Shown here: positions 1-64,000 of the stretch, piece by piece | Numbering within the stretch: position 1 is the first letter of the stretch | How the letters are laid out: each line of letters starts with the position of its first letter | NCBI GenBank assembly: GCA_964567265.1 | Contig: CAZMLK010000001.1 | Span: 15,832 to 79,831, forward strand | DNA: 64,000 nt | Direction of reading: 5' to 3' | DNA from: an uncultured Candidatus Saccharibacteria bacterium | Lineage (GTDB): Bacteria > Patescibacteriota > Minisyncoccia > Phycocordibacterales > UBA12088 | Position numbers and translations under genes: made by a program | Notes under the pieces: generated by a model | What the model saw: only the letters and a program-made list of their open reading frames with translations | Told to the model about the DNA's origin: nothing | Databases searched by the model: none

Positions 1-315
1 TGTTGCCGCGCGAATGGCTCCGTCAGAGAGCTCCATTTTTTCAGGCACAACAATGAGTTTGTCGTCGTTATCATTTGTGCGGTGGATAATTGCAATACAC
101 TGACCTGTGAAGGTTTCCACCGGATCCTGTATTCCTATTACATATGCATCGAGTTCCTCACCATCTGGGGATTTGGTGTCTGTAATGAAGCCATAATTCA
201 ATTCATAGACAAAGTCATGCTTAGGGTGTTTTGAATGGAGGGGACGATCAATTTTGACTGTCACTATTTTATTTAGAAAATCTGTGGCCACCGTGAATTG
301 ATTTTTTTCATCCAT
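1..315 (-). CDS. ppa: Inorganic pyrophosphatase, C-terminally truncated by window edge
   Basis: Minus-strand translation from ATG at 315..313: MDEKNQFTVATDFLNKIVTVKIDRPLHSKHPKHDFVYELNYGFITDTKSPDGEELDAYVIGIQDPVETFTGQCIAIIHRTNDNDDKLIVVPEK. This matches family I PPase motifs (E. coli NYGYI...DGDPVDVLV...KLVAVP). Not in the ORF track because it runs off the window. Confidence 0.7.
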   Translation of the reverse strand, partial: MDEKNQFTVATDFLNKIVTVKIDRPLHSKHPKHDFVYELNYGFITDTKSPDGEELDAYVIGIQDPVETFTGQCIAIIHRTNDNDDKLIVVPEKMELSDGAIRAAT

Positions 316-393
316 ACAAATTCTTTAATTTTTCAGAGTATAACATAAAAAAACCGGGGCTCTTGGTGAGCCCCGGTTGAATGAAGTGTAATG

Positions 394-1206
394 TCAGGAC
401 GGATCGACAATGACGGTGCACAGATAGTCCCGATGGACTAATATCGCATCTTGTCTAGTGAATGAAGGAGCAGTGCATAGTTCTGGCGGCGGATTCGCAC
501 GAATACAGTAGGGATCACTAAACCCAAGAGGTTCATGATCAGTTCTGCCTTCGAAGTTGGCCCATAGATACGCACGGGAAGGGCAACCGCCTCGGCAACT
601 CTCGAGGTGCTCACAGCCTCTGCACTGACTTGTTAATTCCGGGCGGGCACGTCTTCTCCTGAATGCTTCAAATTCCTTGCTAGCTATGATGCCCTCAAGG
701 TCTTCCGTAAGAAGGTCGCCTACCTTAAAGTCGTGGGCATAGACACACGGACTCACTGGAACCCGACCGTCAGGAGTTATCGAATGAATCCGGAATGATT
801 TGGTACCACAAGGGCAACCCCGTGAATTCTGACTAGTGAAGGTCGACGCAAGTGGTTCCCCCATCTCCACGACCTTACAGGACGTGAAGAGGCGATGGCA
901 GGTTCGGTAGAAGGTCTCCACGTCAGGTACCAGTTCCATGTGGTATGGCTCAGTGGGCTTCATAAAGTTGATGCGTACTAGAGCTTTTTGCGCGCGCGAG
1001 GGGCAGCAATGTTGTGAAAGAGGCATTTTTGTCCACTTTCGAAAGTAGGTGATACGGGCTTTTAAATTGGACTGAAGCCGTTTTTTATTCCTGACCGAGA
1101 GGTTCCAAAGTAGCTTTTCTAAGATAAGCCGCTTATTTGCGTTGCTCACTTCCCTAGAAGGAACTATACATAAAGGATTTCGGAGCGGGCCACACACATC
1201 AAGCAT
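394..1206 (-). CDS. SPASM-domain Cys-rich protein (C-terminal half of a radical-SAM/SPASM maturase; no radical-SAM core present)
   Basis: Contains CRGCEHLESCRGGCP, i.e. C-X2-C-X5-C-X-GGC, the SPASM auxiliary Fe-S motif, plus upstream Cys pairs (CHRLFTSC, CPCG...SPC). There is no CxxxCxxC radical-SAM motif, and the ORF plus upstream DNA are too short to hold a radical-SAM core. The true start is uncertain (possibly the internal MKPTEPYHM). Confidence 0.45.
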   Translation of the reverse strand: MLDVCGPLRNPLCIVPSREVSNANKRLILEKLLWNLSVRNKKRLQSNLKARITYFRKWTKMPLSQHCCPSRAQKALVRINFMKPTEPYHMELVPDVETFYRTCHRLFTSCKVVEMGEPLASTFTSQNSRGCPCGTKSFRIHSITPDGRVPVSPCVYAHDFKVGDLLTEDLEGIIASKEFEAFRRRRARPELTSQCRGCEHLESCRGGCPSRAYLWANFEGRTDHEPLGFSDPYCIRANPPPELCTAPSFTRQDAILVHRDYLCTVIVDPS

Positions 1207-1420
1207 ATCTCACACTATATGCTGGGGAATATTGGAACCACGATCTTTATTTCCGGGACCGCCTGCTTCGTCACCCGGACGAGGTTCAGGAGTATGCATT
1301 ATTGAAAATGGATATTGCTCGCGAGTATCCAGAGAGATCCACTGGGGTGTCCTGAAGGAAAGACTGAGTACATCAATGCAGAGGCCGCAAAGGCTAAAGA
1401 ATTGAGTTCGGAGCAGAGGG
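1158..1420 (+). pseudogene. GrpB-family protein remnant (C-terminal fragment, frameshifted)
   Basis: Plus-strand frame reads YWNHDLYFRDRLLRHPDEVQEYALLKMDIAREYPE, then after a frameshift DPLGCPEGKTEYINAEAAKAKEL. This resembles the GrpB C-terminus consensus (FRDYLRAHPE..A.EY..LK..LA...DR.AYTEAKT.FI). An in-frame stop lies just upstream and no N-terminal part is present. Confidence 0.35.
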
Positions 1421-1481
1421 TGCGTGCATCACGTGTATGGATTTTGCTCACAACTATAGAGTAGTATACTGAAGTCAAACT

Positions 1482-3881
1482 ATGCGAGGAATGAAATTTC
1501 ATATTGCGAAATTTGTGACTTCTCTAACAGTGCTCTTATTGTTTGTAATATCATTTCCACTTTCGGCCCATGCGACAGTGCCGGCGGCGGCACAACTTTT
1601 GGACTCGACTGAAAACCCCTACACCTCAACCGGTGTTCGTGTGACGGTCTCGAATGCAGGCAGTATGTACGGTCTCGCAAACGACCGCACTAGCGCGTAC
1701 ATCATCAATTCGAGCGGAAACATTTATACGGTTCCATTGGCGGCACTCGCTGCTTTGTCGGGAGGTTCGTCGACGAGCACGAACGGTACGGCGCATACGG
1801 TTGGCTGGAGTTCCGGCGGCGCACCAGCATGGCCCAATTCATCACAAGGGAGCATCGTCTACAGTCATGGGTGTGTTTTTATGACGAGTGCAGAAGGAAG
1901 TGGCACCACTCCTGGCACTATAGAACTATATTGCATCGACACGTCGGACTATTCGGTCACCCAGATTACGGTGCCCTCGGATAATCCACTTCCGAACGGG
2001 AATTATTTTGCCTATAGCAATCTTGTTGATTTTCCAGATGGGCGAATAGGTAAGGTCTCGAAGTATGTCGATATGGGCGGCGGCGTGTATCGCTCTACCT
2101 TGCGACTTTACACTGTCTCAGGAACGGGCAAGAATGCCACCCTCACGTGGTCCGAGGACATACAGATGAGTGACACAAACAACTGGGCTGTTGATGAGCA
2201 CGGTCTTGGGACCGACGGTACCTATCTGTACCGTATCCAATGGAGGGACGTAAATCCAAATACAAAAGTATGGCAATTGGCGAGCGGGGCAACGTCGACG
2301 GTCGTATACTCGGGAAATTTCACACGAGCGTTCGATAACATGCACTTCCTTTCTCATAACCATACCGGCAACTACTATCTGATAGGCTACTATTCCCAGA
2401 ACCAATTTTTTATTACAACCTCTGCGGATCCGGGTCCAGGACCCGGCAACCCCCTCACGCCTACATTCGCGACGCCGACGTACTCCTCGACCAGTTTTAC
2501 CGTGCAGGTAAGCAACTACGACAGCTCGTTTACCTGGGTGGTTTCCAGTACTGCGGGGAGTGTGAGCATCAACGGAACCGGCCTCATCTCCGTGACAGGT
2601 CTCTCTGGACAAGGTGCATCTGCAACGATAACTGCTTCGACGACAAAGAGCGGTATACCGGACGGATCCGCTAGTCTTACTGGTACGATACCGGACACGA
2701 CGGCACCCGTACTTTCTTCGATTGCGTCTTCGACAGCAGCAACGACCGCCAGTGTGACGTGGACGACGAACGAAGCCGCTTCAACAAAAATGGTATATTC
2801 CACGGACACTTCATATGCGTCATCTACATCCGAGGCAGATACCGGTACGCGCGTCATGAGCCACAGCAAATCACTCAGCGGCCTAGTTTCTTGCACAACG
2901 TATACGTTTAAAGTTGTTTCTTCAGATGCCTCAGGGAACTATGCGACCTCTTCCGCAAGCACATTCACCACAACAGGCTGCCCTGGCGGCGCGATACCTT
3001 CTTCTTCAACTTCTACCGCAATCACTGTGAGTTCTGCGGCCACGAGTACGGTGACGGATTCGGGTCGCACACTCACCGTATCGACGCCCGTAAACTTTAC
3101 GGCTACGTCCTCCTCGGTCATTATTCAAATCAAAGGACTCTCCTCAAACACCGTGCTTGGCTCAATAGGGAAGCCGGGCAGTCTTTCCAGCGCCGCTAGT
3201 CTGGTATTCGACGTCACCGCACTCATCGACAACGCCACCGTGCTCGACTCGTTTGATTCTCCGGTCACTATTTCCTATACCTATACCGACACTGACATAT
3301 CAGGGCTCAATGAAAGTTCGCTGACGATGTATCACTACCACAGCGGCTCATGGCTTGCGCTCAGTGACTGCTCGGTCAATACCAGCACAAACACAATAAC
3401 CTGTTCGACGTCGAGCTTCTCAACATTTGCGATTTTCGGTACCGCGCAGTCGTCATCATCTAATTCCTCCGTGGGAGGAGCCTCGCTGCCGTGGTGTTCG
3501 AGTCCGTCTGCACCGGGGTGGAATGTAAGCATGTCGGGAGGAGGGTGTCGTAAAGTTGTTCTGGAGACATCAACTGCTGTACCGGAAAATATGGCCGTCT
3601 GCCCGAGATACACATTTGTTCGCTCGTTGCGTCGAGGTATGGTCGGTGAAGATGTCCGAAACTTACAGAAATTGATGAACTGCCTCGGCTTTTCACTCGG
3701 CACAAGCGGTCCGGGCTCACCAGGTAATGAGACTACCATTTTTGTTGGTCGAACCGACGACGCTGTAAAGAAGTTTCAAAATGCATATTCCGCTGAGGTG
3801 CTGGCTCCGATAGGAATCAAAAAACCTACGGGAATTTTTGGTGAACGTTCCCAGAAGAAGGTGAAAGAACTCCTCAATTAG
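1482..3881 (+). CDS. Large secreted cell-surface protein with C-terminal peptidoglycan-binding (PG_binding_1-like) domain
   Basis: N-terminal signal peptide (MRGMKFHIAKFVTSLTVLLLFVISFPLSAHA). Ser/Thr-rich Ig/Fn3-like repeats follow. The C-terminus RSLRRGMVGEDVRNLQKLMNCLGFSLG...DDAVKKFQNAYS is typical of PG-binding domain 1. Confidence 0.7.
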   Translation: MRGMKFHIAKFVTSLTVLLLFVISFPLSAHATVPAAAQLLDSTENPYTSTGVRVTVSNAGSMYGLANDRTSAYIINSSGNIYTVPLAALAALSGGSSTSTNGTAHTVGWSSGGAPAWPNSSQGSIVYSHGCVFMTSAEGSGTTPGTIELYCIDTSDYSVTQITVPSDNPLPNGNYFAYSNLVDFPDGRIGKVSKYVDMGGGVYRSTLRLYTVSGTGKNATLTWSEDIQMSDTNNWAVDEHGLGTDGTYLYRIQWRDVNPNTKVWQLASGATSTVVYSGNFTRAFDNMHFLSHNHTGNYYLIGYYSQNQFFITTSADPGPGPGNPLTPTFATPTYSSTSFTVQVSNYDSSFTWVVSSTAGSVSINGTGLISVTGLSGQGASATITASTTKSGIPDGSASLTGTIPDTTAPVLSSIASSTAATTASVTWTTNEAASTKMVYSTDTSYASSTSEADTGTRVMSHSKSLSGLVSCTTYTFKVVSSDASGNYATSSASTFTTTGCPGGAIPSSSTSTAITVSSAATSTVTDSGRTLTVSTPVNFTATSSSVIIQIKGLSSNTVLGSIGKPGSLSSAASLVFDVTALIDNATVLDSFDSPVTISYTYTDTDISGLNESSLTMYHYHSGSWLALSDCSVNTSTNTITCSTSSFSTFAIFGTAQSSSSNSSVGGASLPWCSSPSAPGWNVSMSGGGCRKVVLETSTAVPENMAVCPRYTFVRSLRRGMVGEDVRNLQKLMNCLGFSLGTSGPGSPGNETTIFVGRTDDAVKKFQNAYSAEVLAPIGIKKPTGIFGERSQKKVKELLN

Positions 3882-3982
3882 TCAGCTCCAAAAAGCATAG
3901 TAGTATTTTTCCGGCTTACCCGAACATCACATAACTTTACTTTGCAACCAATTCGGCTGTCTGGTGGTTAGTAGGTGTATCC

Positions 3983-5521
3983 ATGAATACATTCAGCCAA
4001 CATACGAAGATGCTGCTTCTGGCGGCAGTCTCACTCGCCCTCGGGGTCCTGTGGACGTACCTCTTCTATAAGCAGAATATAGGCCTCAATTTCTCGATCT
4101 TCATGATCCTGGTCGCAGGAGGAGGGGTGCTGCTCTCAAGGATTTTTTCCCGCCAGCTCGGAGGAGGAGTCTATGCGCTTATCGCGGCAAGCCTCTTCTT
4201 TTCATCGATGGTATTCGTTCGCTCGAGCGAGCTCCTCTCTGTCTTCAATGTTCTCGGAAGCTTGTCCCTCTTTCTTCTTGTTGGAAGCGTCCTTGGCGGC
4301 AAACAATTGCGCTCGTTCCTGCCGATCGATTACGTGAAAGTATTCTTCCTCCCGCTCCGTTTTCTCGCCCCATTCTGGGTAACATTCTCAGATATCATTT
4401 CCCTGAACCGGATCGCGAAAGAGGGGACGCGAGCGCGGGAGATACTCCGCGGGAGCCTCATGGCGGCAATCGCGCTCGCGGCGTTCGGCCTCCTGTTCGC
4501 ATCGGCCGATACGGGATTCGCGAATCTATTTTCAAAAGTATTCTCTTTCTCGATCAATCAAGATTTCTTCAATACAACACTCCTTGCGGCAATCGTCACG
4601 GCATTCTTCATCGGGACATTCGGCTTCATCTTCAACACGCTCCACGCGGATGAGGGAGCGCGACCTGAAGGAGGGAAGCGGCGGCTCGGCGCGCTCGAGA
4701 CCACGATCCTTCTCGGTTCCATAAACGCGCTCTTCCTCGTATTCATCCTTCTCCAGATATCGTATCTCTTCGGAGGCGTTGCCCATCTCGTGGATCAGGG
4801 CCTCACCTATGCGGACTATGCGCGCGAAGGATTCTTCCAGCTGATCGCAGTCGCGATCCTCTCGTTCCTCATAATCGCCTTCGCCGAATGGCAGATCATC
4901 AAAACCGACAAGGGGCATTTCCATTCGTTCAAGCTCTTGAGCGGAGCGCTCGTGGCGCAGGTCATCCTCATCCTCGTGTCCGCATTCTCTAGGCTTTCAC
5001 TGTATGAGCATGCATACGGCTTCACCACCATCCGACTCTACAGCCATGCGTTCATGATCTGGATCGGCTTCGCGCTCTTCCTCCTATCTGTCCATATCTG
5101 GAAGAATGGGAGGCAGGAAGCCCTCGCGTTCCAGGTCTTCTGTGCCGTGGTCCTGTTCCTCTTCGGGATGAACGCGATGAATCCCGATGTATTCATCTCA
5201 AAGAAAAATATCGACCGCTATCACGAAACGGGGAAGATCGATGTCGGCTACCTGAGTACGCTCTCGGATGACGCGCTCCTGTACACCATTCCGCTCCTCG
5301 ATGATCCGAACGAAGAGGTGCGAAAGAGTTTCGCGAACGCATTGTACTCCCGCGAATGCGGCACGGCCGGATGCGGCGAGATCCGCGCACATTCGTGGAA
5401 GTCAGAGCGTCTCTCGCATACGAACACGGAAAGCCTGCTCGCCTCGCGGAGAGCCATGCTGGAAGAGAACAAGGATTGGTCCACGACGACGCCTTCGAGC
5501 ACGGTTCCTGACAACCGATAA
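3983..5521 (+). CDS. Polytopic integral membrane protein (DUF4173-like)
   Basis: About 12 predicted hydrophobic helices throughout. No catalytic motif recognised. Confidence 0.55.
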   Translation: MNTFSQHTKMLLLAAVSLALGVLWTYLFYKQNIGLNFSIFMILVAGGGVLLSRIFSRQLGGGVYALIAASLFFSSMVFVRSSELLSVFNVLGSLSLFLLVGSVLGGKQLRSFLPIDYVKVFFLPLRFLAPFWVTFSDIISLNRIAKEGTRAREILRGSLMAAIALAAFGLLFASADTGFANLFSKVFSFSINQDFFNTTLLAAIVTAFFIGTFGFIFNTLHADEGARPEGGKRRLGALETTILLGSINALFLVFILLQISYLFGGVAHLVDQGLTYADYAREGFFQLIAVAILSFLIIAFAEWQIIKTDKGHFHSFKLLSGALVAQVILILVSAFSRLSLYEHAYGFTTIRLYSHAFMIWIGFALFLLSVHIWKNGRQEALAFQVFCAVVLFLFGMNAMNPDVFISKKNIDRYHETGKIDVGYLSTLSDDALLYTIPLLDDPNEEVRKSFANALYSRECGTAGCGEIRAHSWKSERLSHTNTESLLASRRAMLEENKDWSTTTPSSTVPDNR

Positions 5522-5534
5522 ATTTATTGGTACC

Positions 5535-5891
5535 ATGCAGGATATGAAAAAATTCTTTGTGCTGTATCGCGTGCCGGTCGAAGTAATGGCCGAGTGGAAG
5601 AAGAACACCTCGCCCGAGGAGATGAAGGCCCAGAGCGAGGCCATGGGAGAGAAGATGATGGCGTGGATGGCGAAGAATGAAAAAAGCATCGTTGATAAGG
5701 GGCTGCCGCTCGGGAAGAATACGCGGCTCACGGCAGCAGGTGCTGAGGCGGTCTCAAACGATCTCAACTATTACACCGTCGTCGAAGCCGAGTCGCCTGA
5801 AGATGTCGCCCAGATGTTCAAGGAGAATCCGCATCTCGATATCCCGGGCGCATACCTCGATGTGATGGAGGTGCCCCACGTGGGAATGTAG
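5535..5891 (+). CDS. Hypothetical small soluble protein
   Basis: Internal ATG at 5535 (MQDMKKFFVLYRVPVEVMAEW...) lies in frame within track ORF 5268..5891. The upstream part of that ORF overlaps the preceding gene, so the shorter start is preferred. Confidence 0.45.
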   Translation: MQDMKKFFVLYRVPVEVMAEWKKNTSPEEMKAQSEAMGEKMMAWMAKNEKSIVDKGLPLGKNTRLTAAGAEAVSNDLNYYTVVEAESPEDVAQMFKENPHLDIPGAYLDVMEVPHVGM

Positions 5892-5949
5892 TCCCGGTGT
5901 AAGGTGCCACGGGACTCTGCGTCCTCTAATACATCAGCTTCTAATATTC

Positions 5950-6540
5950 GTGTATATGACAGGTAAAAATGCATTGGTTGCCGCGGGTTCGGTCCTCGTC
6001 ATCGTCCTGCTCGGGTATTTCTTCTTTGCCGGACGTGCATCAAACGAGCTTCCAGTCGATCTGGATCCGACGCCGCAGACCGTCACCCTCTCAGGGACGA
6101 TGGAATGCCTGCCGCATCTGAATACCGACGGGCCGCAGACCGAGGAGTGCGCATTCGGGCTCAAGACCGATGACGGCGTCCACTACGCGGTCAATTTCGG
6201 AGAAGGGGCCGATGCAGCAGTGCTCTTCCAGGGCGGCGCGCATATCACCGCAGACGGATTCGTCGTCATCAAGGAAGCGCTCAGCTCCGACCAGTGGGCG
6301 AAGTACGACATGAAGGGGATCTTCACGATCACGAAGATGATCGACCCGGCTCCGACACCGGGCGGTGCCGCAGGGAAGCTCGACATCAATACCGTGTGCC
6401 GGAGCGCGCTCGCATACATGACCTTCCCGGACGCGGCAAGCGCGGACGCATTCGTCGCAGCTTGCGTCGATGGCAAGCATCCTGAAGTCATCGAGCGGTA
6501 CAAGAAAGACATGGGCCTCGGCGACGGCGCCGCGATCTAA
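5950..6540 (+). CDS. Hypothetical membrane-anchored protein
   Basis: Single N-terminal TM helix (ALVAAGSVLVIVLLGYFFFAG), then a Cys-containing soluble domain. Confidence 0.5.
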   Translation: MYMTGKNALVAAGSVLVIVLLGYFFFAGRASNELPVDLDPTPQTVTLSGTMECLPHLNTDGPQTEECAFGLKTDDGVHYAVNFGEGADAAVLFQGGAHITADGFVVIKEALSSDQWAKYDMKGIFTITKMIDPAPTPGGAAGKLDINTVCRSALAYMTFPDAASADAFVAACVDGKHPEVIERYKKDMGLGDGAAI

Positions 6541-6606
6541 GGAATCAAACCACTCGCATGTGAAAAGGACCTTCCGCGTGAGCGGAAGGGCCTTTCGTTC
6601 CTTCTT

Positions 6607-8037
6607 TCAATTCAAGAGCGCCGCGGCGTCCTCGGCGAGACGGCAGCTCTCGCCTTGGCATGCCGCAAGGAGCTTCGTTCTGGCTTCAAAATCGGCGAGG
6701 ATTGCGGGCGATGCATATGCACTGAGATTGCGCATCTGGAACGGGTCGCCGGGGCCGTAGAGTTCCCGGTCACCGTTGTGATGGCTGATGGAAAGCCATC
6801 CGTCGATGGTGCGCACGGCATCATAGCGGCAGGCAGGCTCGCTGCTGTTTTCCTCGCAGAACCGGCGGACGATGAGGAATTGCTTCCGTCCTGGAAGTGT
6901 CGGGTCGCGGAAATACGGAAGCATGCTCCTGCCGTCAAACGCACCATCTTCGCTTTCGACACCTGCCATGTCGAGGATGGTCGGCACCAGATCCGTAAGA
7001 AGAACAAGGTGTTTTTGCGGGACCTGCGCCGGTATCGATGTCCCTTCGCACAGGAACAGGAAGGGCACCTTGCTGTCATCGTCGTATGCGGTCGTCTTGC
7101 CGTATCGATCGCCACGCGCGACCTGGTGGAAGCCGTGATCGGACGTGATGATGAGACAGTAGGGACGGCCTCGATCTGCCCATTGGCGGTGGAGCAGATC
7201 CTGTATCTGGCCGATTGCGAGATCAACCGACGGAAGCGTCTCCGCGCGGTCGCGCGCGTGCAGGGTTGCGGCTTCAAGATATGCTGCTTCGTCGGCGATT
7301 TTGTACGGTTCAATCTCGAGCCACTTTGGCGGATGATCGAGCAGTACTCCGGTTTGTGGCGGAAAAGGAATGGCGAGGTTCTCGAATCGCCGGGACCCCG
7401 GCGGCCGCATATGCTGGCCTGAGTGCGGAGCGACGAAACCGATATTCACGAATACCGGCTCGTCGCGGATGGCCCGCATGCGATCCAACACGTTCCGAGC
7501 AACGAAGTCCGTGTGATAGGACGATTCCTGCCACTCCGTCCCATTTTCCGAAACCATGAAGTCGTAATATTCAGGGCCCATGACAATTGAATCCGTCCAT
7601 CCGGGGAGCGGTCCCGTTGATGGCGCGTGCCCGATATCGCCATTCATGAGCTTGCCAACCTGGATTGTTTTCCACCCGGCGTGGAGAAGACGATTCGCGA
7701 TCGAATTTGTCTCGCCATCATGTGCGCGGAATGCTGCGTAGCCGCCACCCGGTCCGGTGTTATTCAGAACGCCGGTACGGAGAGGACCTCTTCCCGTCAG
7801 CAGCGCCGCGCGAGAGGTGGAGCAGATCGTCGCCTGTGTGAACGCTTCAAAATACATCCCCGCGTTCGCGATCGCATCCAGGTTCGGGAGATCTCCGCGC
7901 GAACGGAGATAGTCGAATGTCCTGGTGTCAAGATCATCGAACGTGATAAGGACAATGGTCGCCGCGTCACGGGGTAGCGCTGATGCGGATGGAGGGAACA
8001 GGCAGAGTGCTGCAAGAACCAGTGCGATGATACGCAT
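6607..8037 (-). CDS. Sulfatase family protein with atypical C-S-T-S-R active-site motif
   Basis: Signal peptide MRIIALVLAALCLFPPSASA. ITFDDLD metal-binding start, CSTSRAALLTGR at the formylglycine position, and the sulfatase ITSDHG motif. Confidence 0.75.
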   Translation of the reverse strand: MRIIALVLAALCLFPPSASALPRDAATIVLITFDDLDTRTFDYLRSRGDLPNLDAIANAGMYFEAFTQATICSTSRAALLTGRGPLRTGVLNNTGPGGGYAAFRAHDGETNSIANRLLHAGWKTIQVGKLMNGDIGHAPSTGPLPGWTDSIVMGPEYYDFMVSENGTEWQESSYHTDFVARNVLDRMRAIRDEPVFVNIGFVAPHSGQHMRPPGSRRFENLAIPFPPQTGVLLDHPPKWLEIEPYKIADEAAYLEAATLHARDRAETLPSVDLAIGQIQDLLHRQWADRGRPYCLIITSDHGFHQVARGDRYGKTTAYDDDSKVPFLFLCEGTSIPAQVPQKHLVLLTDLVPTILDMAGVESEDGAFDGRSMLPYFRDPTLPGRKQFLIVRRFCEENSSEPACRYDAVRTIDGWLSISHHNGDRELYGPGDPFQMRNLSAYASPAILADFEARTKLLAACQGESCRLAEDAAALLN

Positions 8038-8239
8038 GACCCGATTCCTTCTTTTGTGATGAACAGAAGGTCGCCGGGCGGCGACCCAGATACTATCTGG
8101 TACGGTACACCGTATTTACATGTCGTCAACAGAGCCGCCAGCGAGCAAAACCCATGACTGTATCCGCTCCGCATGCTCTCAATAAGTGCAAATATCTACA
8201 ATCATTCTGTTTTCATGTGGCTCGTATATACTTACACTC

Positions 8240-9163
8240 ATGAAAAAAATACTTGTCACGATCATCGTCCTCTTGGTCATTATCCTCGGCGGCTGGTGGC
8301 TGCTCAAATCAAAGCCTGTTGCGGATCCGATCACGATGCCGCTTGCGACCCATACGGTCTCATATTCCTGTAACGGGGGAAGTAGCATCGATGCGGTCCT
8401 TTCCGAGGGTGTCGCCGCGACATCGACGACGCCTGATCAGCCGCCGACCCCGACCGGCAGCGCCGAGGTCAAATTGAGCGACGGACGAACGCTCACGCTC
8501 CCGCAGACCATTTCCGCGAGCGGCGTGCGCTACGCGAACGCAGATGAATCGTTCGTTTTCTGGAGCAAGGGGAACGGGGCATTAGTGCTCGAGAACAATG
8601 TCGAGAAAAGCTATATCGGCTGTGTCGTCGTCGCTCCGCTTCCTGCAGGCAGCACGCTCACGCGTGTCTACTCGAACGGTCCGGAAGGGTTCTCGCTTCG
8701 CCTGCCTGAAGGAGCCGGCACATCCACGAACTTCACCGTCGATGAGACATTCAAGAACCAAATTGCGCCAAAGAAGATCATCGGCGGCACCAAGTTCATG
8801 ATTCCTGCGTCAGTCGCTGAGGGAACAAATCTGAGTACGGATTCCTATCTCAGCGTCGAGAGCATCCCGCAAGCTCCTGCATGTACCGCTGATCTTTTCT
8901 TCGACGGAACGCATCCGACAGTTGAAGAGACCGATAATCGCACGACCTACTCAGTCGCATCCTCGACGGGCGCCGGCGCAGGGAACCGCTACGAAGAAAC
9001 CGTCTATGCGCTTCCCGGAACGAATCCCTGCTTGGCTGTCCGCTATCTCGTCCACTACGGCGTTCTCCAGAACTATCCGGCGGGCACGGTCACGGAATTC
9101 GACAAGCAGGCGCTCCTCGACCAGTTCGACCAGATACGGCGCACGCTGGTCGTGAACCAATAA
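8240..9163 (+). CDS. MliC (membrane-bound lysozyme inhibitor of C-type lysozyme)-like domain protein with C-terminal extension
   Basis: N-terminal TM anchor, then SYSCNGG...LSDGRTLTLPQTISASGVRYANADESFVFWSKGNGALVL, matching the MliC consensus (Y.C...SASGARY...W.KG.EA.L). The ~200-aa C-terminal part is unrecognised. Start chosen at MKKILVTIIV (ATG 8240). Confidence 0.55.
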   Translation: MKKILVTIIVLLVIILGGWWLLKSKPVADPITMPLATHTVSYSCNGGSSIDAVLSEGVAATSTTPDQPPTPTGSAEVKLSDGRTLTLPQTISASGVRYANADESFVFWSKGNGALVLENNVEKSYIGCVVVAPLPAGSTLTRVYSNGPEGFSLRLPEGAGTSTNFTVDETFKNQIAPKKIIGGTKFMIPASVAEGTNLSTDSYLSVESIPQAPACTADLFFDGTHPTVEETDNRTTYSVASSTGAGAGNRYEETVYALPGTNPCLAVRYLVHYGVLQNYPAGTVTEFDKQALLDQFDQIRRTLVVNQ

Positions 9164-9183
9164 TTGAAATATCTCGCGAATTT

Positions 9184-9777
9184 GTGAAAGAGACTATTGC
9201 TATCATCGCGGCATTTCTCGCGATAGCGGGGAATGTCCCCTATCTGCGTGAAATCGTGAAGGGGCGTGTGAAGCCGCATCCCTACACCTGGCTCGTTGGG
9301 ACCATCGTCTCCGGGATCATCGTGTTTGGGCAGATTGCAAAGGGAGCCGGGGTAGGCGTCTGGCCGACCATTGCATCCGAGGTATTCACGCTCATCATTT
9401 TCCTTTTCTCCCTCAGATTCGGATTCAAGGGGATTACCAAATCCGATACCTTCTTCCTCGTGCTCGCGCTTTCCGGTGTGGTCCTCTGGGTATCCACCAA
9501 GGATCCGACACTCTCTGTCATTATCGCTGTTGGTATCGATCTCATCTCACTCGTCCCTACATTCAGGAAGACCTGGACGCATCCGAAGACCGAGGCCCCG
9601 ATACTCTTTATCGCAAACACCCTGCGCCACACGCTTGCTCTCTTGTCCCTCGAAACCTACAATATCGCGACAATGCTTCATTCGATCGTGATGATCGGTA
9701 CCAATTCCGCGCTTGCTGGGATTATCCTCCTCAGGAAGCAGACAAGAAGGACCACTGCCGCCCGCCTTCATTTTTGA
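9184..9777 (+). CDS. Hypothetical integral membrane protein (about 6 TM helices)
   Basis: Hydrophobic helices throughout. No known motif. Confidence 0.5.
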   Translation: MKETIAIIAAFLAIAGNVPYLREIVKGRVKPHPYTWLVGTIVSGIIVFGQIAKGAGVGVWPTIASEVFTLIIFLFSLRFGFKGITKSDTFFLVLALSGVVLWVSTKDPTLSVIIAVGIDLISLVPTFRKTWTHPKTEAPILFIANTLRHTLALLSLETYNIATMLHSIVMIGTNSALAGIILLRKQTRRTTAARLHF

Positions 9778-9789
9778 TAGACTAGGGGC

Positions 9790-10701
9790 ATGAACAAAAT
9801 ACTATTCGGGGCTGGGCTCCTGATGTTTGCGGGATTGGCATTGTTTGGCTACGCATATCTTAATAAGCAGCATGCGGGCGTGATTGCGGAAACGCCGGTA
9901 TCGGATTTCCGTGATGCGACCTATGTGATTGATGGCAAATCAGTGACGCTCAAAAATGGCGTCTCGGAGGTCGAGGCAGCACCGGGGAGCGCGTCTAAGA
10001 TCGTAACCAAGTATTTCGGGAACGAAGTGCGCCACGATCTCGATGGCGACGGCACCGAGGATGTCGCATTCATCCTGACGCAGCAGACAGGCGGAAGCGG
10101 CACGTTCTACTACGTGGTCGCGTCACTGAACCGCGCGAACGGATTCGTGGGTACGCAAGGATTCCTCCTCGGGGATCGCATCGCCCCGCAGACGACCGAA
10201 ATGGGAACGGGGACGATCGTCATCGTGAACTATGCGGACCGCAAGGCGGGTGAGGATTTCTCAGTACCTCCGTCGGTCGGAAAGAGCGTGTGGCTGTTCC
10301 TCGACAAGGATGCGCTCCAGTTCGGAGAAGTCGAGCAAGACTTTGAAGGCGAGGCCGATCCCGCGAAAATGTCACTCGGGATGAAGAGCTGGACCTGGAT
10401 ACGCGCGCTCGGCAGCGACGGAAAGGAGGTGCTCCCGAAGCAGACGATGGCATTCACGCTCGATATTCTCGGTGACGGCAAGTTCTCCGCAACCACCGAC
10501 TGCAACCGTCTTGCGGGCGATCTCGCGACAAAGGGAACGAAGATCTCATTCAGCAATATGATCAGCACGAAGATGTTCTGCGAAGGCTCGCAGGAATCAT
10601 TCTTCTCGACCCTCCTCGGGGATACAGACAGCTACCAGTTCACCTCGAAAGGAGAGCTGATTCTCACACAGAAGGGCGGTGGTACGGCGACCTTCAGATA
10701 G
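9790..10701 (+). CDS. Membrane-anchored protein with C-terminal META/HslJ-like domain
   Basis: N-terminal TM helix. The C-terminal LGDGKFSATTDCNRLAGDLATKGTKISFSNMISTKMFCEGSQESFFSTLL...YQFTSKGELILTQ matches META (DUF306/HslJ) architecture. Confidence 0.55.
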   Translation: MNKILFGAGLLMFAGLALFGYAYLNKQHAGVIAETPVSDFRDATYVIDGKSVTLKNGVSEVEAAPGSASKIVTKYFGNEVRHDLDGDGTEDVAFILTQQTGGSGTFYYVVASLNRANGFVGTQGFLLGDRIAPQTTEMGTGTIVIVNYADRKAGEDFSVPPSVGKSVWLFLDKDALQFGEVEQDFEGEADPAKMSLGMKSWTWIRALGSDGKEVLPKQTMAFTLDILGDGKFSATTDCNRLAGDLATKGTKISFSNMISTKMFCEGSQESFFSTLLGDTDSYQFTSKGELILTQKGGGTATFR

Positions 10702-10708
10702 CCTTCGA

Positions 10709-11221
10709 ATGGCAGCACTTCTCAAAAAAGCGAGTGATCGGGCGGACTACCCATTCCTTAGCGTTCTCCCGGCGAAGAACGGCCTCGGCATCTTTGCAAA
10801 AAAAGATTTCAAGCCGAGTACGCGATTGTTCGAAGTGAAGGGTGTATTCATCTCAGGCGACGAGGACGAAGACATTGACGAGGAGACGCGTGCGAACGCG
10901 TATCGGTATGACGAAGAACGCTATTTGAGCCCCAAGGGTCGGATTGGCGATTTCCTCAATCATTCCTGTGCGCCGAATGCGGCTGTCAGAAAAATTGGGA
11001 GGAAGCTTTTTGTCGTGAGTGTGGTTCCGATCAGAAAGGGCGAGGAAGTATTGATAGACTACGCAACCATACTTGCTGCGGACGATTCGTGGGAGATGCT
11101 GTGCAAGTGCGGAAGCATCGACTGCCGCGGTGTCGTGAAGCAATTCCGCAAGCTGCCGAAGAAACTCCAGCGTGCATACATCGAGCGCTCCATGGTTCCC
11201 GAATATGTCGCGAACGCGTAG
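10709..11221 (+). CDS. SET-domain protein (putative lysine methyltransferase)
   Basis: NHSCAPN (SET signature), then an invariant Tyr region (EVLIDYA) and a post-SET Cys cluster (CKCGSIDCRG). Start taken at MAALLKK because the longer ORF overlaps the upstream gene. Confidence 0.75.
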   Translation: MAALLKKASDRADYPFLSVLPAKNGLGIFAKKDFKPSTRLFEVKGVFISGDEDEDIDEETRANAYRYDEERYLSPKGRIGDFLNHSCAPNAAVRKIGRKLFVVSVVPIRKGEEVLIDYATILAADDSWEMLCKCGSIDCRGVVKQFRKLPKKLQRAYIERSMVPEYVANA

Positions 11222-11338
11222 GGCGCTGTTTCCATACCATAAAAAGAAAACGCATCCGGCCCGGAGGGCGCGGATGCGTTTGCGTTGCAAACGGCATCGC
11301 TGTTTGCAACGCATGTACCACATGTCGTGGCAGAAGGA

Positions 11339-12736
11339 TCAGTGCGAGGTGACGAGGGCGTTCATGCGACTCCTTAGCTTTGCAAGTTCACGTTGCTGTG
11401 TCGTGGTGAGTGTTCCGAGAAGTAGGTTGGGACCATCGCTGGTGTTCCGTCCTTTGATTCTGAAGAATTCTTCCGCGCCGGTGTATCTCTTGATGAGCTT
11501 GTATCCCGAGGGGTCTGTGATTTCTCGCGTGTACCCGGAGTTTGGATTTCCAGCCGGAAAGTATTCCGAGTACACGTTTTGGTGCACTTCTCCGGTAGTC
11601 GAGTTGTCCAGTACAGGAACTAAGCTCACCCCATCAAGCGTTACTCCTGGCGGAACCACGCTCGCTGGGCTGACGCCTGCGAGTCCCAGGAACGTGGGGT
11701 AGAGATCGACACCGCTGACGATCCCTCGATAGATGCGTCCAGGAGTGGCGACGCCTGCGCCCGCAATGAATGCAGGTATTTCGATACCGGGGCCATACGG
11801 TGAGCTCTTTCCGTACGCACCATACGGAGATGCCATAACCTGTTTCGACGTGCCATTGTCTCCGATGAAGATGACGGTCGTTGTCGAGAGATCGACCCCT
11901 TTGAGAAGCCGTCCGATTTCGGTATCCATGGCTTCAATCATGCGCTCGAAGATCGCGCGATTACCCGTACCCGACTTGGGTCGATTGAGCAGGCTTGTCG
12001 GCGGCTCCTGATATGGTGAATGTGGCGCATTGAAGGCGAGCCAGAGGAAGTACGGCCGCCCCTGTGTTTTCGCCGACTTGATGACGCCGAGCGCGGCATC
12101 AACCTGGGTTGTGGTGGCATAGCCGGGCGATTTCACAGTCGTGACAGCCGGGTTATTCTCCGATGCCTTCACGTAGTTGTAGACATCATAGTAGTTTCCA
12201 AGAGCGCCTCCTGACACAGTCGTGGTGTAGAGGGGAAAGCCCCAGCGTTCAGAGAGATCGTACGGCTTTTTCTCGTACCCGATGTGCGATTTGCCGACGA
12301 GCGCAACGACATACGGAACTGGCAGATGAGCATTTGCCGCCGCGAACGCTTTCGCGATCGTAAAGGCGTCTGCGCTCAGCGGCGGCGTCGGCCGCGTGCT
12401 GTCTATCCATGCGCCGATATGCTGGTTGTCACGAAACGCGTACCTGCCGGTCATGATGCTCGCACGCGTAGGCGAACATTCCTGGTATCCCCACATTCCT
12501 GTGAAGATGACACCTTGGTTTGCTAATGCCGATAGGATCGGCGTTGGCGCGGCAGCAGGGACTGTATTCGTCCGTCCGTCCGTCGTGGGTACCCATGGGG
12601 CCATATCGACGCCCATATCATCGGCGATGATGAAGAGGATGTTCCGCGGGGCTGCCCCTGCGGCTTGTATGCCTGTCAAAGACCAGAGCGCGGCGACAAA
12701 CATCGCCGCCGCTGCTTTCAGTAAATGCCGTAGCAT
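11339..12736 (-). CDS. Sulfatase (Cys-type, canonical C-S-P-T-R formylglycine motif)
   Basis: Signal peptide. IADDMG, CSPTRASIMTGRY and NAPHSPY motifs are typical of arylsulfatase family members. Confidence 0.85.
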   Translation of the reverse strand: MLRHLLKAAAAMFVAALWSLTGIQAAGAAPRNILFIIADDMGVDMAPWVPTTDGRTNTVPAAAPTPILSALANQGVIFTGMWGYQECSPTRASIMTGRYAFRDNQHIGAWIDSTRPTPPLSADAFTIAKAFAAANAHLPVPYVVALVGKSHIGYEKKPYDLSERWGFPLYTTTVSGGALGNYYDVYNYVKASENNPAVTTVKSPGYATTTQVDAALGVIKSAKTQGRPYFLWLAFNAPHSPYQEPPTSLLNRPKSGTGNRAIFERMIEAMDTEIGRLLKGVDLSTTTVIFIGDNGTSKQVMASPYGAYGKSSPYGPGIEIPAFIAGAGVATPGRIYRGIVSGVDLYPTFLGLAGVSPASVVPPGVTLDGVSLVPVLDNSTTGEVHQNVYSEYFPAGNPNSGYTREITDPSGYKLIKRYTGAEEFFRIKGRNTSDGPNLLLGTLTTTQQRELAKLRSRMNALVTSH

Positions 12737-12929
12737 TCAATGCTCCTTGCGTTCGCGGTTCCCACTATTGGGGACCGTCCGGTGGGGACTATAACACGTT
12801 TTTTGATTTTTGTCATTATTCGTACAAGCGATGTATTCGCTCTTCGGAATCCATCCACAGCATTCTCAGATTCCGCGCGAAGACCTGGTGGTATACTGAA
12901 CACGTAAAATTATAAAAATAAATTTTCAC

Positions 12930-12995
12930 ATGGCCAAAGGAAACGACGCTCGGAAGAAGGAGGCGAAGAAGCCGAAGAAGGGGGGAAAGAAATAA
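12930..12995 (+). CDS. Tiny lysine-rich ORF (21 aa: MAKGNDARKKEAKKPKKGGKK)
   Basis: ATG preceded by an AT-rich promoter-like stretch (tataaaaataaattttcac). It is followed immediately by a strong hairpin terminator. A similar tiny K-rich ORF lies at 44940. Confidence 0.25.
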   Translation: MAKGNDARKKEAKKPKKGGKK

Positions 12996-13007
12996 TCGTC
13001 GTCGTGT

Positions 13008-13052
13008 GCAAACTCCCCCGAAAGCTCCCAAGGAGCTTTCGGGGGAGTTTGC
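13008..13052 (+). terminator. Hairpin terminator after tiny K-rich ORF
   Basis: gcaaactcccccgaaagctccc-aagg-agctttcgggggagtttgc, a perfect ~20-bp stem. Confidence 0.55.
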
Positions 13053-13066
13053 TATACTACAAGGGT

Positions 13067-13477
13067 ATGCTCACCTGGACACAGTACGCACTCGTGTATC
13101 TTATAAGCGTCCCGATATTCTTCGCGATCGACATGGTCTGGCTCGTCGTTGTCGCGAAAACCTTCTATCGGTCGCATCTCGGAAGCCTCCTTTCTGATAC
13201 GGTGATCTGGCCAGTGGCCATCAGCTTCTACCTTCTCTTCCTCCTCGGCCTCCTCATCTTTGCCATCGCTCCCGCGATCGAAGCCAGGGACGTATATCGC
13301 GCGCTTCTCATGGGTGCGCTCTTCGGTTTCTTCACCTACGCGACCTACGACCTTACGAATTGGTCCACGCTTGCAAACTGGCCGTGGCAAGTCGCGCTCG
13401 TCGATATGGCGTGGGGAACGGTGCTCTCCGCATCGGTCGCGTTTGGTACCTACCGGCTCGCGATGCTTTTCATGTAG
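13067..13477 (+). CDS. DUF2177-like small membrane protein
   Basis: Four hydrophobic helices. Start at MLTWTQYAL. Confidence 0.5.
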   Translation: MLTWTQYALVYLISVPIFFAIDMVWLVVVAKTFYRSHLGSLLSDTVIWPVAISFYLLFLLGLLIFAIAPAIEARDVYRALLMGALFGFFTYATYDLTNWSTLANWPWQVALVDMAWGTVLSASVAFGTYRLAMLFM

Positions 13478-13481
13478 CATT

Positions 13482-14252
13482 ATGTCCATACTTGAGTCCG
13501 CGTTCCTGGTCCTGTTCCTCTACATGAGTGCGCTCTGCATCGTCGCGCTCGCGCGGAAGAATAACGGCATCGCGGATATCGGCTACGGCGTCGCGTTCAT
13601 CGTGCTCATCGGCTCGGCACTCCTCCTCGGGGGAGCGCCGAACGGATACGCGCTCGCGCTCGCGATCCTTCCGCTTATCTGGGGCACGCGCCTCGCGCTC
13701 CGCATCTTCCTCAAGAACCACGGCAAGCCGGAGGATTTTCGATATGCCGCGTGGCGCAAGGCGTGGGGCAAGAATTTCGCGGCGCGGAGCTTCTTCCAGA
13801 TCTATATGCTCCAGGGCGCGGTCGTCGGCGTGGTCGCGCTTCCCGTGCTGCTGTCGCTGGTGTATGGGGCCTTAAACCCGAATCCGCTCCTCTTCATCCT
13901 CGGCCTTATCCTCTGGATCGTCGGATTCTTTTTCGAGACCATGGCGGATTTCCAGCTTGACCGCTTCATCTTCAATCGCGAACATGCGGGACATGTCATG
14001 ACCGAGGGATTGTGGCGCTACTCGCGGCATCCCAACTATTTCGGCGAGAGCCTGATGTGGTTTGCGATTGCCGTTGCCGCCTCCGGACTCTCCGCGCTCC
14101 CATTCCACGGCTTCATAAGCCCGTTCCTCATCACGTTCCTCCTCCTCAAGGTCTCCGGCGTCCCCATGCTCGAGAAACGTTTCGCCGGCAATCCGGAATG
14201 GGAAGCCTACAAGGCGCGGACGTCCGTATTCATACCTCTTCCGCCGAAATAG
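13482..14252 (+). CDS. DUF1295 / steroid 5-alpha-reductase-like membrane protein
   Basis: LWRYSRHPNYFGE motif near the C-terminus and multiple TM helices. Start at MSILESAF (ATG 13482), in frame with track ORF 13260. Confidence 0.65.
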   Translation: MSILESAFLVLFLYMSALCIVALARKNNGIADIGYGVAFIVLIGSALLLGGAPNGYALALAILPLIWGTRLALRIFLKNHGKPEDFRYAAWRKAWGKNFAARSFFQIYMLQGAVVGVVALPVLLSLVYGALNPNPLLFILGLILWIVGFFFETMADFQLDRFIFNREHAGHVMTEGLWRYSRHPNYFGESLMWFAIAVAASGLSALPFHGFISPFLITFLLLKVSGVPMLEKRFAGNPEWEAYKARTSVFIPLPPK

Positions 14253-14343
14253 CCGCGCGCATTCCGGAACAAAATTGGACCATTGACCAGTTGGCCGGCG
14301 GGCTCCTTTTGCCTATAGTGTACAGACTTATCCATAGTCTCAA

Positions 14344-15051
14344 GTGCACGTAATGAAAAAAATACTCATCGGTCTCGCTGTCGTCCTGGTCTTGCTTGGT
14401 GCCGCATTCGTATTTGCCGGCCCGAAGCAGGCTGCTGTTGAAGTCTCGACCACGCCGACGACCACCCCGGAGGCAGCTCCGACCGAAGTCGCCGTTACCG
14501 AAGGAACGTATCGCGTTGATCCTGCCGAAAGCACGTTCGAATGGGCAGCAAAGAAGCCGCTCATCGAGGGATACATTGATAGCGGCAGCATCGGCATCAC
14601 CGATGGTACCGTGAATGTCGGCACCTCGACTGCCGATGGCGTCTTCTCGCTCGACATGAATACCCTCAAGGTCGGTCTCACTGCAAAGAAGCCGGGACAG
14701 GAAGAGGCGCTTGAAAAGCACCTGAAGAGCGCCGATTTCTTTGATGTCGCGAAGTACCCGACCGCATCCTTCACGATCAAGAGCGTCACGCCCGCAACCA
14801 CGACGACCGCGGCGCTCACGTACGTGATCACGGGTGACCTCATGATGAAAGGCAAGAAGAACTCGATCTCGTTCCCGGCAAAAATTTATCTCGCTGGCGA
14901 CGTTCTCCATGCGGAAGCGGCGACCGAGATCGATCGCACCAAGTGGGGCATCACCTACGGATCCGGGAACTTCTTCAAGTCGCTCGGCGATAACCTGATC
15001 GACGACATGGTCGCGATCTCGTTCTCCGTGGTGGCGCCGAAGGTCCAGTAA
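14344..15051 (+). CDS. YceI-family periplasmic protein
   Basis: Signal/TM anchor. YRVDPAESTFEWAAKK...GDLMMKGKKNSISFPAKI pattern matches YceI-like lipid-binding proteins. Confidence 0.7.
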   Translation: MHVMKKILIGLAVVLVLLGAAFVFAGPKQAAVEVSTTPTTTPEAAPTEVAVTEGTYRVDPAESTFEWAAKKPLIEGYIDSGSIGITDGTVNVGTSTADGVFSLDMNTLKVGLTAKKPGQEEALEKHLKSADFFDVAKYPTASFTIKSVTPATTTTAALTYVITGDLMMKGKKNSISFPAKIYLAGDVLHAEAATEIDRTKWGITYGSGNFFKSLGDNLIDDMVAISFSVVAPKVQ

Positions 15052-15071
15052 TCACGCCGAGAGGATTTTAG

Positions 15072-15110
15072 GAAAAGCGCGCGGCCCCGTATTGGGGCCG
15101 CGCGCTTTTC
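15072..15110. terminator. Bidirectional rho-independent terminator between convergent genes
   Basis: aaaagcgcgcggcccc-gtat-tggggccgcgcgctttt, a GC stem flanked by A and T tracts. Confidence 0.7.
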
Positions 15111-15125
15111 CACATGCGGAAACCA

Positions 15126-15815
15126 TCACCTCGGATGCCCGAAGTCCTCGGTCGCATAGAGCGTGTCACGCTCCTCGGCAATCCCGATGCCTTCCTCTGA
15201 AAAGAGAGTGCTCAGGATATTTTCGCGGTGGCCGGGACTCGCCATCCACCCGGCGACGATATTCGCGGCGATCTTTTCCGGTGACAATTTAAAAGAGGTG
15301 TGGATGAGATAGATGTTCTCGCCAACCGCCCCCCATGCATAGCCGCCCTTGGTGAGGCGGCAGCCTGAGTTACAGGCATCCTTGTCGGAATGCGAGAAAT
15401 AGCCCTTCTGGAGCATGTCCTCGCTGTGCGCTCTCGCGATGCCCGCGAGCTTGGCATTGTACGCGAGTACCGGCAGATTATTTTTAACGCGCTCGGCATT
15501 GATGCCTGTATGGACTGCGGCCTCGATTGCGAGGATGGTGTCAGAAGGAAGGGCGGTATCGATACTCGAGGTCGCCCTCAGCGAAACATTACCGAGCCCG
15601 CTCCGTGTGGTCGATGCGGCGAATGCGTTCACTTGCTTCTTCGGAGCTGGCGGAACGGCTGCCGGTTTCGCCTTTGCAACAACTGAACTTGTCGCGGCCG
15701 CGCTCGCAGTCGAGGTGGCGATCTCGGCGTCATGCTTCACGAACCCTGCAAAGGCAAAGAGTCCAATCAACGAAGCCAGAAATAGTTTGAGCGGCAAGGG
15801 GAGTGCGAACAGCAT
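15126..15815 (-). CDS. CAP/SCP/PR-1 domain secreted protein
   Basis: N-terminal hydrophobic anchor. HTGINAERVKNNLPVLAYN...AHSEDM...GYFSHSD...GENIY...GWMASPGHRENIL matches CAP-domain motifs. Confidence 0.7.
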   Translation of the reverse strand: MLFALPLPLKLFLASLIGLFAFAGFVKHDAEIATSTASAAATSSVVAKAKPAAVPPAPKKQVNAFAASTTRSGLGNVSLRATSSIDTALPSDTILAIEAAVHTGINAERVKNNLPVLAYNAKLAGIARAHSEDMLQKGYFSHSDKDACNSGCRLTKGGYAWGAVGENIYLIHTSFKLSPEKIAANIVAGWMASPGHRENILSTLFSEEGIGIAEERDTLYATEDFGHPR

Positions 15816-15840
15816 ACGTCTCTAGTATGGCACGTCTCGG

Positions 15841-16170
15841 TTAGAGATGCTTCTCTCCGAATGCTCGCATGGATTGCATCACCGGAGAGAGCGCGCGACC
15901 TTTCTCAGTAAGGCTGTATTCGACGCGGGGCGGCTTCTCGGCGAATTCCGCGCGATGGATGAGTCCGCTTTCCTCAAGCGCGTGGAGCTTCTTCGTGAGC
16001 GTGCGGGAGCTCGTGCCGGAGAGCGACGCTTCGAGGTCACCGAACCGCTTCGGCCCGGCGAGGAGATCGCGGACGATGAGGAGCGTCGAAGAATCACCGA
16101 TGATATCGGCAGTCTTCGCGAGCGGGCAATTCCCGCAGACGGCTTTCTGTTGTTTCTTGGTGCGGAACAT
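15841..16170 (-). CDS. HxlR-family transcriptional regulator
   Basis: CPLAKTADIIGDSSTLLIVRDLLAGPKRFGDL...RTLTKKLHALEESGLI...RVEYSLTEKG. Divergent from the LUD gene. An alternative start lies at 16218. Confidence 0.75.
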   Translation of the reverse strand: MFRTKKQQKAVCGNCPLAKTADIIGDSSTLLIVRDLLAGPKRFGDLEASLSGTSSRTLTKKLHALEESGLIHRAEFAEKPPRVEYSLTEKGRALSPVMQSMRAFGEKHL

Positions 16171-16321
16171 AGGAAGGGGATCACGTCCGTAAAGATGGCA
16201 AAAGTGTCGCATATCCACTTTACAAAGTAAAGAGGATGTCGTCGAGTACTGTTATACACTGTACAAAGTAAAGTAACAAGTCTATGGTAAGGGAACCTAT
16301 TATTTTTCATTTACAGGCAAT

Positions 16322-16939
16322 ATGTCATTCGACACACTCGCTTCGGCGGAAACTGTAGAGAAGACCGCCGAGGCGATTCGCGCCCGCGGACTCGACGTTA
16401 TTTCGGTCGCCACGAAGGCGGACGCACTCGCGAAGATCAAGGAGCTTATTCCCGCGGGTGCATCCGTCATGAACGGGGCCTCGCGGACACTTGAAGAGGT
16501 CGGCTTTATCGACTATTTGAAAGCGGGGGAGCACGGCTGGAACAATCTCCATGCAAATATCCTTGCGGAAACCGATCCTGCGAAGCAGGCGGCGCTCAGG
16601 AAGCAGTCCGTCATCTCCGACTTCTATCTCGGCAGCGTGCACGCGGTCGCCGAGACCGGCGAGCTCGTCATCGCTTCTAATACCGGAAGCCAGCTGCCGC
16701 ATATCGTCTTCACATCGCCGAATGTCATCTTCGTCGTGAGCACGAAGAAGATTGCTCCTTCGCTTGCAGATGCGCTCGCGCGACTCAATGAGCATGTCGT
16801 CCCGCTCGAGGATGTGCGCATGAAGGCTGCGTATGGCGTCGGAACCATGGTCTCGAAGATCGTCATCTTCCAGCACGAGCATTCGATGATGAAGCGCAAG
16901 GTACAGGTCCTCTTTGTGAATGAAGATCTCGGCTTCTAG
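16322..16939 (+). CDS. LUD-domain protein (LutC/YkgG-like, DUF162)
   Basis: ~205 aa with GELVIASNTGSQL...VFVVSTKKI motifs typical of LUD domain. Confidence 0.6.
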   Translation: MSFDTLASAETVEKTAEAIRARGLDVISVATKADALAKIKELIPAGASVMNGASRTLEEVGFIDYLKAGEHGWNNLHANILAETDPAKQAALRKQSVISDFYLGSVHAVAETGELVIASNTGSQLPHIVFTSPNVIFVVSTKKIAPSLADALARLNEHVVPLEDVRMKAAYGVGTMVSKIVIFQHEHSMMKRKVQVLFVNEDLGF

Positions 16940-17000
16940 CATATCCACATTGCGCTCATGCAAGACTTTGTGTGCCAGCTGATACAATAGAGAAACGCTC

Positions 17001-17684
17001 ATGCAGTATTTCTTTGCAGAGACTCCAGAAACGGGCATCGATGCGCTCGCGACCACACTCGCAGATTCCTTGGAAAAGGGACTGCGAGTGTTGTGGCTTT
17101 TGCCTGGAGGGTCGAATGTCGAGATTGCTGCGAGCGTGATGCGGACGCTTGAGGCACGGGTCCCGAAGACGACGCTCAAGAACCTGACGGTCGGCCAAGT
17201 GGATGAGCGGTTCGGTCCGGTCGGGCATCCCGACTCGAACTGGAGGCAACTCATTGATGCCGGCTTCCCGTTCGGCGATGTCGTCGCGATGCCCATTCTG
17301 GCGGGGGAGAGTCTGGAGGAAACTGTCCGGCGTTACGGAAACGTCATAGAAGAGGCCTACGGGGAAGCAGGTCTCATCGTCGGACAATTCGGCATCGGGG
17401 CGGACGGGCATATCGCGGGCATGCTGCCGCATTCGGCGGCAGTCAATGATACGAATCCTGCCGCTGCATATGTTTCGGATCCCTACACGCGCTTCACACT
17501 GACACCTCGTATGCTGCTCGGCATCGATGTTGCCTACGTATTCGCATTCGGCGCCTCGAAGAAGGATGCGATTGATGTGTTGAGACAGAAGGAGCTGTCA
17601 TTCGATGAGCAGCCTGCACAGATTTTGAAAAAAATGCGAAGGGTATTTTTCTATACTGATCAGATAAAGCCGCAGGAGTCCTGA
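17001..17684 (+). CDS. pgl: 6-phosphogluconolactonase-like (NagB/Pgl family)
   Basis: GIGADGHIAGMLP matches the Pgl/DevB motif G(M/I)G.DGH.AS.FP. LLPGGS N-terminal motif present. Confidence 0.65.
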   Translation: MQYFFAETPETGIDALATTLADSLEKGLRVLWLLPGGSNVEIAASVMRTLEARVPKTTLKNLTVGQVDERFGPVGHPDSNWRQLIDAGFPFGDVVAMPILAGESLEETVRRYGNVIEEAYGEAGLIVGQFGIGADGHIAGMLPHSAAVNDTNPAAAYVSDPYTRFTLTPRMLLGIDVAYVFAFGASKKDAIDVLRQKELSFDEQPAQILKKMRRVFFYTDQIKPQES

Positions 17685-17768
17685 TGGATACCGTTCGGCG
17701 TGGAGAGTTTCATCCGGCTGATTGCTGTGATATAGTCCCCGGCAGGTACTGAGCGGGAAGAGGGGGAT

Positions 17769-18041
17769 ATGGAAGCAATCGATGCGGTCTTTCGAGAAAA
17801 TTGCAAAGGCATGCTGGATGGCAGGAGAATGACGCCAGAGAAGTATGCAAGAAGTATCGCGAACTGCGATTTGGTGCGTGCGCGAATCGACTCCCTCAAG
17901 ATCACGCATCCGGGGGAATGGGTCGGCGCGCTTGACGGCGAGCTCTACTTCGCCCAAAACCTCGCTGACCTTTTGGGACAGGTGCGGGCGCGCGAAGCGG
18001 GTAGCAGCATGCTGTACTGCCAACTGATTGGAGCGGAGTGA
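17769..18041 (+). CDS. Hypothetical small protein
   Basis: 90-aa ORF on the same strand as its neighbours. The longer antisense ORF 17598..18215 looks non-coding. Confidence 0.35.
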   Translation: MEAIDAVFRENCKGMLDGRRMTPEKYARSIANCDLVRARIDSLKITHPGEWVGALDGELYFAQNLADLLGQVRAREAGSSMLYCQLIGAE

Positions 18042-18119
18042 AGTTTGAGACTGGGAGCGCCTCTTCGGAGGCGCTCTTTCGTATACCGATAGGTCCCGCT
18101 TCGAGGTACCATTGGAGAA

Positions 18120-18383
18120 ATGGAATACGTCGCATATTTGCTTCGCTGCGCAGACGGAACGCTGTATGCGGGCTCGACGCCGGATATCGAGAAGCGTCTC
18201 CATGAGCACAATCATTTGAAATCCGGCGCGCGGTATACGAAAGCGCGGCGTCCGGTCGTGTTGGTATATTCTGAACGATGCGAGACGCTGTCGGCCGCAC
18301 GAAAACGGGAAGCGGAATTGAAACGGCTCACGCGCGCGGAGAAATTGGCGCTCCTGCCGCCTCTCCTGCGACGAAGCCGGTAG
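18120..18383 (+). CDS. GIY-YIG nuclease-family small protein (YhbQ/UPF0213-like)
   Basis: YVAYLLRCADGTLYAGSTPDIEKRLHEHN is a GIY...YIG core with the conserved Arg/Glu/Asn. Confidence 0.7.
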   Translation: MEYVAYLLRCADGTLYAGSTPDIEKRLHEHNHLKSGARYTKARRPVVLVYSERCETLSAARKREAELKRLTRAEKLALLPPLLRRSR

Positions 18384-19626
18384 TCCAGCAGAGCTGGAGG
18401 CTGTAGCCGCCCGACGGGCGATCGATGTCGAGGATGTCCCCGACGAGATAGAGGTTTGGAAAGAGACGCGAGCGCATGGTCTTGAAGTCCACCTCGGAAA
18501 GTGCGACCCCGCCGCTCGCGATGATCGCCTTGTCGAGGCCGAGGAGACCGCTCACATGGAGGGGCATTGCTTTGAGGATATTGATAAGCGCCACGCGCTC
18601 CTCGCGCGTGATCGAGTGGCAGAAGGTGTCGGGATCGATCCCGGCAAGCTCGAGCACGACCGGCGAAAGGGCGGAAGGGAGGAGCTCGCCGAGCGCGTTC
18701 TTGATCTTCTTGTTGTTCGCATGCTCGCGGAGGATTCCCTGGAGCTTCGCATTCAGTTTTTCGGGACCGAGGTCCGGAAGGAGATCGACTGAAAGCGTAA
18801 CCTCGCCATATTTGAGGAGCTCGCCGATATCCGCGCTCATGTTGAGGATGGTGGGGCCGCTCGCGCCGACATGCGTGAAGAGGAGTTTTCCTTTCGCGCT
18901 GTCGTACTTCATCCCGTTCTGGAATACGCTGATCTTCACCGACGCGAGCGTGATGCCCGCGAGCTTCTGGATCCACGGATCGGAAAGGGTAATCGGCACG
19001 AGCGCCGCTTCGCCTTCTTTCACGCGGTGGCCGAGATCCGAAAGCCAGGTGAATCCGTCTCCTGTCGAGCCGGTTTCTGGACGCGACTTGCCGCCGGTCG
19101 CGAGTATATATGAGTGCGCAGAAAGCACCTCGCCGCCCTTCAGTCGGATGCCGGTGATCGCATCCCCTTCTTTCACGAATCCGGTAACGGGGGAGTTGGA
19201 CTGTACGGTTACGGATGTTTCGGCAAGGCGTGTGACCAATACGTCCCAGACCGACTGCGCTCTCTCGGTCTTCGGGAAGGCGCGCTTCGCGGCCTCGATC
19301 TTCGTCTCCATGCCGTGGCTGTTGAAGAATTCGAAAGTGTCAGCAACGCCGAATTGCGAGAACGCGGAAAACAGGAACTGGTCGTTCTTCTCGTCCTTGG
19401 TGTTGAATTTCGAAAGGAATACGCGGCTATCCATTTCCGCGTTGGTCACGTTGCAGCGCCCGCCGCCTGTGATGAGGAGCTTCTTGCCGAGCGTGTCGTT
19501 CTTCTCGAGCAGAAGCACGCGGAGGCCGCGTCCTCCGGCAGTCTGTGCCGCCATCATGCCGGCCGGCCCGCCGCCGATCACGATCACGTCCCAGGCCGCT
19601 TGCTGTTTTTTTGCATCAGTCGTCAC
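18328..19626 (-). CDS. HI0933-like NAD(P)/FAD-dependent flavoprotein (BaiN/aminoacetone oxidase family)
   Basis: N-terminal DVIVIGGGPAGMMAA Rossmann motif, GGGRCNVTN, and the GGYSLQ C-terminal motif. Confidence 0.8.
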   Translation of the reverse strand: MTTDAKKQQAAWDVIVIGGGPAGMMAAQTAGGRGLRVLLLEKNDTLGKKLLITGGGRCNVTNAEMDSRVFLSKFNTKDEKNDQFLFSAFSQFGVADTFEFFNSHGMETKIEAAKRAFPKTERAQSVWDVLVTRLAETSVTVQSNSPVTGFVKEGDAITGIRLKGGEVLSAHSYILATGGKSRPETGSTGDGFTWLSDLGHRVKEGEAALVPITLSDPWIQKLAGITLASVKISVFQNGMKYDSAKGKLLFTHVGASGPTILNMSADIGELLKYGEVTLSVDLLPDLGPEKLNAKLQGILREHANNKKIKNALGELLPSALSPVVLELAGIDPDTFCHSITREERVALINILKAMPLHVSGLLGLDKAIIASGGVALSEVDFKTMRSRLFPNLYLVGDILDIDRPSGGYSLQLCWTTGFVAGEAAGAPISPRA

Positions 19627-19753
19627 CCGGCAATCCTAGCACACCAGAACACGAAAAACGGCAAAAATCACTTTTTTGTGCTAGAATCGAGTTTCATCGT
19701 CTTCTCCTTCCGGCATGAGGCCGCATATGGGCGGGGTATGATGCTACATATAT

Positions 19754-21205
19754 ATGGCACGCGGCGAAGTCATCCTCAGGTTCGAAAAGGTCTCGTTTGA
19801 ATACGGGGTCAACAAGCCCATCCTTCAAGAGGTTGATTTTTCGCTGCGTCGCGGTTCGAAGGTGACCCTCATGGGCCAGAACGGTGCGGGAAAAAGCACC
19901 ATTTTCGAGATGATCACCGGCGAGCGTGTGCCGGAAGAGGGCATCATCCACATCCAGTCAGGGCTCACGATCGCAACCGCGCGCCAGGTCATTCCGCGCG
20001 AGGACCTGGATCTCACGGTGCGCGACTTCTTCCAGAAGTGCTTTGCGCATACCGTCTACGACATCGATCCAAAGATTGATGCGATTCTCGAAGTCGTGAA
20101 TCTCCATGCGCCGCATGATCGCATCATTCGCTCGTTCTCGGGCGGCCAGCAGGCCCGCCTCCTTCTCGCATCCGCACTCATCCAGGATCCCGACCTGCTC
20201 CTCCTCGACGAGCCGACCAACAATCTCGACCATGCCGGCATCGAGCATCTCACCGATTTCCTCAAGAAATACAAGAAGAGCGTCATCGTGATCTCCCACG
20301 AAGCCGACTTCCTGAACGCGTTCACCGAGGGCGTGCTCTATCTCGACGTGTTCACGAAAAAAATCGAGCAGTATACCGGAAACTACATCGACCTCCTCGC
20401 GGAGATCAGCGCTCGTGTTGAGAAAGAGAACCGCAAGAACGCGCAGCTCGCGAAAGAGATCCAGGAGAACAAGGATAAGGCGAACTTCTTCGCGAACAAA
20501 GGTGGCGGCATGCGTCTCGTCGCGAAACGAATGCGCGAGAAGGCTGAGGCGCTCGAAGAAGAGAAAGTGGATGTGCGCAAAGAAGACCGCACCATCCGCT
20601 CCTTCGTGATCCCATGCCAGCCGGATTTGTCCGGTGAGCTCGTGAATATTTCTTCCTGCCATATCATCAAGAACCATAAGCCGGTGGTCCGGAAGGTGAA
20701 GGTCTCGCTCGCGAAGAACCAGCATCTCCTCATCAAGGGACCGAACGGCATCGGGAAGTCGACGCTTCTTGAAGCGCTCGCGCACGAGACCGAGAAGGGC
20801 GCGGTGATTACTCCGGGCACCAAGGTCGGCTACTATCGCCAGGATTTCTCGACGCTTATTTTTGAAAATACGGTGTACCAGGAACTCGCGTCCGTCATGG
20901 ATCGCGAGAATGAGGAGACCTTGCGCGCGGTCGCCTCCGGATTCCTCCTCAAGGACGAGGTCATCAAGACGAAGATCGGTCTCCTCTCGGAAGGGCAGAA
21001 GGGGTTGGTCGCATTCGCGCAGCTCGTCCTCCTCAAGCCCGGACTCCTCATCCTCGACGAGCCGACCAACCACATCAACTTCCGCCACCTTCCGGTCATC
21101 GCCGAAGCCCTCGACAAGTACCAGGGCGCGATGATCCTGGTATCCCACGTTCCTGAGTTCGTGAAGCAGATCCGCATAGACGAGACGCTGGATCTGGAGA
21201 AATAA
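19754..21205 (+). CDS. ABC-F family ATPase (tandem ABC domains, no TM domain)
   Basis: Two Walker A motifs (GQNGAGKST, GPNGIGKST), two signatures (LSGGQQARLLLA, LSEGQKGLVAFA) and two Walker B motifs (LLLDEPTN, LILDEPTN). Confidence 0.8.
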   Translation: MARGEVILRFEKVSFEYGVNKPILQEVDFSLRRGSKVTLMGQNGAGKSTIFEMITGERVPEEGIIHIQSGLTIATARQVIPREDLDLTVRDFFQKCFAHTVYDIDPKIDAILEVVNLHAPHDRIIRSFSGGQQARLLLASALIQDPDLLLLDEPTNNLDHAGIEHLTDFLKKYKKSVIVISHEADFLNAFTEGVLYLDVFTKKIEQYTGNYIDLLAEISARVEKENRKNAQLAKEIQENKDKANFFANKGGGMRLVAKRMREKAEALEEEKVDVRKEDRTIRSFVIPCQPDLSGELVNISSCHIIKNHKPVVRKVKVSLAKNQHLLIKGPNGIGKSTLLEALAHETEKGAVITPGTKVGYYRQDFSTLIFENTVYQELASVMDRENEETLRAVASGFLLKDEVIKTKIGLLSEGQKGLVAFAQLVLLKPGLLILDEPTNHINFRHLPVIAEALDKYQGAMILVSHVPEFVKQIRIDETLDLEK

Positions 21206-21334
21206 TCTGGAGGACACGCAGAAAAAAGCGGAGACGCTTTGCGTCCCCGCTTTTTTCTGGACAGCTATTTAAAATATGGCATCATGTTTTGCGGACCGCA
21301 TTTCGCGGAATCCGCCAATACGGAAGAGTGACCA

Positions 21335-22495
21335 ATGCGTATCACCAGGTTTTTTCCGGCAATGTCCACGGTGCTCATTCTTTGTTTCGGGGTCGCATCA
21401 TCTGTGCATGCCGCAGATCCCATCTTTACTGATGTCATCGGCTCCACCGGCATGTCGTATACCGGGGGCACTGAAGGGGATGGATCCGTCCTCGGCTTCA
21501 ATGGGAAACGGGTTGTTCTCCTGTCCCGACATGGAGGTGCTCCGTGGAAGGGGTTCTTTCTTGGCAAGGCAATACCTGACTTCGCCTTCGCATTGCCGAC
21601 ACGAGATCGCCACGGATGCACCGCTGCGGATCTCGCAGGTCTGGATGCGAGCGGCAATCTTACGGGTCCGGATGGCAAGGACGATCTGTTCTGCCAGATC
21701 GGAGCGTGCCAGGGGACCTGCACGAAAGCCTATCCGAAGGAGCTCTGGATTCAGACTCCGACGGGCTTCATTGATAAGGCATCTGCCGCGCGTGTCGATG
21801 ATCCGCATGCACGGGGACGTGACTCCGCATCCTATCGCTTGCCTGACGGTACGCGTATCCTTGTGACCGCGAATGAGACTTCATCGCTGTTTCCTCAGTT
21901 GTCCGTGCACAAGGTGTATCACGTGCACGGGGGCGTTTTCTCTCCGATTCAACTCGTCGGGATACAGCCGGTTACGAGCGCGTTCCAATGCGTAGTCACG
22001 GTGCCGCATGGCAGCGGCTATCCGGACTTGTTCTTTTGCCAAAACAATAAGGCGACCGCATATCGCTATAACGGCAGCGCATATGCGGTCACGGATGCAT
22101 ACCCCGGGATCGCAGCTCGAGACTTGGCGGTTTCGGGAAATGATGTCATTGCAACGACTGCCACGGGCGTTTTTATTCTCCGTGCAGGGAAGTGGGCAAA
22201 AATCGCTGCGCTTGTCGACGGTGCGCGCGTAACCACCGGCGATATGGATTGCAACGGCACTCCGGATATCATCGTCACGGTCGCCAAGGGGGGAGGCAAT
22301 CACCACAAGGTGTTTCTTAACAATAGTGGCGGCACATACCGTGCTGTGGCGCTTCCCGCAGGCAACGGTACGAATGGCGACACGCCCACGTTCGTTCCAA
22401 ATTGGGACGGGAAGGGACACCCTGCCGTTGGGATCACGAACGGCATGTGGGGTTCCGGCGCTGACCAGTGGATTACGAGTTCCTGTACGCGCTGA
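21335..22495 (+). CDS. Secreted protein with FG-GAP/VCBS-like repeat
   Basis: Signal peptide MRITRFFPAMSTVLILCFGVASSVHA. GDMDCNGTPDIIV motif. Confidence 0.5.
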   Translation: MRITRFFPAMSTVLILCFGVASSVHAADPIFTDVIGSTGMSYTGGTEGDGSVLGFNGKRVVLLSRHGGAPWKGFFLGKAIPDFAFALPTRDRHGCTAADLAGLDASGNLTGPDGKDDLFCQIGACQGTCTKAYPKELWIQTPTGFIDKASAARVDDPHARGRDSASYRLPDGTRILVTANETSSLFPQLSVHKVYHVHGGVFSPIQLVGIQPVTSAFQCVVTVPHGSGYPDLFFCQNNKATAYRYNGSAYAVTDAYPGIAARDLAVSGNDVIATTATGVFILRAGKWAKIAALVDGARVTTGDMDCNGTPDIIVTVAKGGGNHHKVFLNNSGGTYRAVALPAGNGTNGDTPTFVPNWDGKGHPAVGITNGMWGSGADQWITSSCTR

Positions 22496-22601
22496 CCGAG
22501 CAGAAATATATAAATATAGAGACATGATGGTTCGCGGCAGGGGATTTCCCCTGCCGCTTTTCTTTTCGGAACGCAGGGTGCCGCTTGAGCGCGCATCTGT
22601 T

Positions 22602-23402
22602 ATGCTTGAGAGACTGCTCATGGATGCTCCCGAACGACAAAAGAAGGATCTTAGCGTGTTCTTCGCAAGCGTATTCTTCGTGCTGGGCTTCTCGCTCGTA
22701 TTCTCGCTGGTCGGGGTTCTCCTCCAGACCGTGCTCGCGAATGTCTCGTATGAGGCGCAGATGTGGCTCGGACGGATCGGAGGCGTCGTGATCATCCTCT
22801 TCGGACTCTTTCTCCTCGGGCTCGTGACTCCGGAATTTTTAGAGCGTGATCACAAGATCGCGGTCAAGACGAGATTCAAATCCGCCTATCTCACCTCGTT
22901 CGTGTTCGGTGCCGCGTTCGCGGTTGGCTGGACGCCGTGCGTCTCGGCCGCGCTCGGCGCCATCCTCACGCTCGCCGCGACGAACGCGGGAAGCGCATTC
23001 TTCCTCCTCGCTGCGTACACGCTTGGCATCGGCATCCCGTTCCTGCTCGTCGGCTATTTCACGAGCCAAGCGGAGGCGCTCATCAATCGTGCAGGCAAGT
23101 GGCTCGAATATTTCCAGTATGTCTTCGGCGCCTTCCTGATTGTGATCGGCATCCTCATCTTCACGGGAGAGCTCAGCCGCATCGCGAATTTCCAAGTGCT
23201 CACCGGTTTCCTTACTTCCCTGAATATTGGCACGTCGGCAGGCGGGAACATCTCGTCGCTCAGCCTCATCAATATCGGAATCGCGTTCATCGCCGGGCTC
23301 GGTTCGTTCTTCAGTCCCTGCATCCTGCCCATCATTCCCGGCTTCCTCTCGTATCTCGCGTCGACCGCAGTCCCGAAAAAAACAGAACACACAACAACAT
23401 GA
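22602..23402 (+). CDS. ccdA: Cytochrome c-type biogenesis protein CcdA (DsbD transmembrane-domain family)
   Basis: Conserved GWTPCV and FFSPCILPIIPGFLSY Cys motifs within 6 TM helices. Start at MLERLL (ATG 22602). Confidence 0.75.
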   Translation: MLERLLMDAPERQKKDLSVFFASVFFVLGFSLVFSLVGVLLQTVLANVSYEAQMWLGRIGGVVIILFGLFLLGLVTPEFLERDHKIAVKTRFKSAYLTSFVFGAAFAVGWTPCVSAALGAILTLAATNAGSAFFLLAAYTLGIGIPFLLVGYFTSQAEALINRAGKWLEYFQYVFGAFLIVIGILIFTGELSRIANFQVLTGFLTSLNIGTSAGGNISSLSLINIGIAFIAGLGSFFSPCILPIIPGFLSYLASTAVPKKTEHTTT

Positions 23403-24538
23403 CCGGAACGAAACGAAATATAACGCTTGCCATCGTCGTTGCTCTGATTGTCGGGAGTATCTGGTATCTGCAGTCGGGTAAGCCGGATCGAATCACGTCG
23501 GATGGTGCCGATGTTGCTGCAACGACCACAACGGCGAACGCGGCGGAGAAGGCTGCGAAGTATTCGCGCGCAAAGGAGCTTGCTGGCATCACCGGCTACC
23601 TCAATACTGAGCCCTTCAAGCTCGCGGATCTCATCGGCAAGAAAGTGATCCTCCTCGACTTTTGGACCTACAGCTGCATCAACTGCCAGCGCACGATCCC
23701 GCATCTCAAGGAATGGTATGCGAAGTACAAGGATAAGGGGTTCACCATTGTCGCCGTGCATACACCTGAATTCGATTTCGAGAAAGATATCGCGAACGTA
23801 AAAAAAGCGGTGGTGGATGCAGGTATCGAATATCCAGTCGTCCTTGATAGCGACTACGGGACATGGAGCGCGTACAATAACCGCTTCTGGCCGCGCGAAT
23901 TCCTGATCGACATCGATGGCTTCGTGGTCCACGACCACATCGGCGAGGGCGGCTACGATGAGACCGAAGCGACCATTCAGAAACTGCTCAAGGAGCGCGC
24001 GATCGCCCTCAGTGATCCGGTCACCATCACGGACGCCGTCACGTCGCCGAGCCGGGATGACATCCAGGCTTCGAGCCCTGAAACGTATTTCGGCTCGGCG
24101 AGGAACGAGACATTGGGGAACGGGGTTCCGGGGCTCGCGGGCACGCAGACGCTTCTTGAGCCGGTGACCGTGAAGCCGAATACGCTCTATTTGATCGGCA
24201 CCTGGGATTTCAATCCGGAATATGCAGCCACGTCCGCGACTGTCGGTACCGCCGCAGTCGGGGCTGACCGCATCAACTACCGCTACCAGGCGAAACGAGT
24301 CTACCTGGTCGCGGGCTCGCAGAAGAAAGCGGCTGATATCGAAGTCATGCGTGACGGGAAACCGATCGAGGAACGCGTGAAAGGAAAGGACATCTTCTAC
24401 AAGAATGGGAGGAGCTACGTGAAAGTCAGCGGCACGACGCTCTACACCGTCATCGAGGACCAGGCTGAAGGAGATCACTTTCTCGAATTCATCGTCAGTG
24501 ATCCCGGTGTCCAGATATTCACATTCACCTTTGGATAA
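23399..24538 (+). CDS. TlpA/ResA-like thiol:disulfide oxidoreductase (thioredoxin fold) with long C-terminal extension
   Basis: ATGA start/stop overlap with ccdA. N-terminal TM anchor. WTYSCINCQ CxxC motif inside a thioredoxin-like core. ~180-aa C-terminal domain of unknown function. Confidence 0.7.
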   Translation: MTGTKRNITLAIVVALIVGSIWYLQSGKPDRITSDGADVAATTTTANAAEKAAKYSRAKELAGITGYLNTEPFKLADLIGKKVILLDFWTYSCINCQRTIPHLKEWYAKYKDKGFTIVAVHTPEFDFEKDIANVKKAVVDAGIEYPVVLDSDYGTWSAYNNRFWPREFLIDIDGFVVHDHIGEGGYDETEATIQKLLKERAIALSDPVTITDAVTSPSRDDIQASSPETYFGSARNETLGNGVPGLAGTQTLLEPVTVKPNTLYLIGTWDFNPEYAATSATVGTAAVGADRINYRYQAKRVYLVAGSQKKAADIEVMRDGKPIEERVKGKDIFYKNGRSYVKVSGTTLYTVIEDQAEGDHFLEFIVSDPGVQIFTFTFG

Positions 24539-24560
24539 CTTAATAGCGTAAGAAAAACGT

Positions 24561-24956
24561 ATGGATAGAGAACACATGCCGAAGACGGACGAGGAGTGGA
24601 AGACGGTGCTGACGCCAGAACAGTATGAAGTCATGCGTGGCGGCGGGACGGAGGCGCCGTTCACAGGAAAATACGTGCACGAAAAGGAAGACGGCATGTA
24701 CACGTGCGCGGCCTGCGGGAATCCGCTATTTTCATCGGACACCAAGTTCGATTCGGGAACCGGCTGGCCGAGCTTCGATGAGGCTCTCCCTGGAGCAGTC
24801 GAGCATCGTCAGGACAATTCCCACGGGATGGTTCGGACGGAAGTCGTCTGTACGAAGTGCGGCTCGCACCTTGGGCATCTTTTCGACGACGGGCCAACCG
24901 ATACGGGAAAGCGGTACTGCCTGAACTCGGTCTGCCTCGATCTGGAGGGAAAGTAA
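24561..24956 (+). CDS. msrB: Peptide-methionine (R)-S-oxide reductase MsrB
   Basis: CAACGNPLF...GWPSF...[31 protein letters not shown]: zinc-binding CxxC pairs plus the catalytic Cys/His motif. Confidence 0.85.
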
Positions 24957-25082
24957 CTTTTTTCCAGGGGGCAAAAAGAAGAGAAAAACGAAAAGGGTCG
25001 CGCTTCGCGCGACCCTTTTCGTTTTTCAAAAATGTGGTATAGTCTTCCCAGTATTCAGCACCCTGACCTTGAGGAGACGGCC

Positions 25083-25421
25083 ATGCACTGTGGTCGGCCA
25101 AAACGTAAACTCGAAGCGCGCGTGCGTACCATCGAGACCGTCCAGACGACAATTGATTTTGCGCTCTTCATCGAACGCGCACTCAAACGGAACCCCTCTG
25201 AAAGCCTTCTCCAGGAACTCTCCGAGTTTCCGTTGCCCGGGAGCATCCTTCGCGCAATGAGGCGCCGATGCCGCGGACGTCGGGCAGCACTCATCCGGCT
25301 GGTAGAGATTGCGAATGATTCGCTTGAGCTCCAGCGCACCCTTATGCACTTCCTTGCGCCAGGGTACCGACTTCGCGATGATCAAACCGCCGTACCTGCA
25401 TTCCTCAATCGTGCCGCTTGA
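25083..25421 (+). CDS. Hypothetical protein (Arg-rich)
   Basis: Followed directly by a plus-strand intrinsic terminator. The competing antisense ORF 25026..25427 would start inside that hairpin. Confidence 0.3.
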   Translation: MHCGRPKRKLEARVRTIETVQTTIDFALFIERALKRNPSESLLQELSEFPLPGSILRAMRRRCRGRRAALIRLVEIANDSLELQRTLMHFLAPGYRLRDDQTAVPAFLNRAA

Positions 25422-25426
25422 CGACA

Positions 25427-25466
25427 CCGGCCGTACTCGCTTGAAGCGAGTACGGCCGGTTTTTCA
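25427..25466 (+). terminator. Rho-independent terminator
   Basis: ccggccgtactcgcttgaagcgagtacggccgg followed by ttttt. Confidence 0.6.
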
Positions 25467-25486
25467 TTTCATCTAAAATCAAGACA

Positions 25487-25828
25487 CTAGATATCCTTCC
25501 CGTTGTACGGAGTAAGCGTCAGGGAATCGAGATCCACGCCGTCGAGGCAGCGGACATTGATGGCCGCCTTCGGAAAGGTGACACCTTCTGCAAATGACTG
25601 CGTGCCGCAGATGCGGCAGAACAGATGGCGAATCGTTTTCTTATTGAACAGATATTCCACCAGCTGATCTTCTCCCCTCAGAAGGGTGAACACGTCCTTG
25701 TCTACGAAGTTGAGCAGGAGTCCTTTCTTCGAGCAATGCGAGCAGTTGCACACGAGCACTTTTTCCAAACTGGTTTCGACTTCATATCTCACCGCTCCGC
25801 AGTGGCATCCGCCAGTGTATGTTTTCAT
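25487..25828 (-). CDS. GFA-family (glutathione-dependent formaldehyde-activating / CENP-V-like) zinc protein
   Basis: GGCHCGAVRYEV...CNCSHC...CRICG are the characteristic GFA Cys ligands. Confidence 0.75.
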   Translation of the reverse strand: MKTYTGGCHCGAVRYEVETSLEKVLVCNCSHCSKKGLLLNFVDKDVFTLLRGEDQLVEYLFNKKTIRHLFCRICGTQSFAEGVTFPKAAINVRCLDGVDLDSLTLTPYNGKDI

Positions 25829-25938
25829 GGCGACATGATATCACTCTCCCGCAGTGATTGTCATGAAGCGGGCGGGGCGACGGAGTTCGGGGATAACTGC
25901 ATTCAATCCAAATCAAAACGACTGCTATACTTTCGGCA

Positions 25939-27054
25939 ATGGCAAAAACTACTACGCCGAAGTGGAGCTTTATTTCTAAATATAATTTGAAGGCTGAGAA
26001 TGCGCCGAAGATCGCGGTCGTTGCGATCATCGGCATGGCGGTACTGGTATTCGTCGTTTCGTTGGTGAGCGCTTCCATCCATGCGCTCTTCGGAGAGAGC
26101 GGGGTAGCAATGGTTGAGCCGATGATGGGCGGTACGGGCATGGGATTCTCGAAGGGCGGATACGATGAGTACGGCGGGGGGTATGCTGAGCCGTCGTATG
26201 CCGACGACGGCGGCGGATACGGCACTGACATGATGCCCTCGCTTTCCACCCGCAATGTGGCAGGCATTGCGCCCATGCCTCCGATATACTACGGCGGCAC
26301 TTCCGGGAATACGGCAGAGCAGTACGAAGTCACCGATTACAGCGCCTATATCGAGACCGGGAATCACGAAGGCGCATGCGGCGCGCTCTCTGACCTCAAG
26401 CGGGAAGACTACGTCATCTTCGAGAACGCAAGCGAGTCGGACACCGGCTGCTCATACATGTTCAAGGTGGAGCATGCCCATGTGGAAGAGATCCTCGCGG
26501 CGCTCAAGTCCTTGAATCCAAAAGATCTCTCGACCAATACCTATACGATCAAGAGCGAGCTCGATGACTTCACGAACCAGACGGAGATCCTCGAGACCAA
26601 GGCGGCATCGATCGACAAGACCTTGAAGGAAGCGCTCGCAGCGTATGACGAGATCGCGAAGCTCGCGTCGAAGACTCAGGATGCGGAGAGCCTTGCGCGC
26701 ACTATCGAGAGCAAGATGCAGCTCATCGAGCGCTTGACCATGGAACGCGTGCAGATCAACGAGCAGTTGAAGATGCTCGCGCGCTCAGAGGCAGATGAGA
26801 TGGATCGATTGCAATACGCGCGCTTCAACGTGAGCGTCTACGAGAATGCCTACGTCGACTTCTCCGGTATCAAGGATTCGTGGCGGTATGCGATCCAGGA
26901 CTTTTTCTTGATTGTGAACGAGTCGTTGCAGAACGCGACCATCTATCTCCTCGCAGCGCTCTTCGCCCTCATCCCGTACGTATTCGGTTTCTTCTTGCTT
27001 CTCCTCGCGGCGAAGTACGGTTGGCGGAGCGTGCGATATCTGTGGAAGCAGTAG
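25939..27054 (+). CDS. DUF4349-like membrane-anchored protein with coiled-coil
   Basis: N-terminal TM, a Gly/Tyr-rich low-complexity segment, a coiled-coil region, and a C-terminal TM (IYLLAALFALIPYVFGFFLLLLAA). Confidence 0.45.
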   Translation: MAKTTTPKWSFISKYNLKAENAPKIAVVAIIGMAVLVFVVSLVSASIHALFGESGVAMVEPMMGGTGMGFSKGGYDEYGGGYAEPSYADDGGGYGTDMMPSLSTRNVAGIAPMPPIYYGGTSGNTAEQYEVTDYSAYIETGNHEGACGALSDLKREDYVIFENASESDTGCSYMFKVEHAHVEEILAALKSLNPKDLSTNTYTIKSELDDFTNQTEILETKAASIDKTLKEALAAYDEIAKLASKTQDAESLARTIESKMQLIERLTMERVQINEQLKMLARSEADEMDRLQYARFNVSVYENAYVDFSGIKDSWRYAIQDFFLIVNESLQNATIYLLAALFALIPYVFGFFLLLLAAKYGWRSVRYLWKQ

Positions 27055-27070
27055 GGTTCGAGCAGGTAAC

Positions 27071-27115
27071 GAAAATCCGCGCCGTCTCCCAAAAGGGAGA
27101 CGGCGCGGTTCGTTC
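27071..27115. terminator. Bidirectional terminator between convergent genes
   Basis: ccgcgccgtctccc-aaaa-gggagacggcgcgg followed by ttcgttct. Confidence 0.55.
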
Positions 27116-27126
27116 TGGGTACGAAT

Positions 27127-27597
27127 TCATCGTCCCCGATACGGCGGAACTCCTTGGTCCGGAAGCCAGAGCCCTTCCGGCGGCGCGCCCGTCTGGTAGA
27201 ACACGTCGATGGGGATGCCGCCGCGCGGATACCAGTATCCGCCGATGCGGAGCCAGGTCGGCTTGATGCATGCGGCAATCCGGAGGGCAATCATGATGGT
27301 GCACCCTTCGTGGAAGCTTCCATGATTCCGGAACGAGCCCAGAAAGAGTTTCAATGACTTGCTCTCGAGAAGCGCTCGGTCGGGAACATAGTCGATAACG
27401 ATGTGCGCGAAGTCGGGCTGGCCGGTTACGGGACAGAGCGAGGTGAACTCAGGACAGCTGAAGCGTGCGAGGTACGCCGTGCCCGGATACGGATTAGGCA
27501 CACTTTCGAGAATCGCTGCCTCGGGCGATGAGGGGATGCTCGACGCGTGCCCCAGCTGAACGAGATCTGCTGGAAGTATCTTTTCGGTCGATTGCAT
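27127..27597 (-). CDS. queF: NADPH-dependent 7-cyano-7-deazaguanine reductase QueF (YkvM-type)
   Basis: [15 protein letters not shown] and [14 protein letters not shown] signature motifs. Start at MQSTEKIL (ATG 27597), preceded by an AGGAAG ribosome-binding site. The track ORF is N-terminally over-extended. Confidence 0.85.
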
Positions 27598-27704
27598 TAC
27601 TTGCTTCCTTTGCTGGTGCTTGCAGGATACTAACACAGAAGGTTTACCTGTCCACGGGCGCGGGCCGTCGCGCCGAACAGCCGGAAAAGTGCTAGGCTTT
27701 CGGT

Positions 27705-28133
27705 ATGAAACAACTGTTCCAGAAACATAAGCAGCGGCTCTTATATATCGCACTCGGGGCGTCGCTCATGTGGGCCTTCCTCAGCATCCTCCTCTTCTTC
27801 AGCGATTACCGACGGCTCCATCAGGGGGGATTCCTCCCCGGTCCACGAGGGTGGGGGCACCCGCACGGCCGCCCGGCGGCGGGACCGGCTGAGATCGATC
27901 ATCTCCAGGCATGGGTCACCTTCTCCTTCGTCAATCATATGTTCAATCTCCCGCCCGAATATCTAGAAGGAGAGCTCGCGATCACGGGAAGCACCTATCC
28001 AAACATGACCATCGCGGAAGCGGCCAAAGAGGAGGGGATTCCCGCTGACGTTTTCCTCAAGAAGGTGCAGGAACTGCTCCGGGCAACGATCACGCCGCCG
28101 CCGCTAACTGCGACGACGACCCCGACACCGTAA
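27705..28133 (+). CDS. Hypothetical membrane-anchored protein
   Basis: One TM helix and a C-terminal Pro/Thr-rich tail. Confidence 0.4.
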
Positions 28134-28765
28134 TGGAGGCAACGATCACATCCATACTTGGTTCGCTGCTCTCATTCCTGCTCCTCTATAAGTACGCAGC
28201 GCTCTTCGTCATCGGCTACATCGCCGCGCTTGCCGTTCCTATTCCCTCGAGCACGACGCTGGTCGCCGCGAGTGCATTCGCTTCGCAGGGGTATTTCAGT
28301 TTTCCACTCGTGCTTCTGACCGCCTTCAGCGCGAACGTGGCAGGGGATGCGACCGGCTACCTGATCGCAAGATGGTACGGAGCAGGATTCCTCCATAGGA
28401 TCGGTCTCAGGCGCGTGATCACCTCGAAGACGTTCGCGAAGCTGGAAGACTACATCCTCAGTTTCCCGCAGACCGTCATCTACTTCACGCGCTTCATGAC
28501 CGAGGCCGGGCCGGCGGTGAACATCCTTTCAGGCCTTACCAAGGTGCCGTACCGGACATACTTCCTTTTCGAGATGCTGGGCGAGGCATCGTATGTCCTC
28601 CTCTATGGCTTCGCGGGATATTATCTCGGGGGCGAATGGGAGAACAATGTGGGATTCCTCGCAAAGGGCGCTATGGTGATCGTGTCCCTCGGTGTCACCC
28701 TGAACGTGGCTCAGTGGGCGCTGTATAAATCGAGGGACAAGAGGGCTTCGCGTGGGGTGAAATAA
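28133..28765 (+). CDS. DedA/VTT-domain membrane protein
   Basis: FVIGYIAALAVPIPSSTTLVAASAFAS...GDATGYLIARWYG is a DedA-type motif. Confidence 0.7.
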   Translation: MEATITSILGSLLSFLLLYKYAALFVIGYIAALAVPIPSSTTLVAASAFASQGYFSFPLVLLTAFSANVAGDATGYLIARWYGAGFLHRIGLRRVITSKTFAKLEDYILSFPQTVIYFTRFMTEAGPAVNILSGLTKVPYRTYFLFEMLGEASYVLLYGFAGYYLGGEWENNVGFLAKGAMVIVSLGVTLNVAQWALYKSRDKRASRGVK

Positions 28766-28790
28766 ACATGATGAGTGCACAGTACTACCG

Positions 28791-29369
28791 ATGAGCAGCA
28801 TACCCATGAAAGCAGAACTCACTGATGAGGCGATCGCAACAGCGGTTCAGGGAGGCGATGCCGAGTCATTCGGCGTCCTGATGGAACGCTATGAGCCGAA
28901 GCTTACCCGCTATGCACGGCGGTTCGTTGCGGATCCGGATCGCATCACGGACCTGGTCCAGGATGTCTTCATCAAGGCATACACCAATATCCAAAGCTTC
29001 GATGCGACACGTGCCTTCTCGCCCTGGATCTACCGCATCGCGCACAACGAATTCGTGAACGCGGTCAAGAAACGGGTTTCCGAGAAGCTGTTCGCGCTCG
29101 ATTTCGACCTCATCCTCCCGCAGCTCGCAGCGCCGGAAAGCACCGACTCGGAATCGCATCGACGCGAGGAGAAGGAGATGTTGGAGAAGTGTCTTGATCA
29201 GATTCCAGCGAAATATCGCGAGCCCCTCGTGCTGTATTATTTCGAGGAGATGGAATACCGGGAGATCAGTGAAATCATGCAGATCCCGACGAACACTGTC
29301 GGCGTCCGGCTCCAGCGAGGAAAAGTAATTTTGAAAAAGATTATCAGCGAGAACGGCGGACGCACCTAG
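28791..29369 (+). CDS. RNA polymerase sigma-70 factor, ECF subfamily
   Basis: Region 2 (DLVQDVFIKAY...FSPWIYRIAHNEFVN) and region 4 (YREPLVLYYFEEMEYREISEIMQIPTNTVGVRLQRGK). Confidence 0.85.
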   Translation: MSSIPMKAELTDEAIATAVQGGDAESFGVLMERYEPKLTRYARRFVADPDRITDLVQDVFIKAYTNIQSFDATRAFSPWIYRIAHNEFVNAVKKRVSEKLFALDFDLILPQLAAPESTDSESHRREEKEMLEKCLDQIPAKYREPLVLYYFEEMEYREISEIMQIPTNTVGVRLQRGKVILKKIISENGGRT

Positions 29370-29380
29370 AACACACGGCA

Positions 29381-30160
29381 ATGCACTTGGAAGATATCCA
29401 CAAAGAAAAAATAGGACGGACCGTGCAGGAGCAGGTTCTCGAGACCATCCGGAGAGGCGAGCTTGCGATGCGGCCCAAGTGGCATTTCGTGCTCCGCGGC
29501 ATTTTGATGGCGCTCGGCGGCATCATCCTCTCGCTCCTTCTCCTCTACCTCGCGAGCTTCATTCTCTTCGCGATCAACAAGAGCGGCGTCATATTCGTGC
29601 CCGCGTTCGGCGGTAACGGCTGGTATTCCTTCTTCTGGTCCTTGCCCTGGCTCCTCATATTCCTCACCGTCCTCTTCATCGCGATTCTCGAGATACTCGT
29701 CCGCAAATATTCATTCGGGTACCGCCAGCCGCTCCTGTATTCAGCGCTCGGCATTATCGGCATCGGAACGTTCGCCGCCTATGGCATTGCCGCGACGCCG
29801 TTCCATCAGAGTCTCTTCGATTTCGCGGAAAAGTACGAAGTGCCGTTCGCGCGCGATTTCTATCGGGGATACGGCGCGCCGGAGATCCATGACGTGCATC
29901 TCGGTCGTATCGCATCGACGACTGAGAACGGATTCACCATCATCGGACGACGGGGAACACTCGAAGTCGTCATTACGCCGAATACCCGGTTCCCGTACGG
30001 ACTGGATTTCGTCGAGGGGGATATGGTAGTCGTGTTCGGCGAGATTGATGATCGGATCATCACCGCAGTCGGTATTCGGACCGCGCCTGATGATTTGCCG
30101 ATGGGGCCGCCCCGTGGCGAACGGCATCGCATTCCGATCGGCACACCGGCGATCCGGTAA
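29381..30160 (+). CDS. Putative anti-sigma factor / membrane protein co-transcribed with ECF sigma
   Basis: Starts 12 nt after the sigma-factor stop. Cytoplasmic N-terminus, four TM helices, then an extracytoplasmic C-terminal domain. Function assigned by position only. Confidence 0.45.
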   Translation: MHLEDIHKEKIGRTVQEQVLETIRRGELAMRPKWHFVLRGILMALGGIILSLLLLYLASFILFAINKSGVIFVPAFGGNGWYSFFWSLPWLLIFLTVLFIAILEILVRKYSFGYRQPLLYSALGIIGIGTFAAYGIAATPFHQSLFDFAEKYEVPFARDFYRGYGAPEIHDVHLGRIASTTENGFTIIGRRGTLEVVITPNTRFPYGLDFVEGDMVVVFGEIDDRIITAVGIRTAPDDLPMGPPRGERHRIPIGTPAIR

Positions 30161-30167
30161 GTGCGAT

Positions 30168-30238
30168 CAAAGACGAACTGAAAATCGCAAGCATTCGCTT
30201 GCGATTTTCAGTTCGTCTTTGATTTTTTCCTAGAAACG
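30168..30238 (+). terminator. Strong rho-independent terminator
   Basis: caaagacgaactgaaaatcgcaag-cattcg-cttgcgattttcagttcgtctttg followed by attttttt. Confidence 0.8.
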
Positions 30239-30379
30239 TGTTCGGAAGTATATGCATGAAAGACGCGCGCGCTCGTCTTGTAGTAATTCATGGAGGGCAA
30301 GAGCTGGCCAATGCGCAGGGAATTCCCATTGGCTCGCATGCGCTCCCATCAATTATTGGGCAACTAAGAAACTATTCGT

Positions 30380-30862
30380 ATGGACAGCATTGGAACACGT
30401 AAATTTAGCAGGAGGATGATGGCGCTCGGAGCGATCCCAGTCCTCGGACTCGGGCTTCTCTCGGGAGGCGCGGCAGTCTCAGCAGCAGGATTCCTCGGCA
30501 GCGAGGCGACTCCGCAGGAGATCGCGACGCGCCAGCAGACGATGTTCGACAAGCAGGCATCCTTGCTCGGCATCAGCGTTGATAAGGTCAAGGACGCGTG
30601 GGCTGCGGGGAAGACTCTGCAGGAACTCGCGGCTGAGAACGGCATCACGGAAGCGCAGCTTCAAGAAAAGCTGGTTGCGGAACGGACCGCGGCGATGAAG
30701 GCCCAGATCCAGGCACTGGTTGATCAGGGCATCGTGACCCAAGCGCAGGCTGACCAGCGGCTGGCCTACATGGCTGCCAATCCCGGTAAGGCGAAAGGCA
30801 TGATGGGTCCGGGTGGTCGCGGGCGCGGGCACCATGGAATGATGGGCGGAGACGAGCTCTAA
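30380..30862 (+). CDS. Secreted helical protein with Tat-like signal and Gly/His/Met-rich tail
   Basis: FSRRMMALGAIPVLGLGLLSGGAAVSAAG is a twin-arginine-like signal. Helical repeats (QEIATRQQ..., QAQADQRLAYM) follow. C-terminal GMMGPGGRGRGHHGMMGG. Confidence 0.5.
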   Translation: MDSIGTRKFSRRMMALGAIPVLGLGLLSGGAAVSAAGFLGSEATPQEIATRQQTMFDKQASLLGISVDKVKDAWAAGKTLQELAAENGITEAQLQEKLVAERTAAMKAQIQALVDQGIVTQAQADQRLAYMAANPGKAKGMMGPGGRGRGHHGMMGGDEL

Positions 30863-30869
30863 GAGTACA

Positions 30870-30926
30870 GAAGACCCCAAAACGCACATGAACCCCTCTG
30901 GGGTTCATGTGCGTTTTGGGGTCTTC
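30870..30926 (+). terminator. Long hairpin terminator
   Basis: gaagaccccaaaacgcacatgaacccc-tct-ggggttcatgtgcgttttggggtcttc. Confidence 0.65.
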
Positions 30927-31001
30927 ATCTCAGCTCCATATGGATATTTGTAGAATGGGACGGAAGCCTTATGAGCGTAACGAAAGCGTAACGAAACAGC
31001 A

Positions 31002-31196
31002 ATGCCAAGATACGGTCCGAAGGCGGGAGAGATGGTGGGAAAGGCGATGCATGCGTTCAAGCGCGGGACGCTTCATTCTGGCAGGAATAAGGCGCCCGTA
31101 CACAGCCGCGAACAAGCGATCGCGGTCGGCCTCTCGAAGGCCAGGGCAATAGGAGCTATGGTTCCGAAGCAGCGGAAGCGCGCTCCTGGTCGCTGA
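31002..31196 (+). CDS. Small basic conserved protein (64 aa)
   Basis: MPRYGPKAGEMVGKAMHAFKRGTLHSGRNKAPVHSREQAIAVGLSKARAIGAMVPKQRKRAPGR resembles small conserved basic proteins of unknown function. Confidence 0.45.
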   Translation: MPRYGPKAGEMVGKAMHAFKRGTLHSGRNKAPVHSREQAIAVGLSKARAIGAMVPKQRKRAPGR

Positions 31197-31231
31197 GTCG
31201 AAGAATCGTTTTATACGTTAACTCTGTATCT

Positions 31232-31384
31232 ATGCTCGTCACAATCGCAGCAGTGCTCTTGATTCTCTGGTTGCTCGGCGTCGTCGGCGTCTATTCAATC
31301 GGATGGTTCATCCACGTGCTTCTCGTAATCGCCGTCATCATGTTCCTCATACGGATCATCCAGGGAAGGAACCCGATCCAGTAA
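31232..31384 (+). CDS. Lmo0937-family small membrane protein (50 aa)
   Basis: MLVTIAAVLLILWLLGVVGVYSIGWFIHVLLVIAVIMFLIRIIQGRNPIQ, two hydrophobic helices typical of the lmo0937 family. It is below the track's length cutoff, so it was found by eye. Confidence 0.6.
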   Translation: MLVTIAAVLLILWLLGVVGVYSIGWFIHVLLVIAVIMFLIRIIQGRNPIQ

Positions 31385-31435
31385 CCTTGCTTCAGAGGTT
31401 GGTCGCGGGGATCGTTCGCCTATGAACGGGACCGC

Positions 31436-31476
31436 CAATGCGCACGCTCCTACACACCGGGAGCGTGCGCATTTGT
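31436..31476 (+). terminator. Hairpin terminator
   Basis: caatgcgcacgctcc-tacacacc-gggagcgtgcgcatttg. Confidence 0.55.
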
Positions 31477-31714
31477 GCAGGAAGCGGATATTCAAGCGCG
31501 TGATTTTTTATGAAAAGTTCATCTTGAAGCGGACTGTGCGTCCGAGCATGAAGATGTGCATGCATGAGTTCACGCAAAACTCATGAAAAAGGCATTAAGC
31601 AATATATACGAGTTGAGGGGAAGAAGAGGGAGCGCATACAATTGCGAAGCGGCTTCGCGATCGTTCCATGGGGGAACAGACCGACCGTCCTAGCAACTAA
31701 CACGATTGATACCC

Positions 31715-32581
31715 ATGCATTACTTCAGACGCATGCATGCGCATGCACTCCGCATCGCAGACATCAGCTCACGCCTCTTGTTCATCGCCTTCGCGCTTGC
31801 GCCGGCATACGCATTCGCGTACACGCCTGCTGCGCCCGCTGATCCTGATTTCATCTACTCGTTCAATATGCCCGGCACGCTCTACGCCTCGGAATACATG
31901 CAGAATACGACCAGTCCGTATTTCTGGATCAGTTCCGGCGGCCGGATGATTATTGAGAATGGCATCGGGAAGACCATCCAAGGAAGGCTTCCGACCGGTG
32001 ACATTTCTCAGGTCGACTATGCGCGGGTCAATCCGCTCGATACCGATGGCGGGCACTATCCGCAGAATACATTCCGGCTTGTAACACGGAATACCTGGGG
32101 CAATGGCGAGGAAAGCGTCCAGTTCCGCGTCACCGCGCAGAACCTGACGAGTACCCCGAACCGCGATGGCTATAGCGGCATCTTTCTGTTCAGCCGCTAC
32201 AAGGATAAGGACAATCTCTATTACTCAGGAATCCGGGATGACGGGCTTGCCGTGCTCAAGAAGAAGATTGGCGGCGAATATTACACGCTCACCTATGCGC
32301 AAGCATTCGGCACGTGGGGCGCATACGATAAGTTCTCGAATCCGAGCCTCATCCCCTCATGGCAGTGGATCGGGCTCAAGACTCGTACCACCAACCTCTC
32401 GGGAGGCAAGGTGAAAATCGAGCTTCTCGTCGACCGCGCGAATACCGGCAACTGGCAGCCGCTCGTCTCGTATGTAGATAGCGGTGTCGGAGGTGCGGCA
32501 TTCACCGGAGCAGGATCAGGCGGCATCCGTACCGACTACATGGATGTGCAGTTCGATGAATTCAGATTCAAGTCGCTGTAG
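31715..32581 (+). CDS. Secreted hypothetical protein (beta-rich, possible glycan-binding)
   Basis: Signal peptide (MHAHALRIADISSRLLFIAFALAPAYAFA if the start is 31733). No catalytic motif recognised. Confidence 0.5.
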   Translation: MHYFRRMHAHALRIADISSRLLFIAFALAPAYAFAYTPAAPADPDFIYSFNMPGTLYASEYMQNTTSPYFWISSGGRMIIENGIGKTIQGRLPTGDISQVDYARVNPLDTDGGHYPQNTFRLVTRNTWGNGEESVQFRVTAQNLTSTPNRDGYSGIFLFSRYKDKDNLYYSGIRDDGLAVLKKKIGGEYYTLTYAQAFGTWGAYDKFSNPSLIPSWQWIGLKTRTTNLSGGKVKIELLVDRANTGNWQPLVSYVDSGVGGAAFTGAGSGGIRTDYMDVQFDEFRFKSL

Positions 32582-32597
32582 GAATGGCTGTTGATGC

Positions 32598-32644
32598 CGC
32601 AAATCAGAAATGCCCGCGCGTACGCGCGGGCATTTCTGATTTGG
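32598..32644 (+). terminator. Hairpin terminator
   Basis: caaatcagaaatgcccgcgcg-tacg-cgcgggcatttctgatttg, a 21-bp stem. Confidence 0.6.
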
Positions 32645-32738
32645 CAAGCGCGAGGTACCTCGTGGTACACTGATTTCCAATCCGCGCCACGAACTGGTTT
32701 TGTAAGAAACACGCCGCTAATCGTCATCGCTTCTATCT

Positions 32739-33974
32739 ATGCGCACCATCATACGATCCTCTCTGGCTGCATCGACAGCGACTGCAGCCCTTTCGCTGGT
32801 TGTCTTTTTCGGCGTCGCGACAGACGCGCACGCGGCGACGCTCAAAGCGACCCCTCTTGAGATTTCCGGTTGGATTCCGTACTGGCGCGCAGCGACCGGC
32901 ACTGCAGACGCGATCCAGCATCTCGACACCTTCAAGGAGATCAATCCGTTCGTCTATACGATGAAGAGCGACGGCACTGTTTTTGACGCCGGCCATATGG
33001 ACCAGGAGCCTTGGCTTTCCCTCGTCGCTGCCGCGAAAGCGAAGAAAGTCCGCGTCATCCCGACCATCATGTGGAGCGATGGCGAGACCATCCACCGCAT
33101 CCTCAGCAACCAGACGACACGCATCGCGCTCGAGGATGAGATTACCGCGCTCGTGAAAGCGAAGGGGTACGACGGCATTGACATCGACTTCGAAGGGAAG
33201 CTCGCCGAAACCAAGCCCTACTTCTCGACATTCCTCCGCGGCCTCTACCAGCGGATGGGGAACAAGTGGGTGATGTGCACCATCGAGGCGCGCACCCCAT
33301 TGGATTCACGCTTCACCGTCATCCCGAAGGACATTCAGTTCGCGAACGACTACAAGGAAATCAACAAGTACTGTGACCGTGTGCGCATCATGGCGTACGA
33401 CCAAGGCACCATCGATCTCAAGCTGAATGAGACCGAAGTCGGCCCGTATATCCCCGTCGCTGACCCGCTCTGGGTAGAAAAGGTGATGCTCCTCGCTTCA
33501 AAAGATATCGCGAAGAAGAAGCTCGTCATCGGCATCCCGACGTACGGCTACGAATATGATCTCGTGCCGATGCGCGAGGATGGCTTCAGCTACAACCGTC
33601 AGTGGGCATTCAACCCGCGCTATGCGACGGAACTCGCCGCGTCCCAAGGCATCACGCCAATGAGGAACAGTGCCGGGGAACTCAGCTTCATCTATTTCCC
33701 AACGCCGACAAGCCCAATCCCGACCACTGATTCCGGATTCGCGACTGACACGAACCCGACCCCGAATGTCGTGCCGCTTGGCGTCGAATCGCCGGCAGCA
33801 GTCGTCTCGGCCCAGGTCGTGGCGAACATGCCAACGATGCGCATACTCTGGTGGAGCGACGCGAATGCAATTTCTCAGAAGGTGGCACTCGCGCGCAAGC
33901 TTGGGCTGCGCGGCGTCGCGATCTTCAAGATCGACGGCGGCGAGGATCCGCTCATGTGGAACGTTCTCAAATAG
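32739..33974 (+). CDS. Glycoside hydrolase family 18-like secreted protein (chitinase/YaaH-like)
   Basis: Signal peptide. GYDGIDIDFE is the GH18 catalytic DxxDxDxE motif. WIPYW and MAYDQ motifs. Confidence 0.75.
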   Translation: MRTIIRSSLAASTATAALSLVVFFGVATDAHAATLKATPLEISGWIPYWRAATGTADAIQHLDTFKEINPFVYTMKSDGTVFDAGHMDQEPWLSLVAAAKAKKVRVIPTIMWSDGETIHRILSNQTTRIALEDEITALVKAKGYDGIDIDFEGKLAETKPYFSTFLRGLYQRMGNKWVMCTIEARTPLDSRFTVIPKDIQFANDYKEINKYCDRVRIMAYDQGTIDLKLNETEVGPYIPVADPLWVEKVMLLASKDIAKKKLVIGIPTYGYEYDLVPMREDGFSYNRQWAFNPRYATELAASQGITPMRNSAGELSFIYFPTPTSPIPTTDSGFATDTNPTPNVVPLGVESPAAVVSAQVVANMPTMRILWWSDANAISQKVALARKLGLRGVAIFKIDGGEDPLMWNVLK

Positions 33975-33983
33975 GACCACTTC

Positions 33984-34223
33984 GTGCACCATCCTTTCGA
34001 AAAATTATTCGACGATGCTCTCCGGAAAAGCACCGACGGCGAGAACCTCATCGCTGATGTTGCCTTCGACCTCAAGGGGAAGGGCTATCAGCCGTCCGAG
34101 ATCTATCTCGCGCTTCGGCATTTCGAGCATGGACTCATCCAGGACCGCGACATCGCGCTCGCGAAGGCGGCGCTCGAGGAACTTGCGCCATTCGCTGAAG
34201 ACGCAAAGGAGGAAGTAGAATAG
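33984..34223 (+). CDS. Hypothetical small acidic protein
   Basis: 79-aa ORF in a co-directional gene string. No motif. Confidence 0.35.
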
Positions 34224-34228
34224 AAGGC

Positions 34229-34828
34229 ATGCCGGATACGATGCAGTGGTATGAGCGCATTTCCATGAGGAGCTATCTCCTTATCGGAGGTGCGCTCATA
34301 TTGCTATCTGCACTCACGCTCTTCCTCATGGGGCGCATACCGATATGCGCGTGCGGCTACGTGAAGCTGTGGCACGGCGTCGTGGTGAGCTCAGAGAATT
34401 CCCAGCATCTCACCGATTGGTACACTTTTTCCCACATCATCCACGGCTTTCTCTTCTTCGCGCTCCTCGCGTTCCTTGCGCGGTACATCCCGCCCCTCAA
34501 GAGTCTCGGACTCCGCTTCGTCCTCGCCGTCGGCATCGAAGGAGCGTGGGAGATTCTCGAGAACAGCAGCGTCATCATTAATCGTTACCGTGAAGCGACG
34601 ATCGCGCTCGACTACTTCGGCGACAGCATCATCAACTCAACTTTCGATATCCTGGCGATGTGCCTGGGATTCTATCTCGCGCGCAGGCTTCCCATTTGGC
34701 TCACCATCATGCTCGCCATCCTCATGGAGATCGGTGTCGCCTATGTCATCCGGGACAATCTCACGCTGAACATCATCATGCTCCTGTATCCGCTCGAAGC
34801 CATCAAGGTGTGGCAGATGGGAGGATAA
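34229..34828 (+). CDS. DUF2585 / UPF0314-family membrane protein
   Basis: [11 protein letters not shown] motif and multiple TM helices. Confidence 0.55.
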
Positions 34829-34889
34829 CCTGGGCATTCCCTGGTCCAGTTCATTGGTATACTACCCATGAATAGTTAATTCCTGATCC

Positions 34890-36317
34890 ATGTTCCAAAA
34901 AATAGCGAAATCCGCACTGCTTTTTGCCGCACTGATTCCCTCGCTCGCGTTTGCAGATGCGCCGGTCATCACGTCATTCACCTCGAGCGCGTCATCGCAG
35001 CCGAGCGGGTACGCGATGGTATTTTCGTGGACTGTCTCGGGAGGGAACGGCCAGAACATCCTGTTCTCCTGCCCGACTGGCGTGACTGTCAAGAATGCCG
35101 ATACGAATGTCGCGGTACCCTGCAACAGCAGCCAGGCGATTGGCGGCCCGTACGACTACGGGCAAGCCGGGTTTACGATCGTGAACGTGAGCGGGTCAGC
35201 GAAGACCATGAAAGTGAGGATTACTCCTCGGGATTCGAGCGGGACGGAAAGTGCGGCTGGCGCAAAAGAGCTGTATGTGACCATAGGCGCAGTGCCGCAG
35301 CCGATTACTGACTTCACGGTTACGCCGGCAAGCATTGCCGATGGCGATTCGATCACGCTTACGTGGACTGGTGTCGCCGACATCACCGGCACGAACATCA
35401 TCATCGACTGTACGCCTGGCGTGAAGTTCAGCTCGAGCGGCTCGACACTCTCGTGCGGTGTGCCTGCATTTGCAACCGCACAGCCCGCATCGGGCTCGGT
35501 GCTTATCGCCGTATCCAATGCAAGCTCCGGAAGCATGCAGTTCAGTGTCCGCATCCTTCCTGTGGTTGAGGCGGGCGTGTACGATTCGACGCATGGGCTT
35601 TCGAAGCAGGTTACCGTTGCTGGGAAAGCACTTGCGCCCGTGCCCACGCTCACCGCGTTCTCGAGCTCAAAGACGACGATCGTGTCGGGCGAGCCGGTGT
35701 CCCTCTACTGGAATTCAGCAAATACGATCGGGACGAACTTCATATTCCCATGCAAGGAGGGCGTGACCGTTTCGCTCATTTCGGGTTCCGCGACAACGAC
35801 TGCAAAATGCGGCACGATCGCATCGAATACCGCCTTCGCCGCAAGCGGCACGACAACGATCGCAATCTCGAGCACTCTGGCATATCCGCCGTCGATGCCA
35901 GTCTCACTTCTCGCGCAAAACCCGGATGGCACCTACGATGGCGTCCGCACCAAGACGGTGACGCTTTCATTTGCACCGCCGATCGGTGCGCCGCCTGCGA
36001 GCACTCCTCCTGCCTCGGCGCCGCCGGTAACCGGGACGCCTCCTGCCGGAGGCGTCCCGGTCGTCCGTCCGTTCCAGTTCACGACCTCTCTCCAGAAGGG
36101 CTCTCGGGGATCACAAGTGAGTGCGCTCCAGGCCTACCTCGCCGTTGAGCCGCAATTGTATCCGGAAGGGTTGGTGACCGGCTATTTCGGGGCTGCGACT
36201 GAGGCGGCGATCAAGCGATTCCAGATTCGATACGGCATCACGACCGTCGGCGGAGCAGGGTACGGTCTTGTGGGTCCGAAGACACGTGCAAAATTGAATA
36301 CGCTCGACGTCTTCTAG
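34890..36317 (+). CDS. Secreted Ig-like repeat surface protein with C-terminal peptidoglycan-binding domain
   Basis: Signal peptide MFQKIAKSALLFAALIPSLAFA. Repeated Ser/Thr-rich beta domains and a Pro-rich linker. C-terminal LQKGSRGSQVSALQAYLAV...AIKRFQIRYGI matches the PG_binding_1 motif. Confidence 0.65.
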   Translation: MFQKIAKSALLFAALIPSLAFADAPVITSFTSSASSQPSGYAMVFSWTVSGGNGQNILFSCPTGVTVKNADTNVAVPCNSSQAIGGPYDYGQAGFTIVNVSGSAKTMKVRITPRDSSGTESAAGAKELYVTIGAVPQPITDFTVTPASIADGDSITLTWTGVADITGTNIIIDCTPGVKFSSSGSTLSCGVPAFATAQPASGSVLIAVSNASSGSMQFSVRILPVVEAGVYDSTHGLSKQVTVAGKALAPVPTLTAFSSSKTTIVSGEPVSLYWNSANTIGTNFIFPCKEGVTVSLISGSATTTAKCGTIASNTAFAASGTTTIAISSTLAYPPSMPVSLLAQNPDGTYDGVRTKTVTLSFAPPIGAPPASTPPASAPPVTGTPPAGGVPVVRPFQFTTSLQKGSRGSQVSALQAYLAVEPQLYPEGLVTGYFGAATEAAIKRFQIRYGITTVGGAGYGLVGPKTRAKLNTLDVF

Positions 36318-36340
36318 ACGCCGAATGCTACAATCGTGGC

Positions 36341-37660
36341 ATGACCGCGCCGAAACCGCTTGCCATCATCGTCTTCGGCGCGACCGGAGATCTCTTCGGG
36401 AAGAAGCTCGCGCCCGCGCTTTTCGGGCTTTTCAGGCGCGGGTTGCTGCCGGAGCACGTTCGTATCATCGGGCTTGGCAGGCGGATGCTCTCTGATCAGG
36501 AATTCCAGACTTCCATAACCGCCGCACTTTCGATACTCGAGACACGGCCAGAAATAGTGACTGCGTTCGGGAGTCTGCTCTCGTACGTGCAAGGTGACAG
36601 CGTTGATGTCGAAACCTATCAGAAGGTACTCTCATCTATAGCTGAATCAGACGCGCGATTCGGTGCCGTCTCCGACAAGCTCATCTACCTTGCCGTCGCT
36701 CCCAAGCTCTATCCCGACATTCTCCGCAATCTCGCGCACTCAGGGCTTGCGAAGGCGGCCAGCGATTCTGCATTCGCACGCATTCTGATCGAGAAGCCGT
36801 TCGGCGGGAGCCTCTCGGAAGCCGAAGACCTGACTTTCCTTATTGATTCCGCGCTCCAGTCGGATGCGATCTTCCGCGTGGATCACTATCTCGCGAAAGG
36901 GCCGCTTGTCGATCTTGTCCGTTTCCGCAGGGAACATCCTGAGCTCGAAAAATATTTTCAAGGTGACGCGATCTCAAGAATCGAAGTCAGATTCCTTGAA
37001 TCGGCAACCGCAGCTCGCAGGGGAGCTTTCTACGACACGGTGGGCGCCTTCCGTGATGTGGGACAAAACCACATGCTCCAGATGCTCGCTGCCGCCCTTG
37101 TCCCTGTGCCTGCCGGTCATGCAAGCGCCGAGATGCAGGCGCTCCGCGCTCGATTCCTCGCCTCGCTTTCCGTTGCGGATGGTGAGCATGCTGCTGCGCG
37201 TCGTGGCCAATACGACGGATATCTTGATGAGTCTGGAGTCCGGGCGTCATCGGATACTGAGACGTATTTCAAGATGCAACTCCGCTCAGCACTCCCGGCG
37301 TTCAGGGAAGTGCCGATCATTCTTGAGGGAGGGAAAGGGATGTCCGAGCCCGAAGTTTCGGTGAAGATGTTTTTCAAGGGGTCAGGTGGGCCCCTTACCT
37401 GCACGCTCCAGCCTATCGAGGCGCTTACGATTCCAGACGCCTTCGGCGGTTCCGCGACGGAATTCATGCGTGCGAACCGATGCGAAGGGCCGGGTGCGTA
37501 TGAGCAGGTGTTTCTTGCGGCGCAGGCCGGCGACCAGGAATTCTTTGTAGGGACCGAGGAGGCGCTCGCTGCGTGGCGGCTTACGGATGCCATCCTCGAA
37601 TCGCTGCGCGGCGTCCCGCTTGAACGCTATCCGGCCGGCAGAGCGCCGGTCACTCGGTGA
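36341..37660 (+). CDS. zwf: Glucose-6-phosphate dehydrogenase-like (divergent, short)
   Basis: N-terminal IIVFGATGDLFGKKLAPALF (NADP-binding). EKPFG motif. RVDHYLAK corresponds to the G6PD active-site RIDHYLGKE. Confidence 0.65.
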   Translation: MTAPKPLAIIVFGATGDLFGKKLAPALFGLFRRGLLPEHVRIIGLGRRMLSDQEFQTSITAALSILETRPEIVTAFGSLLSYVQGDSVDVETYQKVLSSIAESDARFGAVSDKLIYLAVAPKLYPDILRNLAHSGLAKAASDSAFARILIEKPFGGSLSEAEDLTFLIDSALQSDAIFRVDHYLAKGPLVDLVRFRREHPELEKYFQGDAISRIEVRFLESATAARRGAFYDTVGAFRDVGQNHMLQMLAAALVPVPAGHASAEMQALRARFLASLSVADGEHAAARRGQYDGYLDESGVRASSDTETYFKMQLRSALPAFREVPIILEGGKGMSEPEVSVKMFFKGSGGPLTCTLQPIEALTIPDAFGGSATEFMRANRCEGPGAYEQVFLAAQAGDQEFFVGTEEALAAWRLTDAILESLRGVPLERYPAGRAPVTR

Positions 37661-37669
37661 TACACTGGG

Positions 37670-38257
37670 ATGCATATGATCGAGCTCTTCCGCGGCATGA
37701 ACTTTTCGGTATTCCATTTTTTCAATGGCTTCCTCGGGGTATCGATGGCGCTCGACATCCTCATACTTTTCTTTGCGCAGTACGCGGTATTCGTAGTCGG
37801 GCTTGTCGTGATCCTCTCCTTGCTTCGCGACCATCGTCTCGACAGCGGCGCGCGGTTCCGCCGGAACGCGGCGCGCATACTCCTCACGATGGGGACGATC
37901 GTCGTCGTGACCGAGGTGATCCGTAGCCTCTATCATCATCCCCGCCCGACGATTATCCTCGATATCCCGCATCTCTTCCTCGTGAACTCCTTTTCGTTCC
38001 CGTCAGGCCACACCATCTTCATGCTTGGCCTCGCGACTGCGGTCTATTATTACGATCGGAGGCTCTCGCTCCTGCTCGCGTTCACAGGCTTTCTGGTCGG
38101 CGTGGCCCGTATTGCTGCCGGCGTGCACTATCCTTTTGATATCCTCGGCGGCATCTTCTTCGGCATCCTGTCCGGCATCTTTGTCGAATACCTCCTGAGG
38201 CTTCTGGCGCCCCCGAAGCAGAAGAGGGGGGTAAACGGAAAAGGAATCCGTACATGA
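37670..38257 (+). CDS. PAP2-family phosphatase (undecaprenyl-diphosphatase-like)
   Basis: FPSGHT and AGVHYPFD are PAP2 motifs 2 and 3. TM helices. Confidence 0.75.
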   Translation: MHMIELFRGMNFSVFHFFNGFLGVSMALDILILFFAQYAVFVVGLVVILSLLRDHRLDSGARFRRNAARILLTMGTIVVVTEVIRSLYHHPRPTIILDIPHLFLVNSFSFPSGHTIFMLGLATAVYYYDRRLSLLLAFTGFLVGVARIAAGVHYPFDILGGIFFGILSGIFVEYLLRLLAPPKQKRGVNGKGIRT

Positions 38258-39318
38258 TCAATTTCCTAGCGACATTCGCCTCCCTGCTCGTGTTGTTGCT
38301 CGGCGTGCCCGCACTGGCGCTATTCGTGCTTGACCGGGCGCTCCGCGCGTCTGGATATCGAGGTCCGCATTCTGATCATTTTGATGGCGTCCGGTTCTAT
38401 AGCTACGGCCCGCTTCCTCCGCAGCCGCCGGCAGAAGGGCAACGCTCGATACTCGCCTGGATGCTGGCACGGAAGGCGAATCCATGGACCGATCGGGAAG
38501 TCAGCCAGTCAAAGCCGATCGATCGGATACATGGCGGGAATCTAGTCGTCACCTTCATCGGCCATTCGACCGTCCTTATCCAGACGGAGGGCCTGAATAT
38601 CCTCACTGATCCGGTCTTTGTGAAGCGGGCGAGCCCGTTCACTTTCATGGGCCCGCGTCGCTACACCCTCCCCGGCATCCGCTTCGAGGATTTGCCGCCG
38701 ATCGATGTCGTCCTCCTTTCGCACAATCATTACGACCACATGGACGTGCGGACGCTTCGAAAGCTTGATGCGTCGTTCCGTCCACGTTTTTTCACGCATC
38801 TGGGGAATGCAGCACACCTGGAGCGGAAGGGGATCCGCGGTGCGACTGATTTCGATTGGTTCGACCGTCAGCAAGTTTCTGGCGACGTGTCCGTGCGTTC
38901 CGTCCCGGCGCAGCATTTTTCTGCGCGCGCGCTTTCGGATCGCAACAAGACACTGTGGGGCGGGTTTGTCATCGAAGCGCCCCATGGCAACCTTTATTTC
39001 GCAGGAGATACCGGCTTCGGGCCGTTCGTCGAAAAGATCCGTGACCAGTATCCGGATGGATTCCGGATGGGGCTCTTGCCGATCGGAGCATTCAAGCCAG
39101 AATGGTTCATGGGCCCTGTGCATGTATCGCCTGACCAAGCGGCCTCAATGAAAGAGATCCTCGGCATCAAGAATGCGATCGCGATCCATTTCGGAACCTT
39201 CAAGCTTGCCGATGATCGCGAGGATGAGGCGGTTATCCGGCTCGAAGAGCTCCACGCTGCTGGAAAAACGGAGCAGTTCCGTGTCTTGGGGAATGGCGGG
39301 TCGGTCCAGATTCCATAG
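38254..39318 (+). CDS. MBL-fold metallo-hydrolase (NAPE-PLD-like)
   Basis: VTFIGHSTVLIQ...LLSHNHYDHMD metallo-beta-lactamase motifs. ATGA overlap with the upstream PAP2 gene. Confidence 0.75.
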   Translation: MINFLATFASLLVLLLGVPALALFVLDRALRASGYRGPHSDHFDGVRFYSYGPLPPQPPAEGQRSILAWMLARKANPWTDREVSQSKPIDRIHGGNLVVTFIGHSTVLIQTEGLNILTDPVFVKRASPFTFMGPRRYTLPGIRFEDLPPIDVVLLSHNHYDHMDVRTLRKLDASFRPRFFTHLGNAAHLERKGIRGATDFDWFDRQQVSGDVSVRSVPAQHFSARALSDRNKTLWGGFVIEAPHGNLYFAGDTGFGPFVEKIRDQYPDGFRMGLLPIGAFKPEWFMGPVHVSPDQAASMKEILGIKNAIAIHFGTFKLADDREDEAVIRLEELHAAGKTEQFRVLGNGGSVQIP

Positions 39319-39364
39319 TCGCGGCCCTGATCGACAGGTCGTCCGATTGTTTTATACTGGGAAG

Positions 39365-40084
39365 ATGCACCACCATCACACACGCGGCATGACGCCGATC
39401 GGCATCGCCCTCCTGCTCGCAATCATCATCCTGGGAGGCTCGGTTGCCTACCTCTATTTCAAGGCAAATAAGGCGGAAACGCCGCCTCCTGTCGAACCCG
39501 TCGCGACGACCACCACTCCTATTGTTACGGATCCTACTGCTGATTGGGTCACGTATACCGCGACGTCTACCTATGGATTCAGCCTCAAGTATCCGCCTGA
39601 GCTCGCGACTACCTCGACTTTCGTCGCGCATCAGCACGTGACATCGGGCTGGCGCCAAGAAGCAGGAAACGAGGCAAAGGCGAAGACTACGGGTGAGCGG
39701 ATTGTCAGCATCATTGTCGATTCGAAAAAGAACGCGCCGGGAGAAGAAGGGTACTACGTCGCCGTCGAGGTTCGCATCGGTGCGAGCTCGAACGCGAATG
39801 CGGTGAAGCATTGCCTCGAGAAGGCTGCGGATGAGGATAATGGTGTCGCCGCCGTGATTGGCGGGACGTCATTCACCAGATTCGACCGCGTGAGCGCCGG
39901 CATGAGCCAGTTCGGCAATGTTTCAAGCTACCGTGCCCTCAAGGATGGTAAGTGTTTCGCGATCGAGTCGATCGTTGCCGGCGGCGGGACGAATCCAGAG
40001 GATCCGAGCCACGATGCTGCACTCCTCGATTCTGACCAGAAGCTTGCGGAGGCGATCGTGCAGACGTTCAGGTTTGTCGAGTAA
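39365..40084 (+). CDS. Hypothetical membrane-anchored protein
   Basis: N-terminal TM (IGIALLLAIIILGGSVAYLYF), a Thr/Pro linker, then a soluble domain. Confidence 0.45.
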   Translation: MHHHHTRGMTPIGIALLLAIIILGGSVAYLYFKANKAETPPPVEPVATTTTPIVTDPTADWVTYTATSTYGFSLKYPPELATTSTFVAHQHVTSGWRQEAGNEAKAKTTGERIVSIIVDSKKNAPGEEGYYVAVEVRIGASSNANAVKHCLEKAADEDNGVAAVIGGTSFTRFDRVSAGMSQFGNVSSYRALKDGKCFAIESIVAGGGTNPEDPSHDAALLDSDQKLAEAIVQTFRFVE

Positions 40085-40182
40085 GGGAGCATCCTTCAAA
40101 GTCAAAGCGTCCATTGGTATTTTGTCCCCGTGAACTCGTACGCGTATACTGGTACTGCCCCTATCAAAATTATACACACGTC

Positions 40183-40512
40183 ATGAATACCGCGATGAAA
40201 TACGTCCTTGGCGTCATCGTCCTCGTCGCCATCGCAGGCGGGGCGTATGCCTTCAGGAAAACGCCGCCCGCGCCGCAGGAAAAACCGCAGGAAACCGCGC
40301 CCGTCGCTGAAGCGCCGAAACCGGCAGCTCCTCAGGTACACGTTCCTGCCGCGACAGCATCAATCGATGATCTTACGGCTGCGCTCGAAGCGGAAGGCTC
40401 AGCGGAATCAACGCTTGCATCCTCGAGTGATGCGGACAAGGCATTTGTCACCGCCGATGCGGAAACCGTTACCAGTTTCGATCAAACCTATGATGAAAGC
40501 CTCTTCCAGTAA
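40183..40512 (+). CDS. Small membrane-anchored Pro/Ala-rich protein
   Basis: MNTAMKYVLGVIVLVAIAGGAYAF anchor. Confidence 0.4.
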   Translation: MNTAMKYVLGVIVLVAIAGGAYAFRKTPPAPQEKPQETAPVAEAPKPAAPQVHVPAATASIDDLTAALEAEGSAESTLASSSDADKAFVTADAETVTSFDQTYDESLFQ

Positions 40513-41263
40513 TCTCGCCGCAAAGGCAGCCGCAGGTGCCTTGATGCTCGGAGTCCTCGCGCCCTCGCTCGCGCTCGCAGAAGCGACCGCGCCGGCCACA
40601 ACGGCAGCTGGCACAAAAACCTTCTGTGCACGCATCGCAGATATTGATGCCAAGGTGCTTGCAGGGATGGGCGACCGTACCCGCGCCTACGAAGCGAAAA
40701 AAGCGGAACGCACGGAAAAGATGGCGACGAATCGCGCCGAGCGTGATCAAAAGCTTGCCGCGACGCGTACCGCCTGGGATCAGAACCGCGCTGAACGATA
40801 TGCGAAGCTTGATGAGCGCGCGACGACCACTGCTCAAAAAGCTGCGGTCGCGACCTTCAAGAACGAGCTCGAGGCTGCGGTGGTTGCACGAAAAACTGCA
40901 ATTGACGCAGCTCTGGTGACCTATCGGAACGGGCTCGATCAGGCGATCCAGGCTCGAAAGACCGCAATTGACGGCGCGCAGACGACACTGAAGACATCGG
41001 TGACGGCCGCGCTTGAAAACGCAAAGACGGATTGTGCCGCAGATAAGGATCCGAAGACGGTTCGCGTGACGGCGCTTGGTGCGATCAAGGCTGCTCGCGA
41101 TGCCTATGCGACGACGGTGAAGGCTCAGGAAAAAGTCGGAACAACGCTTGACGCATTGACCAACGCTCGGAACACGGCTATCAAAAAGGCGATAGATGAC
41201 GCCAAGGCGGCGCGCGAGCGTGCGGTCCTCAAACTCAAGGCCGCATTCAAGGAGACGACCTAA
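40490..41263 (+). CDS. Secreted Ala/Lys-rich helical-repeat protein
   Basis: Signal peptide MMKASSSNLAAKAAAGALMLGVLAPSLALA. Repeated RKTAIDxAxxTxxxxL heptad-like units. Confidence 0.5.
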   Translation: MMKASSSNLAAKAAAGALMLGVLAPSLALAEATAPATTAAGTKTFCARIADIDAKVLAGMGDRTRAYEAKKAERTEKMATNRAERDQKLAATRTAWDQNRAERYAKLDERATTTAQKAAVATFKNELEAAVVARKTAIDAALVTYRNGLDQAIQARKTAIDGAQTTLKTSVTAALENAKTDCAADKDPKTVRVTALGAIKAARDAYATTVKAQEKVGTTLDALTNARNTAIKKAIDDAKAARERAVLKLKAAFKETT

Positions 41264-41361
41264 TTTCCTCTTGCGGGGATAGCAGACACGGAAAATCGGC
41301 CGCTCGGCCGATTTTCCGTGTCTTTTCGTGACAATCTTGCACGTGTGGTATTATTCTCGGA

Positions 41362-43086
41362 ATGTACTCTCTGCATATGCTCCCGCGCACCCTCCGATCC
41401 GTGTTTCTCGCCTTCCTCATCATCGCGCCTATTCTCTTCGGTGGAGCATCATCAGCGCTTGCTGCGACCAACCTTATTCAGAACCCTTCACTTGAAAGCG
41501 GCACGAATGCTCCTGATTCCTGGCAGCAGGGCACCTGGGGAACCAATAGCACCGTCTTTTCCTATCCCGTCGCTGGTCGTACTGGTGCGAAAGCCGTGCA
41601 GGTGACGGTCTCCAGTTGGACTGATGGTGATTCGAAATGGTTCCCGAACGATGTCTCGGTGACAGCGGGGAAGCAGTATACGATCAGTGACTACTACACC
41701 GCGAATGTCGGAACCGCGCTCACGATCCGGTACCAGCTTGCAGACAATTCCTATCAATATGCGTATCTCGGCGCCGTGCCGGCAGCCGCGACCTGGCAGC
41801 AGTTCTCGGCAACGATCACCGTTCCTGCGAATGTGGTTCGCGCAACGGTCTTCCATGTGCTCCAAAGCACCGGCACGCTGACCGTGGATGATTTTGTGTT
41901 CGAGGAGAATGCAGGAACCACCCCCGCACCAACGCCTACTCCGACACCTACACCTACTCCCTCAGCTATTCTCAACCCTGGCTTTGAAACGGGGAGCGGA
42001 GCGACCCCCGACGGTTGGACGCGCGGTGAGTGGGGCGACCTTACTGCAACGTATGGGTATCCGGTCGCGGGTTCCGGAAGCGCACGTGCGGCCTCGGTGA
42101 CTTTGAGCCGCTATGTTTCCGGCGATGCCAAGTGGATATTTACGCCGATTGCCGCCACTCCAGGGAAGGTGCTCAGATTCTCAGATTCCTACACTTCCAA
42201 TATTCCTTCGAACGTCACGCTCCAGATTAAGAAGTCCGATGGGTCCTTCCAGTACTTCTGGATCGGAGACGCGCCCGCGAGCGCAAGTTGGACGACGTTC
42301 CAGGGCCAGTTCACGGTTCCCGCTGGTGCGGTTGAGCTGACCATCTTCCATGCGATCAGCGCCGTCGGCACCCTTACCGTCGACAATTTCGCTCTTGCTG
42401 ATGCCTCAACCCCAGCTCCCGCTCCGACGCCGACCACTGTCGGCATGGTCACGCTCACGTTCGACGACAGTTACGCGAACCAGTTCCAAAACGCGGTCCC
42501 GAAGCTGAATGCGGCCGGCATCAAGGCGGGGTTCTACGTCATCACCGGCGAAGTGGGGAATAGTGGCTCGATGACCTGGGCCCAGCTCACTCAAATGAAG
42601 AATGCCGGCCATGAGATCGGCTCGCATACGGTGACGCATCCGCATTTGCCCCAGCTTTCAACGGCAAATGCTAGGGCTGAGCTGGTGAATTCGAAAAATA
42701 CTCTCATCTCGAAAGGTTTCAATCCGGAGACGTTCGTCTACCCGTATGGAGAATACACTGCGTCAGTGAAGCAGTTGGTGAAGGATTCGGGCTATATCGG
42801 CGCCCGGAGCGTCGACACAGGATTCAATGTCCCCTCAAGCGACAAGTATCTCCTTATGGACCAGCATATCGAGAACACGACGACGCTCGCGACCATCAAG
42901 TCCCAGATCGATCAGGCGATCGCGCAAAAGAAATGGCTTATCTTCGAGCTTCATGCGCAGCTGGTGAATTGCGGAAGCGAACAATACTGCAATACCCCGA
43001 CCCTTCTCCAGGGGATGATTGATTACATCAAGCTGAAGGGGGTGAAGACGGTCACACTCTCTGAAGGACTCAAATTGATGCCCTAA
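41362..43086 (+). CDS. Polysaccharide deacetylase (CE4/NodB) with two N-terminal carbohydrate-binding modules
   Basis: Signal peptide. Two ~150-aa CBM_4_9-like repeats separated by a (TP)n linker. C-terminal NodB motifs TFDDSY, HTVTHP and YPYGEY. Confidence 0.75.
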   Translation: MYSLHMLPRTLRSVFLAFLIIAPILFGGASSALAATNLIQNPSLESGTNAPDSWQQGTWGTNSTVFSYPVAGRTGAKAVQVTVSSWTDGDSKWFPNDVSVTAGKQYTISDYYTANVGTALTIRYQLADNSYQYAYLGAVPAAATWQQFSATITVPANVVRATVFHVLQSTGTLTVDDFVFEENAGTTPAPTPTPTPTPTPSAILNPGFETGSGATPDGWTRGEWGDLTATYGYPVAGSGSARAASVTLSRYVSGDAKWIFTPIAATPGKVLRFSDSYTSNIPSNVTLQIKKSDGSFQYFWIGDAPASASWTTFQGQFTVPAGAVELTIFHAISAVGTLTVDNFALADASTPAPAPTPTTVGMVTLTFDDSYANQFQNAVPKLNAAGIKAGFYVITGEVGNSGSMTWAQLTQMKNAGHEIGSHTVTHPHLPQLSTANARAELVNSKNTLISKGFNPETFVYPYGEYTASVKQLVKDSGYIGARSVDTGFNVPSSDKYLLMDQHIENTTTLATIKSQIDQAIAQKKWLIFELHAQLVNCGSEQYCNTPTLLQGMIDYIKLKGVKTVTLSEGLKLMP

Positions 43087-43201
43087 ATCAGGCCACAAAA
43101 ATCCTTCATGAGGAAGTAACGAAAGGCCCCAGGAGCCGTCTCCAATAGAGGCGGCTTTTGTGTTACAGTAGACCCCTAATGTTTAAAATACTAAGCATTC
43201 T

Positions 43202-44170
43202 ATGAATAAAAATGCACTGTTGGTTGCTGGATTGATTGCGTTCCCGCTCCTTGCAGGCGCTCACGACGGCGTAGACGATGGTGATGCGTCAGTCAGTGCC
43301 ACTATAAACGGCGGCACCATCCAGGTCCGTACCGAGTCAGGCATCCAGAATATCCAGATCGACAACGTCGAGGTAAAGAACGGCAAGGTGGACGTGAAAA
43401 GCACCGTGAACGGGAAGACCGTCGAAAGCTCGACGACCCTGAGTGGTGCTTCCGGGAAGTCGGAGACGACCGTTACGGTCGATGGAAAGACGCAGGTATT
43501 CACGACCGCATTCCCTGCCTCCTTTTCCTCGATGACGACCGACGGGACCGAAGTCCGGATTGACGGCAATATGATCACGATTACCGGCAAGGGGGCAGAA
43601 GGGCACTCGATGTCGAAGGTCGAATTTCTCAACTCATTCAGCACAACCTCGGCCTCAGGCACGATCCTCCTCAAATCAAAGGGCGATTCCGCGAATGCGC
43701 ACGTGCTCCATGGTGCTGAAGTCCGTTCGAATACGGCGCTGAAAGCTCTCGTTGATGCAGGCGCCCTCACTCTCGAGCCTGCCTCCGTCCAGTCTGATGA
43801 CGACCTCGCGCTCTTCGTCGCGCGCCGCATGCAGGACGACGATCGCATTACCGATACCGCATTCGCGTCGGGGAGCGTCGCGGTCAACTATACCGGCTCC
43901 GGCAAGCTGTTCGGCATCTTCACCGTGCCTCTCCGCTACGTGGTGAGCGGGGATACAGAGATGGAGGACAGCGTCGACGTCTCGCTTCCGTGGTGGAGCA
44001 TCTTCGCGAAGAAGCCGATCGCGAATGCAGACCTCAAGGCCGCCGTCGAGACCAAATTCAAAGCAGATGCTGCAGCGCTCGCCAATGTCTCCGCGAAGCA
44101 GGCAGCGCTCTTCGCTGCACTCTCAAGCTCACTCAAGGCCAACGCCGCAGTCTCGGCGGAAGCCCATTAA
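43202..44170 (+). CDS. Secreted hypothetical protein
   Basis: Signal peptide MNKNALLVAGLIAFPLLAGA. No recognised domain. Confidence 0.5.
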   Translation: MNKNALLVAGLIAFPLLAGAHDGVDDGDASVSATINGGTIQVRTESGIQNIQIDNVEVKNGKVDVKSTVNGKTVESSTTLSGASGKSETTVTVDGKTQVFTTAFPASFSSMTTDGTEVRIDGNMITITGKGAEGHSMSKVEFLNSFSTTSASGTILLKSKGDSANAHVLHGAEVRSNTALKALVDAGALTLEPASVQSDDDLALFVARRMQDDDRITDTAFASGSVAVNYTGSGKLFGIFTVPLRYVVSGDTEMEDSVDVSLPWWSIFAKKPIANADLKAAVETKFKADAAALANVSAKQAALFAALSSSLKANAAVSAEAH

Positions 44171-44185
44171 CAAAAGATTTCAGTC

Positions 44186-44641
44186 GTGTATTTTGTGCGT
44201 ATGGAACCAACACAGAAAAAAGGATTTGGCAGATGGATCGCAGGAGGAATCGTTCTCGGCGTGCTTATCTATGCCGCGTACGTGCTCCTCATAAAAGTTC
44301 CGGCCGCGAACGGCGATACAGGCGTCCTTACCGGACAGGTGACGGTCGAGGGCATTTGCGGAGGCCCGGATACCGCATCCGGCACTCCCTGCGTGACCTC
44401 TCCGGATGATGTCCGCTCGCGGATCGTTATCGTATATGCGGCCACCGTCCTCAAGCGAGAAGTCGCGCGAGCGAACCTGACGCCGTTCGGCGAGTATCGT
44501 TTCGAGTTGCCCCCAGGGCAGTACACGGTCGACATCGCGAAGAACGGCGCGGACTCCTCGAAGGCGCTTCCGGCAACAGTCTCGGTTGATTCCAAGAAGA
44601 CGACCACTCTGAACTTCACTATCGATACCGGTGCACGATAA
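44186..44641 (+). CDS. Membrane-anchored carboxypeptidase-regulatory-like (CarbopepD_reg) domain protein
   Basis: TM anchor, then GQVTVEGICGG...RFELPPGQYTVDIAK beta-sandwich pattern. Confidence 0.45.
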   Translation: MYFVRMEPTQKKGFGRWIAGGIVLGVLIYAAYVLLIKVPAANGDTGVLTGQVTVEGICGGPDTASGTPCVTSPDDVRSRIVIVYAATVLKREVARANLTPFGEYRFELPPGQYTVDIAKNGADSSKALPATVSVDSKKTTTLNFTIDTGAR

Positions 44642-44659
44642 TCCCCACTCCGGTGCGGA

Positions 44660-44702
44660 AAAAATAAATGAGCAGGCGCACGCCTGCTCATTTATTTTTT
44701 CC
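44660..44702 (+). terminator. Rho-independent terminator
   Basis: aaataaatgagcaggcg-cac-gcctgctcatttattttttcc. Confidence 0.7.
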
Positions 44703-44939
44703 AGGCTGCGTCGAATACGAACCGCGGATATTTTTTTGAAAAAAGTTTTCCACAAAAACAGTTATCCACACGTTCCCATGAAAGAAGAATGCTCGTATCA
44801 TTACTGGTAGCTCACGAGCTCTTCGGGGAAGGTGGTCGTCTCTCTCAGAGTTCATCGAAAAGAGCAGCGACGGCGCGCTTCGGCTGGATGCAGGGACACT
44901 TTGGTTCTCCTGCACGATTCCGAAAACGCCACACACAAC

Positions 44940-44984
44940 ATGGCAGCAAAAAAGAAGGCAGCAAAGAAGAAGGCAAAGAAATAG
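44940..44984 (+). CDS. Tiny lysine-rich ORF (14 aa: MAAKKKAAKKKAKK)
   Basis: Followed about 20 nt later by the hairpin terminator at 45005..45052. It resembles the K-rich ORF at 12930. Confidence 0.2.
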   Translation: MAAKKKAAKKKAKK

Positions 44985-45004
44985 TCTTCTTCTCGAAGGA
45001 TCTA

Positions 45005-45052
45005 AAAGAAATCGCCCGAACGTGTCTCACGCTCAGGCGATTTCTTTTTTTG
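45005..45052. terminator. Hairpin with T-tract, shared by tiny ORF (+) and AI-2E gene (-)
   Basis: agaaatcgcc-cgaacgtgtctcacgctca-ggcgatttct followed by ttttttt. Confidence 0.55.
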
Positions 45053-45071
45053 AGGTATCTGCCTTCTCGCT

Positions 45072-46121
45072 TCAGGTATTGAGAGACAATTCCTTCTGGT
45101 ATTTCTTCTCGAAGAAGTCCCAAAGCGTGAGGCAGAGTGCTGCGATGATCGGACCCACGATAAAGCCTGAAATGCCGAATACCGCGAGGCCGCCCACCGT
45201 CGACAGGAGTACGACCGCATCCGGAAGGCCGGTGTCGCGCCCGACGACGAATGGGCGGAGGAGGTTGTCGACTAGGCTCACGAGGACGATGCCGCCGAGA
45301 AGGACAAACAGTCCCTCCCAAAGGAAGCCGGTAAGTATGAGGAAGACTCCGGCGGGGAACCAGATGACCCCGGCGCCGACTCCAGGGATGATCGAAAGGA
45401 CGGCCATCGCCGTGCCCCAGAGGATGGGAGAGCTGATACCGACCAGCGCGAAGATGGCCGCTCCGATTGCTCCCTGGGCGATGCCGATGAGGATGGTTCC
45501 CTTGATGACTGCGCGCGTCGTCGCCGTGAATTTCTTGAAGAGCTCGTTTTCGTATGCATCGCCAAGCGGGATGATACGCATTGCCTTCGCCCGGAGTGCC
45601 TGCCCGTCCTTGAAGATGAAGAAGAGGAGGTACAGCATGATGAAGAGGTCGATGAGGATGGTGAGCGTGACCTGGCCGACGGATACCAGCGAGCCGGCGA
45701 GCCAATTCGACAATTCACCCGAAAGGAGCCGGACCTTGTTCTCGATCTGCCATGCCTCGACACCGAATTTTGCCGTATACGGGGAAATCTTGTTGATGAC
45801 GTCCGTGACGCCGCTTGCCGCGTCGAATCCGCTATCAGAGATGCGGCCATAGAGCTCGAATGCCTCAGAGACGACTAATGAGCCGATCACGAGAAGCGGG
45901 ATCAGTACGAGCGCGAGTATCGCGAGGATAGTTATAGTCGAGGCTGCCGAAGGAAAGTGCACGCGTTTCAGGAACCATTCGTATGCAGGGTAGAAAAGAA
46001 TACCGAGCACGAGCGCCCAGAACACCGGTGCGATGAAGGGGAGGATGATGTAGAGGAAGGCGACCGTTGCGAGGGTCAGGATGCCGAAGAAGAAAATTTG
46101 CTGGATGGTCGAGAATCGCAT
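45072..46121 (-). CDS. AI-2E family transporter (PerM/YhhT-like)
   Basis: Eight TM helices. Conserved GLPDAVVLLSTVGG...GFIVGPIIAA C-terminal motif. Confidence 0.8.
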   Translation of the reverse strand: MRFSTIQQIFFFGILTLATVAFLYIILPFIAPVFWALVLGILFYPAYEWFLKRVHFPSAASTITILAILALVLIPLLVIGSLVVSEAFELYGRISDSGFDAASGVTDVINKISPYTAKFGVEAWQIENKVRLLSGELSNWLAGSLVSVGQVTLTILIDLFIMLYLLFFIFKDGQALRAKAMRIIPLGDAYENELFKKFTATTRAVIKGTILIGIAQGAIGAAIFALVGISSPILWGTAMAVLSIIPGVGAGVIWFPAGVFLILTGFLWEGLFVLLGGIVLVSLVDNLLRPFVVGRDTGLPDAVVLLSTVGGLAVFGISGFIVGPIIAALCLTLWDFFEKKYQKELSLNT

Positions 46122-46266
46122 AGATGGCTACAGTATAGCGCTTTCCGGCTTTGAGCGGAACGAATCGACTCCCGTGCCGGAAAGAGCTGGTCTTCGTAGG
46201 GTGCAATCCACAGGAGATTATACGAATTGCAGCATGTGTTGACTGTATACTGGGGATGAAGATTTC

Positions 46267-46785
46267 ATGACTCCCCCAGCAAATAACCAGCCGCCAGTAC
46301 ATGACTCGCCTGCGCACACGCAGCGTAGCAATGTATCCATTGCCGGCCTGTGCGTCTCTGCATGCATACTTGCGCTCATCGGCGCTTATTTTTTTGATGC
46401 AGGCGTCTTCATGGAGGCATGGCTCCCCAAAAGGACCACGGCGCATGCCGCTCCGCAGCCTCCGGTACCGGGAAGCGTGACGAATATCAAAACCGAAGAC
46501 ATTGTCGCGCTTGCGGTCGGAACAACGGTAGATCTCCCTGGTATCGATCTCCGTCTGACGCTACGTGCGCTCGATGATGCCCGGTGCGAGGATCCGGAAG
46601 CTGATAGCTGCAGCGAAGACGGGCAGTTGTCGGTGAAGGGGGATGCGGAGCGTACCTCGAACGGGGAGCGGGTGCCGTTCTCGTTCGTAACCGGGGTGGA
46701 GACGAGTGTATCGGTGTTTGGGTACGTGATCGAGCTGGTCGGGGTCAGTACGCCGCTCGAGACCGTGTATGTTCGGCGACGGTAG
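46267..46785 (+). CDS. Hypothetical membrane-anchored protein
   Basis: TM helix IAGLCVSACILALIGAYFF, then a soluble domain. Confidence 0.45.
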   Translation: MTPPANNQPPVHDSPAHTQRSNVSIAGLCVSACILALIGAYFFDAGVFMEAWLPKRTTAHAAPQPPVPGSVTNIKTEDIVALAVGTTVDLPGIDLRLTLRALDDARCEDPEADSCSEDGQLSVKGDAERTSNGERVPFSFVTGVETSVSVFGYVIELVGVSTPLETVYVRRR

Positions 46786-46840
46786 GGCAGTGAGCGGAAA
46801 TCAATGCATTTTAATATAAGGCGGAATCGTAATAACTATC

Positions 46841-48817
46841 ATGTATACAAAAGTCCATGCGAAGGTCGTTGAAAACCCTATAAAAAGCGCAATCCTCGGT
46901 TTGCTTTCGGTCGCCGTCTTCTCATACCTCATTCTGTCGAACCAGGCCGCGCAGACGGAGGCATCGCTGACGCCCTTCCAGACAACACTTGCGCAAGGGT
47001 TGGCGCTCCCGACCGCGATGGAGTTCGCGCCGGACGGAAGGCTGTTTATCTCTCAGAAGAGCGGCAAGCTCCGCGTCTTCAAAGATGGTGCGCTCCTTGC
47101 CACGCCAGCACTCACGATTCCAGTGACAAGTACGAGCGAGCGAGGGCTCCTGGGAATCGCATTCAGTCCGACATTCGCTCAGGATCAATATATTTACCTC
47201 TACTACACGCGCGCCGGCACGGTCGTCAAGAACCGAGTAAGCCGCTTTACCTTTGATCCTTCGAATCCTGACGTTCTCATGCCGGGGAGCGAATTCGTGA
47301 TCGTTGACGATATCGCCTCGGATGCCGGCAACCACAACGGAGGCGCGATCCATTTCGGCCCAGATGGCAAGCTGTACATCTCTATCGGAGACGGAGGCCG
47401 GTACCATACGACTTCGCAAGAGCTCAATACGCTTTCCGGAAAAATCCTTCGAGTGAATGCCGACGGCACTATCCCGGAAGACAATCCCTTCGTAGGTACG
47501 CCGGGCGCTCGGCCCGAGATCTGGGCGATGGGTCTCCGGAATCCATTCACCTTCGCGTTCGAGCCGGGGACTGGGAAGATGTACATCAATGACGTCGGCC
47601 AGCAGACATGGGAGGAGGTGAATCTCGGTGCTCCTGGTGCGAACTATGGCTGGCCAACGTGTGAGGGTTTCTGCACCAGCACTTCGACCCCATTCCAGAA
47701 TCCCGTATTCGTATATGGTCATGATCTGAAATCGGGCGGCGCGGCAATTACGGGTGGCGCGTTCGTTACAGGAACGAATTTCCCCTCTGAAAAATCAGGA
47801 AGCTATTTCTATGGCGACTACGTGCTCGGCGGCATCCGCGAGTATTCAGCTGGCGGCGTGCAGTCAATGTTCTTCCCGTCCGCGCATGGTCCGAGCGACG
47901 TGAAATTCGGTCCGGACGGGATGCTGTACTGGATTTCGGTGCTCGACGGAACATTGAATCGGATCGCGTACCCGAGCGGAACCGTGAATAACGCGCCGGT
48001 CGCGGTCGCGAATGGAACGCCCCTCTCCGGAGTCACGCCGCTTACAGTCGCTTTCAGCGCCGCATCAAGTACCGATGCTGAAAATGACCCGCTCACGTAT
48101 TCTTGGGATTTCGGAGATGGATCCGCGCTGGGAACCGGTGTCACATCAAGCCACACCTACTCGGTACCTGGTGTCTATATCGCCACGCTTACGGCAAATG
48201 ACGGCACCAATGCATCCGTGCCCGCGACCGTCAGTGTTTCTGCAGGAAAACTCCCGAGCGCAAAGATTCTGAAACCCGTGAGCGGCGCGCGCTACCGCGC
48301 ATTCGACAAGATTACCTATACGGGACAGGCGACCGACACCGTGACCAACCTGCCGCTTCCGGATTCGGCATACAGCTGGACCATCGTGTTCCATCACGAT
48401 ACCCACACGCACCCGTTCTTGGGACCGATTACTGGAACAACGACCGGCACCTTCGCAATCCCGGCGACAGGAGAACAATCCCCAAACACGTGGTACAGTA
48501 TCCACCTGACCGCGACGAACTCCTCAGGCCTCACCAAGGAGGTCATTCGCGAAATAAAACCGCGGACAGTTCTGATTTACCTGAAGACGGTTCCCGCAGG
48601 GCTCGCGCTCACACTCGACGGACAGCCGTCCTCAACGCCGAGCTCCTTCTACAGCGTGCAGAAGTTCAAGCATACGCTCCTTGCACCTTCGACGCAGACG
48701 ATCAACGGCAAGACCTACAAGTTCAAGTCATGGTCTGACGGCACAGCCCGGTCACACACGTTCCAGGCTCCGACCAGCAACGCCACGTACACCGCAACCT
48801 ATGTCCTGGTGCCATAG
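46841..48817 (+). CDS. PQQ-dependent sugar (glucose/sorbosone) dehydrogenase-like beta-propeller protein with PKD domain
   Basis: TM anchor. MEFAPDGRLFISQKSGKLRV, ERGLLGIAF and HNGGAIHFGPDGKLYISIGDGG motifs of the soluble GSDH family. PKD motif WDFGDG...HTY...Y.ATLTANDG. Confidence 0.75.
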   Translation: MYTKVHAKVVENPIKSAILGLLSVAVFSYLILSNQAAQTEASLTPFQTTLAQGLALPTAMEFAPDGRLFISQKSGKLRVFKDGALLATPALTIPVTSTSERGLLGIAFSPTFAQDQYIYLYYTRAGTVVKNRVSRFTFDPSNPDVLMPGSEFVIVDDIASDAGNHNGGAIHFGPDGKLYISIGDGGRYHTTSQELNTLSGKILRVNADGTIPEDNPFVGTPGARPEIWAMGLRNPFTFAFEPGTGKMYINDVGQQTWEEVNLGAPGANYGWPTCEGFCTSTSTPFQNPVFVYGHDLKSGGAAITGGAFVTGTNFPSEKSGSYFYGDYVLGGIREYSAGGVQSMFFPSAHGPSDVKFGPDGMLYWISVLDGTLNRIAYPSGTVNNAPVAVANGTPLSGVTPLTVAFSAASSTDAENDPLTYSWDFGDGSALGTGVTSSHTYSVPGVYIATLTANDGTNASVPATVSVSAGKLPSAKILKPVSGARYRAFDKITYTGQATDTVTNLPLPDSAYSWTIVFHHDTHTHPFLGPITGTTTGTFAIPATGEQSPNTWYSIHLTATNSSGLTKEVIREIKPRTVLIYLKTVPAGLALTLDGQPSSTPSSFYSVQKFKHTLLAPSTQTINGKTYKFKSWSDGTARSHTFQAPTSNATYTATYVLVP

Positions 48818-48839
48818 ATGTCTCGATCAGATGAATACA

Positions 48840-48902
48840 GACGCCGCCCCTTCTGGGGCGGCGTCTGTGCGTATAAAAAAAGACCAGCGCGGAGCGCTGG
48901 TC
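48840..48902. terminator. Two adjacent hairpins between convergent genes
   Basis: gacgccgcccc-ttct-ggggcggcgtc, then aaaaaaa-gaccagcgc-gga-gcgctggtc. The second has a T-tract on the minus strand. Confidence 0.65.
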
Positions 48903-48917
48903 AATGGTGACTACCCG

Positions 48918-49598
48918 TCAGGGAACCTGGAATGCGTACGTCACTTCATCGAGTGTCGCTTTCGTGAAGTCGCCGTTACCCGCGGATCCGATGAAGAAGT
49001 CGCGGATCGGGTTGATGGCCCCGATCACAATGGATTTTGAGCCCACCTTCGTGCCATCGATCCACGTCTCCACTCGATTAGTGTACTTGTAGCATTGGAC
49101 CAAGTGCCAGGCGCCGTCGGTTACGACTGGCCCGACCTTGAGGTCATAGTGCCCGGCACTTCCGCTGAAGCCGCAATCGACCTGCCCGCTCTCTACGACC
49201 TCCATCTTCACGGACGAAGTGCCTGGGTCAGTGCTCGATCCGTACTTTATAAGATCGTAGTCGATGGGAGCGGCCGGCCGGCTGGTGCCTTTGAAGCGCA
49301 GGCTAATGCGGATGTTCCTCGTGCCTGCCTTCAATCGCGGTACGTTCAACACCTTCACGGTACTCGTCGTGCCGTTGAACCGGTAGGCTGTGCCTGCGAA
49401 TCCCGCCACACCGACCTTCACGTTCGTGACCGTCCCGGTATGACCATGCCCGGATGCATCAATCGCGACGGTAGTACCAGGGCGCTCATCGAAGTGATAC
49501 TGCGCTTCGAGTTTCCATGGATTTGCCGCCTCCACCTTGCTTACCGAGAAAAGGAGAAGCAAGGCAGGTGCCCATAAGGGGTGTTTGCCGAAGTGCAT
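48918..49598 (-). CDS. Secreted LamG/concanavalin-A-like lectin-domain protein
   Basis: Signal peptide MHFGKHPLWAPALLLLFSVSKVEA. DGAWHLV and WIDG motifs typical of Laminin_G_3. Confidence 0.55.
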   Translation of the reverse strand: MHFGKHPLWAPALLLLFSVSKVEAANPWKLEAQYHFDERPGTTVAIDASGHGHTGTVTNVKVGVAGFAGTAYRFNGTTSTVKVLNVPRLKAGTRNIRISLRFKGTSRPAAPIDYDLIKYGSSTDPGTSSVKMEVVESGQVDCGFSGSAGHYDLKVGPVVTDGAWHLVQCYKYTNRVETWIDGTKVGSKSIVIGAINPIRDFFIGSAGNGDFTKATLDEVTYAFQVP

Positions 49599-49671
49599 GC
49601 GGATTCCTCCAAATGCTGCCGTCAGCGCAGCTGCGCGACTGGTCGCTTTCTATAATATATACCTATCAGTG

Positions 49672-49941
49672 TCAATGATTAGGTCTGGTTCGTCCCCCGT
49701 CGCTTGGATCCAGGAATCCGGGGGGAATCAGTCGCTCCAAGAGATACAGGATGCCGAAAATGACCGTGATATCATCCAGTTCTCCCAAAAAGGGGATGAA
49801 GTCAGGGATGAGATCGAAAGGAAAGAAAAGATAGAGGATGCCGACGATAGGCAGCACCTTCACGAATAGTGGCGCCCTCGGATCTCGAATGATTCGAGGA
49901 TAGAGCCGGATGAGGGTGAAGGCCCGTCTGAGGAATTTCAT
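49672..49941 (-). CDS. DUF1232 (YkvA-like) small membrane protein
   Basis: DLIPDFIPFLGELDDITVIFGILYL matches the DUF1232 core. Confidence 0.6.
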   Translation of the reverse strand: MKFLRRAFTLIRLYPRIIRDPRAPLFVKVLPIVGILYLFFPFDLIPDFIPFLGELDDITVIFGILYLLERLIPPGFLDPSDGGRTRPNH

Positions 49942-50034
49942 CCGGCTACTATGCCAAATGCTAGATGCGGTTTTGATGAAAGAGAAAAGGCCTCACGCAT
50001 GCGCGAGGCCTTGCGACCGACCAGCCTGTGTCGA

Positions 50035-50346
50035 TCAGGATTGAGTTTGGGACTTGACGCAAGCAGCGACAAGCTTGGCCACGTCGTCCATTATTTTAGA
50101 TCGGAACAGGGGATCATTGAGGAGGGCTTCGGGTAGAATCATCACGTTTTGTTCTGATGCAAAAGTTCTAACCTGCCCAGGGTCATTTGCCCATACAGAA
50201 CCAACTGTAAGCGCATCGTGAACCTCCCCGAGGGTGGTGATTGTCATGCAACTGGGGGAACTATCTACCGTCTGCGCTAGGCCGGTGCCAATTTGAGTGG
50301 CGGTAAGGGCGACGGCCCCAGCAAAACGCCGCATCCAAGGCTTCAT
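50035..50346 (-). CDS. Small secreted Cys-containing protein, paralog A (103 aa)
   Basis: MKPWMRRFAGAVALTATQIGTGLAQTVDSSPSCMTITT...LVAACVKSQTQS. Signal peptide and two conserved Cys. GGAG ribosome-binding site 8 nt upstream. The track ORF 50035..50673 reads through the upstream paralog. Confidence 0.55.
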   Translation of the reverse strand: MKPWMRRFAGAVALTATQIGTGLAQTVDSSPSCMTITTLGEVHDALTVGSVWANDPGQVRTFASEQNVMILPEALLNDPLFRSKIMDDVAKLVAACVKSQTQS

Positions 50347-50384
50347 CTTTACTTCTCCAAAGTATTTCAAGACGATATGCCAGG

Positions 50385-50420
50385 AAATACAATACATATT
50401 ATATCTGTATATGTCAATAA
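50385..50420 (-). promoter_or_regulatory. Sigma-70-type promoter for paralog A
   Basis: Minus strand reads TTGACA (50417..50412), a 17-nt spacer, then TATTGT (50394..50389) preceded by TG (extended -10). Confidence 0.5.
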
Positions 50421-50506
50421 TTCGGTAGGTAGGGGGAAATAGGAAAGGCCTCGCGTATGCGCGAGGCCTTGTGACCGACAGGGTGATCGGTCTCAGTGAC
50501 AAGTGG

Positions 50507-50812
50507 TCAGGGTTGGGACTGAATCTGGCCGCAGAGCGCGACAAGCTTGAGGGCTTCGGCTCTGAATTCGGTCCTGGCCTTCTCATCTCCGAGGATGCTC
50601 TCGCTGAGGACAAGGACATCGCTACGGGACAGGTAGCTAAGGGTGCGGTCGAGACTATTCGTACCCCCAACATTGACTATGGCATCAATATCCGATGGCG
50701 TTACCATCTTCACGCAGCTAGGGGCTGAGGCGTCGGCCTGCATTACCATCCCACCAGCAAAACCGGCCGCAGTTGCCCCTACCAGGGAAAGTACTGCCAT
50801 CCAAGGCTTCAT
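50507..50812 (-). CDS. Small secreted Cys-containing protein, paralog B (102 aa)
   Basis: MKPWMAVLSLVGATAAGFAGGMVMQADASAPSCVKMVT...LVALCGQIQSQP. Same architecture as paralog A. Confidence 0.55.
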   Translation of the reverse strand: MKPWMAVLSLVGATAAGFAGGMVMQADASAPSCVKMVTPSDIDAIVNVGGTNSLDRTLSYLSRSDVLVLSESILGDEKARTEFRAEALKLVALCGQIQSQP

Positions 50813-50850
50813 CTTCACTTCTCCGAAGTGTTTCAGGGCGATATGCCAGG

Positions 50851-50886
50851 AAACATAATACATATTATATATTTATATGTCAAGTG
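50851..50886 (-). promoter_or_regulatory. Sigma-70-type promoter for paralog B
   Basis: Minus strand reads TTGACA (50883..50878), a 17-nt spacer, then TATTAT (50860..50855). GGAG ribosome-binding site upstream of the ATG. Confidence 0.5.
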
Positions 50887-51182
50887 ATTGTGATGGGGAA
50901 TTGAGCTCAGTATTAGCCCTTGCAACGCCCATGCACCTCGGGGTTTTGTGAAGGCCCCTTCATTAAGGGGATTGGCCACCAGTCACTAAGGGGGGATTGT
51001 CCCACGGTCACTAATTCACTTCGCTCATAAGTGCCGCTGGATGGATGAGTCACGGTGAAAATGATTTGGGGAATCATTTTCACCTAAGCCGCAAGCGGCG
51101 ATTTCGCCTCGGTGAATGACGTCAAATCCTGTTTTGTGAATCAGGGGATGTAAAGAAAGTAATATCAATGACGGATTTTTGA

Positions 51183-51232
51183 AAAAAACTCAAAAAGGGA
51201 AGACCGACCGTTGATATAATCTCGGGTCGGTC
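51183..51232 (-). terminator. Rho-independent terminator (minus strand)
   Basis: Minus strand reads gaccgacc-cgagattatatcaac-ggtcggtc followed by ttcccttttt gagttttttt. Confidence 0.6.
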
Positions 51233-51251
51233 TGAAGGTTCTGCTGCCGCG

Positions 51252-51602
51252 CTAGTGGTGCAAGTCGTAATTGCCGATGTCCGTCCACGAAGCCTCCGTA
51301 GGTAGACCTCGTTTGCGTGCCTCGCGCTTCCGGTCCAGCTCGTTGTCGTAATTGCCGATGTCCGTCCACGAAGCCTCCGTAGGTAGACCTCGTTTGCGTG
51401 CCTCGCGCTTCCGGTCCAGCTCGTTGTCGTAATTGGCGATGTCCGTCCATCGGGCCGTTTCCGGCAAGTTGCGAGCCGCAGCGCTGCAGGTTCGACTGGA
51501 CTCGTCGTCAGTGATTCCGGAGCATTCGACCTGGAAATAGCTGGTCGCACCCACGACCACGAGGATGAAGCTCGTGAGTAGTCCGATGAGAATTCGGGGC
51601 AT
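51252..51602 (-). CDS. Small secreted repeat protein (116 aa) containing an in-frame 27-aa tandem repeat
   Basis: N-terminal hydrophobic segment MPRILIGLLTSFILVVVGATSY. NYDNELDRKREARKRGLPTEASWTDIG is repeated twice, plus a degenerate third copy. Confidence 0.5.
   Translation of the reverse strand: MPRILIGLLTSFILVVVGATSYFQVECSGITDDESSRTCSAAARNLPETARWTDIANYDNELDRKREARKRGLPTEASWTDIGNYDNELDRKREARKRGLPTEASWTDIGNYDLHH
51264..51452. repeat. Perfect 81-bp tandem duplication (2 identical copies + diverged third copy)
   Basis: gtcgtaattgccgatgtccgtccacgaagcctccgtaggtagacctcgtttgcgtgcctcgcgcttccggtccagctcgtt occurs at 51264 and again at 51345 with no mismatches. A third copy starts at 51426 and diverges after ~25 bp. 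Confidence 0.85.
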
Positions 51603-51889
51603 GTCAGTTACTCAATACTGTGGACACTGTGATGATTGTAGCATGAATAAATACTTTGTCAATACCCACAATCTCCAGAGGAGATTGTCTTCCCGCCATA
51701 GATTCGCTTTGCTCGTACGCGCCTTGTGACCCCGACTCGAACCGAGGTTCTTCCTTAGAGGACGGTACACCTTGCAGACATATTTAGTTAAGGGATCAGT
51801 CACGAGTCACTAAGGATTGTTCGTCGCAGGCTCCTCAAACCCTAAGTGCTCGCGACCCCGTCTCAAAACTAAAAATGTGTGGACAGCAT

Positions 51890-51935
51890 ACGAAAAAGTT
51901 GAAACCGCCTCGAAGCATGGATGCTTGAGGCGGTT
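51890..51935 (-). terminator. Rho-independent terminator (minus strand)
   Basis: aaccgcctcgaagcatggatgcttgaggcggtt hairpin, with a T-tract on the minus strand (ttcaactttttcg). Confidence 0.6.
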
Positions 51936-51950
51936 ACGTTGCTGAGAGGG

Positions 51951-52175
51951 TCACCTATCTGTGGGGTAGCCATCCATGAAGCGAGGCAGTTCAGATGATC
52001 CCGCTGGAGCTATGTAGTTGTAGCACCAGCACTGGATATCCCCTCCATCATCTGGCTGTATGTGGAGCTCATCGCGATGCTTATCCCAGGAGGTGACGAT
52101 GCCGGTTGTGGAGATGAGTTGCACACGTTTCCCCACGCATTCTTTGCGAGGCGGAACACATTTTGTTGAACACAT
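51951..52175 (-). CDS. Small Cys-rich protein (74 aa)
   Basis: MCSTKCVPPRKECVGKRVQ...DIQCWCYNY has six Cys. Start at internal ATG 52175, preceded by a TTGACA-N17-TAAGGT promoter (52244..52216). Confidence 0.4.
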   Translation of the reverse strand: MCSTKCVPPRKECVGKRVQLISTTGIVTSWDKHRDELHIQPDDGGDIQCWCYNYIAPAGSSELPRFMDGYPTDR

Positions 52176-52288
52176 GATTACACCTGTAACCTGTAGTTGA
52201 TACGAAACTAAGTGGACCTTAGCATTTTTTATATGTATTGTCAATAGCACGAAACCGCCCGAACGGCGGTTTCGTCATTGTAAATGTG

Positions 52289-52678
52289 TGGAGATGGGGG
52301 GATCGAACCCCCGTCCGAACTGGGGCGGGATCGCGATCTACGAAGCGTAGTCACCTTTGTTCCTTTAGGCCGTGCTGGTCGAAGGTGACCAAATGCAGCA
52401 CGTGCCGAGCTTCCTTAATTTAGGTTCCGTGCCAAAGCGCTCATGGAACCGATTTCAGTTTTTATGACACCGTCATCACCCTACTGAACGACGGATGATG
52501 GGATGGCTTATGCAGTTGCGTAAGCGAACGCGAAGTCATTCATCTGGAATGGAGACAAAACTGACTTTGCGCGTGCGAGAGTGTTCTTTGCACTTGTTGT
52601 TTCCAGATTTTTAGGAAGGTCTGGACTTCCGCTTCGCCCGACAATCCGTAAGACCAATCCGTCGAAACTGACATCCCC
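52289..52678 (-). ncRNA. ssrA: tmRNA (ssrA), ~390 nt, directly downstream of smpB
   Basis: 5' end GGGGATGTCAGTTTCGACGGATTGG (compare E. coli GGGGCUGAUUCUGGAUUCGACGGGAUUUG). 3' end TTCGGACGGGGGTTCGATCCCCCCATCTCCA, a tRNA-like T-arm plus an acceptor strand complementary to the 5' GGGGATG. An internal ORF ends ...NDFAFAYATA-TAA, a plausible degradation tag. Confidence 0.8.
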
Positions 52679-52742
52679 GCTTCCTGCATTCAGGAGAATG
52701 CAGGAAGCGGGAACCACCTACGGTTTCGATGACGTCGTACGG

Positions 52743-53189
52743 CTAGCGCGCTTTCATCTCTCGGTCCAGATCGCGTTTCGTATCCCTGGTCTTCAGAGTC
52801 TCGCGCTTGTCGAATTTCTTCTTGCCGCGCACGATGGCAATCCGGGCCTTGATGTAGCGGCCCTTACTATACATTGAAATTGGGACGATTGTCAACCCTT
52901 TGGCGCCCTCTGCACCCAACACCTTTTCGAGCTCTTTCTTCGAGAGAAGGAGTCGCCGGGTGCGGTCAGGTTCATAGCTTGTCGGGGCATTCTTCGGCTG
53001 GTGGGCAGGAATCGAGGCGCCAATCAGATAGGCCTCGTTCCCGCGGATGATGACCCGGGCGCCCTCGAGCGTCCCATGTCCGCCGCGGACCGACTTCACC
53101 TCGAAGCCGAACAGCTCGATACCCGCCTCGAATTCCTCAAGGATTTCATAGTTGAAATGGGCTTTTCGGTTCTGGACGAAGGTCGTCAT
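52743..53189 (-). CDS. smpB: SsrA-binding protein SmpB
   Basis: NRKAHFNYEILEEFEAGIELFGFEVKS...GKKKFDKRETLKTRDTKR, a full-length match to the SmpB family. Confidence 0.9.
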   Translation of the reverse strand: MTTFVQNRKAHFNYEILEEFEAGIELFGFEVKSVRGGHGTLEGARVIIRGNEAYLIGASIPAHQPKNAPTSYEPDRTRRLLLSKKELEKVLGAEGAKGLTIVPISMYSKGRYIKARIAIVRGKKKFDKRETLKTRDTKRDLDREMKAR

Positions 53190-53285
53190 GGCTCTACCTT
53201 AGCATGCCGGGGAGGACGCCGCATAAGGGTTTTTCGGTCTCCTCGAGACCCTGTTTCCTCCATGATTTGCTATACTATTCCCATT

Positions 53286-54320
53286 ATGGATACATATACA
53301 CTCAAGAAAACGATAGACAAATTAATGGAAATGCCGAAAGGAATCCTTGCGGCCGACGAGAGCAACCGTTCGATGGATAAGCGGCTCGATGCGGAAGGGA
53401 TAGAGACGAGTGTCGAGATGCGTCGGGATTACCGCGAGCTCCTCCTCGGGGTCGATAAGCTCGAAGACTCGATCAGCGGCGTCATTTTCTATGACGAGAC
53501 GCTTAGGCAGAATCATTCGAACGGCACGCCGTTCCCGAAGTTTCTTGATATGAAGGGAATCGTGCCCGGCATCAAGGTTGATACCGGTACCACCAATCTT
53601 CCATTCTTCCCTGAGGAGAAGATCACCGAAGGTCTTGACGGGCTCGCGCTCCGACTCGTCGACTACAAGCATCTCGGCGCGGAGTTCGCGAAGTGGCGGG
53701 CCGTCATCACGATCGGGAACGGCATCCCGACGGATACGTGCATTCTTGCGAACGCGACGGTGCTCGCGCGCTATGCGGCCCTCTGCCAGGAGGCCGATAT
53801 CGTCCCGATGGTCGAGCCGGAAGTATTGCTTGATGGAAAACACAACATCCAGATGACGGAGGAAACACTTTCCCGCACGCTTGATGTCATCTTCCAGGAG
53901 CTCAGGCGCTACAAGGTCTCGCTGCCGCATACGATCCTCAAGACGGCCATGGTACTCCCTGGGAAAGACTGCAGCGATCAGGCAACCGACGAGGATATCG
54001 CCGAGCGCACCGCGCGCGTCCTCAAGGAACATGTACCTGCTGATATTGGTGGCGTCGTCTTCCTTTCAGGCGGACAGGGCCCGAAAGAATCGACTGCACG
54101 TCTCCAGGCGATTATGAAAAAAGGTCCCTTCGCGTGGCCGCTCAGCTTCTCGTATTCACGCGCGGTGCAGATGCCCGCCCTCCATATATGGAAGGGGAAA
54201 GCTTCGAATGTCGAGGCCGCACGCGTGGCATTCATGGACCGTGTGCAGATGAACGTGCTCGCCCGAAAAGGCGAATACGATGCCGCGAAGGATGCCTACG
54301 GAACCGAGCAAGAGGAATGA
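53286..54320 (+). CDS. fba: Fructose-bisphosphate aldolase, class I
   Basis: GILAADESNRSMDKRL (class I FBA N-terminal motif GILAADES). IVPMVEPEVLLDG contains the Schiff-base lysine region. Start at ATG 53286, alternative 53262. Confidence 0.8.
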   Translation: MDTYTLKKTIDKLMEMPKGILAADESNRSMDKRLDAEGIETSVEMRRDYRELLLGVDKLEDSISGVIFYDETLRQNHSNGTPFPKFLDMKGIVPGIKVDTGTTNLPFFPEEKITEGLDGLALRLVDYKHLGAEFAKWRAVITIGNGIPTDTCILANATVLARYAALCQEADIVPMVEPEVLLDGKHNIQMTEETLSRTLDVIFQELRRYKVSLPHTILKTAMVLPGKDCSDQATDEDIAERTARVLKEHVPADIGGVVFLSGGQGPKESTARLQAIMKKGPFAWPLSFSYSRAVQMPALHIWKGKASNVEAARVAFMDRVQMNVLARKGEYDAAKDAYGTEQEE

Positions 54321-54332
54321 TGTCGCCTCAAT

Positions 54333-54917
54333 ATGTTTGATTTCGACAAAGCCATCGAATTCACGCGGCTTCTTGAGCGCTTCCAGAAGGTGCGACGCGT
54401 CGCATATGTTTCCGGGGAAGATCGGATGGAGAACGACGTCGAGCACAGCTACAAGCTCGCCATGATGGCGTGGTACTTGGTCGAGCGCGAGCAGCTTCCG
54501 CTCGACACGTCGCTGGTCGTCAAATACGCGATGGTCCACGATCTCGTCGAGGCGTATGCGGGCGACACGGATGCCTGGGACGCGGAAGGGCAGAAGACCA
54601 AGCACGAGCGGGAAGAAAAAGCCCGCCTCCAGCTTATTGCGGAATTCAAGGAATTCCCGGAGCTGCACAGCCTTATCGAACGCTACGAGAACAAGACTGA
54701 CGAGGAGGCCCGATTCGTGTATGCGCTCGACAAGCTCTTTTACATGTTCACCGAATACCTCGCCGAAGGTCGGACAATGCGGAAGCAGAATCTCGAATAC
54801 GGCATGGAATTCAAATTGAAGGAGGAAAAAACGCGCGTTCATGAGCAGGTGCACGCCTGGTGCCTTGAGGTGTTCAGGCGCCTCGATCAGGAGCGTGATC
54901 GGCTATGGGGGAAATAG
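54333..54917 (+). CDS. HD-domain phosphohydrolase (YfbR-like)
   Basis: VEHSYKLAMMAWYL...MVHDLVEAYAGD is an HD motif (H...HD...D). Confidence 0.7.
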   Translation: MFDFDKAIEFTRLLERFQKVRRVAYVSGEDRMENDVEHSYKLAMMAWYLVEREQLPLDTSLVVKYAMVHDLVEAYAGDTDAWDAEGQKTKHEREEKARLQLIAEFKEFPELHSLIERYENKTDEEARFVYALDKLFYMFTEYLAEGRTMRKQNLEYGMEFKLKEEKTRVHEQVHAWCLEVFRRLDQERDRLWGK

Positions 54918-55092
54918 CTGCTTGATAAAAGACAGGGAAGTGTCATGCTAGGGGCGTGCAGAAAGGGATGCGGGAAGCCTGTGGCACCTCGGAGCCCGAG
55001 ATTCCTGTATCCGCTGTTTCTCATGCGCGCGTGGCCTCCGGGACTCCAGGAGGTATGCGATGGACAATTAATACCGTAACCGTTCTGTTTTT

Positions 55093-56259
55093 ATGAAAAC
55101 GATTCTGAAATTATTTGGGATCTCGATGCTTTTTTTGGTCGTTGCGAATACCGCAGACGCATCCACCTACTTTGCTGGAGAGAATTACACGCTTCCGGCA
55201 GGGCAGTCAGTCTCTGGCAACCTGTATGCAGGTGGAGGGAATGTGGCGATTCTCGGTTCGGTTTCAGGGGACGCGGTCGTCGGCGGTGGCAAAGTGCTCG
55301 TGAATGGCCCTGTCTCTGGGGATATCCTTGCGGGTTCGGGCAATATTGATATTCTCGCGCCTGTGGGCGGCGATGTCCGCTCCGCGAGCGGAGATATCAC
55401 TATCGGCGCCAATGTCGGCGGGGACGTGTTTGTCGCAGGTGGCACGGTCCAGATTCTTGCAGGCACGGTCGTGAATGGTGATGTCATGGTCGCCGGCGGC
55501 ACTATCACCATCGACGGCACCGTAAATGGCAACGTGACCGTCTATGGTGGTGAAGTCTCGCTTGGCGGCGCGATTAAAGGGAACGCGCATCTTCGAGGTA
55601 ATCAGAAGCTGACGATCGGGACAGGCGCGACGGTCGGCGGCACCCTCCTCTACGAATCCCCGTCATCACTGGATATCACCGAGGGTTCAGTCGCGGGTGG
55701 TGTTACGTACAAGTCGACTGCAAAGCAGGACGTCAATAAGGGGGCAATGGCAGCCCTTGCAGTTTTCCTCGGTACGCTCTTCCTGATCGGACTTGGGGGA
55801 ACGGCGCTCGGAAGCGTCTTCTTTGCGACGGCGTTCCAGAAGGATTCGCTGGAATTGATGGAATATGCGGTCACGCGTTTCGGTACCGCAGTATTGGTCG
55901 GGCTTGTGTTCCTCGTAATCGTACCGATTGCCGCGATTCTGATGATGTTCACGATCGTTGGCATCGTGCCTGCGGTGTTCGTGCTCCTTACGTACATCCT
56001 CTTCCTCATGGTTGCGAAGGTATATGCATGCATCCTTGTGGGTGCATTTCTCTCGCATCGCTTTAAGGGAAGTATCCACGTGAACTGGAAGTGGGCGCTT
56101 CTTGGTACGGTACTGCTTGCCCTCGTGACTTTCGTACCGGTTCTTGGTCCAATCGTCGGATTCCTGTTCACACTTGCAGCGCTCGGCGCGCTTGCTGAGC
56201 GGCTTCGGAACCGCTGGAAGACACGGAACGATGGTGAAATGAAAATGGAAATCTTGTAA
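55093..56259 (+). CDS. Membrane protein with N-terminal beta-helical (bactofilin/DUF4097-like) repeat ectodomain and C-terminal 4-TM domain
   Basis: Signal peptide. More than 10 repeats of the G(D/N)V.V.GG type (GDAVVGGGKVLVNGPVSGDILAGSGNIDI...). Hydrophobic C-terminal half. Confidence 0.55.
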   Translation: MKTILKLFGISMLFLVVANTADASTYFAGENYTLPAGQSVSGNLYAGGGNVAILGSVSGDAVVGGGKVLVNGPVSGDILAGSGNIDILAPVGGDVRSASGDITIGANVGGDVFVAGGTVQILAGTVVNGDVMVAGGTITIDGTVNGNVTVYGGEVSLGGAIKGNAHLRGNQKLTIGTGATVGGTLLYESPSSLDITEGSVAGGVTYKSTAKQDVNKGAMAALAVFLGTLFLIGLGGTALGSVFFATAFQKDSLELMEYAVTRFGTAVLVGLVFLVIVPIAAILMMFTIVGIVPAVFVLLTYILFLMVAKVYACILVGAFLSHRFKGSIHVNWKWALLGTVLLALVTFVPVLGPIVGFLFTLAALGALAERLRNRWKTRNDGEMKMEIL

Positions 56260-56269
56260 GAGGGAAGTT

Positions 56270-56313
56270 GAAAACACCCCGGCCCGCGCAAGCGGGGCCG
56301 GGGTGTTTTCTTG
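56270..56313 (+). terminator. Rho-independent terminator
   Basis: aaaacaccccggcccgc-gcaa-gcggggccggggtgtttt followed by cttg. Confidence 0.7.
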
Positions 56314-56342
56314 AATAAGCAAATGAGCGTCCGGTAGTGGTG

Positions 56343-56376
56343 TATATAAAACGAAAGGCTCTACAAAATGTAGAGC
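56343..56376 (-). terminator. Minus-strand rho-independent terminator with no annotated upstream CDS
   Basis: Minus strand reads ggctctaca-tttt-tgtagagcc followed by tttcgttttatatac. Confidence 0.5.
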
Positions 56377-56567
56377 CGGGACGATGGGGTGGGGGTGAGA
56401 TTCAAAAGTGAGAATCTCGAAGGAACTGGGTGGTTAGTTGGGGAGGGAGTGGATTGGATGCTCAAGAAGTGAACGGCTTTGGTTGTGGATGAAAGTTCAT
56501 CCGAACTGAAGCGTCGCTTCGAGTGTCCAAAGGACTCTCTATAACTAACTTCCTATAGGGTACTCCT

Positions 56568-57284
56568 ATGCTAGAATCCTGTCAAGCGTTTTCTATGAGA
56601 AAAAAGATACCTGTGGATAACTCAAAAGACCTCTTTTTGACGAGAAAAAAGAGGGCAGGGGAGCTGCTTCGGAAACTGAAGCAGTTGTTCCCCAATGCCG
56701 ACATGATCCTCGAGTACAGTAACCCGTGGGAGCTGGTCGTGGCTGTGCAGCTCTCGGCGCAGTGCACGGATAAGAAAGTGAATGAGGTCACAAAGACGCT
56801 CTTCAAGAAGTACCCCGCTCTCGAGGACTACCTCACTGCCCTTCCCCGCGAATTCGAGAGGGATATTTTCCAGACCGGATATTATCGCAACAAGACGCGG
56901 AACATCCTCGCGGCAGCGAAGGTGCTCAAGGAGAAGTACGATGGCCGACTTCCCTCTTCTGTACGAGAACTTCTGACGATTCCGGGTATCGGCCGGAAGA
57001 CAGCGAACGTCGTGCTCGGCAACGCCTATGGCATTGCCGAGGGTATCGCCGTCGATACCCATGTGCACCGCTTCGCCGTGCGCTTCGATCTCACTGACCA
57101 TCCGAGGAATGTTGTAAAGATCGAGCAGGACCTGATGAAGCTGATCCCGAAGAAGGAGTGGTTCCGCTTCACCTACCTCGCGATCGAATATGGCCGCAAA
57201 ATCGCTCCATCACGGACGTATGATATTTCAAAGGACCCTCTGATTAAGATCTATCCTCCTGCCGGACTGCGGTTCAAAAAATAA
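56568..57284 (+). CDS. nth: Endonuclease III-like HhH-GPD DNA glycosylase
   Basis: LVVAVQLSAQCTDKKVNEVT, LLTIPGIGRKTANVVL (helix-hairpin-helix) and VDTHVHR (catalytic Asp). The C-terminal 4Fe-4S Cys cluster is absent. Confidence 0.75.
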   Translation: MLESCQAFSMRKKIPVDNSKDLFLTRKKRAGELLRKLKQLFPNADMILEYSNPWELVVAVQLSAQCTDKKVNEVTKTLFKKYPALEDYLTALPREFERDIFQTGYYRNKTRNILAAAKVLKEKYDGRLPSSVRELLTIPGIGRKTANVVLGNAYGIAEGIAVDTHVHRFAVRFDLTDHPRNVVKIEQDLMKLIPKKEWFRFTYLAIEYGRKIAPSRTYDISKDPLIKIYPPAGLRFKK

Positions 57285-57508
57285 TGCAAACGACAGGTTC
57301 CTTCCATCCATAAGTGAATGTGTTGTCACATGAGCTCACCATCTTCACAGAATGGCGGCATTCAAGAAGTGGCGTACAATGGATGCATGAGAGATTACGC
57401 GAAGGTCGGCGGCAAGAACGGTGCGCCTGGATACCGGACGCCGTCCCGGTTCATCCACCGTCGACCGATTGACGTGCAGTATTTGAAGGCAAAGTCATCC
57501 AATTCCCC

Positions 57509-58204
57509 ATGGAGAAAAAGCGCAAAGTAGCCATCTTCGATATCGACGGGACGATCTTCCGTTCCTCCCTCCTCATAGAGCTCATCGAGGAATTCATCAC
57601 ACAAGGGGTATTCCCCGCATCGACGAGGGATGAGTTCGATCGGCAGTACCGGAAATGGCATGAACGGAAAGGCAGCTATGACGAGTATATCGACGCGCTC
57701 ATCACGTCGTTCCTGAAGCACATCAAAGGCGTGCGCTATGAAGACATGACCCTGGTCTCGAAGCTCGTGATCGGACGCGAGAAGGACCTTGTGTATCGCT
57801 ATACACGGGATCTTGTCGGCGAGCTCAAAGAGAAAGGCTACTACCTCCTCGCGGTCTCGCAGTCGCCGAAGATGGTCCTTGACGGCTTCTGCAAGAGCTG
57901 GGGCTTCGACAAGGTGTATGGACGCATCTACGAGGTCGGCCCCGACAATCGGTTCACAGGCAATATCGAGGATTTGCACCTGATCGCGAATAAGGCGAAC
58001 ATCGTGAAGCGTGCAGTCGAGAAGGAAGGTTTGACGCTCGCAGGATCGATCGGCGTCGGCGATACGGATGGTGACATCCCGTTCCTCGAGATCGTCTCGA
58101 AGCCGATCTGCTTCAATCCAAACAGCACCCTCTATCGCCACGCGAAACGCAACAAATGGAAAGTGATCGTCGAGCGGAAGGATGTTGTGTATGAAATCGA
58201 TTGA
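57509..58204 (+). CDS. HAD-superfamily hydrolase, subfamily IB
   Basis: Motif I FDIDGTI and motif IV GVGDTDGDIPFL. Confidence 0.7.
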   Translation: MEKKRKVAIFDIDGTIFRSSLLIELIEEFITQGVFPASTRDEFDRQYRKWHERKGSYDEYIDALITSFLKHIKGVRYEDMTLVSKLVIGREKDLVYRYTRDLVGELKEKGYYLLAVSQSPKMVLDGFCKSWGFDKVYGRIYEVGPDNRFTGNIEDLHLIANKANIVKRAVEKEGLTLAGSIGVGDTDGDIPFLEIVSKPICFNPNSTLYRHAKRNKWKVIVERKDVVYEID

Positions 58205-58421
58205 ACCGGCTTCGGGGGTCATGGTAAGGTAACTATTGGTTCGTTCTTTTCGATATTCCCCAAGAACCACTGTCGGACCTATGTCTGATGGCGGCGTCTG
58301 GGATTTTTTTTCGTCTCGTCTCCAGCCCGATTGATGTCGGCGGAGGTGATCAACAAAAGCGCCCAGAAGACGAGGCGCTTTTGTTGTTTTCGGGCAGATA
58401 GTTGCTGCTATACTTATATGC

Positions 58422-59648
58422 ATGCAACTCACGCGCCGCTCGTTATTCCTCACGTGCATCCTTGTGGTCGTCGTGGCGGGAGTCGTCTGGGCCGCGCCGC
58501 TGGTCATGAGGACGCTTACGGGCGTCCTGCCGCTCTTGTCGCGCGCACATATTCCGCTCCTGCCCGGTACCGAGAATGCGGCCATTATCGTCCCTGCGCT
58601 CACGATTCCCGCCCCGTTCGCTATCCAGGTCTTCGCGAAGGATCTCGGCGATCCGCGCGTCATGGTACGAGATCCTGCCGGAAAGCTCGTGGTAAGCCTC
58701 CCAACCGAGGGCAAGGTCGTGGCGCTTCCCGATGTGAATGCCGACGGCGTCGCGGATAATGTTATCGTGGTCGCGGAGGGACTCAAGAAGCCGCACGGCA
58801 TCGCGTTCCACGACGGGAAGATCTACATAGCGGAAACCGACCAGGTCGCGGCCTATGACTATGACGAAGAATCGTTCCGCGCGACCGGAAAGCAGAAGAT
58901 CGTCGATCTCCCGACCGACGGCTACAATCAGCATTTCACCCGCACGCTCCATGTCCTCAAAGAAGCGAGTGGAGACCGGCTTCTCGTATCGGTCGGCTCT
59001 TCCTGCAATGTCTGCCATGAGAATGATCCAAAGCGCGCCTCGATACTCTTGATGAATTTTGACGGCACGAACGTGACCACCTTCGCAAAAGGCCTCCGCA
59101 ACTCCGTATTCATGGCGACGAATCCTTCGACGGGCGCGCTCTGGGCCACGGAGATGGGCCGCGATCTCCTCGGGGATGACATTCCTCCAGACGAAATCAA
59201 TATCATCAAGAAGGGAAAGGACTACGGCTGGCCGATCTGCTACGGCAAGAATATCCATGACACGGCATTCGACAAGAACACCTACATCCGTGCTCCCTGT
59301 ACCGAACCCTACGAGCAGCCCTCTGTAATCGATATCCCCGCGCATTCCGCGCCGCTCGGGCTCGCATTCGTTCCCGAGGAGGGCTGGCCGGCTGCATATC
59401 AATTCAACCTCTTCGTCGCGTACCATGGTTCGTGGAATCGGAGCGAGCCGACCGGGTACAAGGTCGTGCGCTATAAGTTCGCTGAGGACGGCACGTTCCT
59501 TGGCGTCGAGGATTTCCTGACGGGATTTTTCAAGGATGATGAGGTGCTCGGCCGGCCGGCGGATATACTCATCGAGCCGAATGGTATGATGTTCGTATCA
59601 GATGACCGCGCAGGCATGATTTATCAAATCACGCTCAGCTCGAAATAA
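58422..59648 (+). CDS. PQQ-dependent sugar dehydrogenase (sorbosone dehydrogenase family)
   Basis: TM anchor. KPHGIAFHDGKIYIAETDQV and GWPICYG motifs of the GSDH/SGL beta-propeller family. Confidence 0.7.
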   Translation: MQLTRRSLFLTCILVVVVAGVVWAAPLVMRTLTGVLPLLSRAHIPLLPGTENAAIIVPALTIPAPFAIQVFAKDLGDPRVMVRDPAGKLVVSLPTEGKVVALPDVNADGVADNVIVVAEGLKKPHGIAFHDGKIYIAETDQVAAYDYDEESFRATGKQKIVDLPTDGYNQHFTRTLHVLKEASGDRLLVSVGSSCNVCHENDPKRASILLMNFDGTNVTTFAKGLRNSVFMATNPSTGALWATEMGRDLLGDDIPPDEINIIKKGKDYGWPICYGKNIHDTAFDKNTYIRAPCTEPYEQPSVIDIPAHSAPLGLAFVPEEGWPAAYQFNLFVAYHGSWNRSEPTGYKVVRYKFAEDGTFLGVEDFLTGFFKDDEVLGRPADILIEPNGMMFVSDDRAGMIYQITLSSK

Positions 59649-60382
59649 TGCCTGGTTCCATGAAGACATTTCTTATCATTTCTATCGTACTCGCGCTCTT
59701 CGCGGTACTCGGGGTCTACCAGCTCTTTATCCGCGAACCGGCGGAGCTTATACGAACCACGACTGCCTTCGAGCGGAAGACCGAGGGCGGCACGCCGCGC
59801 ATCCTCATTGTCGGCGATAGCACGGGGGTGGGCGTCGGCAGCAGCGCGCCGATCCTCTCGATCGCGGGACGGCTCGGGACGACCTTCCTCCGCGCCTACA
59901 TCGAGAATCACGCGGTCTCGGGCGCGCGGACGGCAGAAGTCGTCGAGCAGTTCAAGGATACGCCGATCCACTCATTCGATATCGTTCTCATACAGGTGGG
60001 CGCGAACGATGTGACGCATTTCACGAAACCAGACGAGCTCCGCGCGAGCATCGCTGCGCTCCTTGTGCGCGCGCATGATGTTGGGGCGCATGTGTTCCTG
60101 ATGACAAGCGGCAGCGTCGGGCATGCACCGCTCTTCATCTATCCCTTCAGCAAGATATTCACGAATCGCTCGCTCCTGGTCCGCGACATCTTCACGGAAG
60201 AAGCCGATAAGGTACAGGCGCACTATATCGATCTCTACCAGCCCCGCGAGGATGATGTCTTCCTGACCGATCCGAAGAAATACTTCGCAGCGGACTCATT
60301 TCATCCGAGCGAGGAAGGCTATGGCGTCTGGTACGAGCAGGTGAAGCAGGCCCTGATTGCCGAGAAGCTCCTCCGGCAGTAA
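59648..60382 (+). CDS. SGNH/GDSL-family hydrolase
   Basis: ILIVGDSTG (block I GDS) and DSFHPSEEGY (block V DxxH). N-terminal TM anchor. Confidence 0.7.
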   Translation: MPGSMKTFLIISIVLALFAVLGVYQLFIREPAELIRTTTAFERKTEGGTPRILIVGDSTGVGVGSSAPILSIAGRLGTTFLRAYIENHAVSGARTAEVVEQFKDTPIHSFDIVLIQVGANDVTHFTKPDELRASIAALLVRAHDVGAHVFLMTSGSVGHAPLFIYPFSKIFTNRSLLVRDIFTEEADKVQAHYIDLYQPREDDVFLTDPKKYFAADSFHPSEEGYGVWYEQVKQALIAEKLLRQ

Positions 60383-60385
60383 TCT

Positions 60386-61201
60386 GTGCCGATGGAACGT
60401 TCGGTTGCCGCATTCAAGAAGCAGGTTTGGAATTATTATCGGAAACACGGCCGCGGGCAGCTGCCGTGGCGCCAGACTGCTAATCCGTACCACGTGCTCG
60501 TGTCCGAGATCATGCTCCAACAGACGCAGGTGGATCGCGTGATCCCGAAGTACGAGGCATTCCTCCGAAAATTCCCAAGCACCCGAGTGCTTGCGAAGGC
60601 GCCTCTTGCCGATGTCCTCAGGGAGTGGCAGGGACTCGGATACAACCGCCGCGCAAAATTCTTGCATGAGGCTGCGAAGGCAGTAGAGAGCCGGCATGGC
60701 GGAGCCATGCCGGCTGATCTTCCATCCCTCCTTGTGCTTCCAGGCATCGGGCCGTATACCGCGGGCGCCGTCATGGCATTTGCATACGATAAGCCCGTCG
60801 TCTTTCTCGATACCAATATCCGGAACGTATTCATCCACCACTTTTTTCCAAAAAAACAGAACGTGCATGATCGGGAGCTCATGCCGATCATTGGCTCTGC
60901 ACTCGACAGGAAGCGGCCGCGCGAGTGGTACTCCGCGCTCATGGACTACGGGACGCATTTGAAAGCCACCGGGCAGGGAAAGAACGCGCGGAGCGCCCAC
61001 TATGCGAAGCAGTCGAGATTCAGCGGGTCCGACCGCGAGATCCGCGGCCGGATGCTCACGCTCTTGTCTGAGAAATCAGTACCCGAGGATTTGCTCCTCA
61101 AGCATGGAAGCGCTGACCGATTGCGCGCGGAAGCGCAGCTTCAGAAGCTCCTCAAAGAAAAAATGGTCAGCCGTAAAGGGAAGACCATTCATCTCGGATA
61201 G
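60386..61201 (+). CDS. MutY-like A/G-specific adenine glycosylase (HhH-GPD), lacking recognisable Fe-S loop
   Basis: LPWRQTANPYHVLVSEIMLQQTQVDRVIPKYEAFLRKFP is a canonical MutY N-terminus. LVLPGIGPYTAGAVMAFA is an HhH motif. Confidence 0.7.
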   Translation: MPMERSVAAFKKQVWNYYRKHGRGQLPWRQTANPYHVLVSEIMLQQTQVDRVIPKYEAFLRKFPSTRVLAKAPLADVLREWQGLGYNRRAKFLHEAAKAVESRHGGAMPADLPSLLVLPGIGPYTAGAVMAFAYDKPVVFLDTNIRNVFIHHFFPKKQNVHDRELMPIIGSALDRKRPREWYSALMDYGTHLKATGQGKNARSAHYAKQSRFSGSDREIRGRMLTLLSEKSVPEDLLLKHGSADRLRAEAQLQKLLKEKMVSRKGKTIHLG

Positions 61202-61215
61202 TACGAAGGATCGCA

Positions 61216-62382
61216 TTAATCGCGCGGCAGATGCACGGCGATCGCGACGCCGGCGGTCATGAGAAGTGCGGTCAGGATGAACATCCCTGAAAAGCCGAAG
61301 AGCGGAAGCACGAATGCGGCGACGATCGGAGTGAGGACGTAGCCGCCGGGGCGGAGCATGCGGAAGAGGCTGATCTGCTCCGCGTCCTTGCCGCCGACCC
61401 GCCTGAAGAATGCGCTTTCCGAAACCACTTCGACAATGGATGCGCCTGTGTGCGCCGCGAGGAGGACGATACCCCAGAGCGCGATATTCGCATGCCCGAG
61501 GAACGCGAGCGCGCAGGCACCGCCGGCGAGAAGGAGGAAGCCGAACGCGAAGAGCCGCCGCTCACCGAAGTGATTGATCACGCGTCCGATCGGCAGCTCG
61601 AAAAGTACCAGGGGCACGAGCATGATCGAGAAGATGGTCCCGATTTCCGGCCACTCGAATCCGATCTGGAGGAGATAGAGCGGGAGGTAGATGACGGTGA
61701 CGGAGAAGAAGATGCGGAGGAGCGTGTGGAGCACGAATACCGTTCGTGCTCCAGGAGTCTTCGAAAGCTCACGGAATGCGCCACTAATCGACGGCCGCGG
61801 ATACTCCTGATCATTGAACTTGCGGAAGCGGAGCGATATGAGGAGGACAAAGGGGATGAGGCAGGCGGCCGCGATCGCATATGCCGAGAAATAGCCGAAT
61901 GAGTCGATGATGAGGCCGCCGAGGATGGGTGAGAAGAAGAGCGCGGCGTTCGCGCTCGTGAGCGTCGCGCCACGGACCGCGCCTGTCATGCGTTCCTCCT
62001 CGACCGTGCTCTCGATGAAGATGTCCATCGTATAGAGGAGGAGGATGGTGAGGGACCAGTAGCAGATGAAGAGCGCGCCCGCGCCGCCGAGCGAGGTCGC
62101 AGCGCCGAAGGCGAGGACGGTGTAGATCTCGAGCGATGAGAAGATGATGGCGAGCGCGAATGCGCCGAACCACCGGAGGAGGTAGGGCACGATGAGCAGC
62201 ATCCCGACCGCCGAGGCCGCGCCGAGCATGTAGAGGAATCCGACGTCGGAGGTGTTGCCGAACTTCGCGAGGAAGCTCGAGTTTATGAAGATCGCGGAGA
62301 AGATATGGAGCGCGAGGAAGAAATTGGCGCCGAAGAGAACCCGGATCGGACTCGACCGGGTGATGCGTATCGCGGTGTCCAT
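61216..62382 (-). CDS. MFS transporter
   Basis: Twelve TM helices with MFS loop motifs. Confidence 0.75.
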   Translation of the reverse strand: MDTAIRITRSSPIRVLFGANFFLALHIFSAIFINSSFLAKFGNTSDVGFLYMLGAASAVGMLLIVPYLLRWFGAFALAIIFSSLEIYTVLAFGAATSLGGAGALFICYWSLTILLLYTMDIFIESTVEEERMTGAVRGATLTSANAALFFSPILGGLIIDSFGYFSAYAIAAACLIPFVLLISLRFRKFNDQEYPRPSISGAFRELSKTPGARTVFVLHTLLRIFFSVTVIYLPLYLLQIGFEWPEIGTIFSIMLVPLVLFELPIGRVINHFGERRLFAFGFLLLAGGACALAFLGHANIALWGIVLLAAHTGASIVEVVSESAFFRRVGGKDAEQISLFRMLRPGGYVLTPIVAAFVLPLFGFSGMFILTALLMTAGVAIAVHLPRD

Positions 62383-62417
62383 AGCTCTCTCAGTGTAGCA
62401 TCGAGGAGCAGTGTATT

Positions 62418-62472
62418 AAAAAGAGAAACCGCCCGCAGAGTGCGGGGGTTTCCCTCGCACTCTGCGGGCGGC
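62418..62472. terminator. Bidirectional hairpin terminator
   Basis: ccgcccgcagagtgcg-ggggtttccct-cgcactctgcgggcgg. Confidence 0.6.
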
Positions 62473-62483
62473 AATTGAAGGAA

Positions 62484-62750
62484 TCAGTCTACAAGGACGT
62501 CAAGTCCAAAAACGTCACCTGCGTACCGAGTAAGGCTACTGACCAGTTTGTTAGGGCAGGTGACCGCAATAGTATAAACGCCGTCATCATTGACCGGCAC
62601 ACCGCCTACGTTCTGGACGAACGCTTCGACACGCCCTGACCTTGGGTACAAGCATCGCATATGCTCTGCACATACGAATAGGTCCCGATGAGTGAGATTT
62701 GATGCAGTCGGGATTCGGCATCGAATCGTAAGTGTTGTGGGCTCAGGCAT
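62484..62750 (-). CDS. Small Cys-containing hypothetical protein (88 aa)
   Basis: Start at MPEPTTLTIRCRIP (ATG 62750). A strong promoter TTGACA (62822..62817)-N17-TAAATT (62799..62794) and a GGGAG ribosome-binding site lie upstream. The track ORF is over-extended. Confidence 0.45.
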   Translation of the reverse strand: MPEPTTLTIRCRIPTASNLTHRDLFVCAEHMRCLYPRSGRVEAFVQNVGGVPVNDDGVYTIAVTCPNKLVSSLTRYAGDVFGLDVLVD

Positions 62751-62793
62751 TTGAAACTCCCATTTGCTTGGAACCAGAAGAAAATCTCCAGAG

Positions 62794-62822
62794 AATTTAA
62801 CACGATAATTGTATATTGTCAA
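62794..62822 (-). promoter_or_regulatory. Sigma-70-type promoter
   Basis: Minus strand reads TTGACAatatacaattatcgtgtTAAATT. Confidence 0.5.
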
Positions 62823-62880
62823 TAACACCAAACCCGGCACGCTTCGCGTGCCGGGTTTGGTGTCGGTGTGGAAAGCGGAG

Positions 62881-64000
62881 TTAGACGCCGAGCACTACCG
62901 GAATCACGATCGGATGCTTGTTGGTCTTCTGGAAGAGGAATGAGCCGACCTGGTCGGTCATGTTCTTCTTCACGTACTCGAAGTTGATTGGGTTCATGCC
63001 CTCGGTCGTATCCTCGACCGCCTTCTTGGCGATGAGGCGCGTCTGCTGGAGCATATCCTGCGATTCGCGGAGATAGATGAAGCCGCGGGAGATGATGTCC
63101 GGGGACTTCTTGAGTTTGCCGGTCTTCAGGTTCACCATCGCGATGATGACGAACATGCCGTCCTGCGCAAGCATCTGGCGGTCGCGGATGACGACCTCCT
63201 GCATGTCGCCGACGGCGAAGCCATCCACCATGCGGATGTTCGACGGCGCCTTCTCGGCGAGGACGGAAATCTTCTCGCCTTCGTTGGTGATCTCGATGAT
63301 GGTGCCGTTGTCAGGGACGACGACATGGTCGCGCGGCATGCCGAGCGAGACCGCGAGCTCAGCGTGGAGCTTCAGGCGGTAGTGGTTGCCATGCACCGGC
63401 ACGAAGAAGCGCGGCATGATCTTCTTGTGGAGCCATTCGATCTCGCCGCGGTTGCCGTGGCCGGTCGAGTGGATGTAGACCTCGCTCGTGCGGTAGTGCA
63501 CGATCTTGGCGCCCTGGCGCGCAAGGTTATCCTTCAATTTCTCGACTGACTTCTCGTTTCCGGGAATGATCGAAGACGAAAGGAGCACCGTGTCGCCCTC
63601 CTTGATCGAAAGGCTCTTGTGGACCTTGTTGGCCATGCGCATGAGCGCGGCGAAGTCTTCGCCCTGCGCGCCGGTCGCGAGGACGACGATCTTGTCGGCA
63701 GGGTAGCGGTCCACGTCCTGGGACGGGATGATCGTGCCTTTCTTCGGCGTGAAGATGCCGGCGATCTCCGCGATCTCGACATTGGTCTTCATGCTCCGTC
63801 CTTCGAGGACGAGCTTCTTCCCGTACTTCTCGATGATCTTGATGATGCCGATGATGCGCTCGAGCTGGGACGCGAAGGTGCCGATGATGAGGCGCCCGTG
63901 GATATCGCGGATGATCTTGTCGAGGTTTTCGTTCACGAGCCACTCAGGCGTCGAGAAGCCCGGGTTCTCGATGTTGGTCGAGTCGCAGAGCATGAGGAGC
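62881..64000 (-). CDS. rnj: Ribonuclease J (C-terminal portion; N-terminus beyond window)
   Basis: HVSGHGNRGE-like (HSTGHGNRGEIEWL), FVPVHGNHYRL and MVDGFAVGDM motifs of the RNase J beta-CASP domain, plus the C-terminal domain. Confidence 0.85.
   Translation of the reverse strand, partial: LLMLCDSTNIENPGFSTPEWLVNENLDKIIRDIHGRLIIGTFASQLERIIGIIKIIEKYGKKLVLEGRSMKTNVEIAEIAGIFTPKKGTIIPSQDVDRYPADKIVVLATGAQGEDFAALMRMANKVHKSLSIKEGDTVLLSSSIIPGNEKSVEKLKDNLARQGAKIVHYRTSEVYIHSTGHGNRGEIEWLHKKIMPRFFVPVHGNHYRLKLHAELAVSLGMPRDHVVVPDNGTIIEITNEGEKISVLAEKAPSNIRMVDGFAVGDMQEVVIRDRQMLAQDGMFVIIAMVNLKTGKLKKSPDIISRGFIYLRESQDMLQQTRLIAKKAVEDTTEGMNPINFEYVKKNMTDQVGSFLFQKTNKHPIVIPVVLGV

Follow-up and report, generated by a model that had tools for sequence, protein, structure and literature searches.

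A minus-strand open reading frame (ORF) at 394..1206, encoding 270 amino acids and located in the 64-kb stretch of DNA analysed here (hereafter the window), raises the question of what a SPASM domain detached from a radical-SAM core represents. A preliminary description of this DNA had offered two answers: (i) a novel standalone SPASM Fe-S protein; or (ii) a decayed maturase, linked to two Cys-type sulfatases encoded in the same window. We weigh these here together with two further readings, namely (iii) that the ORF is what remains of a radical-SAM gene of a different kind; and (iv) that its truncation did not take place at this site. The features on which the argument depends are listed in Table 1.

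Table 1. Positions of the features discussed, numbered from the first nucleotide of the window.
Feature	Position	Strand	Basis
Inorganic pyrophosphatase gene, incomplete at the edge of the window; downstream neighbour anchoring synteny	1..312	-	PF00719
Intrinsic-terminator-like hairpin	352..378	-	11-bp stem with 8 G-C pairs, followed by a T run
Surviving 3′ part (codons 66–270) of a radical-SAM/SPASM gene	397..1011	-	HMM, tblastn, pLDDT, conserved columns
SPASM cluster-binding motif, CX2CX5CX3C	583..624	-	C195, C198, C204, C208; read from sequence
5′ extension of the ORF (65 codons) without family homology	1012..1206	-	HMM, GC, pLDDT, antisense overlap
GrpB-family pseudogene fragment (residues ~92–182 of a protein of ~182 amino acids)	1140..1464	+	PF04229, GrpB profile

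By the cutoffs of the curated models, the protein is a genuine member of the SPASM group, which bears out the motif originally reported for this ORF: PF13186 matches amino acids 137–199 with 37.2 bits (cutoff 21.5, E = 3.7e-9) and TIGR04085 matches amino acids 133–215 with 43.6 bits (cutoff 27). The cluster-binding motif, which reads C195-RG-C198-EHLES-C204-RGG-C208, falls within both matches, and its four cysteine columns are invariant in an alignment of 69 sequences. The other SPASM cysteines, C131-P-C133 and C154 upstream and C234 downstream, likewise occupy invariant family columns. The complete seven-cysteine SPASM pattern (C...G...C, CX2CX5CX3C, final C) is present, every column being invariant at C133 (and C131), G147, C154, C195, C198, C204, C208 and C234. 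The canonical SPASM motif has a G-to-C spacing of 4; the spacing in this protein is 6 residues.

The radical-SAM half, by comparison, could not be found. The two hallmarks of the radical SAM superfamily, a CX3CX2C motif and a SAM-binding partial TIM barrel, are present in the intact orthologues described below and are lacking in ORF 394..1206. A CxxxCxxC regular expression, run on the window's stop-to-stop ORFs of at least 80 amino acids, gave two matches, neither of which lies in ORF 394..1206, and PF04055 produced no match in the ORF even at E ≤ 1; both results agree with the earlier remark that the ORF carries no such motif. Furthermore, the DNA available upstream of the ORF amounts to 275 bp before the start of the next gene at 1482, in keeping with the original estimate that fewer than 300 bp, too few for a radical-SAM core, are left there. 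With every HMMER filter disabled, a family profile built from 110 intact members was searched against 380..1500 in all six frames; nodes 183–384 of its 385 nodes aligned with 290.8 bits, and nodes 1–182 gave no signal in any frame. A tblastn search with five intact homologues against positions 1..2000 returned a single significant segment, 999..397, corresponding to residues 177–376 at 61–66% identity. As judged from these searches, 47% of the gene, at its 5′ end, is absent rather than frameshifted, since no frame holds a signal for nodes 1–182. Rescue of a core by correcting a frameshift, a sequencing error having been envisaged in the preliminary description, likewise found nothing to work with: both tblastn (word size 2, E ≤ 10) and the filter-free profile search came up empty upstream of 1011, and no core was recovered from the six frames of 380..1500. 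A "WNLS"/"C..C" likeness in the N-terminal extension was paired by MAFFT with residues of the family and received no backing from tblastn or the profile; we regard it as due to chance.

To what kind of gene the surviving part belonged is indicated by its homologues. A database search yielded 219 of them, nearly all 340–460 amino acids long and containing both PF04055 and PF13186, from metagenome assemblies of the Patescibacteria and DPANN types. The best homologues are 63–66% identical to the ORF product and cover just 74% of the query. The protein itself occurs, unchanged, on a 621,860-bp NCBI contig; among genome representatives, the window's own species was absent, and three distant relatives alone were returned. 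Codons 66–270 share 60–66% identity with the C-terminal halves of members of a radical-SAM/SPASM family of about 378 amino acids, residues ~70–270 of the window protein aligning with residues ~177–378 of the intact proteins, and they hold the final elements of the radical-SAM barrel, the whole SPASM domain and a conserved C-terminal tail, LVHRDYLCTxIVDP. In this unnamed family (represented by P0002, P0003, P0011 and P0032) the SPASM cysteine pattern and the tail are identical to those of the window copy, and the N-termini contain the radical-SAM cluster motif GNDCPYRCxHCYS; the window copy, in contrast, is without residues 1 to ~176 and hence without CPYRCxHC.

Comparison of the relatives' loci (4–17 kb each) places the window copy in a conserved neighbourhood. 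In the relatives, the gene order is a B12-binding radical-SAM gene (516–528 amino acids), the radical-SAM/SPASM gene, a pyrophosphatase gene (119–127 amino acids) and a convergent thymidylate kinase gene (Tmk). The B12-binding radical-SAM gene lies immediately upstream of the radical-SAM/SPASM gene in every relative with sufficient flanking sequence, and a divergent Hsp70/YegD-like gene is found further upstream in most of the loci. The window copy sits upstream of the pyrophosphatase and Tmk genes, as do the intact family genes; the order remnant, pyrophosphatase, Tmk is seen when the window is extended by means of L001, an independent Logan assembly that is 100% identical to the window over 11.2 kb and may come from the same reads. 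The window's pyrophosphatase, whose best named matches are from Minisyncoccia, Nomurabacteria and Kaiserbacteria, is 62% identical to the one that follows an intact radical-SAM/SPASM gene in the relative L002. The comparison with orthologous loci, which had been suggested at the outset, thus showed intact PF04055- and PF13186-containing orthologues of about 378 amino acids in the same syntenic position. No relic of the B12-binding radical-SAM gene or of the Hsp70-like gene was detected in the 64-kb window. By orthology and downstream synteny, the locus is a member of an unnamed Patescibacterial operon of a B12-binding radical-SAM gene and a radical-SAM/SPASM gene, and we class it as a remnant because the upstream B12-binding gene and its own 5′ half are missing.

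Where the homology to this family ends, the frame continues into DNA of a different character. The 65-codon extension gave no signal with the family profile or with Pfam and has no homologues; its GC content is 42.6% and its GC3 0.45, as compared with 0.61–0.71 in the neighbouring genes, and its predicted structure is of low confidence (pLDDT 28–52, as against more than 90 for residues ~70–270). In addition, its first ~22 codons (1140..1206) lie opposite the plus-strand GrpB fragment, in antisense. Because it lacks homologues, has low GC3 and low pLDDT, and runs antisense to GrpB DNA, the extension most probably represents a frame left open by chance that leads from a deletion junction into GrpB-derived DNA. 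For random sequence, we roughly estimate the chance of 65 additional open codons at 4%, a point that counts against this reading.

The GrpB fragment itself shows more advanced decay. It matches PF04229 with 32.7–33 bits (cutoff 25.5), a score above the cutoff that covers profile positions 77–154 of 159, and a profile of full-length GrpB aligns residues ~92–157 of ~182 with window positions 1140..1334 (62.8 bits). The H-x-H...W...FRD.L...Y..LK core of the family is present. However, whereas a family member would have a full domain in an intact frame, only the C-terminal ~90 residues remain here, the N-terminal half being absent, and the frame is broken twice, by an in-frame stop at 1155..1157, within the alignment, and by a frameshift near 1335–1350, beyond which the tail (GKTEYI...KAKEL) resumes in another frame and runs to 1461. 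Identity to representative proteins reaches 47% at best, and tblastn finds 32–36% identity to annotated plasmid GrpB genes. No further GrpB signal was found upstream of 1140 in any frame; a weak match on the opposite strand at 1073..1129 was disregarded (E about 3). The frameshifted C-terminal GrpB fragment noted in the preliminary description is thus real, stop and frameshift included, although it does not merely adjoin the SPASM ORF but overlaps it in antisense. Since its stop, its frameshift and its identity of at most 47% amount to a worse state than that of the SPASM remnant, the GrpB piece was probably a pseudogene beforehand. The two remnants face each other 5′ end to 5′ end, each without its 5′ part, and are separated by about 130 bp of unassignable DNA of 41% GC. 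This junction DNA has no repeats elsewhere in the window, and exact 24-mers of the junction and of the block shared with the contig L011 (see below) had no match in JGI metagenome contigs.

Taken together, we consider it very probable that ORF 394..1206 is an ordinary pseudogene, the non-functional, 5′-truncated remnant of a two-gene radical-SAM operon. The ancestral order would have been the one shown by the relatives, i.e., a divergent Hsp70/YegD-like gene, the B12-binding radical-SAM gene, the radical-SAM/SPASM gene, pyrophosphatase and thymidylate kinase. One or more deletions or replacements would then have taken out the B12-binding gene together with the promoter region and, from the start of the radical-SAM/SPASM gene, ~180 codons that include the CX3CX2C cluster and every SAM-binding element, so that the last ~205 codons came to lie against the already decayed, head-to-head GrpB pseudogene. 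The simplest history would involve one or more deletions across the divergent promoter region, the number of events being our inference. From the surviving codons, the frame would stay open for 65 codons by chance, across the junction and on into antisense GrpB sequence until an ATG is reached; because it does, gene callers report a 270-residue "SPASM protein". Having neither the radical-SAM cluster nor the greater part of the barrel, the remnant could not cleave SAM, and the surviving half would still be free of stops and of losses at conserved residues because the truncation is recent relative to the divergence of the family.

How well the surviving part has been kept bears directly on whether it might be a functional protein. 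The 205 codons contain neither a stop nor a frameshift, whereas the adjacent GrpB fragment has both within ~320 bp. Of the 61 columns with a conservation of 95% or more among 111 sequences, the remnant retains 60; at columns that are at least 80% conserved it ranks 44th of 111 for deviations and is not more deviant than intact members. The strong terminator-like hairpin has also been retained, directly 3′ of the stop codon and ahead of the pyrophosphatase gene. An intact surviving half fits a very recent truncation as well as it fits purifying selection, and the data cannot separate the two. These observations, together with the intact 270-codon ORF, the seven SPASM cysteines, a C-terminal region of 200 residues that is predicted to fold confidently and the existence of a curated SPASM-only family, TIGR04304, are what could be said for the fragment being a functional standalone SPASM protein, for example one resembling a two-[4Fe-4S] ferredoxin or a partner subunit, that has recruited a new N-terminus and is under selection.

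We nevertheless find this reading quite improbable. The operon partner and the promoter region have been lost, the extension that would serve as the new N-terminus is non-homologous, GC-poor and of low predicted confidence, no consensus promoter for the ORF was found on the minus strand, and the protein forms a singleton cluster. (Comparison of Shine-Dalgarno sequences is uninformative, as the intact pyrophosphatase gene is likewise without an obvious one.) The high pLDDT, moreover, stems from the alignment of intact proteins, and it does not follow from it that a half-barrel would be stable by itself. Nor does TIGR04304, the GeoRSP SPASM protein, provide a home for the fragment. Its members, naturally SPASM-only, resemble ORF 394..1206 in length (~270–290 amino acids), in their C-terminal SPASM domain and in having no cluster motif; the ORF, however, is derived by truncation from a full-length radical-SAM/SPASM gene, has no adjacent radical-SAM partner, there being no radical-SAM gene in the 64 kb, and with its 32.7 bits stays far below the cutoff of 300. 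Other short "SPASM-only" homologues were considered as standalone forms and rejected: P0096 comes from the second half of a frameshift-split gene, and P0125 and P0009 both begin at contig edges. As SPASM-only proteins are already known as a curated kind, the standalone reading would in any event add a variant and not a category; a search of the available literature on standalone SPASM proteins and on radical-SAM/SPASM proteins of Patescibacteria returned nothing relevant. Were the fragment indeed standalone and selected, it would be a natural experiment in which a SPASM module is stable and perhaps useful by itself.

Further information on preservation comes from L011, a short Logan contig found through its 98%-identical pyrophosphatase. 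It shares with the window 1408 bp at 99.0% identity, comprising the 3′ end of the remnant, the terminator (with a T run shorter by one T), the pyrophosphatase and Tmk genes. The similarity begins abruptly at window position 633, i.e., at codon T192, upstream of the CX2CX5CX3C motif, and the 616 bp of L011 preceding the shared block are unrelated to the window. L011 consequently keeps codons 192–270 alone (79 codons), is missing two-thirds of the fragment including the N-terminal SPASM cysteines, and has no gene called at this place. Compared at the level of the two contigs, the fragment has not been kept whole, whether L011 represents a sister strain or a recombinant; if the block is shared by recombination instead of close kinship, the argument for dispensability would be weakened. 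Given the lost partners, the fortuitous-looking extension and this 99%-identical contig with its 79 codons, the proposal of a novel standalone SPASM Fe-S protein is unlikely to hold, and a recent truncation with continuing erosion is the reading we prefer. The locus would then provide a minor but dated case of how a reduced genome loses genes, near-identical sequences having two distinct truncation points.

The same contig is relevant to the possibility that the truncation did not occur in place, the remnant being the ragged edge of a pyrophosphatase–Tmk block that was recombined or transferred, or else the product of a chimeric assembly. A GC trough of about 6 kb (46–50%, compared with 56% for the genome) spans the pyrophosphatase–Tmk block, whose GC3 of 0.39–0.51 likewise falls below the range of the neighbouring genes (0.61–0.71), and the 1.4-kb core that is 99% identical in L011 has unrelated DNA on both sides in that contig. 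We regard such an origin as unlikely, as radical-SAM/SPASM, pyrophosphatase and Tmk stand in their normal order in the relatives, the low GC continues past the junction, and two assemblies, albeit possibly from the same reads, are identical base for base. Even on such a reading, the fragment would be non-functional.

There remains the proposed connection with sulfatases. Both sulfatases cited in the preliminary description (6607..8037 and 11339..12736) were confirmed as members of PF00884, their Cys-type motifs reading CSTSRAALLTGR and CSPTRASIMTGR; both carry N-terminal hydrophobic leaders. They lie 5.4 and 10 kb from the remnant, beyond unrelated genes. Neither an FGE-like gene nor another radical-SAM gene was found in the 64-kb window, and the anaerobic sulfatase-maturating enzymes (anSMEs; AtsB/anSMEcpe, TIGR03942 and NF010308) have a SPASM architecture with two sets of auxiliary-cluster cysteines, as does the remnant. 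Furthermore, TIGR03942 is the second-best NCBIfam match of the remnant, and the best Foldseek matches of the predicted model, weak as they are, are the anSMEcpe structures 4K36–4K39 (E 0.018–0.07, TM 0.27–0.41; top match E 0.018, TM 0.36), followed by the RiPP maturase ChlB. It might be supposed from this that the remnant is a decayed anSME which once served the C-x-x-x-R motifs of the two sulfatases.

On closer comparison, this supposition appears extremely improbable. The TIGR03942 match is local to the SPASM region; its score of 32.8 bits in the remnant, like that of 41.6 bits in the intact orthologue P0032, is far below the cutoff of 349.45; NF010308 gives the remnant 21.6 bits against a cutoff of 484, and TIGR03942 is outside the top 25 families for P0002 and P0011. 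By the curated NCBIfam models, then, the family of the remnant is not that of the anSMEs. The structural matches are uninformative as to function because anSMEcpe is the prototype SPASM structure, which any SPASM fold would match; the identity in the structural alignments is 12–15%, and the radical-SAM half of anSMEcpe is missing in the remnant. In the relatives, the conserved partner is the B12-binding radical-SAM gene, and no sulfatase was found in their fetched flanks (4–8 kb per side where the contig allows). Both sulfatase ORFs in the window are intact, which would be unexpected had their sole maturase died. Cys-type sulfatases are matured not only by anSMEs but also by the oxygen-dependent FGE or, in E. 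coli, by a system yet to be identified. Because FGE or other systems can take on this role, the lack of an anSME within 64 kb is uninformative. The idea of a decayed maturase is therefore upheld in so far as the locus holds a decayed radical-SAM/SPASM gene, whereas the link to sulfatases is not supported by the TIGR03942 scores or the B12-binding partner. Within the preferred explanation, that of a truncated operon remnant, we are confident that it has nothing to do with the maturation of the window's two sulfatases. The "SPASM domain protein" in this genome's public annotation should be corrected to a gene fragment and counted neither as a standalone Fe-S protein nor as a sulfatase maturase.

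As for the intact proteins themselves, their best named models are MftC and GeoRSP, both of which score higher on them than the anSME model does, as do NirJ2 and PqqE, all four being far under their cutoffs. The MftC/PqqE-type maturases (TIGR03962, TIGR02109; PDB 6C8V) provide their best named models and their best solved sequence relative; with 77–95 bits against a cutoff of 265, however, the likeness is at the level of the superfamily only. Their sequence relatives in the PDB are PqqE and tetraether synthase alone (E about 1e-4 to 2e-4). A by-product of the analysis is thus a pair of genes, one for a B12-binding radical-SAM protein and one for a radical-SAM/SPASM protein, that matched no curated family and is conserved beside the pyrophosphatase and Tmk genes across Patescibacteria-type genomes.

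Relatives show the setting in which the radical-SAM/SPASM gene normally lies. On Patescibacteria-type contigs, gene order is kept as a divergent Hsp70/YegD-like gene, a B12-binding radical SAM gene (516–528 aa), the radical-SAM/SPASM gene (~378 aa), a pyrophosphatase gene and the thymidylate kinase gene tmk. Neither radical-SAM protein of this block reached an NCBIfam equivalog cutoff (143 bits against a cutoff of 481 for BchE, and 77–95 bits against 265 for MftC), and the pair looks like an uncharacterised two-enzyme pathway. The split of the radical-SAM/SPASM gene into two called ORFs in L009, one of these relatives, is probably due to a sequencing frameshift, and illustrates how 'SPASM-only' proteins can reach databases as artefacts.

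Coordinates of the features discussed
Feature	Location	Strand	Remarks
Cys-type sulfatases (two)	window 6607-8037; 11339-12736	both -	PF00884
799-aa Ser/Thr-rich protein	window 1482-3881	+	N-terminal hydrophobic leader; C-terminal PG_binding_1 domain
Low-GC trough, ~6 kb	window ~1-4200; L001 7000-13000		GC 46-50% vs about 56% elsewhere
tmRNA gene	window 52286-52678	-	Rfam RF00023, 114 bits
69-bp stretch	window 51799-51867; L011 2042-2110		88% identical between contigs
Flanks of pyrophosphatase-Tmk core	L011 1-616; 2024-4975		unrelated DNA on either side
Conserved radical-SAM block	L002 4995-10271; L004 4980-10262; also L006, L008, L009		relatives, outside window
Split radical-SAM/SPASM gene	L009 2993-4307		ORFs of 142 + 281 aa; low-coverage relative contig

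The pyrophosphatase and tmk genes lie in a low-GC trough, traced in the window and in the independent assembly L001, together with the two gene remnants and the gene for the 799-aa wall-binding protein. GC3 is 0.39–0.54 within this trough versus 0.61–0.71 in the neighbouring genes, and the region could be of foreign origin or, alternatively, under relaxed constraint. Over its C-terminal ~90 residues, the 799-aa protein shares 38% identity with the terminal part of a 1028-aa protein whose gene adjoins tmk in the relative L002; the match is to that protein's C-terminus.

The short contig L011 carries a pyrophosphatase-Tmk core 99% identical to that of this locus. Since the DNA on both sides is unrelated, the core is enclosed by variable islands. 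In one flank, an ORF at the contig edge appears to encode a DNA-binding protein (without an NCBIfam match at E<=0.001), and the opposite flank encodes a 372-aa protein matching the Pfam family SduA_C (Shedu-type nuclease).

Both sulfatases encoded in the window are apparently secreted, and the housekeeping genes of their host genome are patescibacterial in look. The motif of the first (6607-8037) is CSTSR, which differs from the canonical sulfatase motif in having Thr at a position otherwise held by Pro or Ala. No candidate for either formylglycine maturase, the oxygen-dependent FGE or the anaerobic anSME, was found within the 64-kb window.

No tRNA genes were found in the 64-kb window, the only structured RNA detected being the tmRNA, for which ARAGORN gives the tag peptide AKNTLARAKSVLSPFQMNDFAFAYATA. 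A 69-bp stretch shared with L011, which had no Rfam match at E<=1, is located upstream of the tmRNA region in the window and in the intergenic DNA beside tmk in L011.

Follow-up and report, generated by a model that had tools for sequence, protein, structure and literature searches.

The window analysed here is a 64 kb stretch of DNA (64,000 nt), in which a patch of ~2.3 kb (49950–52288) lies directly behind the tmRNA gene, ssrA. It holds four small genes, all on the minus strand: cys74 (52175–51951), rep116 (51602–51252), parA (50812–50507) and parB (50346–50035), in agreement with a first-pass annotation made from the sequence, which had placed small minus-strand genes downstream of the tmRNA. 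Neighbouring genes encode DUF1232, LamG, GSDH, AI-2E transporter, SmpB and aldolase proteins. The mature tmRNA ends before CCA at 52289, where the discriminator base was read and where the 3′ end had been placed before; the CCA is not encoded, and the tag peptide is AKNTLARAKSVLSPFQMNDFAFAYATA. At this terminus the patch begins, i.e. immediately 3′ of an RNA gene, as a genomic island would. In descending order the features are:

52866–52895, minus strand: ssrA promoter TTGACA-18-TATAGT, inside the 3′ part of smpB
52286–52678, minus strand: tmRNA gene ssrA (Rfam RF00023, 114 bits; ARAGORN gives 52288–52678)
52282–52292, minus strand: left copy of TCCACACATTT, spanning the tmRNA terminus (final 4 nt of tmRNA, then 7 nt of trailer)
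52248–52276, minus strand: tmRNA terminator hairpin, read from the sequence; belongs to the cys74 cassette
52216–52244, minus strand: cys74 promoter TTGACA-17-TAAGGT (9/12 matches), from the sequence by hexamer position
51951–52175, minus strand: cys74 ORF, 74 aa; candidate gene of uncertain coding status
51891–51935, minus strand: cys74 terminator hairpin and T-tract, read from the sequence
51873–51883, minus strand: right copy of TCCACACATTT, at the end of the 409 bp cys74 cassette
51782–51872, minus strand: copy 1 of a three-helix module (covariance-model hit 51782–51915, 55 bits, E 3×10−12 / 7.5×10−15)
51635–51662, minus strand: rep116 promoter TTGACA-16-TACAAT, with TG extension
51252–51602, minus strand: rep116 ORF, 116 aa; orphan with an N-terminal hydrophobic segment
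51182–51233, minus strand: rep116 terminator hairpin and T-tract, read from the sequence
50965–51110, minus strand: module copy 2, degraded, orthologous to the module in the relative L081
50855–50883, minus strand: parA promoter TTGACA-17-TATTAT
50507–50812, minus strand: parA, 101 aa; signal-peptide-like N-terminus, two conserved Cys
50445–50470, minus strand: parA terminator
50389–50417, minus strand: parB promoter TTGACA-17-TATTGT
50035–50346, minus strand: parB, 103 aa; paralogue of parA
49987–50012, minus strand: parB terminator, marking the end of the variable patch
49941–49672: DUF1232 gene of the conserved downstream flank, starting beyond the parB terminator

The patch had been described as AT-rich. 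Its GC content is indeed low (0.513 vs a window mean of 0.561, sd 0.020; 2.4th percentile), but this is an effect of coding density, because 49 % of the DNA between 49950 and 52288 is non-coding (51 % coding). Pooled over the four genes, coding GC is 0.559 (genome 0.56); intergenic GC is 0.467. GC3 is ordinary in rep116 (0.73) and parA (0.63), and only cys74 (0.55) and parB (0.53) lie in the low tail. Beyond these two values, the atypical composition of a tmRNA or tRNA island was not seen: the coding composition is native and gives no sign of foreign origin. A single, compositionally foreign low-GC island, acquired horizontally, since decayed and carrying genes of bacteriocin or effector type, would account for the GC percentile, the two low GC3 values, and the signal-peptide-like N-termini and conserved Cys residues of ParA and ParB. 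Native coding GC largely refutes this reading, which we consider very improbable; the region is a mosaic of parts differing in age, and the bacteriocin/effector label of the first-pass annotation found no support, as searches of Pfam, NCBIfam and PHROGs with the patch proteins gave nothing, and homologues were not found outside their own lineage. The structure model of ParA was unusable (pLDDT 49). As far as their sequences tell, all four proteins are lineage-restricted orphans.

Promoters are concentrated here. Six of the window's 11 minus-strand TTGACA hexamers fall in 49670–52890, where every one precedes a gene or ssrA, and of only five sites in the whole window that combine a perfect TTGACA with at least 10 of 12 matches, three are in the patch and one is the ssrA promoter. 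Terminator hairpins were computed behind parA and parB and read by eye behind the tmRNA, cys74 and rep116. The promoters and terminators first annotated were thus found again, but GGAG ribosome-binding sites precede only parA and parB among the four genes. With its predicted strong σ70-type promoter, small ORF and terminator, each gene is a self-sufficient cassette.

A relative, L081 (~85 % identical), has the tmRNA, ~320 bp of non-coding DNA, one par paralogue and then the same conserved flank, with 96.6 % identity to the window over the 3′ part of the tmRNA and 85 % over 7.4 kb of flank. Three of the four genes (cys74, rep116 and parB) are missing from L081, a presence/absence pattern that marks the ssrA flank as a variable insertion zone, as suspected at first pass. 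Since L081 is the sole close relative compared, an insertion in this lineage and a deletion in L081 are indistinguishable. In three ~99 % identical strains the cassettes are stable. A tblastn search with six local proteins at 80 SmpB loci gave no match, a result of little weight given SmpB identities of just 58–66 %.

The tandem paralogues of ~100 aa described earlier are ParA and ParB (31 % identity, E 2×10−14). The parB promoter and 5′UTR are 90 % identical to those of parA, the terminators are 89 % identical, and parB sits in an extra repeat unit of ~466 bp, absent from L081. parA is the orthologue of the single L081 par gene (63 % at the amino acid level), with its central 30 codons replaced. 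The dN/dS ratio of par is 0.53, compared with 0.02–0.36 for flank genes, and by this estimate par is evolving much faster than the flank; both proteins look secreted, from their N-termini, and fast-evolving. The family has three members in 5.8 billion clusters, and no distant relatives were found among 1.84 billion representatives.

In rep116, which is called as a gene in the NCBI record (P0004), the perfect 81 bp tandem duplication reported at first pass was recovered at 51264–51425 (51264–51344 plus 51345–51425), followed by a partial third copy. The protein thus carries 2.3 copies of a 27-aa repeat (51264–51449), and as one unit equals 27 codons the reading frame is kept. It has no ribosome-binding site, and no homologue was found in the protein collection. 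In cys74 the ORF occupies the interval from promoter to terminator; it has the 74 codons annotated before, but its product contains five Cys residues, not six. Its codon-position GC is flat (0.53/0.49/0.55) and its ribosome-binding site weak. Among 5.8 billion clusters, none contains a protein that has as many as three 5-residue words in common with it, and cys74 itself has no entry in the collection, so no gene caller has recorded it. The flat codon-position GC, the missing database match and the weak or absent ribosome-binding sites would suit chance ORFs (cys74, possibly rep116) in transcribed non-coding DNA, the strong promoters driving small RNAs. Against this, rep116 shows the coding signature of the genome in its GC3, was called by NCBI and has a frame-preserving repeat; the region has no Rfam match; and the promoter-to-terminator ORF of cys74 is intact in three strains, where the total lack of substitutions leaves that test powerless. 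We regard chance ORFs as improbable.

Two copies of the 11-nt direct repeat TCCACACATTT bracket the 409 bp cys74 cassette, and the whole 64 kb window contains no further copy (0.03 occurrences expected). The cassette is unchanged in two ~99 % identical strains, with zero substitutions, against 3–5 synonymous changes in smpB, which fits a young insertion. The repeat contains just 4 nt of the tmRNA and could stem from illegitimate recombination. The tmRNA terminator within the cassette is unlike that of L081 (no match to L081 264–365), and the cassette contains no recombinase remnant. A longer repeat of the tmRNA end was not found: when its terminal 120 nt were compared with the window by blastn-short, no match of at least 14 nt appeared, and the matches obtained, 13 nt at 858–870 on the other strand and 10 nt within cys74, are at chance level. 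A tmRNA-end att repeat of that length was therefore set aside, and the att candidates first proposed at 49958 and 50888 are likewise not significant.

The reiterated GTCAC(T)AAG motifs of the first-pass annotation could be placed in a conserved element. TTAGTGAC occurs three times in the window, always inside the patch (0.71 expected), and each copy forms part of a structured module that is conserved; the GTCACTAAG motifs, too, belong to this three-helix element of ~150 nt. In many Paceibacterota it starts 40–50 nt 3′ of tmRNA, tRNA-Ser and tRNA-Ile genes, on the same strand and often in tandem. Our covariance model gave 53 hits, with 92.6 % of cells paired and 21 of 24 pairs covarying. Among RNA genes the distribution is patchy (7/59 tRNA-Ile, 7/26 tRNA-Ser and about 14/65 tmRNA genes). 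Rfam 15, searched with the window and seven module-bearing loci, gave no family for it at the gathering thresholds (only tmRNA and tRNA matched), and lenient scans gave chance hairpin-type hits only. A metagenome scan with a tmRNA T-arm/acceptor pattern returned 17 loci, none from a close relative and informative on the module only; a scan of viral contigs did not find the module core. Junction sequences inspected by eye, together with the lack of an Rfam match, led us to reject a hammerhead or other ribozyme, a tRNA-like cloverleaf and a group II intron domain. Priming of the inverted arm by a mature tRNA, in the style of a retroviral primer-binding site, was rejected because the arm in L081 copies trailer bases of the gene, not CCA.

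In the window the model hit, copy 1, sits 373 nt from the tmRNA. It retains P2 and P3 helices in intact form (GGGGTCGCGAGCACTTAG ... CTTAGTGACTCGTGAC) but has no inverted arm X′, and its direct arm is truncated to TGATCCC, with the genome's own T-loop allele. Copy 2 shares its P3 loop (ccgcttgcgg) and downstream sequence with the L081 module, and the copy 1 loop differs. Behind copy 2 are two tandem junction scars of 25 nt (TTAGTGAC..CAATCCCC) that carry the L081-type T-loop allele and echo the start of the tmRNA segment from T-loop to 3′ end. The alleles are stratified: CAATCCCC in the distal scars, the genome's own GATCCC in the proximal remnant. The patch as a whole is an interleaving of four cassettes with one intact-core and one degraded module copy, plus short junction scars. 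Similar arrangements occur elsewhere: in L086 two near-identical module copies of ~115 nt enclose a gene for a bestrophin-like protein of 280 aa, in L067 a distal truncated copy is separated from the tmRNA by three small ORFs, and in other genomes strong TTGACA promoters directly follow distal copies.

No large-serine-recombinase homologue was detected in the 64 kb window at E≤0.1, nor a fragment of one in the patch, and no recombinase-like genes lie within 10 kb of it. This agrees with the loss of an integrase presumed at first pass, and relatives do carry such a gene at tmRNA or tRNA-Ser ends. It abuts or overlaps the tmRNA 3′ end in L062, L014, L025, L029, L018 and L051 and lies at the tRNA-Ser 3′ end in L060, L004, L029 and L079; tblastn gave 13 loci with a recombinase at an RNA gene, besides the domain call in L060. 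The L060 protein has Resolvase, Recombinase and Zn_ribbon_recom domains, its gene being convergent with the RNA gene and abutting its 3′ end. Perfect inverted repeats of 120–139 nt bracket the recombinase genes of relatives. By locus, co-occurrence of recombinase and module is at about chance level, and the link between them is circumstantial: the same target genes and the same slot. In the one recombinase-bearing element examined (L029), the covariance model found just a weak, distal module-like unit. A 15-nt motif, GGCGGGGTCGAGGGC, was seen there three times by eye, which is weak evidence. Among viral contigs, one (L101) encodes a 56 % recombinase homologue, with no tRNA, tmRNA or module nearby.

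From the anatomy of breakpoints and repeats, several successive small insertions and a local tandem duplication, not the arrival of one element, appear to have built the patch. On a slight balance of probability, we favour an additive hot spot of recombination, anchored at the 3′ terminus of the tmRNA and now recombinase-less, as the explanation of the 2.3 kb that separate ssrA from the DUF1232-LamG-GSDH flank. The ancestor would have resembled L081, with tmRNA, terminator, module, one par gene and flank. A younger module copy and the rep116 cassette may then have inserted beside ssrA; the 409 bp cys74 cassette, bringing a new tmRNA terminator, would have entered the tmRNA terminus and left the 11-nt repeat; and tandem duplication of the par expression unit would have produced parB. 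The newest material would thus lie nearest ssrA, with older scars displaced downstream. Excised or circular forms were not seen. A recombinase acting in trans may have been responsible, the most likely candidates being the large serine recombinases that relatives carry in this slot of tmRNA and tRNA-Ser genes; alternatively, short-homology recombination at repeated module or terminus sequences may have sufficed. Of the horizontally acquired or decayed mobile cassette first envisaged, the variable ssrA flank, a bracketed cassette and scars thus remain, but not the low-GC foreign DNA or the single decayed element.

Purely local evolution would dispense with any mobile element or site-specific recombinase. 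Native, vertically inherited, fast-evolving genes for secreted proteins would occupy a promoter-rich, gene-poor zone and differ from L081 through ordinary tandem duplication, slippage, deletion and illegitimate recombination. Native coding GC, duplication active at this very place (the 81 bp repeat of rep116, the 466 bp par unit), the window's lack of a recombinase homologue, the stability of the cassettes among ~99 % identical strains and the shortness of the repeat around cys74 all agree with this. Against it, breakpoints coincide with the tmRNA terminus and module borders, the module brackets unrelated cargo in distant genomes and is patchily distributed at the same RNA genes, recombinase genes occupy the same slot in relatives, and the tmRNA terminator that came with the cys74 cassette bears no relation to that of L081. 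We hold local evolution to be possible, if on the whole unlikely.

Within the hot-spot reading, a more specific and distinctly doubtful proposal is that the module is a recombination site or guide-like RNA of a Patescibacteria-specific cassette-capture system in which a trans-acting recombinase stacks cassettes, the window holding a decayed array. The folded scaffold P2/P3 would be conserved and the variable arm pair X′/X would match the 3′ end of the adjoining tRNA or tmRNA; the module would direct a recombinase, possibly of the large serine type, to ssrA, tRNA-Ser and tRNA-Ile, where small promoter-bearing gene cassettes would be inserted and stacked.

How Patescibacteria, with their very small genomes, acquire accessory genes is poorly understood. 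Taken together with about 100 related loci, the locus described here indicates that members of the group have hot spots in common at the 3′ flanks of ssrA, tRNA-Ser and tRNA-Ile. A structured module with strong covariation, absent from Rfam and previously undescribed, is present in these flanks, and the same slot elsewhere holds large serine recombinase genes within the perfect inverted repeats. If the module is a recombination site or guide, it would represent a new mechanism of cassette acquisition in a major uncultured lineage; even otherwise it is a new, widespread structured element that deserves a name. Orphan, fast-diversifying small proteins under the strongest promoters of the window are a plausible source of host-interaction factors in episymbionts.

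Genomic islands at tmRNA and tRNA 3′ ends, tandem arrays of elements and partial-gene att scars were reportedly described by Williams in 2002–2003. In Prochlorococcus, tycheposon-shaped additive islands occupy seven tRNA genes including the tmRNA (bioRxiv 10.1101/2020.12.28.424599). Like these elements, the patch is anchored at the ssrA 3′ end of a streamlined genome, recent insertions appear to displace earlier ones to a greater distance from the RNA gene, old junctions are marked by fragments of the RNA-gene 3′ end, the cargo is mostly of unknown function and recombinase-less remnants persist; large serine recombinases, too, are used by a minority of tycheposon-type elements. In contrast to them, the units are tiny (0.4–0.9 kb), single small genes with their own promoter and terminator and no integrase or replication module, and the junctions have a folded three-helix module with inverted and direct copies of the RNA-gene end. 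To our knowledge, neither the folded module nor inverted RNA-gene-end copies have been described for tmRNA/tRNA islands or tycheposons.

In staphylococci, SCC and pseudo-SCC composite islands at the 3′ end of rlmH (orfX) are moved by the large serine recombinases CcrAB and CcrC. In relatives of our genome, members of this recombinase family likewise lie at the 3′ terminus of a conserved housekeeping gene, and in both systems recombinase-less cassettes are demarcated by repeated integration-site sequences and presumed mobilizable in trans. Unlike SCC, the target is an RNA gene, no large serine recombinase was detected in the window, and the recombinase genes of relatives lie inside perfect inverted repeats, their action on the sites being only putative.

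Integrons are cassette arrays with folded single-stranded attC sites. The patch differs from them in that no IntI-type tyrosine recombinase was found adjacent to it, each cassette has its own TTGACA promoter, and the array is short and partly made by tandem duplication; the module has no evident R/L box consensus, gave no integron-related family in Rfam and copies the end of the adjoining tRNA or tmRNA, unlike attC. As in an integron, small single-gene cassettes are split by a putative recombination-associated element that is conserved in structure, with compensatory changes and variable loops, and the array is anchored at one fixed site. The logic of the proposed capture system would be comparable to that of integron attC sites or of IS110 bridge RNAs.

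The genes at the 3' end of ssrA and in the ~2.3-kb islet beyond it are arranged as follows.

53189-52743: smpB, upstream of the tmRNA gene
52286/52288-52678, minus strand: tmRNA gene (ssrA)
52175-51951, minus strand: cys74
51602-51252, minus strand: rep116
50812-50507, minus strand: parA
50346-50035, minus strand: parB

Read from the sequence, the acceptor 3' strand of the tmRNA, CATCTCC, ends at 52290 and is followed by the discriminator A at 52289, with no encoded CCA; the first-pass annotation had thus placed the 3' end correctly at 52289. A TTGACA-18-TATAGT promoter within the 3' part of smpB (52895-52866) would be well placed for ssrA transcription. The tmRNA tag (52508-52590) is unusually long, with 27 residues (AKNTLARAKSVLSPFQMNDFAFAYATA), and tags of relatives at the fetched loci are comparably long ('...SPYF/SPFF...FAFA'). 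The closest SmpB proteins came from Patescibacteria (Paceibacterota/Parcubacteria) MAGs at an identity of only 58-66%, and a near relative is therefore absent among the GTDB species representatives.

We compared the islet with L081, the Logan contig that encodes the par homologue P0003. Identity was 96.6% across the last 263 nt of the tmRNA and 85% across a 7.4-kb flank (DUF1232, LamG, GSDH/PKD, AI-2E transporter and beyond). Between tmRNA and flank, L081 has only a single par gene besides ~320 bp of non-coding sequence; fine mapping identified this gene as the parA orthologue (its flanks are 91-96% identical), and cys74 and rep116 are missing. Both ends of parA are 82-89% identical to the orthologue and the centre is unalignable: codons 37-66 (50620-50710; L081:740-827) share 18% amino acid and 31% nucleotide identity, and the L081 version has two additional Cys there. 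This looks like replacement of a segment, not point divergence. parB lies within an extra ~466-bp unit relative to L081, and its promoter with 5'UTR and its terminator are ~90% identical to their parA counterparts. The dN/dS ratio between window and L081 was 0.017-0.095 for flank genes, 0.36 for DUF1232 and 0.53 for parA. Conserved synteny beside ssrA had been proposed as grounds for abandoning the idea of a mobile cassette; since gene content differs in L081, the region is instead variable between close relatives. Self-complementary stretches of 40-46 nt (palindromic hairpins at 44657-44702, 45004-45048 and 41284-41323), which surfaced as reverse-strand blastn self-matches, lie between conserved flank genes.

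Three ~99%-identical strains (L113-L115) all carry the cys74 cassette (promoter, small ORF and terminator) with 0 substitutions, alongside 3-5 synonymous changes in smpB. Judged from these strains, the cassette has reached fixation in the species and is probably of recent origin. The att-repeat candidates suggested earlier were chance matches. TCCACACATTT joins the final 4 nt of the tmRNA to 7 nt of trailer. The window has exactly two copies of it (52282-52292 and 51873-51883; expected 0.03), which enclose a 409-bp unit composed of a new tmRNA terminator, a promoter, cys74 and a terminator. This tmRNA terminator is unrelated to that of L081.

The 'GTCACTAAG' motifs proved to be the 3' strand of a conserved module present at many distant Paceibacterota loci. 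On the sense strand of the RNA gene, its parts are, in order:

1: tRNA/tmRNA 3' end (X)
2: terminator hairpin
3: X', an inverted copy of X, then GAAAGNCGGAG
4: variable hairpin
5: GAGN'CGGGGTCGNGAGYACTTAG, a variable loop, then CTTAGTRACTYGTGAC
6: direct copy of X, beginning in the T-loop

X and X' match the RNA gene of their own locus in every case, trailer bases included, and are therefore copies of the gene, not of the mature RNA. RNAalifold on ten copies predicted three helices, P1 (X':X), P2 and P3, and a near-invariant G.U in P3 identifies the sense strand as the folded one. A covariance model gave 53 matches in 1.42 Mb, nearly all beginning 40-50 nt 3' of tmRNA, tRNA-Ser or tRNA-Ile on the same strand, with second and third copies in tandem. 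Among these matches 92.6% of cells were paired (72.7% when shuffled, 32-46% with partners slid) and 21 of 24 pairs had double-sided changes, figures somewhat inflated by an alignment fitted to the model; an unfitted MAFFT alignment already had 9/24 pairs covarying. The middle P2 pair takes all four Watson-Crick types (GC 16, CG 14, AU 11, UA 3). No Rfam 15 family matched the module.

Occupancy is patchy (tRNA-Ile 7/59, tRNA-Ser 7/26, tmRNA ~14/65). A second core variant (GGTGCCCAGAC ... AGTCGCGGGC, then the direct arm) lies just 3' of tmRNA at L008, L046, L067 and L094; it is only weakly detected by the model, so that these counts probably underestimate how many tRNA/tmRNA flanks are occupied. 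At L060:1700-2110 (minus strand) a module sits within a duplicate of the 5' part of tRNA-Ser; this duplicate is split in the D-loop and lies upstream of the complete gene, and a recombinase ORF runs into the tRNA-Ser 3' end from the opposite side. This arrangement differs from the usual 3' placement. As to function, the module may serve as a recombination site or as a guide-like RNA, or it may be a non-coding RNA that is selfish or belongs to the host.

The window has one significant match (51782-51915, 55 bits), with P2 and P3 intact, X' missing and X cut to TGATCCC, the T-loop allele of the window genome itself. The L081 module has its orthologue in a second copy at ~51110-51030, which is degraded but keeps the identical P3 loop (ccgcttgcgg); downstream of this copy are two 25-nt tandem scars (TTAGTGAC...CAATCCCC) with the L081-type allele. 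The order along the strand is tmRNA, cys74 cassette, young module, rep116 cassette, old module with scars, parA, parB and conserved flank. Such layering, with age increasing away from ssrA, is the expected product of repeated insertion at an RNA-gene end. On balance we favour, by a modest degree, the view that the 3' end of ssrA is a hot spot of additive recombination, now occupied by recombinase-less single-gene cassettes and module relics.

The main rival, native genes evolving by purely local duplication and indels, seems to us less probable, with evident local duplications and a native composition in its favour. The GC content of 49950-52288 was 0.513 against a window mean of 0.561 (sd 0.020; 2.4th percentile; overall GC of the window 56%). 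The four ORFs pooled had a GC content of 0.559, the 1152 nt of intergenic DNA 0.467, and the coding share was only 51%; the low GC is an effect of coding density. GC3 was typical in rep116 (0.73) and parA (0.63), and that of cys74 (0.55) and parB (0.53) fell within the 1st-5th percentile among 100-codon chunks. The islet is thus AT-richer than its flanks overall, as first described, but through its non-coding DNA, and a foreign low-GC island in the literal sense is largely refuted by the native coding composition. The lowest-GC stretch of the window is 1-3500 (0.48-0.51), below the islet itself. It holds two genes with low GC3:

394-1206, minus strand: SPASM-domain protein gene, GC3 0.50
1482-3881: 799-aa protein with a peptidoglycan-binding domain, GC3 0.54

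The TTGACA promoters described in the first-pass annotation hold up, and strikingly so. A perfect TTGACA with at least 10/12 matches occurs at only five sites in 64 kb, three of them in the islet and one being the ssrA promoter. Six of the 11 minus-strand TTGACA hexamers fall within 49670-52890, properly upstream of ssrA, cys74, rep116, parA, parB and the LamG gene, respectively. GGAG ribosome-binding sites, previously ascribed to the islet genes in general, precede parA and parB but not cys74 and rep116; any Shine-Dalgarno-like 4-mer was found for just 9/52 window ORFs. The sole other perfect TTGACA-17 promoter in the window (62794-62822) lies in the region of a small ORF (62484-62840, minus strand) with low GC3 (0.46) and no Pfam match.

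All four islet ORFs are on the minus strand, and parA and parB are indeed tandem paralogues (31% identity, E 2e-14) that share MKPWM, a hydrophobic N-terminus and two conserved Cys. The perfect 81-bp tandem duplication reported in rep116 is present, together with a partial third copy. Independent Logan assemblies of the same organism (L082, L113 and L114) all end within this repeat (window 51406-51421), so that the copy number in the window sequence is provisional. The 74-aa ORF of cys74 encodes five Cys instead of the six claimed. Searches of Pfam, NCBIfam and PHROGs gave zero matches for the four proteins. The par family had three members in 5.8 billion clusters (parA, parB and the 62%-identical P0003), and none of 1.84 billion representatives was a credible distant relative; the rep116 search retrieved rep116 alone, and the cys74 search retrieved nothing, cys74 itself included. 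Because of this and a flat codon-position GC, we treat cys74 as a putative coding ORF of uncertain status. The AlphaFold model of parA (pLDDT 49) is unusable. With these results, the bacteriocin/effector label is unsupported except by the signal-peptide appearance.

Cargo was also found elsewhere: in L086, two near-identical module copies of ~115 nt flank a 280-aa bestrophin-like gene, and in L067 the stretch from tmRNA to a distal truncated copy contains three small ORFs. Immediately beyond the distal copy, both loci and the window have a strong TTGACA promoter. The 80 ORFs scanned downstream of modules were mostly housekeeping genes, plus one large serine recombinase. Homologues of the latter at 13 loci were convergent with, and abutted or overlapped, the 3' end of tmRNA (six loci) or tRNA-Ser (four loci). 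Immediately 3' of tmRNA in three loci, their genes are flanked by inverted repeats of 120-139 nt (99-100% identity) beginning 4-8 nt ahead of the tmRNA end. L029 has a second inverted pair (165 nt) around 2.4 kb of cargo including an XRE-like gene. The coordinates are:

L018:11184-12878
L029:10934-12636 and 12620-15363
L062:10868-12612

Possible explanations of this arrangement are an invertible segment, a long-TIR element and insertion into a palindrome. The link between recombinase and module is circumstantial: both share target genes and slot, but clear co-occurrence was not found, and the covariance model detected only a weak distal unit on the L029 recombinase element. The window holds no large serine recombinase gene or fragment. 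Insertion at ssrA would depend on a recombinase acting in trans or on short-homology recombination.

Among known systems, composite islands of the SCC type, which are assembled by large serine recombinases, are one of the two closest. The other is the class of additive islands anchored at tmRNA or tRNA genes, among them the tycheposon-shaped islands of Prochlorococcus (bioRxiv 10.1101/2020.12.28.424599). In contrast to both, the ssrA patch has miniature promoter-bearing cassettes and a folded module that copies the end of the RNA gene in both direct and inverted orientation.

Follow-up and report, generated by a model that had tools for sequence, protein, structure and literature searches.

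Patescibacteria live attached to other microbes, and the means by which they recognise their hosts and resist attack are, to our knowledge, largely unknown. Orphan small secreted proteins are common in these bacteria. In one Patescibacteria genome 24 small secreted proteins were counted (PMC6851277). The stretch of DNA analyzed here (64,000 nucleotides, hereafter the window) carries two neighbouring genes for small proteins with putative export signals, A and B, and their arrangement raises the question of what these genes are and how the pair arose.

Both genes and the elements assigned to them lie on the minus strand, and their coordinates, obtained from an ORF listing and translation, agree with those of an earlier reading made without database searches (the sequence-only reading). 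The coding sequence of A, a predicted small exported two-Cys protein recognised by its ORF, its translation and its paralogy to B, spans positions 50035 to 50346 and has the reported length of 103 aa plus stop; its product is identical to P0001 in the protein collection. The coding sequence of B was taken from the ORF listing (50507 to 50812) and encodes 101 aa plus stop, not the 102 aa given before. For B gene callers had chosen an upstream ATG at 50863 (118 aa, P0002), a start which was rejected because it falls within the -10 region and lacks an equivalent in A. The description of A and B as tandem paralogues was corroborated by BLASTP (31/102 identities, 30%, E 6e-13), and the assignment of a promoter and a terminator of its own to each gene likewise held. 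A consensus scan located TTGACA-17-TATTGT (10/12 matches) at 50389 to 50417 in front of A, inside an 86-nt block common with B, and TTGACA-17-TATTAT (11/12 matches) at 50855 to 50883 in front of B. Direct reading of the sequence placed a GGAG ribosome-binding site at 50355 to 50358, ending 8 nt before the ATG of A, with its counterpart in B at 50821 to 50824. Behind each gene the terminator scan detected an intrinsic terminator with an 11-bp stem, at 49987 to 50012 for A (4-nt loop, T-rich tail, repeat family D4) and at 50445 to 50470 for B, the latter being also the crossover point in a related strain described below; 27 nt lie between the terminator of B and the start of the promoter of A. 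In the proposed scheme A and B would represent two autonomous single-gene transcription units, each with about 100 codons between a sigma-70-type promoter plus GGAG ribosome-binding site on one side and an intrinsic terminator on the other. GC3 of A was 0.53, and among the genes compared A displayed the lowest GC3 as well as the lowest codon-adaptation value.

Both proteins carry MKPWM, S-x-P-S-C (C33), K-L-V-A-x-C (C96) and then Q-x-Q. The alignment of A and B confirmed the shared MKPWM start and the SxPSC motif named in the sequence-only reading, whereas its C-terminal motif LVAxC...Q.QS was retained in part, LVAxC and Q-x-Q being shared and the final S not being conserved. Including P0003, the homologous protein of an 85%-identical relative (contig L001), the family signature consists of MK(P/H)WM, S-x-P-S-C after the signal peptide and K-L-V-A-x-C-x-x-x-Q-x-Q within about 100 residues; all three members are in frame, and their length differences are multiples of 3. 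By a hydrophobicity heuristic the N-termini resemble signal peptides, clearly in B and more weakly in A, and show a charged MK(P/H)WM start (with RR in A), a hydrophobic stretch and small residues ahead of the mature part. The highest KD value over 9 residues, again heuristic, amounted to 2.26 in B, 2.50 in the L001 protein and 1.88 in A, which is comparable to the 2.5–2.8 of neighbouring secreted proteins. Candidate cleavage sites, likewise heuristic, are situated between GLA and Q in A and between MQA and D in B; the mature proteins comprise 75–79 residues with 7.6–8.5 kDa and a pI of 4.5–4.7. Each unit would give rise to an acidic protein of about 8 kDa, exported by a Sec-type route, in which two conserved Cys would flank the domain, one just past the signal peptide and the other near the C-terminus. 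This pair probably forms one disulfide joining the ends of a small alpha/beta domain. Two other types of exported protein were considered and rejected: a bacterial lipoprotein, because there is no lipobox (Cys33 is preceded by S/A-P-S, and the hydrophobic core ends 7–9 residues earlier with a charged D between), and a type IV pilin or pseudopilin, because no G-F/M-T-L-I-E motif was seen on inspection of the three N-termini. AlphaFold2 on three-sequence alignments produced models of low confidence (pLDDT 50.5 for full-length A and 64 for mature B), for which Foldseek against PDB and BFVD retrieved no fold match below E = 1.

The statement that no family is recognisable was upheld, as searches of Pfam, NCBIfam, PHROGs, PADLOC and PDB remained without a usable match. 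Pfam at E up to 1 returned nothing for B and, for A, no more than a noise match to ArfA that stayed below cut-off at 11 bits; NCBIfam, PHROGs and PADLOC contained no match for A or B and just noise below cut-off for the L001 protein, and the PDB sequence-profile search yielded nothing below E = 1. Among 5.8 billion proteins, searched by word index, there were no hits besides A, B and the L001 gene, and an exhaustive HMMER search of 1.84 billion representatives recovered only this same family. Peptide patterns and DNA patterns of the conserved 5'UTR and start region detected nothing in genome, metagenome and viral contigs; tblastn gave nothing or a noise match at E 0.2 against phage and plasmid collections, and no relatives among 80 Parcubacteria smpB-ssrA loci. 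The A/B family thus appears to be an orphan, fast-evolving one, confined to a narrow Patescibacteria-like lineage.

How the two units are related is revealed by the distribution of identity along them. A duplication of the complete unit of about 455 bp had been proposed, and this stands for the ends, which are near-identical, but not for the coding cores, which agree at just 128/288 positions (44%) and are saturated at synonymous sites (dS). The conserved 5' block reaches from the -35 hexamer to codon 5, i.e., over promoter, 5'UTR and the first five codons, and occupies 86 nt on the minus strand at 50332 to 50417 in A and at 50798 to 50883 in B, with 90% identity and a spacing of 466 nt. The conserved 3' block, the terminator with its flanks, measures 44 nt and is found on the same strand at 49978 to 50021 in A and at 50436 to 50479 in B (39/44, 89%, spacing 458 nt); the latter copy also entered the junction analysis below. 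Both blocks are absent elsewhere in the 64 kb, where 0 chance matches were expected, and the difference in identity between block and core was pronounced in Fisher tests (5' block p 1e-14, 3' block p 2e-8). Even the terminator stems are identical at 24/26 positions, although base-pairing rather than sequence is expected to be constrained there. Since only the unit ends are near-identical and the cores are saturated, the pair constitutes a mosaic and not a simple recent duplicate; the comparison shows that the coding cores have a much deeper history than the unit ends.

Differences in the 5' block are star-like (A-B 77/86, B-L001 77/86, A-L001 74/86), a pattern that does not show concerted evolution, and the near-identity of the ends could in part be due to purifying selection on regulatory DNA and not to recombination. 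Conserved RNA structure in the 5'UTR was not significant (z-scores -1.4, -0.4 and +0.1), and Rfam had no match in the A/B region. Inspection also eliminated a sigma-54 promoter in the conserved TGGCAT...TTGA stretch, with a spacing off by one and the GC dinucleotide absent, and a palindromic operator in the promoter spacer, which is perfect in L001 and not kept in A or B.

Two related contigs allowed the history of the locus to be traced further. L001 harbours one B-type gene only, in which the ends are conserved relative to B (185/219 identical) and the centre is unalignable (23/78, p 1e-18). The variable segment of the proteins spans about residues 39–68. These conserved ends of B (dN 0.03–0.06, dS about 0.25) appear to be under purifying selection; dS of neighbouring genes between window and L001 was 0.5–0.85. 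B is the ancestral, orthologous copy and A the strain-variable copy. Contig L083, a single contig of 1.65 kb, is 99.4% identical to the window and is devoid of unit A: here the 3' end of B runs into the terminator of A, behind which lies the DUF1232 gene, and the switch point falls within the 15-mer CAAGGCCTCGCGCAT, which is common to both terminator copies. The junction shows that a crossover between the two terminator copies accounts for the strain without unit A. Near-identical promoters and terminators, a protein identity of 30% and the lack of A in a near-identical strain lead us to regard the locus as real and strain-variable. Relatives sought via the DUF1232 gene comprised L083, L001 again and two non-syntenic contigs only, and exact look-up of the LamG protein found no further strains. 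As the family data consist of three sequences and about four samples, inferences on selection and recombination rest on very little data.

With a probability of about 0.5, we consider A and B to be autonomous cassettes for fast-evolving, Sec-exported acidic two-Cys proteins, which recombine via their conserved ends. The near-identical ends would serve as handles for homologous recombination, through which units may be gained or lost and cores replaced, and the divergent cores would either be exchanged or be retained as ancient alleles by diversifying or frequency-dependent selection. The proteins would have their site of action beyond the cytoplasm and bind a partner responsible for their variation; candidates would be a component of the host-cell surface, a phage, or an enzyme that stems from a competitor or host. 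We infer an extracellular binding or inhibitor role for both proteins; as the sequence-only reading had suggested, they may take part in host interaction or act as inhibitors.

A comparable organisation is generally known from the vsp, vlp and vsa lipoprotein families of mycoplasmas, where tandem paralogues in a reduced-genome, host-dependent bacterium each possess an upstream region and a coding-sequence start that are highly conserved, behind which the exported body diverges strongly, and where copy number shifts by recombination between the conserved parts. In contrast to these, A and B display neither a lipobox nor internal tandem repeats, they share the first five codons only and not the whole signal peptide, and the search here revealed neither a phase-variable promoter tract nor an invertible element or a recombinase.

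The near-identity of the ends might also be explained if A and B were ordinary old paralogues, derived from a lineage-specific envelope protein whose gene was duplicated in tandem long ago, and functionally constrained at their ends, with neither cassette exchange nor special selection. Conservation extends from the -35 hexamer to about 10 nt past the terminator stem and hence covers the functional elements exactly, and the divergence of the A/B flanks equals that of B and its orthologue in the 85% relative, both of which would be expected from such a history. However, a promoter spacer, a leader without significant RNA fold and the sequence of a stem do not normally stay about 90% identical while synonymous sites saturate. 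The B/L001 pair, moreover, presents the same abrupt switch from conserved to unalignable sequence within the coding region, unit A is polymorphic between strains 99.4% identical, and its codon usage is atypical, which makes simple old paralogy rather unlikely.

The surroundings of the cassettes were examined with regard to mobile DNA. A tRNA-like integration site beside the pair had been suggested; the tRNA-like sequence in question is the tmRNA gene ssrA (52286 to 52678, minus strand; ARAGORN, Rfam 114 bits), downstream of smpB (52743-53189; SmpB Pfam E 1e-45), and it is located about 1.5 kb upstream of B and does not adjoin the pair. Directly after ssrA lies the unit of ORF74 (51951 to 52175, minus strand), small and Cys-rich with 74 aa from ATG and no Pfam match, and at 51252 to 51602 on the same strand ORF116 forms a separate small transcription unit (116 aa, hydrophobic N-terminus, 81-nt perfect tandem repeats). 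Both are absent from L001, as is altogether about 1.1 kb present here just downstream of the tmRNA gene. The stretch around A and B is variable, with complete small units that one relative has and another lacks. Upstream of promoter B, an array of direct repeats of about 22 nt (CTTAGTGACynGTGrCynATCCCC; 50967 to 51060, minus strand) is conserved in L001; the octamer TTAGTGAC occurs in the 64 kb only at this array and at 51806, and in L001 the corresponding place has it three times. The array is a candidate for regulator-binding sites or recombination sites. Genes near A and B encode envelope or secreted proteins (LamG-like, GSDH-PKD, polysaccharide deacetylase), and no functional partner gene is linked to the pair.

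With genomic islands at ssrA the region shares variable DNA immediately downstream of the tmRNA gene, but here the variable material is made up of separate small promoter-to-terminator units. A classical ssrA-integrated island was rejected, since none of the ORFs tested between 38 and 64 kb contains an integrase domain and the ssrA 3' end is not repeated directly over 14 nt or more between 49.5 and 52.8 kb; L001 has an inverted, not a direct, copy of the ssrA 3' end. Content following ssrA was heterogeneous in 42 other Parcubacteria loci in a crude survey too rough for any claim. A diversity-generating retroelement was likewise discarded: neither window nor L001 contains a second copy of parts of the A/B core, the ORFs tested between 38 and 64 kb lack a reverse-transcriptase domain, and the variable regions differ in length and at all four bases, unlike the adenine-limited pattern of retroelements.

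Periplasmic immunity proteins and lysozyme inhibitors have the size, charge and disulfide profile seen in A and B, which are small, acidic (pI 4.5–4.7) and predicted to be exported and bear two conserved Cys. It could be assumed that A and B neutralise cell-wall- or membrane-targeting enzymes such as lysozymes, amidases and proteases of hosts or competitors, and that extra copies widen the range of protection, much as orphan immunity-gene arrays do; tandem copies that vary between strains and have promoters of their own, a fast-evolving central region and the nearby envelope and secreted-protein genes would all be in keeping with this. Against it, neither a fold match nor a match to any profile of immunity or defence, Ivy, MliC and PliC included, was obtained, neither a toxin gene nor a recombinase is located nearby, and a freely secreted protein would not be retained for the protection of its producer by a cell without an outer membrane, a lipobox or anchor motif being absent. 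With the lysozyme inhibitors Ivy and MliC/PliC the two proteins share the small, presumably exported format and a probable conserved disulfide, but not a profile match (E up to 1), a fold match or the defining loop motifs. The orphan immunity-gene arrays of Bacteroidales (acquired interbacterial defence clusters), as generally known, likewise combine strain-variable small exported proteins and repeated intergenic sequences in a hotspot beside a small RNA gene, whereas the present locus has two members only, with no recombinase, toxin homologue or PADLOC/Pfam immunity match. On balance, we hold an inhibitor or immunity function to be doubtful.

Improbable, too, is the view that the units encode Sec-dependent bacteriocin-like toxins or pheromone precursors, of which allelic types are kept in the population. 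The mature proteins are acidic (pI 4.5–4.7) and not cationic, a folded domain of 75–79 residues exceeds typical peptide pheromones, a double-glycine leader is lacking (GG occurs in B only, with GTGLA in A and GR in the L001 protein), and the ORFs tested between 38 and 64 kb include neither an ABC exporter nor an immunity gene, and no histidine kinase or response regulator. A classical class II bacteriocin or pheromone precursor was rejected on the grounds of leader, charge and a transporter or immunity partner missing from the ORFs tested. What speaks for this view is the small, presumably exported format with a probable disulfide, the direct-repeat array upstream of promoter B, which could bind a regulator in the way known from bacteriocin promoters, and a general resemblance of conserved flanks and divergent allelic cores to pherotype and bacteriocin loci. 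In the streptococcal comC/blp loci, as is generally known, a small exported product is encoded by deeply divergent allelic cores between conserved flanks, and mosaic patterns imply recombination and long-lived alleles; these loci differ from the present one in their double-glycine leader, dedicated ABC transporter and nearby two-component system, and their product is a short cationic peptide without sequence similarity to the acidic domain of about 8 kDa in A and B.

That A and B are not genes at all, but chance ORFs beside repeated non-coding blocks such as a small RNA or repeat element, is very improbable, for although ORFs of about 100 codons arise frequently by chance in this 56% GC DNA and homologues beyond the lineage are missing, three sequences keep frame, start context, Cys positions and motifs at about 45–50% nucleotide identity, the conserved segments show a dN far lower than dS, each ORF is framed in the proper order by promoter, ribosome-binding site and terminator, and neither an Rfam match nor a stable leader structure was detected.

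The reading of A and B as recombining cassettes may be extended to the whole stretch downstream of ssrA, although we regard this extension as unlikely. The stretch would then be a recombinase-independent cassette array of small exported-protein modules, each complete from promoter to terminator, which are gained, lost and re-cored via conserved ends and perhaps via the locus-specific 22-nt CTTAGTGAC...ATCCCC repeats. At the population level, an obligate episymbiont would in this way have a repertoire of hypervariable ligands, secreted or on the surface, with which hosts could be recognised or phages and host defences evaded.

A and B represent one of many families of orphan small secreted proteins in such genomes, and nothing suggests a new molecular mechanism. 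Fast-evolving, strain-variable exported proteins are obvious candidates for the contacts of Patescibacteria with hosts and attackers, and the locus offers a compact and well-delimited example of these, with three known members, conserved unit ends and a hypervariable centre, and with one unit that is documented as present in one strain and missing from another at 99.4% identity. Should expression and export be confirmed, the family would become a tractable marker of strain-level diversification in this lineage.

Two co-directional minus-strand ORFs at 49.97-50.89 kb of the window, A (50035-50346, 103 aa) and B (50507-50812, 101 aa and not the 102 aa first counted), were found to be paralogous (BLASTP, 31/102 identities, E 6e-13) and to share an MKPWM start, a hydrophobic N-terminal stretch, the motifs S-x-P-S-C (Cys33) and K-L-V-A-x-C (Cys96) and a Q-x-Q tail. 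The sequence-only reading had assigned a promoter and a terminator to each gene, which was borne out: promoters (TTGACA-17-TATTGT in A, TTGACA-17-TATTAT in B) and GGAG ending 8 nt before the ATG precede both ORFs, and downstream of each lies a hairpin whose 11-bp stem is GC-rich, with a T-rich tail. Since the promoter of A lies just 27 nt past the terminator of B, the genes form two separate single-gene units. Gene callers chose an upstream ATG for B (118 aa) and for its relative on the contig L001 (116 aa); as this ATG lies within the -10 region of B and is missing in A, MKPWM is the consistent start.

Conservation between the units is mosaic. The 5' blocks, from -35 hexamer to codon 5 (50332-50417 and 50798-50883, 86 nt), are 90% identical and the terminator blocks (49978-50021 and 50436-50479, 44 nt) 89%, whereas past codon 5 only 128/288 coding positions (44%) agree and synonymous sites are saturated (Fisher p 1e-14 and 2e-8 for the 5' and 3' block against the core). 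In sliding windows identity drops from 83-90% to 37-53% within a single step after the 5' end, rises slightly over the codons for KLVAxC and is back at 90% in the terminator. No further copy of either block occurs in the 64-kb window, where zero matches are expected by chance; the leader showed no significant RNA fold and no match in Rfam. The earlier description was largely right and the pair is confirmed, but its duplication of the complete unit holds for the ends and not for the cores. To our knowledge, it is unusual for a promoter spacer, or for the precise bases of a terminator stem, to stay constant while silent sites randomise, and we infer from this that ends and cores would have had different histories, the ends homogenised by gene conversion or the cores imported or replaced, and that purifying selection alone would not explain the pattern. 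That A and B are ordinary old paralogues, with regulatory ends merely constrained, is accordingly regarded as rather unlikely; still, the star-like differences among the 5' blocks (A-B 77/86, B-L001 77/86, A-L001 74/86) do not prove concerted evolution.

The only relative, P0003, is encoded on L001, an 8.4-kb contig syntenic with the window at ~85% nucleotide identity, which carries one gene only at this position. Its identity to B is 80-97% across promoter, leader, signal peptide and SPSCVK segment and mostly 87-97% over the C-terminal 35 codons; the ~26 codons in the centre can hardly be aligned at all (23/78 nt identical), with a two-codon length difference and two extra Cys. A search via the adjacent DUF1232 gene further recovered L083, a 1.65-kb contig from a different sample and 99.4% identical to the window, in which the last 20 codons of B are followed by a hybrid terminator and then by DUF1232. 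The left arm of this terminator is B-type, the right arm and downstream sequence A-type, and the switch falls within a 15-nt stretch common to both terminators (CAAGGCCTCGCGCAT). A shared stretch of this length would not mislead an assembler running at k=31 into the join, so that unit A (458 bp) is missing from a near-identical strain; its presence or absence between such strains runs via the terminator repeat. The arrangement is exactly as expected if two terminator copies had recombined, or it may precede the gain of A. As the more distant L001 likewise has a single copy, B is taken as ancestral and A as a variable extra, which would fit the lowest GC3 (0.53 versus typically 0.67-0.78) and lowest codon-adaptation value of A among the genes compared.

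Upstream of the pair lie smpB (minus strand, Pfam E 1e-45), whose product is 57-66% identical to SmpB of many Parcubacteria/Paceibacterota metagenome-assembled genomes, and the tmRNA gene ssrA (52286-52678, minus). The organism very probably belongs to the Patescibacteria, with no closely related genome sequenced. The tRNA-like site of the earlier description is ssrA, which lies about 1.5 kb upstream of B and not directly next to the pair. The ORFs tested at 38-64 kb contain neither an integrase nor a reverse transcriptase nor any further recombinase domain, and the 3' end of ssrA is not directly repeated, which argues for a variable hotspot and not a classical integrated island. Some 1.1 kb between ssrA and B, missing in L001, represent two more small promoter-to-terminator units. 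Directly after ssrA, a Cys-rich ORF of 74 aa from ATG (MCSTKCVPPRKEC...CWC; 51951-52175, minus), absent from L001, has a promoter-like site, a terminator and no family match. The other unit, wholly missing from L001, has a TTGACA-16-TACAAT promoter and a terminator of its own and encodes 116 aa with a hydrophobic N-terminus (51252-51602, minus). Its 27-residue repeats (LPTEASWTDIGNYDNELDRKREARKRG) are encoded by an 81-nt sequence present in two perfect tandem copies plus the 24-nt start of a third (51264-51449, minus); the identical Logan contig stops within the repeat.

Upstream of promoter B, a minus-strand array of ~22-nt direct repeats (CTTAGTGACynGTGrCynATCCCC, 50967-51060) comprises two full copies and one half in the window and three copies in L001 (396-490). 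A further copy lies at the ssrA-proximal end of the 116-aa unit (51791-51813, minus), and the core octamer TTAGTGAC is confined to these repeats within 64 kb; they may be regulator-binding or recombination sites. Compared with L001, one copy has its left half replaced by a perfect 29-nt hairpin, GTGAAAATGATT-CCCCA-AATCATTTTCAC (~51055-51083, minus), that resembles a very small palindromic insertion. A 16-nt insertion in the 3'UTR of B alone (50493-50507, plus) holds an inverted, two-mismatch copy of the TTAGTGAC-type motif (TCAGTGACAAGTGGT), which is probably not meaningful given ~1.35 expected chance matches.

L001 carries a second, inverted copy of the tmRNA gene's 3' end just past the terminator (241-258 and 308-325), so that the terminator hairpin sits inside a long palindrome; the window has no such copy. 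Between the stop codon of smpB and ssrA lies a perfect 16-nt inverted repeat (52676-52711) that could be the smpB terminator or a processing stem; its 3' arm reaches into the start of the tmRNA (GGG). The listed 439-aa ORF that overlaps smpB from the opposite strand (53001-54320, plus) matches class I fructose-bisphosphate aldolase from 53271 onward (Pfam E 4e-112), so its real start is internal. Downstream of the pair follow a DUF1232 membrane protein and LamG-like and GSDH-PKD secreted proteins. Two GSDH-type (glucose/sorbosone dehydrogenase beta-propeller) proteins, one fused to PKD domains, lie within 12 kb (46841-48817 and 58422-59648, both plus); together with the LamG-like protein, a GDSL lipase and a CBM-containing polysaccharide deacetylase they mark a region rich in secreted and envelope proteins.

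The N-termini of A and B resemble Sec signal peptides (charged start, hydrophobic stretch, small residues), with candidate cleavage sites GLA|Q in A and MQA|D in B. In hydrophobicity B and the L001 protein match neighbouring secreted proteins; A is weaker, and its RR pair makes a Tat route possible. They have no lipobox, pilin-type leader or double-glycine leader. The mature parts (7.6-8.5 kDa) are acidic (pI 4.5-4.7), and the conservation of both Cys makes Cys33-Cys96 a candidate disulfide. AlphaFold2, a check proposed earlier, gave weak models from three-sequence alignments (pLDDT 50.5 for full-length A; pLDDT 64 and pTM 0.44 for mature B) that agree in element order (strand-helix-helix-strand-short helix-long helix), but Foldseek against PDB and BFVD returned no match below E = 1.

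The claim that no family is recognisable held when metagenomes were included. A 5.8-billion-cluster protein collection, exhaustive HMMER over 1.84 billion representatives, Pfam, NCBIfam, PHROGs, PADLOC, PDB sequences, phage and plasmid genomes, 80 Parcubacteria smpB loci, and peptide and DNA patterns in GTDB genomes, JGI metagenomes and IMG/VR yielded exactly three members, A, B and P0003; the family is an orphan. Like mycoplasma variable surface protein families, it combines a conserved upstream and start region with a divergent body and recombinational copy change, but lacks a lipobox and phase switch. The locus also behaves like orphan immunity arrays, but no recombinase or toxin turned up nearby and no profile matched; that the products are exported inhibitors or immunity proteins, a specific version of a binding role, seems unlikely. 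Conserved flanks and deep allelic cores recall streptococcal pherotype and bacteriocin loci, but the leader is missing and no transporter or kinase was found in the ORFs tested at 38-64 kb; bacteriocin- or pheromone-like products are improbable in view of the acidic charge and the missing leader type and partner genes. Membership in these three systems was rejected, the defining tests for each being negative, and A/B are best regarded as a very narrow protein family that is new but of familiar kind.

Two autonomous units thus encode real, related and rapidly diverging proteins. A non-coding artefact is highly improbable, as dN of 0.03-0.06 against dS of ~0.25 in the conserved ends of B and the L001 gene indicates a translated gene under purifying selection; this dS is lower than in neighbouring genes (0.5-0.85). 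The proteins would be exported by Sec with one disulfide, the conserved unit ends would recombine and thereby exchange cores or let old alleles persist, and the products would bind extracellularly under diversifying or frequency-dependent selection; to this reading as a whole we assign a probability of about 0.5. The locus is a tidy example, and not a surprising one, of a strain-variable small secreted protein type in a host-dependent bacterium.
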